Below, one piece after another: positions 1-64,000 of a stretch of DNA of 64,000 bases (position 1 is its first letter; the number at the start of each line of letters is the position of its first letter). The stretch comes from Raillietiella orientalis. Taxonomy: Eukaryota. The notes beneath the pieces were generated by a model. The model saw only the letters and a program-made list of their open reading frames with translations, was not told the DNA's origin and did not search any database. The translations under genes were made by a program, and so were the position numbers. Where the stretch lies: NCBI GenBank assembly GCA_036172245.1, contig JAYWIR010000015.1, positions 124,001 through 188,000 on the forward strand. Direction: 5' to 3'.

Positions 1-1300
1 AATTTGGCAGTTCTCATCGTGCACATGGATTCCAACAGGAAGTTCTGGATTCTATTGCATTCTAGACGAGAATGCAGTACGGTCATTCTTCTGCAAAGAA
101 GATTCGATGAAGGCGAGGTATGTAGTGAAATTTATAAGATTAGTGACAGAGCTAGCACTAACCATATCATGGATCGAGATCAGAGGGTTCCTCAAGTCTG
201 GGAAAGAACATACCGAAGAGACTCGTGGCAACCCTTGGTTAGGAATTTCGGTTTTTTCTTCATCAACTTTATCGATTTACAACAGCTGCACTTGATCTCT
301 GAGAAACGATACGTGAGATGACTGAATTCTTTCAAGTCGAAACGTGGAGATCACGCTTGGAAAGGGAATGCCCAATGTATTTTCGAAATAGGAGGGGAAG
401 CTTTTTGTTGATGTCTCACGTACTGCTCTATCTGTGGACGAATTAAAATACTCCAGTAGTAGTTCGAAGAAAGATCCGATAGTTGATCCAATCATTGAGC
501 AATGTTGCGAATTCTCCTAAGCCAGAGACTGTTGGGATTCAAATTCAAAGAGCAGAATTCTTTCGAGGAAAGTTGAAAACTCTGCGCTTGAGATTTTATA
601 TATAGGAAGCGATCAGGCCCTCAAATCTCGCGCTTAAGCAATGGTGATGTTGGTCTCCTCCGTGTGCAAACAAGTCTTTCTCTTTGGCACGAACTGCTGC
701 TTTTCAAGGATAAATCTATTTCTTGCATCCCACGATACAATACAAATCTGGAATGGTTGTCCCCGAAAAATGATCCCGTTCCATCCCAAACTGAGTAATG
801 CTTTTCAATGCTATCGCTCGAAGGAAACAGACGCCAACACATCGGGCGTCATCAGTTTGGACTCTTTGTGGAGCAGTGCCTTTTTCCGATCTCGTCTACG
901 CATTCTCAGTTGGCGGTTCTCTGCTGCTCTGAATGTCCCCTGAACGAGAAAAGCTCTTGTAAGAATTCTCATCACTCTTCACTTTAGATGCCCTCCTAAG
1001 AAGTAAAAAGGATTATCCCATCTTGGAGATCTTAAGGTGCCCGGATTTCCTGACTCTCAAAGACAGATGATCGCGGTGAGTGAGAGCTGCGTGCCGGAGC
1101 CAGTCTGGATTTTACTTGATTTTGCATGATGTTTGGCCAAAGGCAAGTCCTTTACCCCAAGGCATATGCAATAGAGGTGCCAAACGGGGAGAGATCTGGC
1201 GTCTCGCGTGTTCCACGTTCCGGAGGCACCACTTCTGTAGGGCAGCAGAGCACACCAGGAGGGAATGTCTCCAGCATAGCGTGGTTATGATCGGACTGCA
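1..1300 (+). mobile_element. Decayed 3' part of non-LTR retrotransposon ORF2 (post-RT / zf-RVT-like region)
   Basis: FWILLHSRRECSTVILLQRRFDEGEV (ORF 4..321) resembles the L1-type FIW...EGGLG segment. LWSSAFFRSRLRILSWR (ORF 641..943) resembles the zf-RVT lead-in. Broken by stops; boundaries approximate. Confidence 0.35.
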
Positions 1301-2897
1301 CATTCCTCCACCGTGATGAGAACCTAGAAGGGACCACGGGAAAACAAGACTTTAGGAGACTACGTGAGAGAGCAGAACAGGATCGAAAAGTACGAAGATG
1401 AAAACAGGAAGCAAGAAACAGATGGAAGACAGCGCACTGTTGCCGACGAAAAGTATACTTTCATCCTTACTTACAGAGGAGGGGAAGGCGGTAACCCACA
1501 GCCCCATAAGTGCGTGAGACATCCTGAGCTCGTTACCTGATCGCTGGGACGAACTTCAGCATAGTTCAGGAGATGATGAATAGCTCGGATGCGACACAAG
1601 GCAAAGAAGCGAGAATAAAAGAAAAAGGTGTTTACAAAAACAAAGGCTGCTCGAGATGCAAACTGAGAGTCTTAGAACGGGATGTGAGTACACGCTCAAC
1701 CTATCTCTGGAGAGCTACAAAGGCAAGACACGCCAAGACCTATTACGATGTGTGGTGAGCAGATACTTAAGGGTGGGAAGGCAAGCAGAGGTGAAGAAAA
1801 CTAGGAAAGGGGAGAGATACCCTCTGGGAGGAAAATATTAAAAGCGGAAAAGTCAAAGGAACATTTTGCACGAAATGTTTTCGTTTAGATGAACCATCTC
1901 ATTGCTGGTCGGATTGAGGAAAATGGAAATCTAAGCCTTATGATGCTGTGGCTCTTTTTAGGAACCTGAACGTCGCACGCATGAGTGACCGTTAGGAACC
2001 TCTTCCCTGAACTCTAATTGTTCCTAATCACAGATGATTTACATCAAAAGAGATCTGTTGTTTAAGTAACGTTTTTCTAACTATAAGATTCTCAACGAAT
2101 GCATCCCGTAGGGAATGATCGAAGATCCTGAGATATGTAAATATTATGCATGCCTTTCCTCTTCGAATTACCATCGATATGCGGCATTTTTATCAGCAGT
2201 TAACATGTGATTCAAACTTACTATCGAAAAAAAAAATGAACCAAACATGCAAAAAATTCATAAACGGTAGGATTTTCCTTGGAAGCCGGGCCCCGAGCAC
2301 TGAGTACAGAAGACTCATCCAGCAAAAATCATTTTTGTTCTTGTATTGTGTCGTTTTTTAAGAAAGGGTGTTTTTTCCTGAGGAGCAACTCAGCTAGAAG
2401 GCGCTTTCATTTTCGAGGTATCTTCAAGGCTAGTTCTTTGCCCAGTAGGCTCCTCAGTGGCATCATCACCTGGATAGGGAAATTTGGTCACAACGCGAAA
2501 TGAAAATGTCCCTAAAATCCTTCAAAATCCGAATAAACGAGGCAAAAAACAGGCGTGTTTGCCAGGAGTCTTGCTCGGACACAATTAAGGTTTTACTCTT
2601 GCATTTCTTCGTGATCGGCTCTGAACTTCCGGGACAGACTATCGCTTCAACAGATTCAGTGAACAGAGCGGAAACACTGGGAGATCATTTTTTAGTCGGT
2701 AAAGAAAAAATGGATACGCACAAAGCAAAACTCCACAATCGCTACATCTGTTTTCCTGTTGCTGTTCCATCCCAAGCAGGATCTGCTGTTTTATTCCCAG
2801 TGGTTGTCATCGAAGCATGCAAACGGGAATCGTCTTTCCTGTCGGGAGTCGAGTAGAGTTGAAAGATAGGCGAAAAGAAGAAAAAATAAGTAATCAA

Positions 2898-2901
<4 letters not shown>

Positions 2902-2938
<37 letters not shown>
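2902..2938. repeat. (TG)n microsatellite, about 18 units
   Basis: Uninterrupted TG run seen directly. Confidence 0.98.
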
Positions 2939-2941
<3 letters not shown>

Positions 2942-3899
2942 TCACACAGTACATTATTCACACGCTGTTGCTACAGATAAAATCCTGTATCTTTGAGACA
3001 ACAAGTCCTCTCATCTGTCCTTCAGCTTTTCTTTTTCCGGCTTCTTATGAGAGGGGATATGACGCTGCAGCTCGCTCTCGCCGTTACCAGATTCCGCGCG
3101 CAGCCCCGAGTCTGATTACTTTTAAGAGGAATTTACCATCGTGTATCCAGCAGCTTCCGCCAGATTGGAATTCGAAAGAGTAAGGACTCGCCCTCTTGGC
3201 AGAAAGGATGCATCTTGCTGAATCGTCAGATACAGCGTCGAGAAGCAAGAGTGAGTTCTTTTCAACACTGGGGGGGAAATCCAGGTACTCTGTTCTGGTT
3301 TCCGACTTCTGAATGCAGAAGCTGGAGACCACTCTGTCTCACTATTTTAACCTTTCGAGAACTCAGAATGTGACCAGGACTTTTTCGACGACTTGAATGT
3401 GAGTCACATGGTTCCAAGCAGAAGTCACAGGACTATGATAAAAAAATTTCAGGATGAGAATGTAGGCTAGAGGAATAGGGATCCGAGATGGATCCGGATG
3501 GATCCTTCCCTAGGACATTGCGCAACGGAGTGTGCTTATCACAACTTGAATCAAAGACGATGTGAACGGCGGACATCCCCGATAGCTGTTTTCGATACTC
3601 CCAGCCTCAGTCCTGCAAGGATTAAGGGCTGATTGCGAGCACCAGGAACCATATCGAGGTGATCCCGTAGAACCTACAACAACATGGGTGTATGAGTCAC
3701 GCCTGGTGATTCACAAGCTGGACTTAAGCTGAACTTGCCAGGTCCAGAGCAACATGTGAGCACTCGAAAATACACCGAGGCATCCCGGGATCTGTTTATC
3801 GGAATAAGAAGTGAAACGTTTGTCAGAGAAGCAACAAGAATCAGCTAGAAATGAATGTGCAGGCCAAACGATGATTCATGCGTAATGAAAGGAGTGTCT

Positions 3900-6800
3900 T
3901 GCGTAGATGGAAAGAAACATCATCATCAACTCATCAAGTCCCTAAGACTTTGAGAACTTTGTAATTGACGTTGTAATTCTAACTGAGCTGCCACAAGTAT
4001 CCGTCATTTGGGAATTAATGCTGCTGCTGCTGTCTTCTGAGACGCTTTTCGCATCTCTTATCCCTCTCCAGAAGCGATGAATTTGTTATACTGTTCTGTT
4101 TCCTCTCAAGGCACTCTATTCCGCTGTCAGTTTGCTAAAAAACTTGCCAAATGACTGTTTTGACGGTGGAGCATGAAAGCAATTATCATCGAAAGATTCA
4201 CACCAACTAATGGGGTTCCAAGGGAGCGAAAACATAGGGCAGGCAGGAATTCATCATTTCTTGTCATGTTCATTTCTTTTCTTCCTACACTTCCTTTTCA
4301 TCGCCTCCTGCCCTGCAAAAAAGAAAAACTGTCACCTGCCTGAAGAGCAGTAGCAAGGCAGGCAAAGAGACAAGAAGACCTTATGAGATTGTGATCGTGC
4401 TGCGTGTCCCTTCACCCGAAGTCAGTTGTGGCAATGATTAATTAAGCCTCATGTTAAAAACATCAAGAAACGCAGACAGCCTTGGATGACTGAGGATCAA
4501 GGAGTGAAATTTTTTTTTTAAAGCTTCGTTCCAGTCCTCCAGAGTAGAACTCGCGACTACATACTGAAAACAAGACCGAAGAATCTGACTGCACGAGTGG
4601 AGCTCAGCATCCCAAAAGAAATAAGACACTCAGCTCGTTGCAGTGAGACGGGGAGTCTGATGATCAGTCGTCAAAGCGGATTTCGGATCAACATGAGCAG
4701 CCCTTTCGGAAATACTGACAGACCAGTACTTTTCTCCTGAAACGTCCCCGCGAGAACTCGAGAAGGAGACGGCAGCACCAAAACAATGTTTTATTTGGCT
4801 CCTTTTCTTCGAGTTATTTTCTTGACCACTGAGACGAACAGCAGCAAACAGCGTGAGCATCGGGAGACTGGCACAGGTTTGCAGCGAAGAAGCGGTTAAG
4901 CTTGCAGAAATTTCGGACGTTGGCCGGAAATCAACATGAAATGCTTTCCACCAGCTTTATATTGGTCTCCCAGCAATCCAAGCCCTCCCCCCAACCTTCC
5001 TTTCTGAGGGACAGCGAATAAGTAGGCATGACCGTGTGATGGGAACGATCAGCCTCCGGTTTGTTCCTAAACAACAGAATTTTTTTCCATCCCTTCCAGT
5101 TTCGCCAACGACGGGAAGAAAGCTTCACTTTCAACTTAAGCTTTTCAGTTTTCAGAAATTTCTAAGAAGGATCTCGTGCAGGCTTCACCAATCAAATGAA
5201 GGCTTCCGAGCAAACCCTCGGGAGCAATTGAAGCCCTGCGAATCCTTTAAAAGTTGCGCAACGCGTTGAGTTGCATCTTTCGATGACCTCATCGTCAGAT
5301 GTGCTTCTAACTTTATTATTCGTTTGTCAGATGTTCCGAGAAAGAAAGGAACAAATATGAAATCTTCCAAGTTTCCAGAATTACTACATAGGCTAAGGGA
5401 ATGTTGAGAATACGCTAAAAGCAGCACATCAGAGCCAGTTAAGTGTAGAGGATAAAGTTGCACAAATGGGTCTTCTAGAAGAACTTGGACCTGGAATTAC
5501 CTCTTATGGCATAATAAAAAAAATCACTAGCAGAAGCAGGTGCTCTTAGTAACAAAAAGAAAGGTGATTGCTGGCAGCTCGAGCTAACAGAGAGGATGCA
5601 TAAAAGCAATCGCGCTGTTTCTATTGACCTAAGCGAAATCCTTATCCAGAGATGAAGTGGCGAGCGAAAATCAATGGAGACCATCACAGTCTGGAACAAA
5701 CAGCTTAGAAAAGCTCAAAGAACTCCTTGCCTATTCAACCAAACTCACTCACGAAGTGGTTTCCATAACATCCCAATTAAAATGTTCAAAATACGACTCA
5801 CTGCACGTTGACTATGATCCTGATATTACAAAAGATAAAATAAAACAAAGGGAACATTCCATAAGGTATGCAGACTCTTCGGCGAAAATGTAGATAGACT
5901 AATCATTGGAAAACAGAAGAACGATAAAGAGACTAATATGCAGAAGGTTGCTACTCAAAAGTGGACTGAACTTTTGTCGGTGTGTTTTCAGCAAATAGGC
6001 GTTGCCATCCCATATGAGATCATCGCTCTTGGCGCGCGCTCATTGAGAAACGGAAAGGCATAATTTGACATCCGTAAAAATTTGGTTCTTCGAAGAAACC
6101 CAAGTGGAACGTCAAGAAGGAACGAACAGGAGACAGTAGCGACTTTTTATTCGAGCTCGAACTGAGATGAAGCCGAAAGATGGTCAACTGAGATCCATGG
6201 CTCGCTGCCAACCACAAGAAAGGGTACAAGTTCCCTGTCACTCATTCATAGGGATGATTCTGGACTCCTTTATTTCACTCTAAAATTCCTTTACAGTTTA
6301 AACTTCTTGCAGGTGTAGAATCTATGGTTAATAGGCGCTTCTTTGCCTCGCTGGAAGAGCGAATTCGGTGTTTCCTTCCGCTATTTGGAAGCAAAATGCA
6401 GCCTGAATTTTATTCAAGAGCATAATTGATCTTTCAGCAGGACTTTAGTACCAGAGCGATTTCCACGGAAATTCATCCTGTGATAAAAAGATCAACTTCC
6501 GACGTTCGGGTCTGCGTTTCTAAGATGGATCACCAGTTTGCTCTTAGAGAGATTGTCACCCCACAACTGGATCCTTAACGTAGACAGCAAAGTTCGTCTT
6601 TGAAGAATGTTATAGGAAGGATCCGAGGAGACATCACAACAGATCTCTTTTCGTGTCTTCCACAGCACTGTCGCAGTAACACTGAGACTGCGCTCTCGAC
6701 ACTCCTGCGTGATCTCTCGTCCATAACCTTCTTTCCGTTTTAGGACTGGCGTTTGCGTAGCCCACAAGCAAACGTGGGAGTTGCCAACCTCTAACTACCA

Positions 6801-7800
6801 CCTGCTTTATTCGGAGAAATGAAAACAAACTTTCCGTGGAGCACGATCTCCAAACCTAGACTCACTGACGCAGTTATTATCTCCGTAAACATCACAATGC
6901 TCGAAATTTCTACGTGCTTCTTCGTCAGTTCTCCAGGTTTTGGAGAATACCTCAGTCACGTGGAACTGCTTCCTGTGTTAAATTTAGATGGGGTACGATC
7001 GTTGACTTTCAAACAGAGTGTCCACTGGAGTTGTGTGTTTTTTTTTTTAGAACAGAGCAGTTATGGATAAAGAGCTCGTGTCCTATCACTGTTAGGGAGG
7101 ACCAAACGCATTCCTGCACCTTTCGCGAGAATAACAATTCGCCACTTCTTCAGTGTATTCAAAGGTTTTGCTTTTTACTACCTATGCAGTGTCACTGAGT
7201 AGGAGTGTTGCAAGCGACACGCACCATCCGCTATGAACAGAAGCGAACAAATGAAGAACATCCTAGAATCACATCATGGAAGAGACCTATTCCATGTCGT
7301 CATTAATCTTCAGCTGGTTAAGTATCTAGTAAAATACTCAACTTTTGCAGCTTCTCCTTTGCAAGTCTTTAAGGAACATCACGGTGGATCCACTGAGATG
7401 CCTTGCATTATCGCACCATCCACATGCGAGAGGCTGATAATGAGCTAGCACAGATACAAGAGAGAAAATTTTTGCATCGCCCTTCAGCTGATTTGCACCG
7501 AGACATTTGGACCGGGATGCGCAAGACGCAGACGGTGTGAACTGCGCTCGTTTCACTCGCCTTTCGCGTTGTTTCTTTGAGAAAGTTCGAAGGCATTGAC
7601 GTCTGCATCGAAGGATATATTAACTGGAATTCAAAATGGCAGAACAATCTTTTGATAAAAGCAGAGACTCCTAAGACGCCTGACAAGCAATTTAACAGAG
7701 CTTCTTATCTTCTGCTTCGAGCTTTGATCTTCTTGTGTGTATCCTCCTCTTTAATACTCTACCAACTAAGCTCCGTCTGTCCATAAATTAACCGGAAGAA
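3900..7800 (+). mobile_element. Highly decayed LINE ORF2 (APE endonuclease + RT remnants)
   Basis: Degenerate motifs occur in the expected order: IDVVILTEL (~3964, APE DxxxLxE-like), NQWRP (~5670, RT NWRPI-like), a QGD-like segment (~6110-6150) and LIHRDD (~6241, YADD position). Many frameshifts. Confidence 0.35.
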
Positions 7801-8540
7801 GAAGAAGCAGAGTTCTTTTATAGTCAATCTTCGTGAATGGCGGATCTTCCTGATAAACGAACGAAAATGCTCACCATAAGATAAGAGGAACCAGAGCAAG
7901 GGGTTTCAGGTTAAGTCCACGCACTTCGCGGAGCTGTTAAGTGCTGCTTCTTCCTGAGCATGCAATGCAGAGATTTGCTGGAGCTGAACTTGAGCTGAAG
8001 GACGAGACCGTACCTCGCCCAAGAGCGCGTCCAACGAGCCTTACTTTCTACGGTGCCACATGGTGAGAAGACGTTGATTCGACTTTTGGAGGACGATTTC
8101 GTTCCGAATGCGTCGAGAAAAGTCCAGCTCCTGCAAGCGCTCTTCAGGAGATCACAACCGAAATCGAAGAGTTACTGAGTCATAGTGACAGAGTGGACGG
8201 AGAAGTTCTTCTTTCATGATGGTTTCGCCGGTTCGATCTTTTCTGGATAAAAAAAGAAAGGAATGTTGCTCTTCTTGATGAACTGATCCCCCCTATGTCG
8301 AAGAGTTTCTGGAGATTGGACATTTCCCAGATTTAGGTCCAGGAGGAGTGAGATTCGCCTGAGTTAATAACTAACTGCCATTTTCTTGTTGAATAATTTC
8401 TGTTTATCCCTCCGGGAACCTCCGAAGTATTAAAAGCGTTTCATTCCGAGGAGACGCAATCCTGAAGCTCTTTCGCTTACTTGCGCCCACGAGGCATCTT
8501 GTAGAACGGTGGGGCGACGTTGCATTCCAGGTTTCACTGA

Positions 8541-9150
8541 TCGGGGCTGGGTTTCGAGTCTGCTCAGCAGGATGACGCTGGTTGGCCAATAGGCTCCGGG
8601 TGCGGCATTGCTGTATGTCAGAAACTCCCAGATGCCCCCGTTGACCGGTGGGGATTAGAAGTTCCAGGAACTTTCCAGGAATCCAGGAACTCAGGGCTTG
8701 GTTCGGGGTTCCTGGATTCTCTTCGGGGTTCCCCTCCGGTCGCGAAAATGAAGCCGTCCTCCCCTTCGTGGTGAGACCCTTCATCACCTTCCATGGAGCT
8801 GGTTGGTAGCTCTCCAGAGTGGAAGAAGAGCGCTGCTCCCTCTGGGAAGCGCCCTTCAGAGAAATCCGGAAGCGTCCTTTCAAGGTTTTCCTTCAGGTTA
8901 GGAAAACCAGGAGCGGTTCCCTTGCGGATTCCATGCCCTTTGGAGCAGAAATTCCAGGAGCAGATCCTTTCCGGGTTTACCCCTCCAAAGAGAATTAGAA
9001 GGTATCCTTGGGGATCTCCCACCAAGCACAAGCGGAACGGAGAACTTCCTCTGGAATCTTCCTGGATTCATAGGGTGGTCCTCCCAGGGTGTACTTCCTA
9101 ACTTGACGAGTTGTACGCACCCTCGGGTGGCGCGAAACGGTGTTAAGGGA
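8541..9150 (+). mobile_element. SINE-like family A, long form, 5'-truncated copy
   Basis: Collinear with 21215-21960 and 25105-25820. Shares the CAGGA.G..GCTGGTTGGCC core and 3' CACCCTCGGGTGGCG (9118-9132). No A/B boxes remain. Confidence 0.75.
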
Positions 9151-10029
9151 AAGAACAGGGAGAGGACTATGAGAAGACGAGCAGGATGAGAGTTGCATCG
9201 ATATCAGCCTCAGCGCTGGGGTTGCAGCTGGAGCGAATGGACCGTTCAAGGTGTATAAGGGAACCGATCAGCGATCGCAGCCTCCACGCGGGCTTCCAGA
9301 ACGGAGAAAATCTCAACAGGGAACCGGAATTTTAGGGTCTTCCAGCTGCATGCAAGGTGGTCATTGGATGCTGGAGGGCTGGAGGAGGAGAGTGAAGGCG
9401 GGCAATAAAAATGGAACCCAGGGCTTTCCGGAATTGCTGGGAGAGATCGACCAGCAGGATATCCCAATTCAAGGAGCCGCACCAAAGCGGGTGGAGGTAA
9501 AAGAAAGGGGGGGGGGAAGGGGGGCAGTATAGACTGGGTTTTCCTTCCGGAGGAAACTTTCAACGTGTTGATTGGGGCTTCGAGTTTTCGCACCTCTCAT
9601 CGACCGTGCTCGGTCACTTCTCCAAGGCTTCTCTTCCAGTTCAGTCGAACGTGCTCCGTGCTTGGCTCCACAACAGCTTGATTCACGTCTTCCTCCTTCA
9701 TCCGGGCGTCACCCAGCCTCGTGCTCCCAAGACGCCCTCAACTCCTTGACGAGAGGAATCTTGCTCCAGACTGGAATTTCCCACCATTCGGAGGATGCCT
9801 CCACAAAGCACATTCTTGCTCTTGGGGGTTGTTCTTATTAAGGAGGGTCCCCATCTGCCTTTTTTTTCCTAAAGGAATTTGTTTCGGTGTGTGTGTGTTT
9901 TTTTTCGGGAAGAGGGAACGGATGTCTTTACGAACGTTCCTCCGGATGCCAGGGACATTTCTGCAACATCCGGAACACGTGTGCCCTCCTTTACGTTTTC
10001 CTTTCGTTGAGAAGAAGATGAAAGATGAA

Positions 10030-13000
10030 GTCTACGCATCCCCATCAGATCTCCTGGGTGTCACTTCTTTTCTGCTGGCTATCTGGAGCGGTCCTCGCAT
10101 AGTTCTTTCATGCGACAGTTTCTTCTCCTGTTCTTGTCCTCGCGGCAGCGTGCCAGGCTGTACATTGTACACAGACTCTCCCGAGACTCCGGTACGACTG
10201 GACCAGGTAGAGTTCAAATCACGTGAAAGGTGGGGACTCGTCTGCAGCAGAATCTCGGTTCCTGAATTCTGCCTGCTCCCCGCTGCACTGCAGTCCTTGC
10301 TCGCAGCACTTTCAGAGGCCATGCCTGCGGAGTTCCGCAGAATCCTCTGCGCCACTGCCTAAGTTCCTCCATCGCACTTCGGAACTGCACCACTTCGGCG
10401 TGCCCTCATCTTCTCGCATCCTCTTCATGATTCAGAGTCCTAAGAGACCAAAAAAATCGCCTCTCTTCACCACCCCTCCCCTCCCCCGCACCCGGAGTTC
10501 CGATAGCGGCGGAAGCGCTGGTTTCCTGGAGCGGCCGACAGTCGCTCCTCCGGTCTGCTTCGTGACATCACGCGCTTCCGTCGGTGGGCCGGGAAGCGAC
10601 TCACTGCACGGCTCCATAATCCTGCTGTTGATGCGAGAGGCATTCGCGCAGTTGCTCAGTTCCTCATGCACCCCATCCACATCACCACTTTCGAAGTCGG
10701 GCCTGTGATCTTCAGCCGCAAGGCCGAAGGGGCCTCCCCCTGCTCCTCCAGTGTAATGGCTCAAGAACGGGGAGCCCCTTCCGCCTACCCAGTCGGGGAC
10801 CTGCACAGTCCTTGACACTGGCACTCTCTCCTTCGTCCGGGCGTAGAAACACGAAGAAAGAGCGAGACTGAGGAACTTGACTGGTGAGAGGCCAGGAACG
10901 CTGCGGGAGTCTCTGGGAGCCGAAGTGCCACGCTGACGGTGCATGCAGACCTCCAGGGTGATGACACCATGCTGAAGTGCTCGCCTCCGCGTGGATGCCC
11001 CAAGCCAAAGACGCGGTGGATGATCGATCCCCAAGGGACCCTCATGATTCCAGCCGCAAGCCTCGGAATCCTCGCCAAACGCCTCGAGTCGAGACGCCGG
11101 CTGGAGACGGACGGAGGTCGTTGCCAAGCCACCGTTGCGAATTTGCATCGACGTTGCGCTCTCCCCGGTGAGCCAGCTCATCCCGCGGAGGCTTCCAGAG
11201 GATTTTCGAAGCAGCCACGAGCGAGCTGGGCAGCGTGGAGCCGCCTGTTCCGTATCGAGAAGGGCACCAGAGAGTGCGAGGAGGATGACGGCATGATGGA
11301 GATCCCTGCGCGGGTACCGCACGAGCCTTTTCCTGTGACGAGCTGCTTGCTCCCATACGGACGGGAGGAGCCCCTCTCCAGAGCAGAGGACGGGAGAACG
11401 GTCCTGGCAGGCCAGGAGAAGACTGACAGAGCGATCCGTGAGCGGTGGCAGTCCACGAGCGGCAGAGATCGGGTGGCTCCCGGTCCCAGAATGACGGATT
11501 CCGGCAGAATAAAAGGAGGCGTTGCCCACCGAGAGAGAATTTCGAGGCTCCCTGGAAGAGAGGCGGGATCGAACGGACGGAGGCCATTTCTTGGAACCCT
11601 GAGGGAGGAAGGGGGGGAAGAAGACGAAGGAACGGGGCGACAATGATCCTTGGTCTGGACACTCCGGAGAGCGAACCGGCGCCTGCCGCCCTAAGGCGAT
11701 GGCGATCGCGGAAGGGAGATTTGTGCACCGAAGAAGGGCAAGTCCTCTGGACCGAAAGGGGAAAGCCGAAACAGCACAGCTGAGGAAGGAGCGCGGAACA
11801 TTCCTCGAGCTGCGCGGGATTCCGAGATGAGAGATAAGGGGAGCTGTTGCTTATCCGGGATGGGGAGGGGGGGGAGCGGTGGCGCAGCTCGAAAATGAAG
11901 ACTCGACAGCGCGAGGGGTGAAGGGGAACGGTCTCCCGAAGAAGAGGTGCAGACGCGAGTCGAAGAGCGTGGAGAGACTCTGATTCTGCCAAGTGCGGGT
12001 CAGGCTTCGAGGGGCGGGGTGAGGGACGCCCATCCTCGGAAATTCGTTGCGAGTGTGAAGCTGCGGGAACTGGTGCTGGCACGTGCCTTCGAGGAACGGA
12101 AGGGGCCGCGTGCACAAGGACACGAGGTCCAGGAGGAAGAACCACGGAATATTCGGATGATTTCGGAGACGGGAAACGGCGGCTGATCTCAAGGGCGCTC
12201 GTTGGAAGCAGGGGCGGATTCAGGTTCGGGCGTGTGGCGCTCCTCCCCTTTTTGTTTTTGTTTTTCATGGCAGCAGTCGTACTGACCAAGCTGGTTGCTG
12301 CCTTCGGGAGCTTCTCGGTCCGCGGACTCCAGATGGCCCCTGCATCGCGGGTTGCCTCGTTCTCCGCCGTTGCCTCCACCGCTGCCTTCCCGAAAGCTCT
12401 CCTTCTCCTCCTCTTTCTCCCTCTCTATTACCTCGACTGCTTGATCTCTCACGGGAGCGCGGCCTACCCATGCACCCTCGGGCAGAGCTCGTCGCAGCAG
12501 CCGACGGACGGTCTCAGAGATCCAAATTTCCCGAGTCCCAGCTGATTCCTGGGAGACGGCAGGGAGCGGCTTGCATACTTGGTGGATCCGTTGGAATCGG
12601 GCCGGAGACCCACCATAGCAGGGAACCTACCTGCTTTCCTCGTGGATCTCGTTCTTCCTCACCAGAAATCGCCTCGGACGGAGATGTGGTTTCCCGAGCT
12701 TTTTCTCTTGGACGTGCTTCCTCGCTCCTCTGCAAGGAACTGTGCCTCCCCCTCCCGCATCGCTGCCCTGAGCGTTCTTCGTGTTCCCCAAAAACGAGGC
12801 ACCAGGAAAGCAGCCATTACAGCCTGCTCGCTGCAGTTTCCAGGCATTGGCAAGCTGAAGAAGGGTAAATAAAGACGATGCAGTCGCCTCGAGGGAGCAT
12901 CCAGAGCGTGCGCGCCAGCGCCGTGCCTCACCGTGCATGGATGGAAGTTTCTAGCCTTCCCCTCCATCTCTCAGGAACCTCCAGCTTGTTGTCACCTTGC

Positions 13001-14700
13001 CAACGATTTGTTCCAAAGATTCCACGCGCTCCCCGATAAGGTCACTGCTTTCTCGGGGAAGGGATGCGGTAACTCCTGTCTTCTTGTCAAGGCACTTCGA
13101 TCCTGAATTAGCCAACTCAAAGCGACTCCTCTCAAAGCAACAGAACGCTCACAAATGATCACCAGGTACTCGCGGTAGCCTCATCATTACGTTCGGCGTC
13201 CACCATTCTCCTGTGCGCTTGTGTGCTGAGCCGCGGCTTTGCCACTAGGCGTGCCGAATCGAAATTGCCTTCGACACGAGGTTCCGTTTGAGCAAGACAC
13301 TGCCTCTTGGAAATGCAGAAAGGCTCGATAGAGCTCCACGAGACGTGCAATCAGTACTCAGGTATCTCCTGGAGCACCTCGAATCCAAACCTAGACCGAA
13401 GCCTCAGGAACAAGAAGATACCGATGAGAAAAAGGAGGAGGAGGAAGACTCCGCCGTGAGTCCCGAAGAAGAGGACTCGTGCCCTGAGGTGCTGCGGCGT
13501 TTCCTTCCGGATCGGCCTGCCGCCACTCACCTTGAAGAAGGGAGCTGTGCAGCAAACGCCCAATGACCCTCGAGGTGACACGCGGCACGTCGCGACGAAG
13601 ATCCCTCGACGGATGCTCACGATTGATGGATGATGTCCACGCCGAAGGCATTTATTGTAGAAATGGATTTTAGCAATAAGCACTCAAATGAAGCTTTTTC
13701 TCCGTCTTCGGAGTTCAATCTCGCTAATTCGTCAAGGAAGATATCGCCGCTGGGGCGCAGTCTCCTGACGAGGACCACAGGGGAAGAAACAAGAGGAAAA
13801 GAGATAAACAAAAAATACAGAAAAGTCAAACAAAAAGCTCCGAAGTGTTTGCCAGAGCGAGGGAAGGAGGCATCCTTCATGGAGTTCTTTGCATCCTCCC
13901 AAGGATGACGGCAAGCTCCTCGTGGTTGTGATTCAAGCGTGGCCATCTCACCGCGATCCTCGGGAAGGAGGATACGAGGGAGGGAGATGGCGTCAGAGGT
14001 CCTTCTGCCTCTATCGTCGGGGCTCTTGACCGCTACATTTCCACACATGAAGCGCGAAGCTGCTTTCGCCGCAGCAACCGATGTGTCGCCATGCGTGGAA
14101 GGCAGTCTGAATGGGACCTCACGGTGGTCTTCTGGGAAGTTGAGGGACGTGATCAAGCGTTCCCACTCATCGGAGGGCAACACAGCGGCAAGGTTGCGGC
14201 AAGGTTTCCCTTTCACCACCGCTGGCACAGTCTGGGGTTACGGTTTCCCTGGTCCAGTGTCGGAGTGTGCGTTTCATGGGATGGCCCGGTGCAGGAGTTG
14301 CAGCGCCGATCCCTGCCACTTGAAAGAAAGCACGGAACTACCCTTAAAGACCGCAGGGATCTCCCACTTCATCCAACGGGATTCCATGGTGATCCTCCTA
14401 TAGGAAAAGTCCTTTGGGGAGGGTGGTGGGGGTGGAAGCGTCAGCCAGTTGATGCGCCGTCCAACAGCCCAGCAGCTTTTTCCATCCTGAATGCTGCAGG
14501 GTGCCCACCAGCTTGCAGGCTGGTTGCCATCGATGTTCTGTAGGAGCTGCAGCGCTCCGGCAAGCAGTGTTTCTTCAGCCCATGAGGTCTTCCTTAGGTT
14601 CTCGGTCGTTTCCTGCAACGAGCAGCGAGCGTGTCTGGAACGCAGCGGACTTTGACCTCCAGGCCCGCTCCGTTTACCTCCGCCCACGTCTGAGCTGCTT
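10030..14700 (-). mobile_element. Decayed L1/Tx1-like LINE (ORF1 with zinc-knuckle remnant, ORF2 APE + RT)
   Basis: Motifs on the minus strand, in order: CNSCTGPSHETHTP at 14302-14261 (CCHC knuckle, last C lost), ISVRGDFW at ~12670 (APE GDFN-like), VPVSRTVQ...GSPFL, GLAAED (YADD position), ASRINSR and FGLLG (YLG position). The last four lie within ORF 10432..11643. Confidence 0.6.
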
Positions 14701-17700
14701 CCTGTTTCCAGGCACTACAGTCCGTGGGCGAAATAACAACTTAAATCTCCTCGTGGGCGAGCAGATTTTAGTTGCGGCCCTGCGCCATGGCAACCATCTG
14801 TCGAAGCTGATACCCGCATCGGGGCAGTTTTCGGTGGCTGCAGAAAAGAAAGGATATTAGCTTCTCCGAGCTGGCTGCTTGCTTAACCAGGACCCGAGTG
14901 GAGACGCACCGATGGGCTCATCCCAAACTTCGGAGTTAGGGCTAATCTTCGGAATGGAGCTGACGCTCCATCCTTTCCAGCTTCAGGATGCCGAGGTCGG
15001 CATCCCAATTCGGGCCTTCAAACGGGTCACGATCGTTGGGTCGGACACGAGTCTCGTGCAAGGTCACTGACAGTTAGAAATCCTCATCTACGAGCACCCA
15101 TGAGAAGAGCCGGTCAGCTTACGTAGGAGGAGCATCGGCTCTTCCTAGATGTGTGATGCGTAACATGGATGCACTTAGAAAGCTCAAGGATCGAGACCTG
15201 CGGAAGAATTCCTTTGAGCGCTTCTTCAGCAAATCGCACTCCAGGAAATGAGCTCTTGGAGCTCATTTCCTGGAGTTTTTCAACAGAATTGGAAGACGCA
15301 CTGCAAGGAATCGTCTTCTGTGCCCTGGGAAACCAACCGTGCCAAACTTCAGTCTTGCATCAAATTTCCCACTGTATCGAACACTCGTTTAAGTCAATTC
15401 CTCTTATTCGTCCAAAGGTCTCTTGCCGGGTCCATGGTGGTGCCGGCCACCAACATGGATCCTGAGGGGTCAGCTCCGGAAGTTGCGTCTGCCGCCGTGT
15501 TCGCCTCAGGAATCGGAAAGCTTAGTCACCAGAGGCGGTCCCTCAAACACTTCTGATGAGTCGGCAGCAGAACTCATCGAGAGCAACCACCTCGAGGGTA
15601 TCGAGACGGTCGGTACCCTTCTCGGCTGCTGTTAAATGGCGGCAATGTTCTCTGAGTTCTACCGGCCTGCCCAAACAACCGCACTGTAGAGTTTTCCTCG
15701 GTCTCCCCTTCGTGCTAACACACAACCCGGACAGCAACGAGGGGATTCTGCCTTCGCGAAACGAAAGCGGCTCGTAGGCATTTTCGCGAGTCTCATGGCT
15801 CTTCATCCGAGAGGAGTTCGCTCTTGAGGGTGCCACCTGTTCCGTCCAGCAACATGTGAAATTCATCGAGTAGTGAGTCGAGGGATAGAAAGCTTCCTGT
15901 AGTGTTTGCGGAGGAGCGTGAAATTCGAGACTTCAGTCTTGCCTTTGGGAATGAGCTCGTTGACCCGAGCCACCAACGCGCTATGCCTGCACTGTGCTTG
16001 AGGGTTGGATTTCACTTTTATTCTCAGTTCGTGGACGAAATGCGAACGCCTTCGGGTCGATAATTCTTCCCGCCTGTCGATCATCTAGCAAAGTGCAAGA
16101 AGAAGAAGGGAACACAAGCGGCTGGCATCGTGACGCAGTGTTGTGAGTGTCATTCAATCACAAACACCAACTCGCATGATTATTTCCGCAGCAGCATCCC
16201 ATATGGTTTGGAAGGAACGCTTTGCACTTGGAGCCTTCCTTGAATGCTTCCACGACCTCTCACTGCCTGAAACAAGGATGAATTTGGCATGGGTCTGAAA
16301 CAGCAGCTGTCATTGACACTGTTTCCAGCGCACACTCGACTCAGTCCAGCGCCAGTCTACCGCTCCCTAAATCTAAAATCCAAGGAGCTGTTGCAGAAGA
16401 CGTGCGATCGCATCAGGGAACAGACAGAAGTTTTGCAAAATTTTCGCGGAAAGATCCGGTGCTTCCAGTTATCACGAAGGTCAATGAAGAGTGTCGATAA
16501 CGCTCTCGAATAAGGACGTGCTCGTACTGCCTTGCTAGACAAGTGTACGTACATCAGTGCGTGCACCCATCCTTCCAATTTATTTTCCTTCCAGGAACAA
16601 CTTGCACGTTGAATTGCTGTTCAACCCTTTCTATTCCGACCCGTTCCTCCGTGTTATGGAATTCTTCCCTTATGCTTCAGCCGGCTTTAGTTCCAAACAT
16701 CACTGCTGCACAAAAGCTATCCTTCCTCGCATGCTGCGTGAGCAGCAAAACGGAAGATTTTGCATTTGAAAGCAACTTGGTCACTGGAACGGAAGGACAG
16801 CAATCGAAAAGGCTGAATGCTCTTCGTAAAATCGTGCAGCTATATGTGGGCGGGATCCGACTGTACTCTTCGAAAAATTCTCTGTTTCTCCCTTTCATCA
16901 GACAGGGGACAAAACAAACCTGAGAACAAGCCTCCTCCGGGGATGGGGCGCATGGAATCTCAAAAAGATGCAATGAGAAATTTTCTTCTGAGAGCATAGG
17001 ACGTGGTGCTCAGAACCGAACGTAGGGATTTCCGAGTGCTAAAAAGCATCGCGAAAGTCGCACCCGTTGTTCACGTCTTTTTCCTTCTTATTTATTAGCC
17101 TTTCACCTTCCCTTTCTTTCCTTGGGGAGCGGTAAAATTTTCGAACGTTTTCTGGAACTCGTGTTTGAGGAAACTGGAGATTTCCTGTAAAATCCTTTTC
17201 AATCTGCAGGGAGCAATGTAATTTAGATATACTTTCAAGAGTACGAAAGATTGCTTTCCAGATCTTTGTCTTTTTTTTCTTTTTTTTTCCTTCCTTGCTG
17301 ATAAAAATTTAGTTAATAAATAATTGCAGCAGTTGCTTTAGAGACACAAATGAGCATAAGTTGGACTTCCCGAATTTCTTACAGAAGCAAATTGCTGGAA
17401 GTCCTTCAAGACGTTTCTACTGATGACTGTTTGTTGAACCAATCCTTGGGACCGGTTTTCGGCCAATCGTGTGAGTTTTTGCGCATTTTGTAGGTGATGC
17501 TCATTGTGGGCACCACGGGAAGCATCTAAACACTTTGTCAGTTCCTTTCCAGCTTAATCTTGGATTATGGAATCGTCCTCGGTGAGAATGCCAGCACGAA
17601 GGTCTAAGCCAGCGATACTCAGTCTACGACCCGAGGGCCGCATGCTGCCCACCAAGCTTCCATGTGCGGCCCATGTCATTCACAGCCATCAAGTATTTTT

Positions 17701-19102
17701 TAAAACTTCTGACAGTAGGCCAATGGTTTTTAGAAAAGGCAAATTGCGAGCGGTTGGCACCCACGAGCAAAGCGCCTCTCGCGGGGCTGTCGTTTGTTTG
17801 TTTAGTGGTTCAGTGCAATGACGTAGTTGTGTACAGTTTCTCTTGTAATTTGCAGTGTTAGTACGCAGAAAGAACACAGTCTGTATTTAACTCGCCACGA
17901 TTAAAAACGTATTTGTTTACATCCATCCATTTTTCAGATTTTTGTTTGCATAAAATATATGAACGTAAAAAAAGATGTATTCTGTTAAAATTTGTAGAAT
18001 TAATTCAAATATATTAACGTATGAAAATCTTTCACATGATTATGTTATAATATATAACATACTGTGTACAGCCCGCGTACGTTGCAAACTTATGTATGTG
18101 GCCTGGCAAGAAGAGAGGTTGAGTATCAGTGGTCTATGCAAAAGAACTCCTAGCAGAATGTAATGGCTTGACAATTATTTAATCTCGTCTTTAATAATTA
18201 ATTGGAAAAACACAATTCACTCACTGCACGCGGAGTGATGTAAAGAGTTAATTTGTGAAGGTTTCTTAGAGCGAAAGTAAGTGCTGTCAAGCAAGGAATA
18301 ACGGGAAGGGGATAGAAAACAAAAAAGTCTCACTTTAGAAAAGGAGATCCAGCCTCACGGGATGGGAAAAACAAATCAGTTAGAAATCCTGCCCCATCAC
18401 TAACTCCAACTACGGTCAGGTGTAATTTTATTTCCCATTTAATCATTCCCATAAGTGATGGATGAAACGATTAGTTCCATAAGTCATGCACTGGAATGCT
18501 GCAAGGGAGTTCTAAATGCCGAAGGACTCATCATTTGATATACTACATTCCAAGGAAAATAGAGTCATTCCCCGGAAATAAAACAAAGGAGAACCGGATT
18601 GCTGCAGCTTCCATCAAGTAAAAGTCCCAAGTGTTCGTGTCGTAAGTTCTATCTGTTCGCGAGCAGGGTATCCGTCTCACCTAGAAACAGAATCAGGGAA
18701 GGCAAAGAAACATTCTCGAGTCCGTGGGAACTCATCTTCATGATGTTTGATGCGATGGATTTCCTGCTCAGGGAATCCACCCCACAGTCGACACTCCTCT
18801 CAATTGACATACTGCTTTGGAGCTACCACATGCTTTTCCCGTATGCTGGTTCTCCTTGGAGCTGAATGACAATCCGCAAAGCCTGGGCTTGGCAGTATCG
18901 GTCAATGTCCTCGATTCTTCTGCGAAACTGAGCTGCATCAAAGGAACGAGAGCTCATGGCCGTTGGTCGGACTTTTCTTAGCACGACCGGACACGACGTG
19001 GGCGGATCAAGGCGTGCTACGCTCTAAACTCGAGGCTACTGAAGAGTCCTGCCATTTTCGAACAGTGCCATGTTCTTGCAAATCACTCCACGAAGGCAGA
19101 TG

Positions 19103-19330
19103 ACCCTTCAATTCCATGTGGCCTCATCATAGGTAAAGGGTAGCCTTTCGTGGCTTCCCGTCCGAACGGCGACCCTGACAACTCCCCGAAGGATTCTGAG
19201 CAGCCCTCCCGTGCTCCCGGTGTCACCCTCGCAAGAGTTTCCCGGGATGACCGCCTGCCAGCCAGACAAACAGCCTTCCTCTCGCCCACACGATTTCTTC
19301 CTGCGGATCGTCAACGCCCGTCGGAGGAAG
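19103..19330 (+). repeat. Repeat family B fragment (third copy)
   Basis: Aligns to 20172-20399 and, inverted, to ~33985-34215. ORF track shows shared ASRPNGDPDNS.KDSEQPSRAPGVTL. Confidence 0.9.
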
Positions 19331-20035
19331 GAGGAATGAAGAAACAGGAAAACTCATCCCCGATCAGCGTCTTGTCGTCGTTTTACCGCTGAACCGTCCT
19401 CTTGGATCGAAGCAACGAATGCATAGATCAGCAGTGCACGAATGCCCCTGCGATTGCATCTGCGTAATGCATGATGTCCGTCTTCATCTTTAGGTCCATC
19501 CATGCCTAACGCAAGGTGCCTTCTCCTGCAAGGCATCTTGAAGAATCCTTCTGAACGGCTTCTCTTTCCACAAAGCCGAGCTGTGAAAACAAGGATTTCG
19601 AGGAATAACCAGGAGAAACTTTGCGATTAGCGACGAGAAGTCTCCGAGTCCTCATGCGTAAAAGAGAAAGAAATCAGACAAGCAGACGAGGGAAACATTT
19701 TTTTTTTTTTCTTTTATCTCAGGCGAAGGACTCAAATCCCAAAACGAGTGTTTCGTACAAGCAAGTCTACAAAAATGCTCCTCAGATAAGATGAATTCAG
19801 ACGTTTACGAGGGCATTCCGGAAAGAAACAATAGAAGTATACTTCTCGTCCAGGAATTTGTCTGACTAAACGGTAAACCGATAGCCATTCCCCAGCTCAT
19901 GAGACCCGAAAGAATGAAATTAGCGGCACGCCATCAGCTGATAGCCAGGGCCCGAGTTTAGAGTTGAATTCCACGGGAGGCTGAAGAATTGCCGTTTGCT
20001 TTCAAACAAATTGGAACGGAGCGTCTTCAAATGCC

Positions 20036-20459
20036 CGAGACAAGTCCTCAAACGAGGAGCGTTCCCGAATTTTATCCCCGAGGCTGCAAATGAGCAGTGC
20101 AGTCGAGTCAGCACAGCTCTTCTCCCTTCTTCAATCAGAGTCGGAAAACACCATCACCACCACCAACAAATCCCTTCAATTCCATGTTGCCTCATCACAG
20201 GTCAAGGGCAGCCTTTCGTGGCTTCCCGTCCGAACGGCGACCCTGACAACTCCTTGAAGGATTCTGAGCAGCCCTCCCGTGCTCCCGGTGTCACCCTCTC
20301 GAGCGCTTCCCGGGTTGACCGCCAGCCAGCCAGCAAGCGACCTTCCTCTCGCCCACACGATTTTTTCCTGCGGGTCGTCAACGCCCGTCTGAGGAAGGAG
20401 AGAAGAGTCATGAGGTCATCAGTCCCCTTCGACCGCGCGACACGGAAGCTGCAGGAGGC
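20036..20459 (+). repeat. Repeat family B, copy 1 (older, diverged part of duplicated module)
   Basis: Reverse complement of 33927-34349 aligns end to end, with frequent substitutions. Confidence 0.9.
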
Positions 20460-20471
20460 ATCGGGAGCGAG

Positions 20472-21177
20472 CTGTCTCAACGAAGGCTCTCGCGCCCTAC
20501 CCAAGCGAGCGGGAAACAGCAGCGGCTCGCAAGCCGCCGAACGGAAGGAGGAGACAGTTCCGTGCAGGCGTGTCCGAGACGAGGTCAGCCTCGGGCAAGC
20601 GGCAGCTGTCAGTGCCGCTGCTCTCTCGAACGCTTCCGTGCTTGTGCCGAGTCGCAGCAGGTCAACATGACCACGGCCGGTGGCCGCCCGGCGGACGAAG
20701 GCTCAGCAACGAGCCGGAGACCGCTTCCGGTTGCGGAGCCGGCGCTGCGTGGGGCTGCACGGAGTGCCGGCGGGGCGAGAGGAGCGAAGCCGGGAGCGAG
20801 GGTCCCCAGCAGCAAGCGTCCGGCAGCAAACTCGAAGAGGCCCCACGCAGCGTTCCTGCCCGCCCGTCGGCACGGGGGACACCAGCGCCCCCTCGACGCA
20901 CTGCGCTGCGCTTCGCCGGGCCTGCCTTGGCGACGGACGCACAGCGGCCCGCAGGATCAACGGCGTGGAGCCTCCTGCTGTCACCTCCTAAGGTGCGCCC
21001 CGCGTGCTGCTCGGATTGACGGCTCCTCCTGCCGCGCGTCGGACGAAGGAGGGGAGCGGCTGCCGTGCGCGGCGCCAGGGTCCCGACGGTCGCATCCTTC
21101 CTGAGCCCGCTGCACGATCGCGGGGCCGTCCGTCCGCCGCGCCTTCGACAGTGCATTCGATCCGCCTGGCTGCAGGG
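20472..21177 (+). repeat. GC-rich ~700 bp repeat, near-identical inverted copy of 31611-32316
   Basis: ORFs 20562..21104(+) and 31684..32226(-) give 180-aa translations differing at one residue. The 103, 93 and 68 aa ORF pairs are identical. Confidence 0.97.
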
Positions 21178-21214
21178 ACAGCGGACTCTCGTCGGTGCGC
21201 TGCTGACCGTACCC

Positions 21215-21960
21215 ACCGTTGGCGGCTGAGTGGCTGCGGACTCCGAGCGTGGCACCGAGCGTCGCGGGTTCGAATCCCCAAGTGGAGAATTGATGACGAG
21301 AATGGGGGGTGCGTCGTGGGTTTCGAGTCTCTCCCTCAGGACGGTGCTGGTTGGCCTTGGAGGCTTCAGGTATGGCACCGGAGGAAGCCGAATGCCCCAT
21401 TGAGTCGTTGGGGTTGAAAGTTGACTTTCCGGGTTCCTTTCAGGAGCCGGTTCCCTTCGGGGCTCCCCTTCGGTTGCGAAAAGGGAGTTTTCCTCCCCCT
21501 CTATGAAGGGGGGGGGGGACCCTCCATCACTTTCCGTGGAGCTCCATGGACCTCTCCAATGAGGAAGGAAGAAGCGCTCTGCTCCCTTCGGGGGAGGGGG
21601 GAACGCCCTCCAGAGAAACTTGGAAGCGTCCTTTCGGGATTCTCTCCAGAGAAGGAAACAAGGAGCGGTTCTTCCTTTGAGGGTTCCATTCCCCGGGGGA
21701 AGAAATTCCAGGAGCAGATACTTTCTGCGTTCACTCTTCCGGAGACAATTAGGAAGAGGCTCCTTGGAGATTCTTCACCAAGCTCAAGAGGAACTCCTTC
21801 CTCCGGAACCCTTCCTGGAATCATAGGGTGACCTTTCCGGAGTTAACCTCTAACACACGCACCCTTGGGTGGAGTGGACATCGTCAAAGAGCTTCGTGAG
21901 CTCTTCCTGAGGAGGCGAACAGTTCTTTAGCACTTGGCGAGCTAAAAAGAAAGCCGAATA
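21215..21960 (+). mobile_element. tRNA-derived SINE-like family A, long form (~740 bp)
   Basis: A-box-like CGGCTGAGTGG at 21223-21233 and B box GGTTCGAATCC at 21267-21277, 33 nt apart. Body shared with other copies in the window. Confidence 0.75.
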
Positions 21961-21979
21961 GAAAGGGCATTTCTTGGGA

Positions 21980-22340
21980 AGCACCATCAGTTGGGATGCG
22001 TCTGACATGAGCCTCCTCGATATCTCTGTTACGATCGGGCCCATTTCAGAGCACGTATGGAACAAGATATTCACCGTGGATAAGGGTGCTCTTCCCTTGG
22101 GAATTCTCCCTGTCCACAGGACTGGGTAAAGAGCGCCGCTGGCTGTTTTCGGTGGATGGCATGTTTCCAGGACCGGAACGGAGGTCAAGTATCTTTAGGG
22201 CTTCTCAATGAGATCGATACCGGATAAGGGTTCAGGATTGAGGTCGATCGATGCCATGAGATGAGAAGCAAAGGCTGCTTAAGATAGAGTCTTTACCCCT
22301 GCTGAGCAGGCAGCTCTGAAGCTGCGTGTCCCCTTGAATT
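21980..22340 (-). mobile_element. LINE ORF2 post-RT fragment
   Basis: LLSRGKDSILSSL followed by LWTGRIPKGRAPL...CSEMGPIV resembles the LSxxGRxxLIxS / FLW...EGGLG region. Confidence 0.35.
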
Positions 22341-23449
22341 CTAAGCGTGGCTTCCAGGTTTCCTGAGGGGCGGTTATTCAGAAGGTGGTGATGCTCCACC
22401 GAATCTTCCCTCGGAAAACAGACAAAAGCGCCGACGGCTTCGAGACCTGAATTTGCATCCTACGTGTGAAAGGGGGGAGCCCTTCGACGTAGCGCGCGAA
22501 GAAGCGAGAAGGTCAGCAGACTTTGCAAGGATGCACGTGCCTTTTTGTAGAACCCATGCTCTCTCCATTGTTCTGGCTTTTTTTTTTTTCTTTCTAATCC
22601 TACAGTCCGAGAAATTTCAGGGTATATCCGACCACTGATGGATTTCCGTACAGTGCCGTGCATGGCAGAGCTTTTCGCAGCAACGCGGGTATTACAGAGG
22701 GTAAACTGCAGCCCAACCGGTAGGTGCAGTCAAACAAGCGAACGGACGACAAAGAGCCTCCCGACACCCTATTGCTGAATGCAACGAGATGCTGCATCCG
22801 CGCCATAGTAACAGCTCGCTCCGTGATGAGGTCTCATTCGCAGCGGAGGGAGACCATCCGAATGGGAACGGCTACAAGGCGGCCTCACCTGAAAGCAGTC
22901 GCCAAGGAGATTCAGTGCCAGCTCGAGGATGGAAGCAGTGGCTGAAGCCAAAGACCCCTGTCCCTACTTTACCCCCTTTCGTGCTTTGTTTATTGTCCCT
23001 TTCCTCCTGCTCCTGACTCCCTTAGAATCGGGTCTGCGTGGCGGTAGTCATACTCAGTGAACTTTCCTTTTTGCAGTTGTTGTATTTTTGTATTTAGAGG
23101 ACGCGGTCCCTTCTGACTTGCAATTTATTTATTTTAAATAAACGCCCCAGCGTGAAGCCCCTCTTCTATTTTCGGTACGCCAGTGCTGGAAAGCTCCCCC
23201 CCTTCCCAAAGGTGGTCGAACTATATCGTTCCTTCGAGACGAACCGGATCCGAGAGCAAAAGTCCGCACTGATTGGAGGGGGTCTGTGGCCGAGCATCGG
23301 TATAAACGTTGCACTCAGACCCGATCCGTGCCTCAGAACGGAATCTCCTGACCCCCAGATCCGTATTTGTGGATGTAATGGCAGCGATTACGTTTCAGAA
23401 GTTTGGTTGAAAGATCAGAAGCGGGAACAGCTAGGTGCATAACTTATCT

Positions 23450-24100
23450 CATGTTACATTGATCGGACGCAAATAGCCGGCCGCACAGAAAAGCTTTCCG
23501 GAAACTTTCCAAGACAATGCTGCAGAGAAGCGCTCCACCAAATAAATTGCTTGTGCTGAGAGTAGTTTCCTGAACATCTATTGAAACGACGGCCCCGCTG
23601 TTCGCAAAATTCGGGAATTCCCGGAGTTTCGAAAAGGGAATATCTCTTTTTCTAAAATATGAAACTGCTGAAAAAGACCGGTGTACCCTGATCACAGCCA
23701 TCATCTGTAGAACTCAACGAGCGGACTACGGTCCTGCGTTTGACAGGATCGCTGAATGGAACGCGAGATAAAGGAAAGGCAGGAAGATAAACCGATTAAT
23801 GAATCGTGGAAAGATTAATCTGATTTGGTACATGGAATGAGGCACCAGGTGCATCTCCAAAAGGCAGGAGTGCTCAGTTTCCGACGTTGATGTGATTAGC
23901 TGCACGAATACTTTGAATCCAAATGCGCTAATGTGGAATCCCCTCGTCCAGGATGCTATTCACTCCTTGGTATGCATCGTTTTGTCTGGCATAGCAATCT
24001 GAATCCCAGCAAAAGTACATAGAGATTTTTTCAATTCTTCCTCCGGAAGCGGAAGGTGCAACCTGAAAATCAAGGAAGCAGGGTGAAGCAACTTCAGCTT
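23450..24100 (-). mobile_element. LINE RT fragment (decayed)
   Basis: SYFRKRDI...VVSIDVQET...IVLESF (ORF 23444..23704) resembles GFxxGRxI / LDxEKAxD / LxxxGF. Confidence 0.3.
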
Positions 24101-25104
24101 CTTCGGTCTTACCGATGGTCCACGTTCCACGTTTGCACGACAACTATATGGCGCACATCCTGTGGCCTTCCCAAACCTCTCTTGGGATGAAAAACTGGAT
24201 GGAACTGGGATTAAAAAAATGCTTGATGAACAGTTTCCAAAAATTCTATGGACTCAATTCTACTGTTTCTCATGCTGTTAAAGCCAAATTTGCATTCCCA
24301 AGCATCTTACACTGATCGTTATGTTTGTCCATTCTACATAACTTCTGATCGTAAAGGGATGTCGTCAACTACCGGACATTCCACAAATTCTGTGTTGGCT
24401 GTTGCTGACTACAGCTCGGACATCCCAGAACTGGATCAAAAGGGAGGTGGCATTATTATGTCAACTAGAAAGTTAAATGATGAATGATTCCATGACCTCT
24501 CTTTTAGAGACGGCTGTCTGGCTTGTAAATGCAAGCATGTTCTTGTTTGGTGTTCAAGTCCTACGGCAGCCTGCCCTCCGAAGGATTCTTTGCCCATCCT
24601 TCATAGTATGCTTTGGTTACCCTGGTTCCTCCTCATGGACACTTTTTATCGCTCTAGACAGAGGAATTTTTTTTTTTTTTTTTAGAGAGTGCGGCTGCTG
24701 ACATCTTTTCTAATCATCATTGTGTTCACTGTTAGGGTACGCAAACATCACCCACCACGAAGGCAACTTCAGGTCCTTCGTCGATGCTCATCTCTTGCTT
24801 GCCGTTATGCTTTTTCCTGTTGTCGTTACTTTCAAGTGCCTTTCCGAGGAATGGAAAGCCATGTTTCCTGATGACTGCGAGCGACGCGAAATGGCGGCTC
24901 ATGTCTTTTGTGCACAGACACCGTGCCAGACACCCGAGCAAGCTGCCTCCTCATTCCAGGGGAAGCCAAAAGATCTATTCAGCGTGGGATGGAGCTTCGT
25001 TACAGCGGCGATGTGAGTTTCTCCTCCAGCTTAAGAGCTGCCGAAAGTGAGAACTCTCAGAATAGAACCGGAAGCAACGGAAACATCAAGCTGTTGAAAA
25101 AATG

Positions 25105-25820
25105 ACGTGTGGCTACGGCCTCCGCACGTGGCAACAAACGTTGAGGGTTCGAATCCCCACGCGAAGGATCGACGCAAAAGAAATGGGTGCGTCGTGGGTC
25201 TCTAGGCTCCCCCACAGGATGATGCTGGTTGGCCTGTAGGCTTCCGGTGAGGCACTGAAGGAAGCCAGAATCTCCCCGTCGACTGGCCAGGATCTGAAGT
25301 TGACCCTCTAGGGTCCTTCCAGGAATCAAGGAGCCGTTTCCTTTCGGAGTTTCCCTCAGGTTGTGGAGATGGAGCCGTACATGGAGATGGTTGATACTCC
25401 TCTCAGGAGGTTGCCTCTCCAGAGTGTAAGAAGCACGCTGCTCCCTCCGGGGAGCGTCCTTCAAAGAAGTTTGGAAGCGTCCCTTCGGGATTTTCTTCAG
25501 AGGAATAACAAGGAGCGGATCCTTTCCGGGTTCCCTTCGCAGAAGAAATGAGGGCTGACCCCGGAGGTGGTCAGTCCTCATTTCCTCCGGGGGACCCCTC
25601 TGAGAAGGATAAGGAATAGGCTTCCTTTGGGGTTCTTTAACAAGCGTAAGAGGAACGGAACTCTTCATCCGGAGCTCTACTGGATTTGTATGGTGGTCCC
25701 TCCGGGAGTCGTCCCCTAACTTGAAGAGTTTCTCGCACCCTCGGGTGGCGTGGACAGTGTTAAAGGGTTTCGTGAGTCCTAGGTGAAAGGTTCTTGAGTA
25801 CTTCGCAAACCAAAAAGAAC
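25105..25820 (+). mobile_element. tRNA-derived SINE-like family A, long form
   Basis: B box GGTTCGAATCC at 25146-25156, GGGTGCGTCGTGGG core and 3' CACCCTCGGGTGGCG at 25736-25750. Confidence 0.75.
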
Positions 25821-26369
25821 AAAAAACAAATGGCATCAAAAAAAAAATAAAAAATGGCAACTGCCCCTACGAAAGAGAAGGTGGGTTCATCTAAATAAGA
25901 ATTTCCAACGAAAGCGGGGCAACTTCACGAGATGGTCAGGAATGCTCCGTGCAATTTGGTGCAACTCTTTAGAAAAGCTCTGCTTACGATGGTCTGCACC
26001 TTTTCACCCAGGAAGTGTCAGTGAGGATTCTCTGCAGCTTCCGCTTGTTTGGCACATCACTCGGGCGGTCAGAGGTGCGCTCAATGAGACTCCTGGCGTC
26101 TAGGAAGGCTCAGAAGAACTGCTGGCAGCTTCACCCTGGAACTTGCTTGCTTCATCAGGGTCTCAACGACGAACAAACTGGAAACGTCTGTAGGAATGGG
26201 GGCTGCTTTTCATAACAGTCATCCTGTGAATAAGATCAGGAGGGCGCCTATGAAGGGAAAAATGCGAAGGAACCGCTGGCATTTCTGCGTTGCCATTGGC
26301 TTTGGCATCATTAACTGTAGTGAACTGTCATTGCTCGACGTCCGTATCAATCAAAATACCGAAAGATCA

Positions 26370-27130
26370 TAAAAAATAAATACATATTCATATATTCAGG
26401 TGTAAATATTGATACATGAATTAATGTACAAAGATTATAATCAATAAATATATATGCTCGTTGTTTATATTGATATATATTTATATATGGATTAATATAT
26501 ATTATGAAGATTATAAAAAATAAACATGTATGCTTATTCTACATAGATTAATGCACAAATTTATTTGAACACACATAGTTACTCATATTTATTAACTACA
26601 TATTATTAGCAATTATGTTATTGGAGCAGATATATTTATTAAGATTCAGTGACATACATTTTAGTAATAAAATGAATAAGTTGCTTTTATTGTTAATATA
26701 TATTTGAAAGAATATAATAAATAAACATATATGCCTATTATATACATCATTATCTATAGATAATATAAATAAACACATATGTGAATATAAATATGTACAT
26801 AGATGTATATATAAATATATGTATAAATATATACATAAATACATAAAATATTTATCTTTATAATCTTCATCATATATTTTAATTCATATATCAATCTTTA
26901 TATAAATATATATGTAAATGTACATACATAAGCAGCATACATATTTATTTTCCATAATCCTTCAAATACATATTAGCAATAGAATCAACAACCTATTCAT
27001 TTTATTACTAAAATGTATGTCACTGAATCTTAATAAATATATCTGTTCCAATAATATTACTCTTAATAATATGTACATAAATAAATATGAATAACTGAGT
27101 ATATTCATACTGTAATTTGTAGGTTAATCT
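26370..27130. repeat. AT-rich island with long inverted repeat (foldback-like)
   Basis: 26627-26678 is the exact 52-bp reverse complement of 26994-27045. Imperfect arms extend to ~26565-26745 and ~26925-27108. Confidence 0.9.
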
Positions 27131-28399
27131 ACGTAGAATGAGCGTACATGTTTCTTTCTCATGACCCTTTGGGATTTTGGCGTTCGGGATTTCGAGAGAC
27201 CCTCGACATGACTTTAAGGCCTCAGGATTCATTTATCTGAGTCACAAATAATCACCAAAAAGGCTGCCGTTTGCATTTCCTTCTGGGTCCCACATAGTAA
27301 AAACTCCATGTCAATCAAAGAATTGAAGGAGCTGGCTCTACGGATTGAAGAGCAGGGGCACCTCCATTTTTCATAGAAGGACGGAGATGATTTGTCAGTG
27401 GAAATGTCATTTCCAGCCTGTTTCCAAGGTGCGATAGTCGAAAGGGTTTCTTGGAAGCAGTTCCATGACGCTTCAGGATGGTTGGTTCAGATTTTTAAGA
27501 CGCCTTTGATGGCCTAGGAGTTCTAGAAATCCACACCAATACTTGGACCAGAATTCCTCTCCGATTTGTACAGTGAGGAAATACAATAAGCACACTGAAG
27601 ATGAGTTTGTCCGTGTGAGGACAGCATCTAAATTATGCAAGAGAAGAAGAAAAGTCTTCCATTGAATTGTAGGTCATGGCTACTCGGTGAAAGAGTCCCA
27701 CTCCTTTGGATGCATTTGTGAAGAATTTCTAGCAATTCCCCCCCCCCCTTCCATCTCTGCCTTTTGCCCCAACCTGGTCCTCACGCGTTTATCTACATCT
27801 GGTGAACGTGGGCGGTACTCATTCCAAATAAGAAAATGGAACTCTCACACCTGGTTGCTTCAAAGGGAAAGATCACACGGGAGGAGAATATTCTGACCCC
27901 GCGGGGTAGCTCATCACACACAGGGGAAGACAGTCCACTGCCATCTGGAGAAGGTTTTCACATTAAGCCGGCTGAGTAGCGAAAGCACGCGCGAATAGAT
28001 CGTTTGCCCAGATGGTTCCAGATGTTCTCGAACTGGATAAACCGCATCCTCCATACCAAACTTGGAATATGAGGAGAAGCCCGTCCTTGTGAGAAAGAAA
28101 GAAAGAAACGTGTGGTTCAAGAGTAGTGGTGAAGGAAACGATGGGCAACTTCCAAGGCACCATTCCACAGATCGGAGACTGGAGCTTACCGAAGCTGCCC
28201 AAGGACTTGCAGTGTGGAGGCCAGCAGGGATCACTATGGGAAACTTACGAGTCACTCCCAGAGATCTTGTTGGCGGCAATGCCATGGTTGATTCACCAAT
28301 GAGCACATGCAGATTTGCTCTAGAGGATATGCATGTCTTAGGGCATCTTCCTATGCGAATAGAAAAGCAGAACTACGTTAAGCAACCATGAAGTACTTT

Positions 28400-29600
28400 G
28401 GAGAGGCTACATCGAAAGCAAAGGATCCCACAGCTCGTTCTGTACTGGCACCCCAAGAGCAGAAAGAGGAGTTAAGGCTTTTCGCAGATCGCAGTTTTTT
28501 CCTGAAGTTGCGGAAAGATGAAGAGATAGGTTCCCGTTGCGGCGTTCCATCGACATCCGAAGCAAATTCAAGACTGAGGAAAGAGATGCTGAGGAGAGTG
28601 TGAAAGAGAGCAAGTTACCAGCCTCTTTCTACGAAGGCAGGATGCTCGTTGTCCCTGGCAGGAGGGACCAGGATAGAGAACCCGTTCCTCTCCCGGACAG
28701 CCAACGCCAAATCCATCCGAAATGTGTCTTCCTGAAGATCAAGAAACACCCTCGTTGTCTCCCATATGACTAGGCAACCCCAAGGACAATGCACGCGGGT
28801 GGAAGCAAAGCATACCTTGGACATTAAGGGCTTACAAGAAGTCTCAAGAGCGCTCATGTGAGAAGACCTTTGACAACAGGGTCCTGGAGCAACTCGGACT
28901 CCCTCGAAAACTCGACTTCCGTGCAAAAGTCGTGGTGGAAAACGCTCATCCTGGAGTCCGAATTGACGACACGCCCGAGGGCATCGTTAGCGTGTTCAGA
29001 GGCTTTTGTCAGAAAAAGGAGCGTGAAACCCGTGTCTTTCTTGCTGTGCCTGGAAGCCAAACAGTCACACGTCGAGGACTTTGGGAACCTGAGAGGGCTG
29101 AAAGTCAGATCAAACCGTTTTGAGTACCTGGACGATATAGATGGCTCACCTCTCTTCTCTTAGAAAGGCGAGGTGACCTAAGGGTTCTGATTAGACTGCT
29201 GTATAGATAAGAATCTTAGGTTACAGGTGAATGTCCAGAAAGTAAAAACATGTCCGCAATAGAAGACGCTCTTTAGAAAGCTCAAAACACCAGCCTCATA
29301 ATGTACACTTTCTAAATATCTGCTTGATGAGTGCTAATAGGAGAGTTCTGCGACAAGCTGATAGATGAAGTCCACAGGTACTGCCGCTCTAACCTTTGTA
29401 CAAGGAAAGAATGACGTGTCTTCCTTTCCAAAGATGTTCCTCAGTGCCTCTTTCTTCGGGAAGAATACAAAGCACATTAAGAAGTAGGACTCATTCAGCC
29501 AGATCAAGAATTCCGTCGACATGGTGCCAAGGAAACCCAGAATCGCCACGAGCTAAGTAATGAAGATGAAAGAGAAACGAAATAGTCTTAGCAGGAGCAG
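28400..29600 (+). mobile_element. Possible decayed LINE ORF1 end and APE start
   Basis: FLLCLEAKQSH (~29040) is a knuckle-like remnant, followed by LQVNVQ...LFRKLK and GTAAL, which resemble the APE N-terminus. Weak. Confidence 0.25.
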
Positions 29601-29654
29601 CTGGGCTGGTGCTAAGATACATGGTTGCATGGTCCTAAGCGAAGAATTGAAGGG

Positions 29655-29885
29655 AAGGGACTCCTTTATTCCTGGAAGGAACCCGGAAGATCAACTTTCA
29701 ATCCTGGCGACTCGACAGGAGCATCCGGCTTCCGCCGGTGCCACATCTGAAGCCTCCAAGGCCAACCAGCACCGTCCTGAGAGAGAGACTCGAAACCCAC
29801 GACGCACCCCCCATTCTCGTCGTCAATTCTTCACTTGGGGATTCGAACCCGTGACGCTCGGTGCCACGCGTGGAGATCGCATCCA
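29655..29885 (-). mobile_element. SINE-like family A, head and core only
   Basis: B box on the minus strand at 29839-29849. Very similar to 21250-21450 (shared EASKANQHRPE.ETRNPRRTPHSR translation in ORF track). Confidence 0.85.
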
Positions 29886-30609
29886 CGTGCCCCCAAGCGC
29901 GGACGTGGTTACGGTCTGTGCGCGCTCTTCGGGCTTACCAGTTACCACCTCTCTGATCACCTGCCAAGTGAGAGAGAGAGAGAGTGATCGCTAAAATGAA
30001 GAATGAAGAAGAGCGACGTCGTCTCTCCAGAGGGCCGCCATGCCCTCAGCGAAAGTGGGACGAAGGTGTGGCACCAATGTGTTTTGCTGTAGACAGTTGC
30101 TCCCGCCTGCTCCTATCTTTGGACCCGTTCCTTGGAGGATATTTCCTCTCCAGTCTGCTAAAGGGAGTCAGCAGCAAAGTCTTAGCACCATTTTTTCACA
30201 AGGACGCATAGATGACATCTCAGGGAAAGCATCAAGGAAATTCGAGCGGTTAACTAGCAACAGCAAGAGTGCAAGAAGCTCCAGAAGACAAGCAACCAGT
30301 CGAACAAAGGTTCTCTGGTCCTTCGCGAGCGAAGAGTTCCACCTGCAAACTAGAGAAGTCACTGCCACCAAGGACCTGGGTTCCGCCTACTGCACGCTCC
30401 AGCTAGCACTGGTAGGCACAAAGAAGCCTCATTCGCAACTAACCCGACAGAGGGAAAGCTACGTCCTGCGTAGAGCTGCATCGCGCGTCCTCCTCCTTCC
30501 CATTTCCCGGGGGAAACCTACGGTTTTCGGAACAGCTGAGCTCATCATCGTTGTCGCTGTACTCAGCCCGCCAGGTGAGGATTAAACGTGCCTGGCCCGC
30601 GGACATGGT

Positions 30610-30637
30610 GGGCGTGGGGCGACACTGCCCCACGCCC
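30610..30637. other. Perfect GC hairpin (11-bp stem, 6-nt loop)
   Basis: GGGCGTGGGGC-GACACT-GCCCCACGCCC, near the edge of the GC-rich segment. Confidence 0.9.
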
Positions 30638-31610
30638 GGAGGCGTTTCACTCCCTTCTTACCGTGCGCTCAATGTCGCAAGGGGACGAAGCTCTAGGAAG
30701 ACGGGAAGCTACGCCCGTCTAGAGGACTGCAAACGCCCGACGACGACTGGCCGCCGCCTGATTCCGCAAAGAAGAGCTCCAGCCACCGCTGTTTCTGGAT
30801 GCCCAGTGACAAGAATGGATTCGGGGTCGACAAGAAGAGAGGAAGGCTACGCGCAGCGGCGTCTCTCTCTCCTCATATCTTCCTCGAGTGCGCGCTATCC
30901 TCGCGGGATGGAAGCCTTGGGCCGGACAGGCCCCGACTCCACACCAGTCGCTCCGAACGTGCAATGGCACCTGGCAGGGCGGATCGCTCATCCACTGGGC
31001 GCAGAGACGGACCCGCGCTTCGGGCGACATGCAGATCAGCTGTCCGTCCGGAGACGAGGCCAGCCGGATGGTTGCAGGGGCTGCTCGCGACGCGACCCCA
31101 GTGCGTCAACCTGGTCACCCGGAAGGCGAAGGCGTAGGTCCCAAGCGTGGAGGACACCTAGCCCGAGGCGGAAGGGCCGAGGCGCGACAGGAAATTCTTG
31201 GAATCGGGGCGGAGCTCTCTGCAGCGCTTCTCTGCCGGAATGCCGAGTGCTCCCCGGGCGGAGCAAGGCAGCGCCGGGGAGCACACCGTCCTTCGCAGAT
31301 ACAGCGAGTTCACAGGAAAGAGGCGGGGCAGAAGGGAGGCATGCTGTGTGTCCCGCGTGTGCTTACAGGTTACGGCACGCGGACGCCGGCGGCTCACGGA
31401 GCTGGAAGCGAAAAGACAACAGACCGTGGATAGCCGCTGGCGCCGCTCGGCAATCCGTAGCCAGGGATAACGAGATAGCCGCTCTGCTCCCTTTCCATGG
31501 TCCGTCGCGCCTTCTCCATGGCGACGTCGACGATGACGACTACTCTGACCCCGGCTACCCATCGCCAACAGTGTCCACTGACAAGCTGAAGAATCGGTGC
31601 ACACAACAGC

Positions 31611-32316
31611 CCCTGCAGCCAGGCGGATCGAATGCACTGTCGAAGGCGCGGCGGACGGACGGCCCCGCGATCGTGCAGCGGGCTCAGGAAGGATGCGACC
31701 GTCGGGACCCTGGCGCCGCGCACGGCAGCCGCTCCCCTCCTTCGTCCGACGCGCGGCAGGAGGAGCCGTCAATCCGAGCAGCACGCGGGGCGCACCTTAG
31801 GAGGTGACAGCAGGAGGCTCCACGCCGTTGATCCTGCGGGCCGCTGTGCGTCCGTCGCCGAGGCAGGCCCGGCGAAGCGCAGCGCAGTGCGTCGAGGGGG
31901 CGCTGGTGTCCCCCGTGCCGACGGGCGGGCAGGAACGCTGCGTGGGGCCTCTTCGAGTTTGCTGCCGGACGCTTGCTGCTGGGGACCCTCGCTCCCGGCT
32001 TCGCTCCTCTCGCCCCGCCGGCACTCCGTGCAGCCCCACGCAGCGCCGGCTCCGCAACCGGAAGCGGTCTCCGGCTCGTTGCTGAGCCTTCGTCCGCCGG
32101 GCGGCCACCGGCCGTGGTCATGTTGACCTGCTGCGACTCGGCACAAGCACGGAAGCGTTCGAGAGAGCAGCGGCACTGACAGCTGCCGCTTGCCCGAGGC
32201 TGACCTCGTCTCGGACACGCCTGCACGGAACTGTCTCCTCCTTCCGTTCGGCGGCGTGCGAGCCGCTGTTGTTTCCCGCTCGCTTGGGTAGGGCGCGAGA
32301 GCCTTCGTCGAGGCAG
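31611..32316 (-). repeat. GC-rich ~700 bp repeat, inverted copy of 20472-21177; left flank of the viral insert
   Basis: Direct alignment shows only a handful of differences. Confidence 0.97.
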
Positions 32317-32317
32317 G

Positions 32318-32496
32318 TCCCTCTGACTGAAAGGGTAGGGGGCATGAGATGCCCTTGGCTAGATACAGATGATGCGAATGAGATGTCTGTGGCTGTACAT
32401 GGTATATCTGCATACCTTTTGCGTCATGTCGCAGGTTTCGAATCGCGGGCATCTTGGTGGATTAGTGGGGGCAATCAGTCCAGTGGACAACGTTGA
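32318..32496 (+). pseudogene. cap: Putative capsid protein C-terminal fragment
   Basis: RCPWLDTDDANEMSVAVHGISAYL...QSSGQR* resembles the PWxDT...HxG(L/I)...FxGxR* ending of circo-like capsids. It is convergent with rep and followed by AATAAA at 32553-32558. Judged by eye only. Confidence 0.5.
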
Positions 32497-32628
32497 AAGA
32501 TGAGTCTGTGTAGTGTGTGCCCATATTCTATTCTATATTTAAAGGAATACGAAATAAAGATTTTTCAACATTTTGTTTATCAACTCCGTCGAAAGAGGAG
32601 GTTCTTGTTATTTGTTTTCTGTGTTGGG

Positions 32629-33581
32629 TTATGCTACCGTCTTGATCGATGGAGTATGAAGTCTTTTCCTGGCTGCATCGTTGATGGGGAAGATCTTCCA
32701 TCTGTCTATGGAGAGTTTTGTATAGTCTGGATCCCAGTTGGCGTACACTATGGCGCACGGCGTGTCTTGATGGACCCCTGGTATTTGGGGTCGAAGATTA
32801 TTCCGTTTTTCATGGATTCTATAGATCCATATTGCACAGAGTCCTTGTTGTCTCTTGTAAAATCCACGACAACTATGTACCCGCCGTTGTAAATATGTGC
32901 CGCGTCTGCTTTTTTACAACTCTGCATGTATGTGGCGTTGCGGCGGACGCAGAGGTATTTCGCTATCGTCATCCTCTCGCTGTTCCCTTGCTGATCTGAA
33001 TACCATATAATGCTGCGGAGGATTGTCTTAGGATATCGAGAACTTGAATTTGCCATTGACGTAGCCTCAATCCTATTAATGGGTCTTGTATTCTGGATGC
33101 TCTTTGGAATTGTATACATTCTTTGACGAAGTTGGAGGTTACGTGCATAGAATCTGGTGTGGTTTCCCAGAATCTATTTCTCTTGCACTTCCTTGTTTGA
33201 TTAAGCTGGAATCACTGTTTATCGGTTAATAAAAAAACATGTTACCTTGGTTTCATATGTTTCTCCTGTGTGATCTGATGTGCATCCGAATGCCCAAGGT
33301 GTTTGATCTTGCTTGTTGCAATATTGTATGTTGGAGATTGCTGTTCCTTTGGGGCTTTCTAAGTGAGCTCTTGCAAATCGAATGGTTTTTAGTTGAAGCA
33401 GGGTTTTGGCGTGATGCTGCTGAAAGTATCCTTGAAGGCGTGGCGTACTGAAGTCTCCTGTATCTTTGCCAATGATGGCGAAGGTTGCTTCAGTTCTTAG
33501 CCACTTTTTGATGTGTTGATATTCTACATCTGTGTAATTGTTGAGAGTAAAGCACCAATTATTCTTTTTAGAGTAAGGCAT
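32629..33581 (-). pseudogene. rep: CRESS-virus replication-associated protein (HUH endonuclease + SF3 helicase), frameshifted
   Basis: Endonuclease: motif I FTLNN (33551-33537), motif II PRLQG (PHLQG with CAC>CGC), AHLE..KG and motif III YCNK (33323-33312). Helicase: LRQWQ, Walker A remnant RSIIWYSDQQGNSERMT (G at 32987), Walker B IVVVDFTR (32876-32853) and YGSIESMKNGIIFDPKY. After a frameshift come motif C IVYAN (32751-32737), Arg-finger LSIDRW and a stop at 32631-32629. Confidence 0.95.
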
Positions 33582-33627
33582 CTTGGTAACACCGAGATAG
33601 TGAGATGGTCGTTATCCATGAACCTTG

Positions 33628-33636
33628 TTATATATA
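33628..33636 (-). promoter_or_regulatory. Putative TATA box of rep
   Basis: TATATATAA on the minus strand, between the origin and the rep ATG (33581), ~47 nt upstream. Confidence 0.6.
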
Positions 33637-33646
33637 CTCTCCGAGA

Positions 33647-33670
33647 CGGCTGGTTAATATTAACCAGCCG
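33647..33670. other. Rolling-circle origin stem-loop (24-bp perfect palindrome)
   Basis: CGGCTGGTTAATATTAACCAGCCG. The core TAATATTAAC is one base from the canonical TAATATTAC nonanucleotide and sits just upstream of rep. Confidence 0.85.
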
Positions 33671-33926
33671 CCGAGGTGTCAAAGTTCTTCGACCTTGAAA
33701 GATAAGAAGGGTGTCGTTATCCTTCTCGGATGACCGTAGTACGCAGTAAGTGGTGCGAAGAGGGGTTATGGTGATCATGTTTTGTGCACGTAAGAGGGGA
33801 TCACGTGTGGAAAGGGATATCAAAATGGTGGTAAGTGGAAATGTCGTCAGTAGGCACTAGATTGTACCGATGGCCGGAGGCTACGGTGGGTGGCTCTATG
33901 AAAAGAAAGGGAACATAAGAGGCAGG

Positions 33927-34349
33927 CTTCCTGCAGCTCCCGTGTCGCGCGGTCGAAGGAGGCCGCTGACTGCATGACTCTTCTGTCCTTCCTCCGACGG
34001 GCGTTGACGACCCGCAGCAACAAATCGCGTGGGCGAGATGAAGGCTGCTTGTCTGGATGGCTGGCGGTCACCCCGGGAAGCTCCTGTGAGGATGACACCA
34101 GGAGCACGGAAGGACTGCCCAGCATCCTCCGGGGAGTTTTCAGCGTCGCCGTTCGGACGGGAAGCCGCGAAAGGCTGCGCTTAACCTGTGATGAGGCCAC
34201 ATGAAATTGAAGGGATTTGTTGTTGGTGGTGATGGTGTTTTCCGACTCTGACTGAAGAAGGAGAAGAGCTGTGCTGACTCCACTGCGCTGCTGGCTTGCA
34301 GCCTCGGGAATAAAACTCGGAAACGCCCCTCATTTAAGTAATTGTCTCG
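33927..34349 (-). repeat. Repeat family B, copy 2 (inverted); right flank of the viral insert
   Basis: Aligns to 20036-20459 in reverse complement. Confidence 0.9.
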
Positions 34350-37300
34350 AATGGCCCGTTGGGAAGGGAAACCGCAATGGCCTTCCTATACGCCTTGTGT
34401 CCAGAATGTGGTACGTAAGAAATGGAACTCTTGCGCCGGCTATGGGTTCCATCATTCTATGCCATCCTTCGTTGAGGTTCACAGGCCGGAGGAGATCCGG
34501 CGGTGCTTTTCAATCTGGGAGGCCATTTGTCTCCAGTGTACGGTGGGGTGTTTGTCTGGTCTGTTCCTTAGAAAACTCCGTCTGTTTTCTTGTTGAACAG
34601 GAGTCCCGGGTGCTTAGTGATGGGTTTTGGACTCTTCCCCTCCGTTCGTTGGGCAACAGACCTGATATGACGGAATTCATCGGCCTAGCCTTATCGAGCC
34701 CAGAATGTTCAGAGACATCGGATTTTTCATGCAAAAGATCTGACTGAGTCGATTAAGCGTTCCAGCTTCCGTTTGCTTCCGCATCGTTGTGCCATCTTGC
34801 ACGTTGTTTGCGTCAGTTTTTTTCTGCTTCAGGCGTGCTCACACTCAAGAGCTTGACTCAGCATCTGGATCACCGGAGGAAACACTCGTTAGGTTATCGG
34901 ATTTGGCGTTCTTTTTCTCATCAGAAAACTCTCTTAGCTTCCCAGAGGTTTTCCGGAATCAGCAGAGTATCCCCCCCCAAAATGCATTGGCAACAAAGTT
35001 GCTGCGTACTTGTTCCCTAGCTTCTTTCACTGCTGTTTTCTTTTATTCAAACTTCCGGTCGCACCTGGAACTGCGAAAGAAAGACTGTCGGACTTTTGGA
35101 AGATGATCGGCAGTGAGAACATCCATCCTGCTCTTGGCTGGCCTTCCAGGTGACTGGCAAGCACGCGCGAATCAGAGAACTGAGAACACTTGAGAAAATC
35201 AACTGCGAACACGACGAATTGCCAAGCAACGGGGAACAGTTGTTCTGAGGAGCCCTTGTGCTTTTAGTTCTGGAAAGCCGACCTTGCACTCCTGCCTCCC
35301 TTTCTGTTGTGGAAGCGAAATTGGACTCGAGAGAGTGAAGCGATGCTGAAGCAGATGGATTTACAGCAAACCTTTCTTTCTCTGCATCCAAACATCCTGA
35401 ACGGGTAATTCTTTCCTTCAAATGGATACGAAGGGAAGCTGCTCGCCAAATCGCGGATGCACTTTCTTCGCAATTCAACTACCCGGCTTTTCACATGCAG
35501 CCCCTGAGCTGCTACTAGGTTCAGTTTGCGCCAGCGACGTCCATCTGTGCACTCGCAGGGAACGTGACTGCACGTGCAATTCTATTCCGGACGGATTGAT
35601 TTCTAATCTCATTCGTTCTCTGTGACTGGTTTGTGTTCATCTCTGAGGACTATACAGATTCTTTGTAGGCTGTTACGGGGATGATGATTTCCTGAAGATT
35701 CTTCCGAGACCAGTAACCCGACGAGTGCCTGCAAAAAGTAAATCAGAAAACTTTTGTTTGATCCAAGGTCTTCTAAAATCCAAAATCGTTTTTTTTTTTT
35801 TTTTCCCTCTCCAAAGTCTCTCTTGTTTACAGATATTGCTGCATTTGTGGAAAATTGCTGACAGCTGAGGCCAAGAGGCAGGTTTCAGGGTGGTGTGTGC
35901 CTCTGCGAATCTGCCGCAAGACGCAGCTCCAGCTTCACAAACGGAAGTGGCCCTCTGACTCTTTCGTCCGCTGGGTGAACCTCTTCTCCGATAGCCGCCA
36001 TCATCATAACGGGCGTTGCTACCAGACACATCACCTTGTCCCATCTCGTCTCAACACTAACATGGCAGCGCTGGGGAGAACGGCACCGTGTTTATTCGGA
36101 AGCCCTTAGCCTCTTCGAAGGCCCATTGCAATAATAAAGAGCAAGAATTTTTAATTGATGAATGCAACGTTCGGTCATCTAGCATTTTATCTTTCCTGTG
36201 TTCCTTTGCTGACGTTGCGATGATTTCCATCTTCCTTCAGCAGTAGTTCCTTGCAGACTCGCCTCACACTGATTTCTCGTCTGTGTCCAAGGTCGCGATG
36301 CTGCTTGCTACCTTTGCTTTGGCAGTTCATTTGCGAAACTCATCCCTAAGAGTTTCCTTATTTTAAATCTGCACTTTGCCTTTGCTTCTTGTTCCCTTCC
36401 TTTCCAATTAGCTGTAATGTTGCTTTGAAAGCTTCTGGTCTCGAGAGTAATGCAGCTTCTTTCACCGTTGGGATCTCCGAAAGGGGAAGGTCGAATTTAC
36501 GAAAGAGAGGCAAAAAAAAGAAAAAAAAAAGAAAAAGCCAAACGTATGTGCACGAGTGCAATACAAAGGAATTCTTGAGCAGCCGTCACGAGATGGACGT
36601 GGGATGAATGCCAACCGCCGATATAAGACTTTCACACGAGTACCAAGGAAGCAGAAATTAATTCCTTCTGAAGAATCCGAGAAGGAGGAGGAGGAGGAGG
36701 AAGAGAGGAAGGAAGACAGGTCCAGAATAGGCGCCAGGAAGAAAAGAAGCATACATGCGTCTATTTGAGTGGAATCAAAAAACTCAGTTCTTGAAGAAGC
36801 GAGGGACTGTTCCCCCTCCATCGTGAAATCGTGAAAAGGAACGAACGCGACAGCTTCCTGATGATTTAACGCGAACGGAGGCTTCTAACGCATTTTTCTG
36901 GATGCTGGGAGAATGATCAAAGCGGTCGCAAGGAATTCGAGCGAAGTCGGAAGAACAGCTTAAGGTCTGCATAATCGAGACCAACTCCAGCCCCTGCTGC
37001 ATTCCCTTGAGAGCGGCGCCTCGGATTATGGGAACGGCCGAGCTCGATGCGATCTGCTTCGAGAGGAAATAACTTGGGGAAGTTTCAGCCGAACTTCCTG
37101 GAAAGATGGGATAAGTTTCTGGAGACACTCTGTGCGTTCAAGGCGGCGGAACTCCAGAGTCTGCGACCGCAAATTCCATTCAAAAACACAAGCAGTAAAA
37201 AATCATCAGGGACAAAGGCCCTTGCGCCGAGGTCTCGGTGCGATTTCTTTCATTCCGTAGGGAGAACTGCTCTGGGCCTGGCGGCAAGCGGTGCCATCGA

Positions 37301-38449
37301 GAGCAAAGGCGAACCATCCTAACAGAATATAACTCACCTCCCTCCTCCGAAGACATTCTCCACCAGTGTTTGGCATTCTAGGAATTCCTCCGTTCTCGCA
37401 GAAGCCATCTTCTGCTCCGTCTTCGTGGAGGGTGGGAGGGACTGCCCGAATCTCCCATTCAAACAAGGATCCACCTATCTTCTTGAGTGCGGTACACAAC
37501 ACTTCTCTTCCGCACCAGCCACCTCTCGTTCGCATCTGGCGAAACACAGAATTCCGCTTTGTCTCGGACACTTACTCGAGGATCCGCTCTGTTTGAGAAC
37601 TCACTGTTCTCAGGAATGACCTCCCAGCCAAGCATCATAAGCGAATTCCGGAACCCATCCAGAACATCGGTACTGGGAGCTTCTCTATTTCTTCTTTTTT
37701 TGCTTTTCCCGCTTTTCTTGAGGATCTGAAACACGGATAAGCGCGCAGAGCAAGAGAGAGAGAGAAAGAGGAGGGGAAGGGGGAGGGGGGAGATCGGTTT
37801 CGAAATCCCATTATGCAGCCCGAGTTTCGCAAACTGGAATTTTCCATGACAATGAGGGAGAATTTTCGGTTTCGATAATCAGTCAGCCAACGACGCGGAG
37901 GAATTTGGAGCAGCGCGCGTAATCAGGTGCGTGAGATTGGTTACCTGAGCACCGGGGTACACAAGCAAGCCTCCTTTTTTCTTTTCGCCAAATGGGAATC
38001 GTTATCCCGAGCACGTGCTTTCAGTCTAAAAATACAACGGGAGGAAGGATAATTCAGCACGCTCAGGAGACCCGACGCATTTCGAGTTCAGCAAACCGGG
38101 AACTCTTTTCAAGAGCACCGGGAAATGGTGCAACCCTGGAGGAGAGGGCGTACGCCACAGGTTCGCTAGGGTACGGTGAGACTTCCCATAATTCCATGAG
38201 ACACTGAGGACGGAAGGCGGAAGGATTCCCTCCTCCAGCTCCTGCGAGAGCGGTGCGTGTGTCATTCGGCTTGATTTTAGCCGGAGGAGAAAACAACACT
38301 CTCGAGCCTCATAATGCTAGAAGTGACCGTATTTTCCGTTTCGAGATTGGTTCCGCAAAGGCAACCGATCCACTCCAGTGTGAGATATAAATGAAGGAAA
38401 TTACGTAACAGGAATCAGTTCTCAAGGAGGGAGAAAGCTTTTCGACCTT

Positions 38450-39400
38450 TGCTAACACATGAAAAAAAAAAAGTCGAATGGGTCCGAAACGAAGCCATCA
38501 ACGTTCAAAGTTCCTTCCAGGAGGCTAACAAATCCATTCTGAGGTTCAACAGGGAAGAATAACTGATCCTGATCCATCCATTGCGGACCTCGTTCAGCTA
38601 TCAATGTATCATAAACGATGTCGGTAGAACCGGGAGGGAAAAAAAAATACCTCCGCATTGCGTGGTCTCAGAGACAAGAATAATAATAAAAGAGACCAGC
38701 ATCACAAGATGAAGGTGAATAAACATTGCAAGTTTATTCGTCTTTCCGGTCATACGGTGGCTATTGATCCACTTGGAGTACCTGAAGATGTTCTGGTGAA
38801 TAATGTGGTACCATGGATTTAACGGTGTGCGCATTCGCAACACGGGTTTTCTCAAGTCGTGCAGACCGGAGTGAACTCAGTCCCCAGCACTGTGGAATCA
38901 CCATCCAAAGGAAGTCTGAGGGACGGTGACCTCACAGCAGTTTCGCAGGAGCGGTTTGCGAGATTCTTACGCTTCCTTGCCCAAGTTCCAAAAACATCCT
39001 AAAAGAGCTTGAATATGCTGGAACTATCCAAGCTCGGCGATTGGCTTCCATTACATAAGCATCACGTTTCGAGATTAGGTGATCGAACAAGTTCTTCCCT
39101 ACAATCGGGATTGCGAGACCACTCCATGTTTCTTTCTTTCCAGGAGTTGATTCCACTATCGGCAATCTAAAAAATTTCATCCTTCCCTTCCACTCCGAGT
39201 ACAGGGCTTCCCAGATAGTAGCAATCATTCACTGAGAATGCCAGTACAATCCGCGTCTCTAGAGACGGCGACACCCCACGTTTTCACCCGGAGCTTTGAC
39301 GATGCCCCTGACAATGATTTGCCCTAACATCTTCCATAGATGGCTGCGTAGCTACGGAAGATGCAAATTGTTATCAGAAAAATATTCTGATGAATCCACT
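38450..39400 (-). mobile_element. LINE ORF2 post-RT fragment
   Basis: ALYSEWKG...STPGKKETWSGLAIP (ORF 38932..39228) resembles FLW...PKxxGGLxIP. Confidence 0.3.
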
Positions 39401-40989
39401 ACGTCTACTATCTCAGTGACGCTCTCACAGAGCAACCCCTAGCCAAGGCTTAGTCAAAGGCAAGGAAATATTTCATCTGTGCTGCCCGTAATCCAATTTA
39501 TGTATGCTTTCACATGTTCCCAGCCGAACGACGCTAAATTGTGCATTTTTCACACATTAGAATCACAGTTCCTTGCAGATCCCTCCCTATTCCTTGCTTC
39601 TAGAAAATTTGCCGAGCTTGTTTAGACGTAGGGCAGACCAGGGAAGGAAGTCCAAGAAAGACTCCTCGCAGCAGAGACATCAATAAGAATTAGTTTCCCG
39701 GAAACACAATTATGGATAATGCGACTGGAGAAAATATGGCAGTGCTTGGATGTCTTAATAAAGCAGAGCTAACGGCAAAATTTTCAGTGAAGAGCAACAA
39801 CACGCCAGAAGCGGCGTAAATAGTGATGATGCCGAGAAGTGTTGTATTCCTGATGAATTTTCCGAAAAGAGCTTCAGAATTTTGAAACTTTGAAAATGAG
39901 CTTCCATGTAATCAAATGGAGCCATGCATTTCTGGATTTCTGGACAGAGTCAGCTTGTAAAAAAAAGGAAAAAACTCATATAAGCAGGGAAAGGATTGGA
40001 GTCTTTTGTGGAAGGAATCAAAAATGAAACATAAGTTGACACATCGTGCTAGCAACGGCTTCCGTGGAACAGAGGGTTACTGTGACACGCCCCTGTAGTT
40101 GCTTTTACTCTCAAAGATCGCCTGTTTCCATGGCCACCCTGATAAAATTCCAGAGGAGCAAGAGAAGATTAAGACTTGGAAAGGCACGAGGCGCATTCCT
40201 CGAGCGCCGAAACACGCACGACCGAAAGTAGTTTGCTGGAACCACGCCATAGAAAATTTCGGGGTGGAAAAATGCGGTTTCTAAACGTTGCGATCACGAG
40301 TATGGTCGAAGATCTCACTGGATGGCATTTTCCGTGAAGACTTTTAGATCTACAAAGCGCGAACGAAACCATCCTTGATCCTTGCAGACATCCGGCCTTT
40401 CGAGGAGATGCACGTGGATCCTGGACCACCGTCCTCTCGGATCTTACCTGCCGATTTGAGAACTCCTCTTTTGCCTGAGTCCATGACTGGGTTTCGAGAA
40501 TCGTGAGATGAATCTCAGCTAGAATCAGTTTGATGCACAGGAAGACGAACGGGGCGCATGAGTAAAGTCGACCACAGTAGGAGTCAATTGTCAGGAAAAG
40601 CGAAAGCCGAGTCACGCGGGCGAAATATCCGTTCGATGCAGGCCTTGCCTGCATATGCGTGGAGACAGGTAACCAAGGCGTTGATCGAATCCGCCCAAAG
40701 TTCCTCCTTCGAGAATTTGTTTCTTTCTCTTTTCTATTAGAATCTCTGAAGGATTGTTGGCTTTCTTTTTCCGGCGCGCGAGTGCATTTCAAATCCTGAA
40801 GGCCAGACTGCTAACGCATCCAGTGTACGGTGAGGAGGTAGGGGACAGCGGAGTCTCGAAATCTCACTAAGGCGCTTCTGGAGGGTATGGAAGGGGGGAG
40901 GGGAAAGGAACGGGCACTGTTCTTGCCTGGCAGGTTGGACATACAGAGCTGTCTTCAGTAGTCACTTTTGATCAGTGACGTTTGCTTAC

Positions 40990-41780
40990 TGAGCGGTCGA
41001 AAAACAGCGTGTTCTTGCTTGCCTCGGCGATGTGTTGCAACAACACAACACTACAGGAAAAGGGGAGAAGGAGTTCCCATGATGGCGTGAGACAGCAAAC
41101 AAGCCGCCCTCATTTCGAGGAAGCATAGGCAACACCGCGAGCGACTCAGGAAAGAGTGAACATAGTGGGGGAAGCTTGAAAAAATCCCGTTCCCCTGTAG
41201 CAGGAACTGTGGTGCTGTTGAACTTCTGGTCCCGACGACGAAAAGCATTTTGTGCGCCGTCAGCTATCACTGGCATCTTTGATGCGTTCTCTGAACAAGC
41301 ACCGAAAACGTCCCCAGAGAAAACATCCCATTTCTCTGTCGTACCAGTTGTACCGAGAATGATTGCTTGTGCAAGAACCAAAGCGAAGGGTCAGCACCGA
41401 AGAGGAAGCGGAGGCGACAATCCAAGTTTTCTCCTGCTGCTGCTGGCAGTGGGAAATCCTCGGACTGCGTCTTTCCCGAAAGCTCTGATGTATCCTAACT
41501 GCGTGTCACCGAAACGCAGTTCCTCTTCACCGGCTGCGAATTCCGCGACCCGTTTGAGTCTGAGCTCAGAGATTCCTTCCTTCGTGCAGCAGTTTCTTTG
41601 TTTGCTTGCTTGTTTGGCGCAGCAAGCAGTCTCCTGGTATCTTTCAAGGGGTGCATCGCCTGTTTGAAGGCGCAAGTGTCGGAAGGAGCAGCAGATTTCT
41701 GCATCAAACCTTCCTTCGCTTCCATCTGCCCAAACTATTTTTTTCCGGGTCCTCCATCTGGGACGGTGACATCATCATGA
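40990..41780 (-). mobile_element. LINE RT C-terminal fragment
   Basis: MLPRNEGGL (ORF 40986..41381) is the typical post-RT LPxxxGGL motif. Confidence 0.4.
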
Positions 41781-41949
41781 TAGTAGGTCATGCAGTGAGA
41801 ATTGGCATGCTTATGGTCACTGCGGCAGGGAAAAACTTTTCACTCTTGTTGACGTGGTTCCCATCGGATATTTCAGTAAGACAAAGTTTTGTTTGTCGGT
41901 CACAAACACTCGAGCGTTCGTATTTAATGTTCCTCGAGTCATGCATCTC

Positions 41950-44900
41950 CTAGCCATGCAGTAAGAAGAAGAAATGGATGACTCGGCTAAAAACTCTGGA
42001 ATTTGGAGGTGCAGACGCTACGGGATTTGTTTCGGAGAGCACAAGCAAGAGGTCTGCGGCGAAAGAGAACTTATCCCACGCGTCCTGGCACCCCGCCGCT
42101 CCATTTGCACCTGTTGGATCGACTCGCTCGAAACATTGGTTCGTGAATCGTAGATGCCTCGGACCAGGCGTTCCGTCCGATCAGTGTGGCTGCATACAAT
42201 CGTCCATCAGGTCGGCCGACGTTTCGGTAGCCCATCGCGTCTCTGCAGCTCTTCGCCGCACCAGGAGGAGGAAACCTCCCCCCTCCCTCCGGACCTGAAG
42301 TGCAATCTGTCTCTTGCAGTCCGATCACTGCCGCCAATGAGAATCCGGATTCCTGATGCAGAAGCAGCTCTTCCCAGCATTCGAGAAGAGCCTCTCGTGA
42401 GCTACAAGTAGAGGAGCGTCTCACAAGAGTCTGCAGGTACCTGCTCGCAACAGATGACAAATCTCCCATACCGCCATCTTGGAAAAGAAGTGCCTTCCTG
42501 GAACCGGCATCGGTGGGAGTGCCGCCGACACTCTGCGTCAGCCAGGAGGCGTCCGAAGAGGTTTCGTCTGCCTAAAGGTTCGCTTTCGGTACATGGCTTC
42601 CGCGAGAAATCTTCCCCGGGTCTTTTCGCTTTCCGTCCTCATCTCTTGCACGAGGACATGTCGACTCCCGGAAGGCATCTCCAGAAAGATCGGATCCGGG
42701 AATGCGAATTTTATCCGCGAGCACCAGTTTTAAACCTCATCAGGTTCTGGATTTAGGCTGCAAGAAAAAAAAAAAAAAGACGAGCCAGCAGGAAGAGGGA
42801 ACTCCCATTCCGGATCCTCGTCAGTTCCAGCATAGGGACCGGCAAATCATCATTTGGGAAAATTGGCACGGGATCGAGCCCATGAGATGTGCGACGCTCG
42901 GGAAGAGCTGGAGGAAGAGAAGAGAGTGGTTGGAGCCAAGAGGAAAGCGAATGGTTCCTGGTTTTCGATCGCTGGTTCTCAGCTGTTGTACTGGCACTTG
43001 GAAGCACTGGAAGCGCTACTGCTCTCCCTGAACCAGGTTTGCAGCTTTCTCTCAGGTTTCTTCCTCTTCCTGCCTCGTGGGTCTTCGTGCTTGCTGGGTC
43101 AGGCTGATCCGAGATTTTCCTTTCGAGGTCTCTCACCAAGCTATATCGGCGGCGCTCAGTTGATGCTGCCTCTGAGAAGAGAATCATTTCATAGATGCGC
43201 GATCTCACTGGCAAGGAGCCAGAAGATGGATCAGGGGTATGAAAAGGGGAGCCAACAGGTTGACCGGAATGGCACCTTCATCCCTTGCCGGTGGAGATGC
43301 TGCCTCTGCAATCCACGCTGGGAGTCCAAACTGATCAACTGCGAACCCTCCTCTTGCAGCCTGGCACGTCTGTCGACTTACGCGGACGATCTTCTTCTGC
43401 TGCTTCCCATGTCCAAACCGGATCCCTCACTCGAAAACCTTTTCAAGCTGCTCAGACATGGGACAAGCCTGGAGGTGAACAGGACAAAGTCGTCAATAGT
43501 TCCAGTTGGTGCTGTGTGGACCGGACGGCCGGGCTGAATCTGCTTGGGGATCCCCACGGGAGGGTACTTCAAGTACCTTGGAGCCCGTAGGAGGACTTCT
43601 GCATTGCAGAAGCCTGATCCGGCCGTCTCCAATGAGTGGAGATTGCTCTCAGCGCGTTCCAGAAAAGCAAGTTTTACCTGCGGGAACGGTCCGCGGTGTG
43701 AAACGCGTTTGCGGTCCCCCTTCTCCGCCTCTTGATTTTTGTTTGTCCCGTTTCACCCAACATCAAAAAACGAACCGAAGACCTCCTGAGAAAAGTCCTT
43801 TGAGACACAGGAAAGTCCCGAGTTCGCTTAAAAGACTTGTGTGCTCCGCGTAGGGATGTGGAATGGAGTGGAGAGGATGGAGATGATGGAGCGTCAGCTC
43901 CAAATCAGAACACTTGCCCTCGCAGCGAGGCTATGGAACACACCTTGGTGCGCGACTGCATGGCTCCCTATCAGAAGAGTGACCGGACTGCGAAAGATTA
44001 ACCTCGATCCTTGTGGTCAACGACACCAGCCTAAAGCAATGTGTCCATCAGCTGCGTCGAATGGTTGCCTTGGTGCGGGAGAACACATGGATCTCCTGCC
44101 TTCCCGTGAACTGCAATGCCTGGCTTCAGGAATCAGTTTCAACATGGGAAAAGGTCCACGGCTCGAGCGAGAAGGACTACTCCTGCCCCTGGAAAGAGAG
44201 GTACGCTCGACAGCCCCTGCGAAAGATCGTATGCAACCAACGCAAACTGCTGTAGGCCTCTTTCACCCCCCTTGCCCCAGTTTTGCTCTCATACTTACCT
44301 GAAAAACGCTAGGGACAGCAATGAACCGACAAGTTGGGAAGTGTCCTGCTGCATCAAAGGCAGGAAAAAACTTTTAAGCGTGTGGACAACTCGGCAGCTA
44401 GAGGACGCTGCTTCCCCTCGTGTCCCGCCAAAAGAGCTTGTACGCTGGGACGAGCTGCTCACGATACCTCCAGAGGAGGTGAAGTGCCCCCAGCGTGTTG
44501 GGACAGTGGCACCCTCCCCCTCAAGTGGCATGAGAACGGGTTGCTGCATTAGGGAATCCGATGCAGAACACCCTTCTCTCACTGGACACGGAGGAGCGTC
44601 GATGCTCATTGTACAAAGTGCGGCAAGAAGGAGACCTTCCCGCACTTATCGGTAGACTGTTCTGCCCTTCGATTCCTTTGGGATCGTCGAGAGACGATCC
44701 TTGGGAAACCAGAGTTCGAACCAAGGGACATTTTCTGACGCCTCTTACAGCGTGCTTATCTGCCGCCAGACGCGTCCTTAGCAGTTCTCTGCTGCTGTGC
44801 CTGTGGAATCGTGACATGATGGAGCGCGACAAGGGGAGGGCAAAATGGCAGGGACGCCATCCACTGGACAACGATCTTTTTGAGGACCACGTCGAGGTGG

Positions 44901-45000
44901 CCTCACCTGGGCAATGCCAAAACAGCACTTGTCAGCATACAGAACAGAATGCAGAGGACGTCTCCAGGAGAACAGTGACCCCTTTCCTACCCTATTCTCC
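41950..45000 (+). mobile_element. Decayed L1/Tx1-like LINE ORF2 (RT and C-terminal region)
   Basis: FDRW (KAFDRV-like, ~42962), intact STYADDLLLL (YADD 43379-43390), LEVNRTKSSIV and FKYLG (43568-43582). Downstream Cys/His remnant CCIRESDAEH and LCLWNR. Confidence 0.85.
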
Positions 45001-45249
45001 CTAAGAAACTTCCTTCTCTCCCCTTTTTTTTCTCTCTCTTTTTTCTTTTTTGTGGTTTTCCCTCCCGACCGGACCTCACCGGTCTGCGTACCGGGTGCTG
45101 ACAAGTGGTTCGCGCATAATAGAGCCAAAAGTTCTACCACGAATCCGTAATATAGAATATTTGTATTATAATTTTTTTATAATAAATGCTCCGGCAAATC
45201 CGGGTGACAAACCTCTTGTAGCCGTGGCCGGGCGCTGCGCCTCTAGGAA

Positions 45250-48100
45250 ACCCTCCCTTTTCCCGTGAAGCAGGAAGGCACGCTGTCTGGAAGGGCAAGA
45301 GCCACTGCTGGCAGCGACGTGACAGACGGTGGCCCGCCTAAAAAGAGAGAGACGCAGACCAGAGGATGGGGAGGGCAGATTGGAGACCCAAGACTAGCGC
45401 AAGGGCTGACACCTCCAGCGCGCGGGTTTTCTCTCTCAGAGGGTTCCGTCGGAGCGAGCTTCATCGCTGTCCGAAGGCTGCATCTCTCCTCCAGGCTGCT
45501 CGAGATCTCAAGGAAGACCTTTCTCCGGATCTGCCCGCTTGGAAGGAAGTTACGCCGGTGGGTCGATCCTCTGAAGCCACTGGTGCGAGCGTTGCTACGA
45601 GGGGAAGGTGCGAACAAGAGCAGGTTTGCCATGGCAACGGCGCACCTCGCGTTCCGAGGCGGGTGTCCAGTCGATCCAACTATCCTGATGACGGCAGATG
45701 ACGAGAGGGAGGTAGCGCGTTAGCTCCCAGTTCGATCCTTTCCGGACGGCAGATGCGCTCCTGCCATTCCCTGAAGCAGGGCCGAAAATGGGCGTCTTTG
45801 CTCGAGGGCTCCGGCGGGCCAGGCTGCGGATCTCCGCGCGGTTCTTCAGGAGCGAGGGACTGTTGCATGAGGTCACCAGGAGGTCTCCCTCATGCAGCGC
45901 GGTGCCCCAGTGCCAGATGAGGTTCAGGAAGAGTACGACTCTTTGGTACGACTTCCCCGCATCCGCAAAGCCGCACATCTGGGAGGGAAGGTGGCAGCTG
46001 CGACGGGACAAGAGAGAGTCCCCAAGCGGACGGCACTCTGGTCAGCACGCGCGGGCGCCAGAGCGGCTCCTCGCCATTCTTTGTTTGGCGCGAAAGCTAT
46101 CCCATCTCTCGGAAGCAGGCTAGCCAGACGTCTTCGGTCCGAACGAGTTCATGTTGCTGTGGGGGAGAAATGGGGGAAGAGGAAGATGAAGGAAGAAGAT
46201 GCCTTCTCTCCGCTCGGGAAGGAACAGAGAGGCGCTCGATGCTCTCGAGAGGAGTCTCTCGGCTCTCCCGACTGGTGGATACTCTCGCTCGCAGCAGCGG
46301 TCCTCGGTGTCCCCATCGGCAGCATCCGATGAGGGCGCAGAGTAGCGTCCCTTCTCCAGAAGGCGGACTCCCGCCGGCTCACCCAAAAGAAGGGACGCCG
46401 GCTTTTCCAGCTCTTGCCTTTCCTTCTGTCTCCGGGACGATGTGAGAGTAACCCTTTCAGAAGCTGAGCAGTCTTTCCTGAGAACCGGAGGCGACATTTC
46501 TCACCCTTCCAGGGCGTCCTCTTGGCGGAAGCGCGCATTGATCCTGCGCTGAGACCTCTCGCCTCTCTACTGTCGTCCCACGCCCGGTAGGGCTCGGTAG
46601 TCGAGGGTCGAAGGAAGGGGTACTGCGAAAGAGGCAAGGAGGGTAAGAGAGAGGAAAGGAGGAGAGAGAGCGACAGCCTCTAAGAGATCCAGAAGCACCT
46701 TGGGACCGCAGCAGTCCTGCAGAAGACTCAGGAGACGGGAGAGCCCCTCCTGGGGAAGTGACCTCGATGTCAGAAGCCTCGAAGTCACCACTGGAGGCAC
46801 TGCAGGAGAGAGTCTTTCCCACCTACTCTACTCCTCCGAAAAGGAAGAGGAGGAGGGAAGAAAGAAAGGAGAAGGGGAGGCAGTGGCGATGCGGCAGAGA
46901 AGGTCCTTCTTTCGGCCTCCGTTCGTTTTCGGAGATCATCGATCCCGTCGCAGGTCCTGCAGAGACGCAATGAGGTGTCAGGTTCTCGCGTAAGATGAAG
47001 AAGGAAAAGGGAGGAGGAGTGGTCCTTCCCATTCCTTTGGTACCACCGGGAAGCACCAGCGGGGAGCACCGTCAGGAGAGTGAAAGCGACTGCCGCGTAG
47101 GGAGCGAGGGGAACGCTCCTGTGGCCCACGCAACCTCTCTGAGCGGGAGAGTGCACCTGCAGCACGAGGGGGGAGGTAGGTCCACCATCTTTTTTTGTGG
47201 GCCACTGGGAAATACCTGTGGCTGCGAAAAGGGTCGTTCTTTCGGGAAATCGGAACTCCCTTCCTGGAGGAAGGCTGATGGAGGGAGGGAGGGAGCAATG
47301 GTGGAAGTGCACTCTGGGAGTGGGTCTGCGCCTCCCTCTACCAAATGAGCGGCCACAAGGGGGCTGGAGGGAAAACAGTCGACGTGGAAGGGGAGGTGAC
47401 ACGATGGCAAAAGACAAGAGGGCATTGGGGCAGTGGCAGCGAGGGCGAGGGACGTCGTCGTCCCTGCTCGGGATGAGGTCACGTGCCACAAGCCCCGCGG
47501 TGTACTCGGAGAGAGACGGCAACGGAATCTGGGCACTCGTCGAGCACCTCTTCTGAAGCTTGCGAGGCGTCTGCAGCTCCAGGCATCCGCACTCGCTCCC
47601 TGGGAAGCCGTGGACGGACCGGATCTTGTGAGAGAGGTGCCGCCTGCGCCGCCTTTAATCTTCGGAAGCTCAGCGCCTGGACCGGAAACTACATCGGCCT
47701 TCAAGGATCACGGAGGGAGGGCAGGGACTTCGGGGCTTCTTCACTGTCCGGGCGCTCACAACGAGGAGCGCCCGTGAGTAGTCGGTCTCTTCGCAAGCGA
47801 GCCTCCTTGACCAATTCTTCAACCAGTGGAGAGATGACGCCTGCGAGCCGTCCCGGACAGTTTCCCACCCAGCGGAGAGATGACGCTTGCTTTTCACGGA
47901 TCTGCCTGCAGCAGTGTCCTTCTCTCCCTTGTCGTGGAGTCTCCTCGTCCACGGGACGATCGGAATCCCGGAATTCCTGAAGTGGTGGGAGGGACTGCAC
48001 AATGCTGATTGCCAGGAGACGAACCTCCTCACGAAACACGGAGCGCGTGTGCGCTCCATTCCCAGGAAAAGTGTGGCAGACTGGCGATTTACGCACGGTT
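45250..48100 (-). mobile_element. Decayed LINE ORF2 (APE + RT), convergent with the previous element
   Basis: In order on the minus strand: DRPVDEET and WVGNCPGRLAGVIS (APE-like), GRYSAPSSD (KxPGxDG-like), HLPSQMCGF..GKS (QxGFxxGR-like) and SAVRKG. Confidence 0.5.
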
Positions 48101-51100
48101 CTCGAAGGGCCACCGCGAGACTCCGCCGGAAGGAAGGACGGCAAGGGGAAAGACACCACGATGTACCTCTCTCCTCTTAACATCTCGTTTCGTTATCCCC
48201 CGGGCAACAGATCTTCTTGGTCCACGCTCCCGTCGCTGACCGCGCTACGGACCGCCGCGTTCGCGCCTCCTGCGAATAGGGGAGACTCTAGCGGTCGTCT
48301 AGAGCTCCAATCGGATCGAAAAACTCTCCGCCCCACCGGAAAGAACCCATTCGCGTAGATGCGCAGCCATTTTCGAACGGAAGTCCCCTTAGCGGGTTCC
48401 CCACAGCGCGCGCTCCCTGTTTCCGTCCGAACGAACGCTCTTCTCGTGTGCAGGGAAGTTTCCCGCTTCTCCCGGCCGCCTCCAGCTGTACTATGCATCG
48501 AATGGGCTGCGGTGGATTCGCAGCGAGGAGGCTCCTCCGGAAAATTCCTCTTTCCCCTCCCCTCTCGTTCTTCAGCAGAAGCAGAGTCCACGTGTGGCAC
48601 CGCCGTTAATTTCCGGTCACCACACTCTCTGATGGGGGATTAGCAAACAAGCAGGAGAGGAGTGGGGGGGGGGGAAGGACTTGGGGACGGGTGCAGGAGC
48701 ATTTTCAACCCGTCACCCGTTCACGTCCAGTGCGAGAGCTCCTACTTGCGGCAACAGGCAGAACTAAAGTCGGAAATTTCCAGTTAGTCGGCAGCGTTTC
48801 CGCTCCTGCTGACTCGGGCAGGTGAACGCTGACTGGCATGACTGGCATCTTTCTTCCTGCCCGGCAAAAGGAAGGGAAGCTGGGTGGATTTCCATGATCA
48901 TTTTTTATTTTATTTGTGCTTTTTTTTCTTTCCCCCATCTTTAGTGGATTCCAACATGGGTGCTCGGTTTTTGTATTCCCCTTTGAAAAAGGGGAACACC
49001 CTCCACCCCTCTGTCCCACTCTGGATCACGAGCTTCAGTTCTCAACTGAATCCATCACTGAACATAAAAGAAGTGCAACTCGTGGATTTTCAATTTCATG
49101 CTACTGATGGCTCCCGGAGAGCGGCTAGTAGCTGTTCTTCTTTAGGCTCGTCGGAGGACAGTTAGAAATCAGGGTGCTGCTTCAATTTGGTTTCTGCCTC
49201 TTTCTACTTGTCTCTCCCCTCTCCTCCCCCCCTCCTCGCCTCCTGCCCAAGGGAGGCACTTTTCCTACACACAGCAACGAGTCGTTCGGTGGAAGCAGCT
49301 CTCCAGCAAGGCACCGGAGCATAGCCCCAAAGCTCCTGTTGATGCGATCCGGGAAAGAGAAACCTACCAACTTGAGGGCTAGAGCAACAGCTGTGGAGTC
49401 CTGTTTGTCCGTCACCTTCGGGACCCCAGTTTGCCGAGTTTGCATCGGAAATTGTCCAGCTGCCTCTTCCCTGGTACCACCAGCTCAGGGATGAGTTGAT
49501 TACGAGAAATAAAAACGTGCAACGGAAGAATTTTCCTGCGGGTTCCTCGCGCTAGAGGTTAAAGAAAACGCCGTTCCTGCTTTGCATGAATTCACAGGAA
49601 AGAGACATCGCAATCCCCTTTCGAGTGCCCCCATTCGGCGCTTTTCAGCTGGCATCTTGGATTTTCTGCGAGGTGTTGAGCAAAGAGTCCAGGTTCGAAC
49701 TCTGCCTCACCCTCTGACACCGATCTCCTTCGGTGGACTCATCAGGAGTTCCCGTGCTGCTACGTGTGCACTTCCCGTGAGTTCCACGTAACCTCACGGC
49801 AGCTTTCTCTTCTCCAGCAGCAGCTCCGTGACGGATTTCCATTCCGCGCATCCTGCTGTGCTCTTGTTGGTGGCGGTGACCTGTTGCGTGAGGACTGGGG
49901 TCTCCGATGCCTCCTTATGCCACCCACCCCAGCCGTGTTGGGATGAGTCCCTCGAGCCCCGGAAAGCGCGTCCACCCCCTCGAGAATGTCGGTGGGAATG
50001 CGAGCACAGAATCGCCGGATGGTCAGTTTCCACTGATACCTTTTCAGGATTCTGTGGAGTCGACTCTTTGCCTCGGAACTCTTTTGTCCTCCTGATGGGG
50101 ATGCTCCGGATGAAAAAGACTGTGGTTGCGGCCACCATGGAATTATACACGGAACATTTCCTTGACCCTCAAGGAGTCCTCTTAAAATTCCCAGTTTGGT
50201 CACTGATCGTAGTTGCATCTTCTGCTCTGACATTCCCCCATCTTAAACAGGGGTTCAGAAGATGTAAAAATGCAAGTTGTCCTCAGTGGTCTGCATGCCG
50301 GGAGTCACGCATTGGCGGGAGTTCTCCGCTCAATGTTGAAACGGCAATGTCTCCGTGACAGAACACCAGGAGGTTGTCTTAGATATCTGGAGACAAGTCG
50401 GATCTCGACGACAAAAAAGGTTCAAGGCAGGTTGTCCACACTGCGTCCACGTCGATTCATCGTTCTGGAGCTCTGGGGGGTGCACTCCCAGAACTCGGGG
50501 TTCACTTTAGGATCATCGCGACCTTTGCGTTCGCCAGGGTTCGCGGGTCTTGTGGGTTTGTCGACCCACCAAGTGCTGCGAACGCCTCTGTCGTTTGCAT
50601 TGGAACATTCACGCTTCGTGGGTATTCCCGCTGGCGGGTCGCCGATGGTCAGGTGTGACCTCCAATAGAGCCACGGGATGCTCAATGATATCGCCAGGGA
50701 AAGAAGATTTTCTTTGTGTGCCCGACGGCTCCTCAGATCCCGGCTCGGCATTCTTTCCTCCTCGCCTCGCTGTCTGACATCACGAAAACTTCAAATTCTA
50801 CTCCGGGCTTTCTTCCCTTCCCTCCCGTCCACACGAGCGCTCTTTGGGCACTGGCCGCGGATGTTTGGCCACTTTCTCGGGACGCGGTAGGAAGCTGCGT
50901 CGAACAGGAACTTGGGTGCCAGCACACCGTCCTGAAGTTTGGCCCTTCTCCTTCAAGAATGAATCTGCTCCTCTGACCCTCACTTTCTGACTGCCTTGGC
51001 ATTTCTCGAGCACCTCTAGAGTCAACAGACTGCTATGACTCTGGTAGTTGATGAAATACGTGATGTAAAGAGTTGTTGTGTGATTCTCGCGTCCCGTTTG

Positions 51101-51399
51101 CGCAGAGTGGAGGGGAATTCTGCTCAGTTCACTGGTGGAAAATGACATCACACCATCTCCCGTTTTTTTCTTCCTTCTTTCCTTCCTTCCTTTCTTTCTT
51201 TTTTTTCATTTTAGCGCTCTTAAATTACTCGCACCCTGCGCCCACCGGAAGCAGATCAACGAGCCCATCTTTCTCTTAGCTAACCATTCTGACGGGGTAG
51301 TCCCCAAGATCTTATTACCCCTGAAATCGGATGTGGACTGAGATTCCCTATTCGTGCTGCCATCATCGTCTAAGTTTCGTCGGTTTCCACGGAAGACTG

Positions 51400-54300
51400 G
51401 ACTTGCAGTTATTCAGTGCTGATGGTGAGGGTTCATAGTGCGCATCTGCCTGAGCTCAGGAAATCGTATCTTTGTGAGTGGAGGTTCCGGATTTCAAAAG
51501 AGAAGAAACATTCCCGAGGAAGAAGGTGCGGCTCAGGGAACACGAGGGGAGCGACGAACGGACGCTTGTTCGCCTTCCTCAAGCGGTCGCTTCGAAGGAA
51601 TCTATTGATAGCTCTAATTGGCCATAGAGCATTTCTGCTCCCGAGGATCAGCATCCACCAAAAGGGCACGAAAGTCGAAGTTCGGAAAAGGAGGATGAGG
51701 AGGACGCCAAATCCAAATGTACTGAGAATGGATCGACATGCCAACATCGTAGCGTGCACTGCAATCAAACCCAAGAAAACACTGCTAATAATGGCGACTA
51801 CTACAAACTTCCTGTCTGCTTTTAGCACACTACGCTTCATCCCGCAGACTACTTTACTAAGCATTAAATATTCATAACACAAGCGTTTCAATGCCGAAAT
51901 GAGGAAGCAGGCAAAGGGAATTGGGAACTCGTCATTCACTCATGCGTGGTTTAAGGTGAGTTTACTCACGTTATAGCTCGAGGGAATGAGAAGTGCCACA
52001 CGAAATTTATATTAATGAAAATTATATACGTTGCACATGCCTTAATGGATGTTGGAGGAAATGGTTCACGAGTCATCAACTTGTAAAGAAACACCCCTGC
52101 CTCTCGTCTTCAGCCCAGGGTTTGCAACAAGACTTTCCCTAACCAAGCGGGAGGAGTCCAGATGCAGGTCTCGAGATCTGCAAACAGCTGACTGTCGGAT
52201 GTTCCCACCTCGTTGACGCTGAGGTAGCCATCTTAGCTGCTTAGAGTCACTCGTAACGACGGAGGCAATATTTACGCGAATGCTGCGGGAACATTTGTGG
52301 AAAAGGATCGATATTACCGTGAGAGGAAACCGGAGTGTTCTGGGAAAAAATCTCGTAACCAAGGAGGAGGAAGCCATGTACTCTGCTCGTGTGGAATCCT
52401 GGCAAGGCAAGCACATCTCTCATCAGAGTAGGGAACTGCCAACTTTCACAAAAGAATGCAGTGGAGCAGAGTGAACCTTGCTACTATAGACAATTGAGTC
52501 CTAGAATCACTGAGCAGGTTTTCCTATCTTATTTCTTCTTGTGCTGGCACTTAGAAACCATCAAGAGCAAAGGAACTCTCGCAATCCATTTTCTCTTCGA
52601 GTTCTGAGATTTTCAGGAGCAGTTTGAAAATTTCAGTTTCCTTTCAGGACCCGAATTCTGAAGATGGAAATGGAGCGAAACGTAAAAAAGTAAGCAGTCT
52701 AGAGGAACGTTCTTGGAAGAGCGGGCTTGTTCCATTTTGGGCAAACCGAAACTCATGCCAGTTTGCATCAGCAAGTGATCTTTGTGTGATCTCTGTGCCA
52801 GCAGCAAGAGAGACGGGAGAGGGGGGGAGGGGACCAAAAAACGCTTCGAATTCTATTCGATAAGAAGCCTGCGAGAGTTTCAGATGCTCCAGAATTCTGC
52901 TCATCTTAAAGGCAGGTTAGCTGTCGATTAGTTTTCTGAATGTGGATCGCTTCTGCATCTCACAGCGCGACACATCCAGATTCGAATTCCAGAATTCGGA
53001 TTTCCTTTCTACTGAGGATGGATTATTCTTCGATTTGAAGTTTCCGCATTCTTCTGAAATATTGCCTGCGTGAATCATCCGCAGGAAGATCACTTACGGG
53101 AGGAATGTCGTTGTGCAAGATCTTTTAATCATAAGTTTGCATCGGTTCGTAAGCGGGAGAGAAACCCTTGGCTTCCACCAATGCTGATGCAGTTGTCACA
53201 TGCCGCAGCACAGCACTCTGCATACGTGGACCAAGTTTCATTAAGAAGAAAGCCCGATGATAAAATTCTCAAAGTGCGAGACTGCATTATCCTCTTCCGT
53301 CTCTCCAAATCATGGAAGTCATGGTAATACATCAGTTTTCGCAGCAACTAGAAGCACAGCTCCGTGGATCCAGAGATGCAGTTCTAATTAAAAGTTACAG
53401 CATAGTGCGGGCGAGTTCCGAATTCTCTCGTCTGAAAACCATTAGGAATTGGAAAAAAGGATCTCGCCAATTCCGTCTCATTTGCTGCAGATTGACATTC
53501 AGTTTCAATCCACGAGGATTTGTTTAGAGCGTTCCCGAGGAAATTCCCACTAGCTGTCAGGAAATAGATGGTAAAGGTTCTTTTTTTTTTTTTTGCCTTT
53601 AAGTATACTGGAAAATGCGAAAGCAGAAGAGAGAAGTTCCAGGTTTCCTAAATGATTTCAAATAAAAAGGCTATCTTACGCAGGTTCCCTCATGGTATTC
53701 TTCTACATTACCACTACGAACCGTCCAAGAAGTCTTGCATTCTGAAGTGTTCAGAAGTCGCAATAATAATGGAAATGAGTTTGCTCTTATGGGTCAATCA
53801 GGGTGCAGATAGAAATATTCGACCAACGAAAACTTGGTTGCTTTGTGGCTTGGATGTGTGAAATTCTTCTTTTTCAATGGCTCTTCATGTCTGAAGATGA
53901 AACTCTTAGTGTGGTCACTATGGAAATGTCAACATACTCTCATCGTTAAACAGAAATAAAAAGAAAAAGAAATTGCCCACAGGCACTTTAAAACACCCAT
54001 GCGCCGCTTCCGTACAAGTTGCATCTCAGATGCAATCAAGCACTGCTCATTCATGCTAGCAAAACTCATTCGTTTCCATGTGATTCAAGGAACTCAATGA
54101 GGAGTAGTTATCTCATTTGCGGTAGTGACGTCTTTGGCCAATAAATCTCTGGATTGCTGAGCACAATCTATCCTCGAGGACAGAACTTTCTTCGAGGAGT
54201 GATAGCAATCCGTTGGCGCTCTCTGAACTCGGCGAGGAGAAGATTCAAGTTTTCTCTCTCTCAGAAGAATGTCTTTCCCCCCCAGCGTGCTCGACCAGTT

Positions 54301-54700
54301 GTGTTTCCTATGGAAGAGCAATTTCAAGTCGAACAGTTTCATTTAGATTTGCACTTGGCTCCTCTCAGGGTGCTGCTTCAGTTCAACCATCGCAATTCGA
54401 ATCGGAGGAAAACCTCTCCTTGTTCTTTTCAGCTTGATCCGTAGAATTTGGAAAAGCTCTTGCAGCTTTCGCTGAGCTCGGATCACCTGTTCCTGCAAAC
54501 CGGAAGAGAGCTGAAAAGGAGACCATCCGGCTAGCGATCAACTTTGAGGCATCCTAACCGATAGTGTGCCAGACCTCGTGACGAATGCATAACCAAGACA
54601 TACTGTCGAGGACGATGGCGAAGAAGGACTCACAACGTGGCGGATTAGGCGAGCGGTGGCATCGCCACTGGCCCACCTGAGCGAGCCCCAAAGTTCGTTG
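51400..54700 (+). mobile_element. Decayed LINE ORF2 (APE end, RT, post-RT)
   Basis: SAHLP...WRF (SDH..WRF-like, ~51440-51490), LVTKEEE...WQGK (~52350), SVRKR..PWLP (~53145), AYVDQV (53220-53237, YADD position) and CGLDV (~53845). Confidence 0.55.
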
Positions 54701-55319
54701 CAGAGTAAGCAAAGGGGGGAAGAAGCCACAAGTTTCTAAACGATTCAGGAGAGGTCAGAAATCATCTGCGTGGCAGAAATCGTCCCATCATGCAAATCGT
54801 CTGGAGTAAGCTGCTTTTACAGCCGGCTTACGCCAGTCCGAGGAAGCTGATGAATTGAAAAGGAAGGCGCTTTAAGAGGCAATCACCGTAGCACACGCCT
54901 ATTCGTATCCCTTTCGCTATCCGTAATCATGAGGTAAGTAATATGAAATAAGTGAAAACAGCCATTCACGATGCCTATTTCAAGGAAACGCATATGTGAG
55001 GGGGGAACCCTTTCGCCACGCAACAAAAGCTGATTTCCCTGCATTCAACCAGCCTACCACAAGTAGCCCCAGTTCGTAGCCCAGACGGCACTTTTTCGAA
55101 CGGGGAAAATTCACGGGAGAGTCCACTTGTTTGAGCTGCATAGCCACACTGGGCCACATGTGATCCGATAGGTTCTTGTGGACCACGATTCGAAAAGTTT
55201 GTGCGAACAAGAGAAGCAAGAAGAAATCAAGCTCCATGACTACAAATTCGATTTGGGGGTGATCACCTTTTTTCATTTTTTATTTTGGAATTCGTGTGTT
55301 TGGATGCGTTCCTTACGGC

Positions 55320-55870
55320 ATGGCTTCATTTCGGCTCGCTGAGTACCCGAGAACAGTAGTCTAGGGGCTCGTGACGCTCTTTAAGACGATCCACGCCACC
55401 CGAGGGTGCGTGCAACTCTTCAGGTTATAGGGGATAACCCCAGAAGGACCACACTGTGAGTCTAGGAAGGCTCCAGAAGGAGTCTGTTCCTCTTGCGCTT
55501 GGTAGAGAATCCTCAAGGAAACCTCTTCCTTATTCTCTTAAGAGGGACCCCCGTAGGGGGTTACTCTTTGCTTCTTCTCCGCTTGTTTCCTTCTCTGAAG
55601 AGAACCCTGAAGGGACGCTTCCAAATTCCTTCGAAAGGCGTTCCCCGAAGGAAGCAGCGCGCTTCTTTGCACTCTCAAGGAGTATGGATTCACCATCTCG
55701 ATGGTACGCGATGAAGGGTCCCCCTCCGAGGGTTGGTGGGAATGGCTGCGCTTTCACAACCGGAAGAGAGCTCCGAAGAACTCCGGCTCCTTGATTCGGA
55801 GTCAACTCCCAATTCCGGCCACTCGACGGGGGCTTCCACCAGTGTCGCACCCTGCTGGCCTGCGTGCCAG
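55320..55870 (-). mobile_element. SINE-like family A, long-form body
   Basis: Inverted CACCCTCGGGTGGCG at 55394-55408. Body collinear with 25260-25820. Confidence 0.75.
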
Positions 55871-56244
55871 ATCCCGGCAGGCTCCTTTTCGTATTCATAA
55901 ATAACGTGGCAGGATCAAACGTCCGGGTGTCAACCAGTGCCGCACCCTAGCAGCACTGTGCTGCATACGAGGGATCGTGGCGGCATGGAGCAACGCCACA
56001 GGAGGCCAGGACGACAGGGACGCCATTCTATTTTTCTGTGCACTTCATGAAGACAGCGTCAAGATGGCCTCATCTGAGAGTCTGGAAACAGGAACTTGCC
56101 GACATCCTTACAAGGATGCAGAGGACACCTCCAGCACACACAGTGATCCCTTTCCGAACCCCTCCATCTTTTGTCTGCATGTTTTGTTTTGTTTTTTTCC
56201 TTTTTGTTTGTCTCTCCTTCCCCTGTGCTGCCGAGACGAACTCC

Positions 56245-56535
56245 GCTGGCCTGCGTGCCAGTTTCCTAAAGATTCCTTCTCTTATTTATAAGTACGAGAA
56301 GGCTCCAGAGGAAACGTCCTGCCACAGACGTGCATGTTTATTTTTTTTATAAATAAACGCCCCGGCGTGACCAGTGGCGCACCCTAATAGGCCAACCAGC
56401 GCCACCCTGTGAGGGGAACTCGAAGCCAGCGACGCACCCATTTCTCTCGGAGTCGATCCTCCAGGTAGGGATTGGAACTCGCAACGTTCGGTACCGCGAG
56501 CGGAGGACGCACCCCCGCAGCCGCCGGCGTGGGCG
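56245..56535 (-). mobile_element. SINE-like family A head + core + A-rich module
   Basis: Degenerate B box AGTTCCAATCC (56479-56469), GAAATGGGTGCGTCG and GCTGGTTGGCC core, then GGGCGTTTATTTATAAAAAAAATAAA. Confidence 0.75.
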
Positions 56536-57599
56536 CGATACAACTCGACTCGTTCAATCGACATCAGTTCTGCATCTGGTTTCCAACGCAACCTGGAAGC
56601 AGACTGCCATGAAATCATGACCCGATCCAAAATGCTTTCTCGTGAACAATCGTTCTTTGTGAATATTTAAATATGTGGATGGGGGGGACGCTGCAAACGC
56701 AGACAGATAACTACTGCTTAAGTCATCGTAATTTTCTTGCTCTCATTGGTTGATTTGTATTGCTTATCGTTGAAACGGGCAGGTCTTCATCTTCATTCCA
56801 TGGGGATGTCAACAAACCTGATGGGAAACTCTCATCATCCATCAATGGTGGCAGTTTGTCTCGAAGCCACACTAATGCCATGGGAATTTGAAAGATGATC
56901 TATTTGGCAGCAAGAGATTCGTGTCGAACACATCTGTGTAAGTGTTCTAATTCCAAGCACTACGAACGAAATTCCCACGCTTGCTTATGTATGATCGATG
57001 CAAATTTCGCGATTAAATTGGAGGGGGTGGGGAAGATGGGAAGGGGGAATGAAAGAGGGATCACACTTACTTACCAGTGTATGCATTGAATCAGAACTGA
57101 GACGAGAAGATGGAGGAAACGAAAGTCTCTGACGGTGTGCATACCTTTATTTCAGCTGTCAGATGGAGTTTCATATCAAATTAGGATGAATTGCAGCTTC
57201 CGAAGTTTTGTAAGTGTGAACCTTTTAAGCGAACAAATTATAGATTCACCCACTTTAAAAATGTGCGCGCCAATTCTCTCTCGCGCGAATAAATTCATTT
57301 CTTGCATTTCGCCTTATGCGTCGGAGGCTGTTACACGAATGGGCCTCTGAACGCTTTCCATAAGATCGACACGCTCTTTAAAGAGATCGGAACTTGAAAT
57401 TGATCGTTTCATCCTTGGTTATCGAGGAGGAATTCTTGTGCAGCGCCGTGATGGCTAGGCTGGAAGAAGAAGGAGGGGGAGGAAAAAAAATCAAACAAAA
57501 AGCAATCGAAACTGCTTTAATTACTTGGGTACTTTTCTTCCTATTCTGAAGAATCGGATGAATCTTCTCCGATACCCCAATTTATGATCCTGCCGGTTT

Positions 57600-60500
57600 T
57601 TTTTTGGTCACAACGCTCATGGCTTCATCCGCTGGCTTTCAGTTCAGCAGGAAGCCGAGTTGGAAACGGATCGCCGATCACTCTACGGACAACTGATCTT
57701 AGGCTGGGAGACGGAAGCGAGTTCGATCATGACCTTCGTTTGAGACGGGGAAGGAAGCAAAGGCTCAATCTGAGCCTCCATTTGTTTTTTCAGATGCAGT
57801 TTGTTTGAAGGAGCGCAAGATGCATTCCTAAGGAGTGAGAATCAAGCGGAGGAATCGTTTGAGAAAGGAAGTTTGCGCAGCTCACACGCAGATGAGATGC
57901 TGCGAAAGGAGGCAGAGCCTTCGAAACGCATTCGTTCCTACTGACGGCATCTTCTGCCGATGCTCCCCAATGATGATCCGAAGATAATTTGAGCAGGCTC
58001 CGGATGAGAATTGCTATCCATGCCAATCAAGTGTCCCTGGAACCTGGAGACCAAACTTTTCAGAACTTTTCTTCTTAGATGTGGTGATGAGCATCGGCAC
58101 AGGCTGCTTTTAATTGCCACCGAGTATCCAACGACACTTTTTCACGCTTGTCAGCTTCTCCGTCCGCTTCCACTGCACATCAAGAGAGGAAGAAAGTTTC
58201 TTGATGAAAACCACCTCCTGATGTTGCTGCTGCTGCTTAACAGAGTTGCAACGTTGCTGGGGAGCCTTCCGAAGAAGGAAGACGGGATGAAATCTTTCCA
58301 GAAGGGAAGCGATCGATGAGGTAACCATCCAGGTACAGTGAAACTAGGGAAAAAACTTATCTTTTCTATTCTGGAGGTTTTTCTTGAGACTAAAGGGAAT
58401 GCTAACTTGAGAATCAGAATATAATGCAAATCTTTCACTATCATTCTTCGCGAAGTCTTCGAAACTCCTTTGTTCTGGGAAGACTCCATATCGCGTCAAG
58501 ACGAAAGGGGCATTAACTTTTATGAAGTATTTTTGAAATATGGTTTCTCTTTCTTAACTTTTGCCTCCAACATACCTTGAAACCAACCAACTTTGGATCA
58601 AACTGCTCTTGAATAGAGTCACTGCGTTCCGTAGCGCCCTCGTCCATATTTACTTTCACATTTCCAATATGGTGGAATCGAAAAGCCTGCTGTGCTTTGG
58701 ATCCCTCCTCAAACGATGCACCAATTCTCCTCCGGGAGAATGCTGCAAAACGTCGATTTTCGCACCCTCCCATACGGCTGGTTCCATGGCAACCTGGACG
58801 CAAACGAGAGACCACAGAGGAATGCACGCCGAATGTCCACAGCTTCCATTTTCCCCATGGTTTCTGAATGTTTCTCGCATCGGAAAACCCATCAGGTTTT
58901 CACACTGGCATTTCCATCGGGATCCGTTCGTCTTCCCAGGTCTAAAAAGCTTAATTTAATTTTATTTTTTTTGACTGCAGGCTGCGTCCTCATTACCGTT
59001 ACCGTTTACTCTCCAAGAAACACAAGGGTCACACCTTTTCACAATCTATTTTCTATACAAATGAGGTGACGAATGAAATCGAGATCATTCCAACGGGACG
59101 AGAAGTGGTTTGAATCCGTTTCGAAACGGAAGAGAAAGACTCCTTTCGGGCAACCTGTGATTTTCATCTAAGACGCGTTTTCGGCGCTACACAAGTAGAA
59201 GAAGCTGCATTCAAGGGAGTCAGCAAGTAGAATCCTCTGAAAGGGGAAAACAAAAGCAACCTGAGTCAATGAAGAGGGAGTAGTCGATAATTCCAAGTGA
59301 TAGTGTAGATAAGCTGCTCGAACACATGACCACAAAGGGGTGCCGTCGGGGAAGTGAACACGTTTGCGTAAGTGTTCCTGGTTTCAAGCAATACGAAGGT
59401 AATTCCCAGTTTTTTTTTTTCCATTCGTGACCGCTGCAGATTCTGCGTCTAGATAGAGGAGGGGGGGAAGGGGGAAATGCAAGAGAAACCAGACTTGCCC
59501 GCTGGTGTCTCCTTTTTTTAGAACTGGAAAAGGTATCATCCATGAGTGCATCTATAGTAGGAGAGCGTTCTTTCCATGATTTGAGGCATCAGAAAATGAG
59601 CTCTTCCTTCCGATCTGTAAGCTTGGGCGGATATGATACCCCAAAATTGCATTCTTCAGCAGAACATTTTTGGAAAAGGACGATGCTCCTAAAAACTCTG
59701 AAAAGATAGCAAGTCCTCTTTCATCTTATCAGGATGATTTACAAGATGGAAATTATTGCTGCTCTTTGTTGCCTCTGTACTTTCCTTTATGCCTGATTTC
59801 CTTGAAAAATATTAGGTTGCCTTATTCTTGGTCTTTCATGACAAGTTTTCCGACTCATAACCAGATTGGCGGATGGTTTCAAGTTCTGTGTGGGTTCTCC
59901 TCATTTTGACCTGTTTTTTTTTTTTCCTTCTTCTTCTTCTCCCTCGCCACCCGGAATTCCCTTCTTCCTGGAAAGTAACTCAACGAAACTTTCAAATCCA
60001 TCTTGGATGCCGACTCTTAGAGGGACGATACCAATGCTCATTGGGTGTGCAGTTTCCCTGAGAGTAACCCTGAGCGATGTTATCGATTGCTCGGTTTCGA
60101 GATCAGGAATTTTCAACAGCCGTCTTTCCTGGCCCGTGACGTTCAGCATGAAGGGACAGACGATGGTCTGAATTTGGACAGGAATAAGTGGGTTTGCGAG
60201 CTCTTTGTTGGCACTCCCCAAATTTTCGTATTTGCAAGGCAAAAATGCTGCCGTTCACCTATTTTGCATACTAGTTTAATTAATGATAATTTCTATTTAA
60301 TAAGTCCTACGAATTTCGATCTGTTTCCTCTTTCTCGAAGGACAACATCAACTTGAGGTTCTCTTTAGTGTCAGCTTTTTGGAAGTAGGTCATCCGGTTC
60401 TTCCTGCAAATATTTTCGGCTCCAATTTTTTTTTTTTTTGGATTACGTTAACCATCTCTGCAGGAATGATCCTTTCAAGAAAATCAGAACGCGGGACTCT

Positions 60501-61800
60501 CGTGTGTGTTCCCTCTGAACATTCCCGCTTGGAGTTCCTTGGAATTCGGACTTTCAAGGCAGAGCACAAATTATACGAGGTAGTGATTTCTTTGTTCTGG
60601 ACCAATGGGAATCCATCCAATTCTTGTCGGACCGACATTTACCGGGAACCAGCATACGTGTAGGTACTACGAGAAGCATAGCAACAGGATTGAAACCATC
60701 CCTCCGTGGGTTTCATGCTAACAAGCTGCTCATTTTTCATTCAGTGAGCATTTTGCCGCGATACGAAGTCAATTGCAAATCGCCTGATGCTGCTCTTTCA
60801 TCTCTTTATTGAGTTTCCGAGGCACCTGGTTTCTGGGTGTTTTTTTTTTTTTGTGTAGTTCGGTCTCCATGTAATCCCCATGTAGTCTCCATTCTTCCTT
60901 CTGTGTTAGTGAAGCATGGAGAGGCAATTCGTGAAGAATTTCGCGAAATCTGTCCCATGTTCCTCTTGCTAATGGAACGTGTCTTTTTCAGGCGCCATGG
61001 AATCAGGAAGTGAAACTGCAGGTTTTGCGATCCCAGAGAAAGACGGATCAGGCTTTCCGGAATATCCGTCAGCCCTCTGTGATGTGAGTGCGGGTACGTT
61101 TCGGCAGCACCTGGACTTCTGAGCAGTGAGCTCATCTTCTAGGTCAGCAATCCTTGCTCTGAGTCGGCTTGCTCACGGGATGCTCACATTTATTTTAGAG
61201 CCTTTTTGTCCTCACTGATGGCCATCCGGACGCTTTATTGAGCAGTTTGTCGCGCAGTCATGAGTTTATAAATGCCACCGCAACCAATGTTTGAAAGCAG
61301 AATGCATTTGTCCGTCTTTCAACAGAGAACACTCTGTCCTCTGTTCAGGATAACTTGAACCTTGGCAGAAACACGCCAGAAAAGCAAAAAATTCTTCCGC
61401 TCTTCTTCTCAACCGATGTGAATTCTGCAAGCCGACGAAGAGGAAGATGTTCATTTGTGCTTAGCACTTAGGATGCAGCAAATCCTTGTGAAATTCCAGC
61501 CATCCGTGTCTCTTGCTTAGGTTTTCAACTCGTTCTTTCAGCCGATCCTCCCATGAAGGATGATGACTACTAACAGAAAAGGCTCTGAACTTGAAAGTCC
61601 GACCTAAACGTCTTCCCTGATTCGCCAGCGTTTCAAGCTAGCAGACGATCCGAATGATTTGATGGAAACGCCGCCTTCGCATTCGGTACTTGGGATACAT
61701 TTGTGGCGTTGCTTCTTTATATTTCTTCTTCGTATTCGAACTTTCGCAAATGTTAGAATAATAACACATCCTGGTTAGAAGGGCATTTGAATAGGTGAAG
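57600..61800 (-). mobile_element. Decayed L1/Tx1-like LINE ORF2, roughly full span
   Basis: In order on the minus strand: IRIVC*LET (DIVCLQET-like, ~61640), PWRL (~60995), MSIGIVPL..IQDG (~60030), AQAY (~59620), MGFP (~58890), SRLRPGC (RGLRQGC-like, ~58800) and TVPGWLP (YLGxP-like, ~58330). Confidence 0.6.
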
Positions 61801-62859
61801 CGCTTGAAACTAGCAAACATTCATTTCATCCAATTGAGTTTCTCCATCTTCGTGAAATAAGCACCAGAAGATGGATTGATGCAGCATCCATTTATCAAGA
61901 TGGTATCGTGAAGGAAAATCAATTCAAATTTTCTTAAAAGCAAGGCTCCTTCGCAATTAATCAGGGGAACGATAAAAAAAAAAAAATCCAAGAGTAAATC
62001 CAGGCCGTGATATCATCTGTGAAATGTGAAAACGCTCTTGTTTACACGTATCAAAAACATCGCTTGAAATTAAGAAACTCAGAGATCACTGATACCATCC
62101 GAAGAGCATTTCGGAAATTCTCCAGTAGCTGCAAACTTTCCCAGGGATTTACATTTGCAAGACGGTTGCACGTAAAAATTGATAAACGGTAAAAAAATGC
62201 TGTATTTGTAGCGTTTGTTCAGAGAAGGAAAGAAACAGAACAGAGGATTCTGCGTGTAACCGACTCAAAAGTTCGTCACGCTTACAGGCTGATGGCTGCA
62301 AAGGAAGTGAGCTGATTTTTCGTTTCGCTCAAAGTGCAACTAGAGCTTCTACGAGAGTCCAAAGCTAAGGAAGCATTCTACGATTCCATTTTCGACATTC
62401 TTCCAGCCTATAACATTTGACCTTTGAACAGTCTTCGCATAAAACCCCACATATCTTCTATCTCCTGTGGTCACAACACAGTGGTGACGTTGGATCAGAA
62501 AGACAAAATGGGGTCTAATAAAAAAAAAAAAAAAATACGTTGCATCTATTCGTGAATATTTTCACAAGTCAGAGAACCAAAATTTGCATATCCACAGTCT
62601 TGACAAGCCAAAAACGGAAATACTTGAGGTGATTTCTCTGTAGACTTGAATCATCTCTTTGATGCGTTCGAGGCTTGCTTCTCAAGTGCGAAGAACGTCC
62701 AAGTTCAAAGGAGGAATGTATGTCTTTATATGATTATAAAAAAAAATACATAACATTACACAATGCACAATAATTAAGACCTGCGAGTCCTACATTTCTT
62801 TTCCAGGAAGGAAGAGGACACATGTAAACGAGTAAGTAAAATGTAATGAAGGAAGGTTA

Positions 62860-64000
62860 CACACAACGAAGGCCAGTAGAGTGAATCCATAGTTTAGAAT
62901 AGCAACTGTGATTGTACCACGAGTGTTGAACGGATTGGTGCTCTGAGTGTAGGGTGGACTTTCCGTGTTCTCTCTTCGTATATTAGAATGTGCATATTTA
63001 GTAGATGCTTGGATCCATGATTCTAATAACTTCCTAGTGCCTTGATCATTACTGTTATCGGAATCTAAAGTTTCTATCGGAATTACTGAAGAATGTGTTG
63101 CGAGAAATTATATACTTCCGGTTCGAATGCCATCATGCACCATCGGAGGAATGTTCCAGGAGCGCCTCGAGTTCTGAACCAATCACTTCATAAGCATTTT
63201 CAATCTCGAACACCCGGAATTGTCGCTGGAAGCAATCGATGGAGGAACCTGGTCAAACAGTGGGCCGCTCGTGACAGCGGCCACCCCTCTGTGTGCTTAC
63301 CACACCAAGTCGTGCATTTATGAGGACGCTTCTCCAGTAAACAGGGCCACACAGTTTTGAGGTCAAGAACGTAAATTCCTGTGGACGGACCCAGGATATC
63401 GGCTCCAACCCGCAGCGGTGAATCCATTCAACAAATCCTCCGCCTCCTACTCCTGGACGCCCATCGTGAGCCGGCTCCTCAATAACGGGCAAAGCTGCAC
63501 TGACAAAGGGGATGGTGGGAGACATGGAAAATACCCCCCTTACATTGTCCCAAACATTCTAGAAAGAGATCAGTCCATTGCTGGTTAAAAGTAATGCACT
63601 CGATGTTGAAATAGGAAAAGAATTCTTCAACTAATTGTCTATTACCATTATAAAGTGAAAAGAGATGGAATATGGGTCGAACGTTTGAGTGGAAATTCGG
63701 TTCCGAATTCCACCTACTTAGCATCGTGGCAGGACCGAGCGAACCATTTTTGCCCATGCATCCCTAGTGCCTATGGGACTTTCTTCGCTGGCCATCTGGA
63801 CCGGGTAGATTTTTTTTATAAAGGTCATCAGTAAATCTCCGGAAAAATGGATCTCCAAAAGATGTAACCTCGGTCGTGTGCAGTACTTCCTCGTCTTACA
63901 CCGGCAATGTCAGCCTCACGTGTACCATCCAAACAAGCAGGCTTCCAGGAATCCGGACAATGCGACCATTGCAGATGCCGTGCTGGTCTTCGAGTTGCAA
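62860..64000 (-). mobile_element. LTR-retrotransposon-type (Ty3/gypsy-like) integrase remnant, probably continuing past the window edge
   Basis: In order: HHCC-like segment ending CLGQC, LPVIEEP, WFRTRGAPGTFL (FxRxGxPxxIxSD-like) and SPPYTQSTN (xPYHPQxNG-like). Multiple stops. Confidence 0.55.

Follow-up and report, generated by a model that had tools for sequence, protein, structure and literature searches.

The rep gene and its domains

A rep gene of the CRESS-DNA virus type, full-length and disrupted, lies on the minus strand at 33581-32629 of the window, that is, of the whole 64-kb stretch of DNA analysed here. It is accompanied by an origin-like hairpin and a TATA-like box, and the whole block is located within a host repeat (Table 1). 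The N-terminal piece (33611-33219) matched the Pfam family Viral_Rep (PF02407) over profile positions 3-81 of 82, with an E-value of 1.3e-11 and 45 bits (curated cut-off, 26 bits). This was the sole Pfam match in the window, and the 231 other ORFs of at least 90 aa outside the element gave no family. The endonuclease piece also matched Rep nuclease domains in the PDB at E-values from 3.6e-9 to 2.4e-8. The domains matched at about 1e-8 to 1e-9 are presumably those of circoviruses, while the weakest matches, 2hwt and 6h8o (E about 0.005), represent what we take to be the nanovirus Rep nuclease domain. The piece accordingly scores higher with the presumed circovirus domains than with the presumed nanovirus ones.

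The helicase piece (33173-32748) was searched against 1.84 billion representative proteins. A word-based search had yielded none among 3 candidates, and the exhaustive search then gave 1212 proteins at E<=1e-3, including 140 at E<=1e-10, with a best value of 6.2e-22 and 33-50% identity to relatives. Viral_Rep was listed for 19 of the 22 top helicase matches scanned, one of the 19 being under the curated cut-off. The Atlas search with the same piece produced leads only, with scores up to 0.83, and an Atlas search with an ORF from a repeat gave nothing usable. A profile constructed from 111 relatives mapped colinearly onto three reading frames. Positions 23-135 and 212-304 were found in one frame (199.5 bits), positions 302-346 in the third frame (29 bits, E 1.6e-10), and positions 153-211, weakly, in the second frame, which holds LRQWQ (7-8 bits, E 0.03-0.05 in a whole-window search). 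In the family-profile search, the locus was the sole Rep-like one in the 64-kb window. A second Rep fragment at 24021-23926, obtained by tblastn with P0005 (E 0.005), was absent from the family-profile matches at E<=1 and was discarded as a chance match. The Viral_Rep match and the 1212 helicase relatives bear out the Rep assignment of the initial annotation, which had been made without database searches.

The best identity to any relative was about 44-48% per domain. No closer relatives beyond 42% identity were detected in metagenome contigs, peptide patterns from the N-terminal piece revealed no close viral relative in IMG/VR, and tblastn with both domains gave no match in bacterial plasmids. 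The source lineage is unsampled at close range, a possibility that the initial annotation had raised. The nearest uncultured CRESS genomes in IMG/VR (of L001-L079) were L014, L032, L005, L016 and L028, and the IMG/VR relatives are alike in Rep architecture and helicase type (…IIWY.D..GN.GKT…AHAYNG..IVVFDF.R…NY..IE..KNG..FS.KY…ANF.PD..KLS.DRW).

Table 1. Positions of the features described in the text (window coordinates).
Feature	Position	Strand	Basis or remark
Inserted block	32324-33925	minus	1602 nt, virus-derived DNA within host repeat
Paralogous inverted, uninterrupted flank copy (empty site)	20036-21177	plus	Self-BLASTN and junction alignment
CTGCCTC, upstream junction	33919-33925	minus	Junction alignment
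CTGCCTC, host flank just outside downstream junction	32310-32316	minus	Junction alignment
Candidate ORF diverging from hairpin, ATG 33768, open to junction	33768-33918	plus	No capsid similarity
Iteron-like direct repeat GGATAACGAC, copy 2	33713-33722	minus	Brackets hairpin
Origin-like perfect 24-nt palindrome CGGCTGGTTAAT/ATTAACCAGCCG	33647-33670		Starts 66 nt upstream of Rep ATG
TATA-like box TATATATAA	33628-33636	minus	Read directly; 47 nt upstream of Rep ATG
Iteron-like direct repeat GGATAACGAC, copy 1	33608-33617	minus	Brackets hairpin
Rep part 1, HUH endonuclease domain, ATG 33581	33246-33581	minus	Pfam, PDB, conserved columns
Candidate intron GTAACA...TTCCAG, 40 nt, 30% GC	33206-33245	minus	Putative; read from sequence
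Rep linker, second frame, ends LRLRQWQ (conserved W202, Q203)	33021-33205	minus	Profile 153-211
First frame change, linker to helicase frame	33018-33049	minus	W/Q at 33055-33050; R216 at 33017-33015 in other frame
Rep SF3 helicase core	32751-33029	minus	Best E 6.2e-22; profile 212-304
Second frame change, helicase to C-terminal frame	32758-32765	minus	K299 at 32768-32766; PCAIVYAN block from 32760 in other frame
Rep C-terminal part, third frame (…IVYANWDPDYTKLSIDRWKIFPI…), stop TAA 32631-32629	32629-32787	minus	Profile 302-346
Candidate frame, open junction to TGA 32494-32496, convergent with rep	32324-32496	plus	No capsid similarity

Decay of rep and a candidate intron

The conserved residues of the Rep family were compared with the three pieces. 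Of 38 columns with 90% conservation or more across 20 relatives, 32 are kept; the His of motif II and both the Gly and the Lys of Walker A are among the six that are missed. The residues T17, N20, Y95 and K98 (family-alignment numbering) are all in place, and motif I (FTLNN) and motif III (YCNK) are intact. In motif II the sequence is PRLQGY, where the codon 33440-33438 encodes Arg; His occupies this position in all of the 20 aligned relatives and in 116 of 125 motif II matches among relatives. The Walker A site (32987-32967) is GNSERMT instead of the GNxGKT of the relatives, with Glu-Arg in place of G229 and K230. The Gly-Lys pair was found in 20 of 20 aligned relatives, and GK in 174 of 178 relatives. 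The helicase core is otherwise kept, including Walker B VVVDF (D267) and the downstream KNG..KY block, and the C-terminal part retains N311, P314, S320, D322 and R323. In the usual motif names, D267 is the Walker B Asp, N311 the Asn of motif C, and S320, D322 and R323 make up the C-terminal S.DR. The initial annotation had held that all three RCR endonuclease motifs and all SF3 helicase motifs could be reconstructed across frameshifts within 32629-33581. This was correct for the Rep as such, for motifs I and III and for Walker B, but not for the motif II His or the Walker A Gly-Lys.

At least two frame changes are present in rep, and a single uninterrupted or spliced frame is absent. The second change is spanned, without any difference, by a contig (32691-32833) from the sequencing run X1 described below. 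We regard this rep as a fossil because it has two frame changes, carries Arg for His in motif II and has lost the Walker A Gly-Lys. Judged from its sequence, the Rep gene is dead, and a working Rep would no longer be makeable from it. The Arg in motif II is read as the apparent decay of a member of the CRESS Reps, and not as a sign of non-membership.

Between the endonuclease and linker pieces, all three frames are stopped within 33245-33206, and the other approximately 300 codons are without an in-frame stop. The GT and AG of this segment fall exactly on the two frames, and the endonuclease frame joins the linker frame exactly. Among 79 IMG/VR relatives, three (L035, L068 and L070) have a probable linker intron comparable to the candidate here, as their linker frame is also broken and GT..AG candidates spanning 31-77 nt are present there; our 40-nt segment is located about 8 residues downstream of the break position in L068 and L070. 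The segment is probably a retained intron. A retained intron would point to integration as DNA and not by retroposition, and the probable intron suggests that the source virus replicated in a eukaryote.

The region upstream of rep

An origin palindrome and a TATA box had been noted upstream of rep in the initial annotation, and both were recovered at the positions shown in Table 1. The centre of the palindrome is TAATATTAA. When folded as DNA, the palindrome gave a z-score of -4.15, and none of 200 shuffles folded equally well. Perfect arms of at least 10 nt occur at four sites in the window, and block shuffling produced arms of at least 12 nt in 2 of 20 cases. Taken by itself, the palindrome is not extreme, but its position and its centre carry the weight. 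The centre agrees at 8 of 9 positions with the canonical nonanucleotide TAATATTAC. Compared with the stem-loop nonanucleotide NANTATTAC that lies between the two gene starts in circovirus-like ambisense genomes, the agreement is also 8 of 9, with the last base differing; the loop is self-complementary, and the hairpin is correctly placed. Nick sites do not usually lie in a loop that is fully self-complementary, which is a point against the origin reading.

Of the 15 nearest relatives, 11 have a hairpin whose 13-14-nt loop contains NAGTATTAC or ATTATTAC. The IMG/VR relatives have a GC-rich stem and an AT-rich loop upstream of rep, as here, in all six cases in which coordinates were converted. 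The loop itself is different, being NAGTATTAC in 13-14 nt in the relatives and TAATATTAA within a fully self-complementary 24-mer at this locus. The exact 22-nt hairpin was detected neither in IMG/VR nor in metagenome contigs.

The hairpin is bracketed by the direct repeat GGATAACGAC, which has exact copies only at these two places in 64 kb, one on each side. The copies belong to a 23-nt repeat with 74% identity. With up to one mismatch, the repeat was not enriched in the window (5 occurrences against 2.04 expected; 5 was reached by 7 of 100 shuffles), and it is the pair of exact copies alone that stands out. The hairpin is a putative replication origin, and the TATA box is a putative promoter.

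Insertion into a host repeat

Self-BLASTN of the window revealed a second, inverted copy of the DNA on both sides of the element. The upstream flank (34349-33926, minus) corresponds to 20036-20459 (plus) with 87% identity over 425 nt, and the downstream flank (32323-31611, minus) to 20465-21177 (plus) with 99% over 713 nt. In the junction alignment, 5 bases (20460-20464) stand at the empty site in place of the 1602-nt block. This result shows that 32324-33925 is a clean insertion when set against the empty site, which lies on the same contig and is a paralog, not an orthologous allele. The limits given in the initial annotation (32310-33926) were nearly the same. Since the flank paralog is uninterrupted exactly at the position of the block, the setting is host DNA and not a chimeric join. 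The insert is also a composition island, with a GC content of 0.35-0.49, versus 0.59-0.75 in the flanks. The unequal likeness of the two flanks to the paralog is a point against this reading, and it may be due to gene conversion halting at the insertion.

The empty site has a single CTGTCTC, versus the 7-mer CTGCCTC at each junction of the filled copy. The 7-nt repeat may have arisen from microhomology or by duplication of a short target. The 64-kb window gave no match in Rfam or tRNA scans, and no RNA runs were found among the sequencing runs listed as containing words of the element.

Gene content of the insert

Within the insert, rep is preceded by 344 nt and followed by 305 nt, which gives 649 nt of non-Rep DNA, and the insert is indeed more than the isolated rep fragment against which the initial annotation had argued. 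The capsid-like end and the near-unit viral genome that it also proposed were not supported. When the two flanks were compared by tblastx with 155 related contigs (79 from IMG/VR and 76 from metagenomes), no capsid similarity emerged, the best E-values being 0.21, 0.33, 0.032 and 0.42. Eight HMMs, each built on a cluster of non-Rep ORFs from the relatives, had no match inside the insert. Their only match, at about 32343-32190 (12.8 bits), is Arg-rich and located in the GC-rich host flank outside the insert, and it was rejected as compositional. CRESS capsids diverge fast, and negative capsid searches are accordingly weak evidence.

Two candidate plus-strand frames are present at the ends of the insert (Table 1). 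The ORF at 33768-33918 has one in-frame TAG, which is located inside a possible 30-nt mini-intron, GTAAGT..CTAG (33831-33860), and the frame at 32324-32496 is followed by AATAAA at 32553-32558.

The length of the insert, 1602 nt, was compared with the minimum of 2005 nt and the median of 2308 nt in the 79 relatives, a contig set that starts near 2 kb and is thus biased for size comparisons. Nearly all of these relatives, of at least 2.0 kb, carry a second ORF. In the 59 related contigs of up to 2600 nt, the median length of the largest non-Rep ORF is 265 aa; a second ORF of at least 129 aa is present in 58 of them, on the opposite strand in 42. The 649 nt of non-Rep DNA here could not accommodate both an intergenic region and a capsid gene as large as those of the relatives, and therefore a near-unit genome is unsupported.

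Nature of the inserted DNA

The block is very probably an endogenous viral element, namely a piece of a CRESS-DNA virus with rep, origin-like hairpin and promoter region, which was inserted in a host repeat and has decayed since. The integrated piece comprises a putative promoter region, the origin-like hairpin, the iteron-like repeats on its two sides and the whole rep, encoding an HUH endonuclease and a nanovirus-type SF3 helicase, and it probably still has the 40-nt intron. The viral circle would have been broken outside rep and the origin, and most or all of the capsid gene would consequently be missing. The two frame changes, the replacement of the metal-binding motif II His and the loss of the Walker A Gly-Lys would have followed integration. 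The source was presumably a capsid-bearing virus.

The endogenous Reps of circular ssDNA viruses in eukaryote genomes described by Liu et al. 2011 (PMC3198968) and Kinsella et al. 2020 and 2022 (PMC7493932, PMC9615429) are likewise disrupted chromosomal Viral_Rep and helicase sequences; they form a virus-host record, and rep stands without a recognisable capsid, as here. Rep-derived elements are common and capsid-derived ones rare, with 302 Rep versus 3 CP in 35 species in PMC3198968. Compared with the known endogenous Reps, the present locus retains an origin-like hairpin, a TATA box and a probable intron alongside rep, and a paralogous empty site on the same contig sets both junctions to the base.

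It is unlikely, though the best of the other explanations, that the block is a complete Rep-only replicon, either satellite-like or a multipartite component as in nanoviruses and alphasatellites, in which a capsid was never present. A hairpin, a TATA box, rep and an A-rich tail on one strand is the layout of nanovirus DNA-R and of alphasatellites, which the locus resembles, and the Nanoviridae M-Rep and alphasatellite Rep appear to share with it the helicase pattern and the one-gene order of hairpin, TATA and rep. The helicase here is of nanovirus-like sequence type, the PCV2 Rep helicase (PDB) had no match to the helicase piece at E<=1, and capsid similarity is lacking. The plus-strand frames at the two ends would be in phase if abutted (a 1-in-3 chance) and are jointly far too short for a capsid. 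However, nanovirus and alphasatellite components are 1.0-1.4 kb and encode Rep only, a size that the insert exceeds, and the ends of the insert bear no sign of a unit-length circle. The second ORF present in 58 of 59 related contigs also argues for a source with more than rep.

An assembly chimera, in which a contaminating free CRESS genome was misjoined to the host contig, is very improbable. CRESS viruses are often contaminants, and the composition of the block is unlike that of its flanks. In run X1 (tentatively DNA, independent-looking; 0.06 share of sampled words), two read-sized contigs (151-159 nt) were found on the element, at 32691-32833 and 33263-33413; they are 100% identical to it, but both lie inside and reach no junction. 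However, the flanks are colinear with the adjacent positions 20459 and 20465 of one paralog, which a false join would not yield. In addition, two breaks and two lost catalytic sites are unexpected in a replicating contaminant, and the block is not a full circle. The paralogous empty site in the same window is new, and it argues strongly against an assembly chimera and for the integration proposed in the initial annotation.

The least probable source is a transposon that encodes a Rep, be it Replitron-like or of another HUH type. The insertion in a repeat and the 7-nt direct repeat at the junctions are compatible with it, and Replitrons, as described in Craig 2023 (PMC10288648), carry short direct repeats at their termini or close to them and a Y1 HUH Rep akin to CRESS Reps in eukaryote chromosomes. 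They are multi-copy, however, and no helicase is fused to the Rep domain of their transposases, whereas this element has an SF3 helicase, is single-copy in the window, encodes a Y1 Rep with a Viral_Rep domain and not the Helitron RepHel type, and shows 40-48% identity to Reps of 2-2.5-kb viral contigs.

Implications of the proposed endogenous viral element

Viral fossils of this type are well known, and the locus alone is one more case of a well-documented phenomenon. It is unusually informative, with a full-length rep, an origin region and a probable intron, and an internal copy of the empty site places both junctions to the base. Rep fossils are among the few direct links between metagenomic "orphan" CRESS-DNA viruses and their hosts. 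We tentatively suggest that the endogenous viral element may derive from an unsampled CRESS-DNA lineage (at most 48% identity in 1.84 billion representatives) whose genes have mini-introns, of 40 nt in rep and possibly of 30 nt in the plus-strand ORF, and which entered as DNA with its origin. If this is true, 33768-33918 and 32324-32496 would be the two ends of the second gene of the virus, and the fossil would link that lineage to a eukaryote with CpG-rich DNA whose spliced introns can be very short.

Insertion of the element into host DNA

In a self-comparison of the window, both flanks of the element matched a single continuous stretch elsewhere in it, in inverted orientation. This empty copy has five bases (20460-20464) at the position of 1602 nt in the filled copy, and therefore the inserted block is 32324-33925, which is almost exactly the extent proposed in the initial annotation (32310-33926). 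The GC content falls from 0.59-0.75 in the flanks to 0.35-0.49 inside the insert. A false assembly join is strongly disfavoured, because both flanks are colinear with the neighbouring bases of one paralog. By this comparison, the element is an insertion in host DNA. The sequence CTGCCTC is present at the upstream junction (33925-33919) and just beyond the downstream junction (32316-32310), and the empty copy has a single CTGTCTC; this arrangement is compatible with either joining guided by microhomology or a brief duplication. In the 99% flank, four of the seven mismatches are no more than 15 nt away from the junction. Gene conversion that halted at the insertion may explain why the two flanks differ in their similarity to the paralog.

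The flanks belong to a large inverted segmental duplication (19104-21951 versus 29649-34349), of which 19104-19333 is a third partial copy with 88-92% identity. Besides the viral insert, one copy contains about 1.7 kb (29887-31610; 63-75% GC, several frames open), where the other has 52 nt (21178-21229).

Features of the element and its surroundings
Feature	Position	Strand	Remarks
Upstream flank	34349-33926		Paralog 20036-20459, inverted; 87% over 425 nt
Downstream flank	32323-31611		Paralog 20465-21177, inverted; 99% over 713 nt
Rep endonuclease domain, first 112 residues	ATG at 33581	minus	CRESS-DNA virus type
Candidate intron, 40 nt	33245-33206	minus	Between endonuclease part and linker
Profile positions 23-135 and 212-304		minus	One shared frame; 199.5 bits
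Profile positions 153-211 (LRLRQWQ stretch)		minus	Second frame; 7 bits
Profile positions 302-346		minus	Third frame; E 1.6e-10
Frame change 1	within 33049-33018	minus	Bracketed by conserved residues
Frame change 2	within 32765-32758	minus	Bracketed by conserved residues
Perfect palindrome, 24 nt	33647-33670		Starts 66 nt upstream of rep ATG
TATATATAA	between hairpin and rep ATG		Read from sequence
Frame open to junction	33768-33918	plus	
Frame open to junction	32324-32496	plus	
Dispersed repeat copies	8717-9149, 21230-21951, 25109-25819, 29649-29887, 55367-55779, 56389-56525		

Identity of the Rep domains

The endonuclease piece scored 45 bits with Pfam Viral_Rep, for which the cut-off is 26 bits (E 1.3e-11), and aligned with 79 of the 82 positions of the profile. 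It also matched PDB structures of Rep nuclease domains (E 3.6e-9 to 2.4e-8). A word-based search found five metagenomic Reps of 270-329 aa, on contigs of 2-3 kb, with 35-43% identity. The downstream piece, 33173-32748, had no Pfam match of its own and no PDB match at E<=1. When this piece was searched exhaustively with HMMER against 1.84 billion representatives, 1212 proteins matched at E<=1e-3, of which 140 reached E<=1e-10 (best E 6.2e-22; identity 33-50%), and the alignments always covered residues 53-137. Because Viral_Rep was found in 19 of the 22 top matches scanned (one under the cut-off) and RNA_helicase in 13 of them, the piece is assigned by homology as a Rep SF3 helicase. In its sequence pattern it resembles Reps of the nanovirus type. 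Since the nearest sequences are 40-48% identical per domain, the source virus lineage has no close sampled relatives. The best helicase-piece match, P0006 (354 aa), has two tandem Rep helicase domains without an endonuclease domain, and resembles a Rep derivative, rearranged or endogenous, of another genome.

Decay of the rep gene

A family profile built from 111 full-length relatives matched the element with its order preserved, but spread over three frames. In the weakly scoring linker frame, LRLRQWQ includes W202 and Q203, conserved in 18 and 20 of 20 relatives, respectively. Across 20 relatives, 38 columns reach at least 90% conservation, and the element retains 32 of them. The six lost columns include the motif II His, which is Arg in the element, as well as Gly and Lys of Walker A; in relatives, the His is present in 116 of 125 motif matches and the GK in 174 of 178. 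With these frame changes and lost catalytic residues, rep is a pseudogene, in which both catalytic centres are spoiled and most other conserved positions are retained.

P0005, an otherwise intact metagenomic Rep of 329 aa, shares the Arg at motif II (TPRLQGF); this is either a tolerated variant or a sign that P0005 itself is a defective copy. A second Rep fragment at 23926-24021 (minus), suggested by a weak tblastn match to the motif II-III region of P0005 (E 0.005 in 64 kb), was missed by the family profile and is probably a chance match.

The candidate intron runs from GTAACA to TTCCAG at a GC content of 30%, includes seven consecutive T, and is closed by stops in all three frames. On its 5' side, the GT comes directly after a full codon of the first frame; on its 3' side, the AG is followed directly by a full codon of the linker frame. 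Outside this segment, the profile-supported frames run for about 300 codons with no in-frame stop, and a reading without an intron would need at least one stop-gain and at least one frameshift. In three of the 79 related viral contigs from IMG/VR (L035, L068 and L070), the frame is also broken in this linker, and taking out their GT..AG candidates, which measure 31-77 nt, restored the conserved GKR.DL block. The segment is a predicted intron, and we consider this reading fairly likely.

Origin-like region

The palindrome upstream of rep, folded as DNA, gave z = -4.15, equalled by none of 200 shuffles, and its centre, TAATATTAA, agrees at eight of nine positions with the canonical nonanucleotide TAATATTAC. 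The window has four bare palindromes with arms of at least 10 nt, and arms of 12 nt were reached in 2 of 20 block shuffles; it is the location, not the bare palindrome, that is telling. Eleven of the 15 nearest relatives have a hairpin whose stem is GC-rich and whose loop contains NAGTATTAC or ATTATTAC; it lies upstream of rep in all six whose coordinates were converted by hand. Within the 64 kb, GGATAACGAC has just two exact copies, one on each side of the hairpin in the same orientation, and these may be iteron-like.

In the region diverging from the hairpin, GTAAGTGG occurs twice on the plus strand, 85 nt apart (33745-33754 and 33830-33839); each of them resembles a 5' splice site. The window's longest hairpin (15238-15276; perfect 18-nt arms, 3-nt loop) is unrelated to the element.

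Capsid question

The proposal of a near-unit genome with a capsid-like end was not borne out. Outside rep, the insert has 344 nt on the upstream and 305 nt on the downstream side. Compared by tblastx with 79 contigs from IMG/VR and 76 from metagenomes, all encoding related Reps, these parts showed no capsid similarity (best E 0.21, 0.33, 0.032 and 0.42). Eight HMMs of the relatives' non-Rep ORF clusters had no match inside the insert; their sole match, an Arg-rich one, was in the GC-rich host flank outside it. In related contigs of up to 2600 nt, the second ORF has a median length of 265 aa and occupies the opposite strand in 42 of the 59, and 649 nt of non-Rep DNA is too small for such an ORF. 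Fast capsid divergence and a contig collection that apparently starts near 2 kb make this negative evidence weak. The two plus-strand frames open to the junctions could be the two ends of a second gene that the integration break interrupted; the frame at 33768-33918 has one TAG, within a possible 30-nt GTAAGT..CTAG segment. The supported content is Rep, the origin region and unexplained flanks.

Surrounding DNA

The window has CpG observed/expected values of 0.68-0.98 and GC from 0.36 to 0.75, with no tRNA or Rfam match and no Pfam family among 231 ORFs of at least 90 aa. This fits a gene-poor eukaryotic region without vertebrate-type CpG depletion. Among several dispersed repeats found by self-comparison, one family has at least five copies in 64 kb with 64-76% identity; this family, none of whose ORFs matched Pfam, may represent an unclassified transposon or something SINE-like.

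Relation to known insertions

No bacterial plasmid matched the element. Replitron identity is excluded, because the Replitron Rep, as outlined in the cited account, has no helicase (PMC10288648), whereas that of the element has an SF3 helicase. Plants, fungi, animals and protists are already known to carry insertions derived from Reps of circular ssDNA viruses. A survey of 35 species reports 302 Rep-like versus 3 capsid-like sequences (PMC3198968), and such insertions are described as serving the host assignment of orphan CRESS viruses (PMC7493932, PMC9615429). The element is distinguished by its retained origin region, probable intron and internal empty site. If the intron is real, the copy would have been integrated at the DNA level and not through a spliced transcript. 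To the known insertions, the element adds one from a lineage that lacks close sampled relatives.
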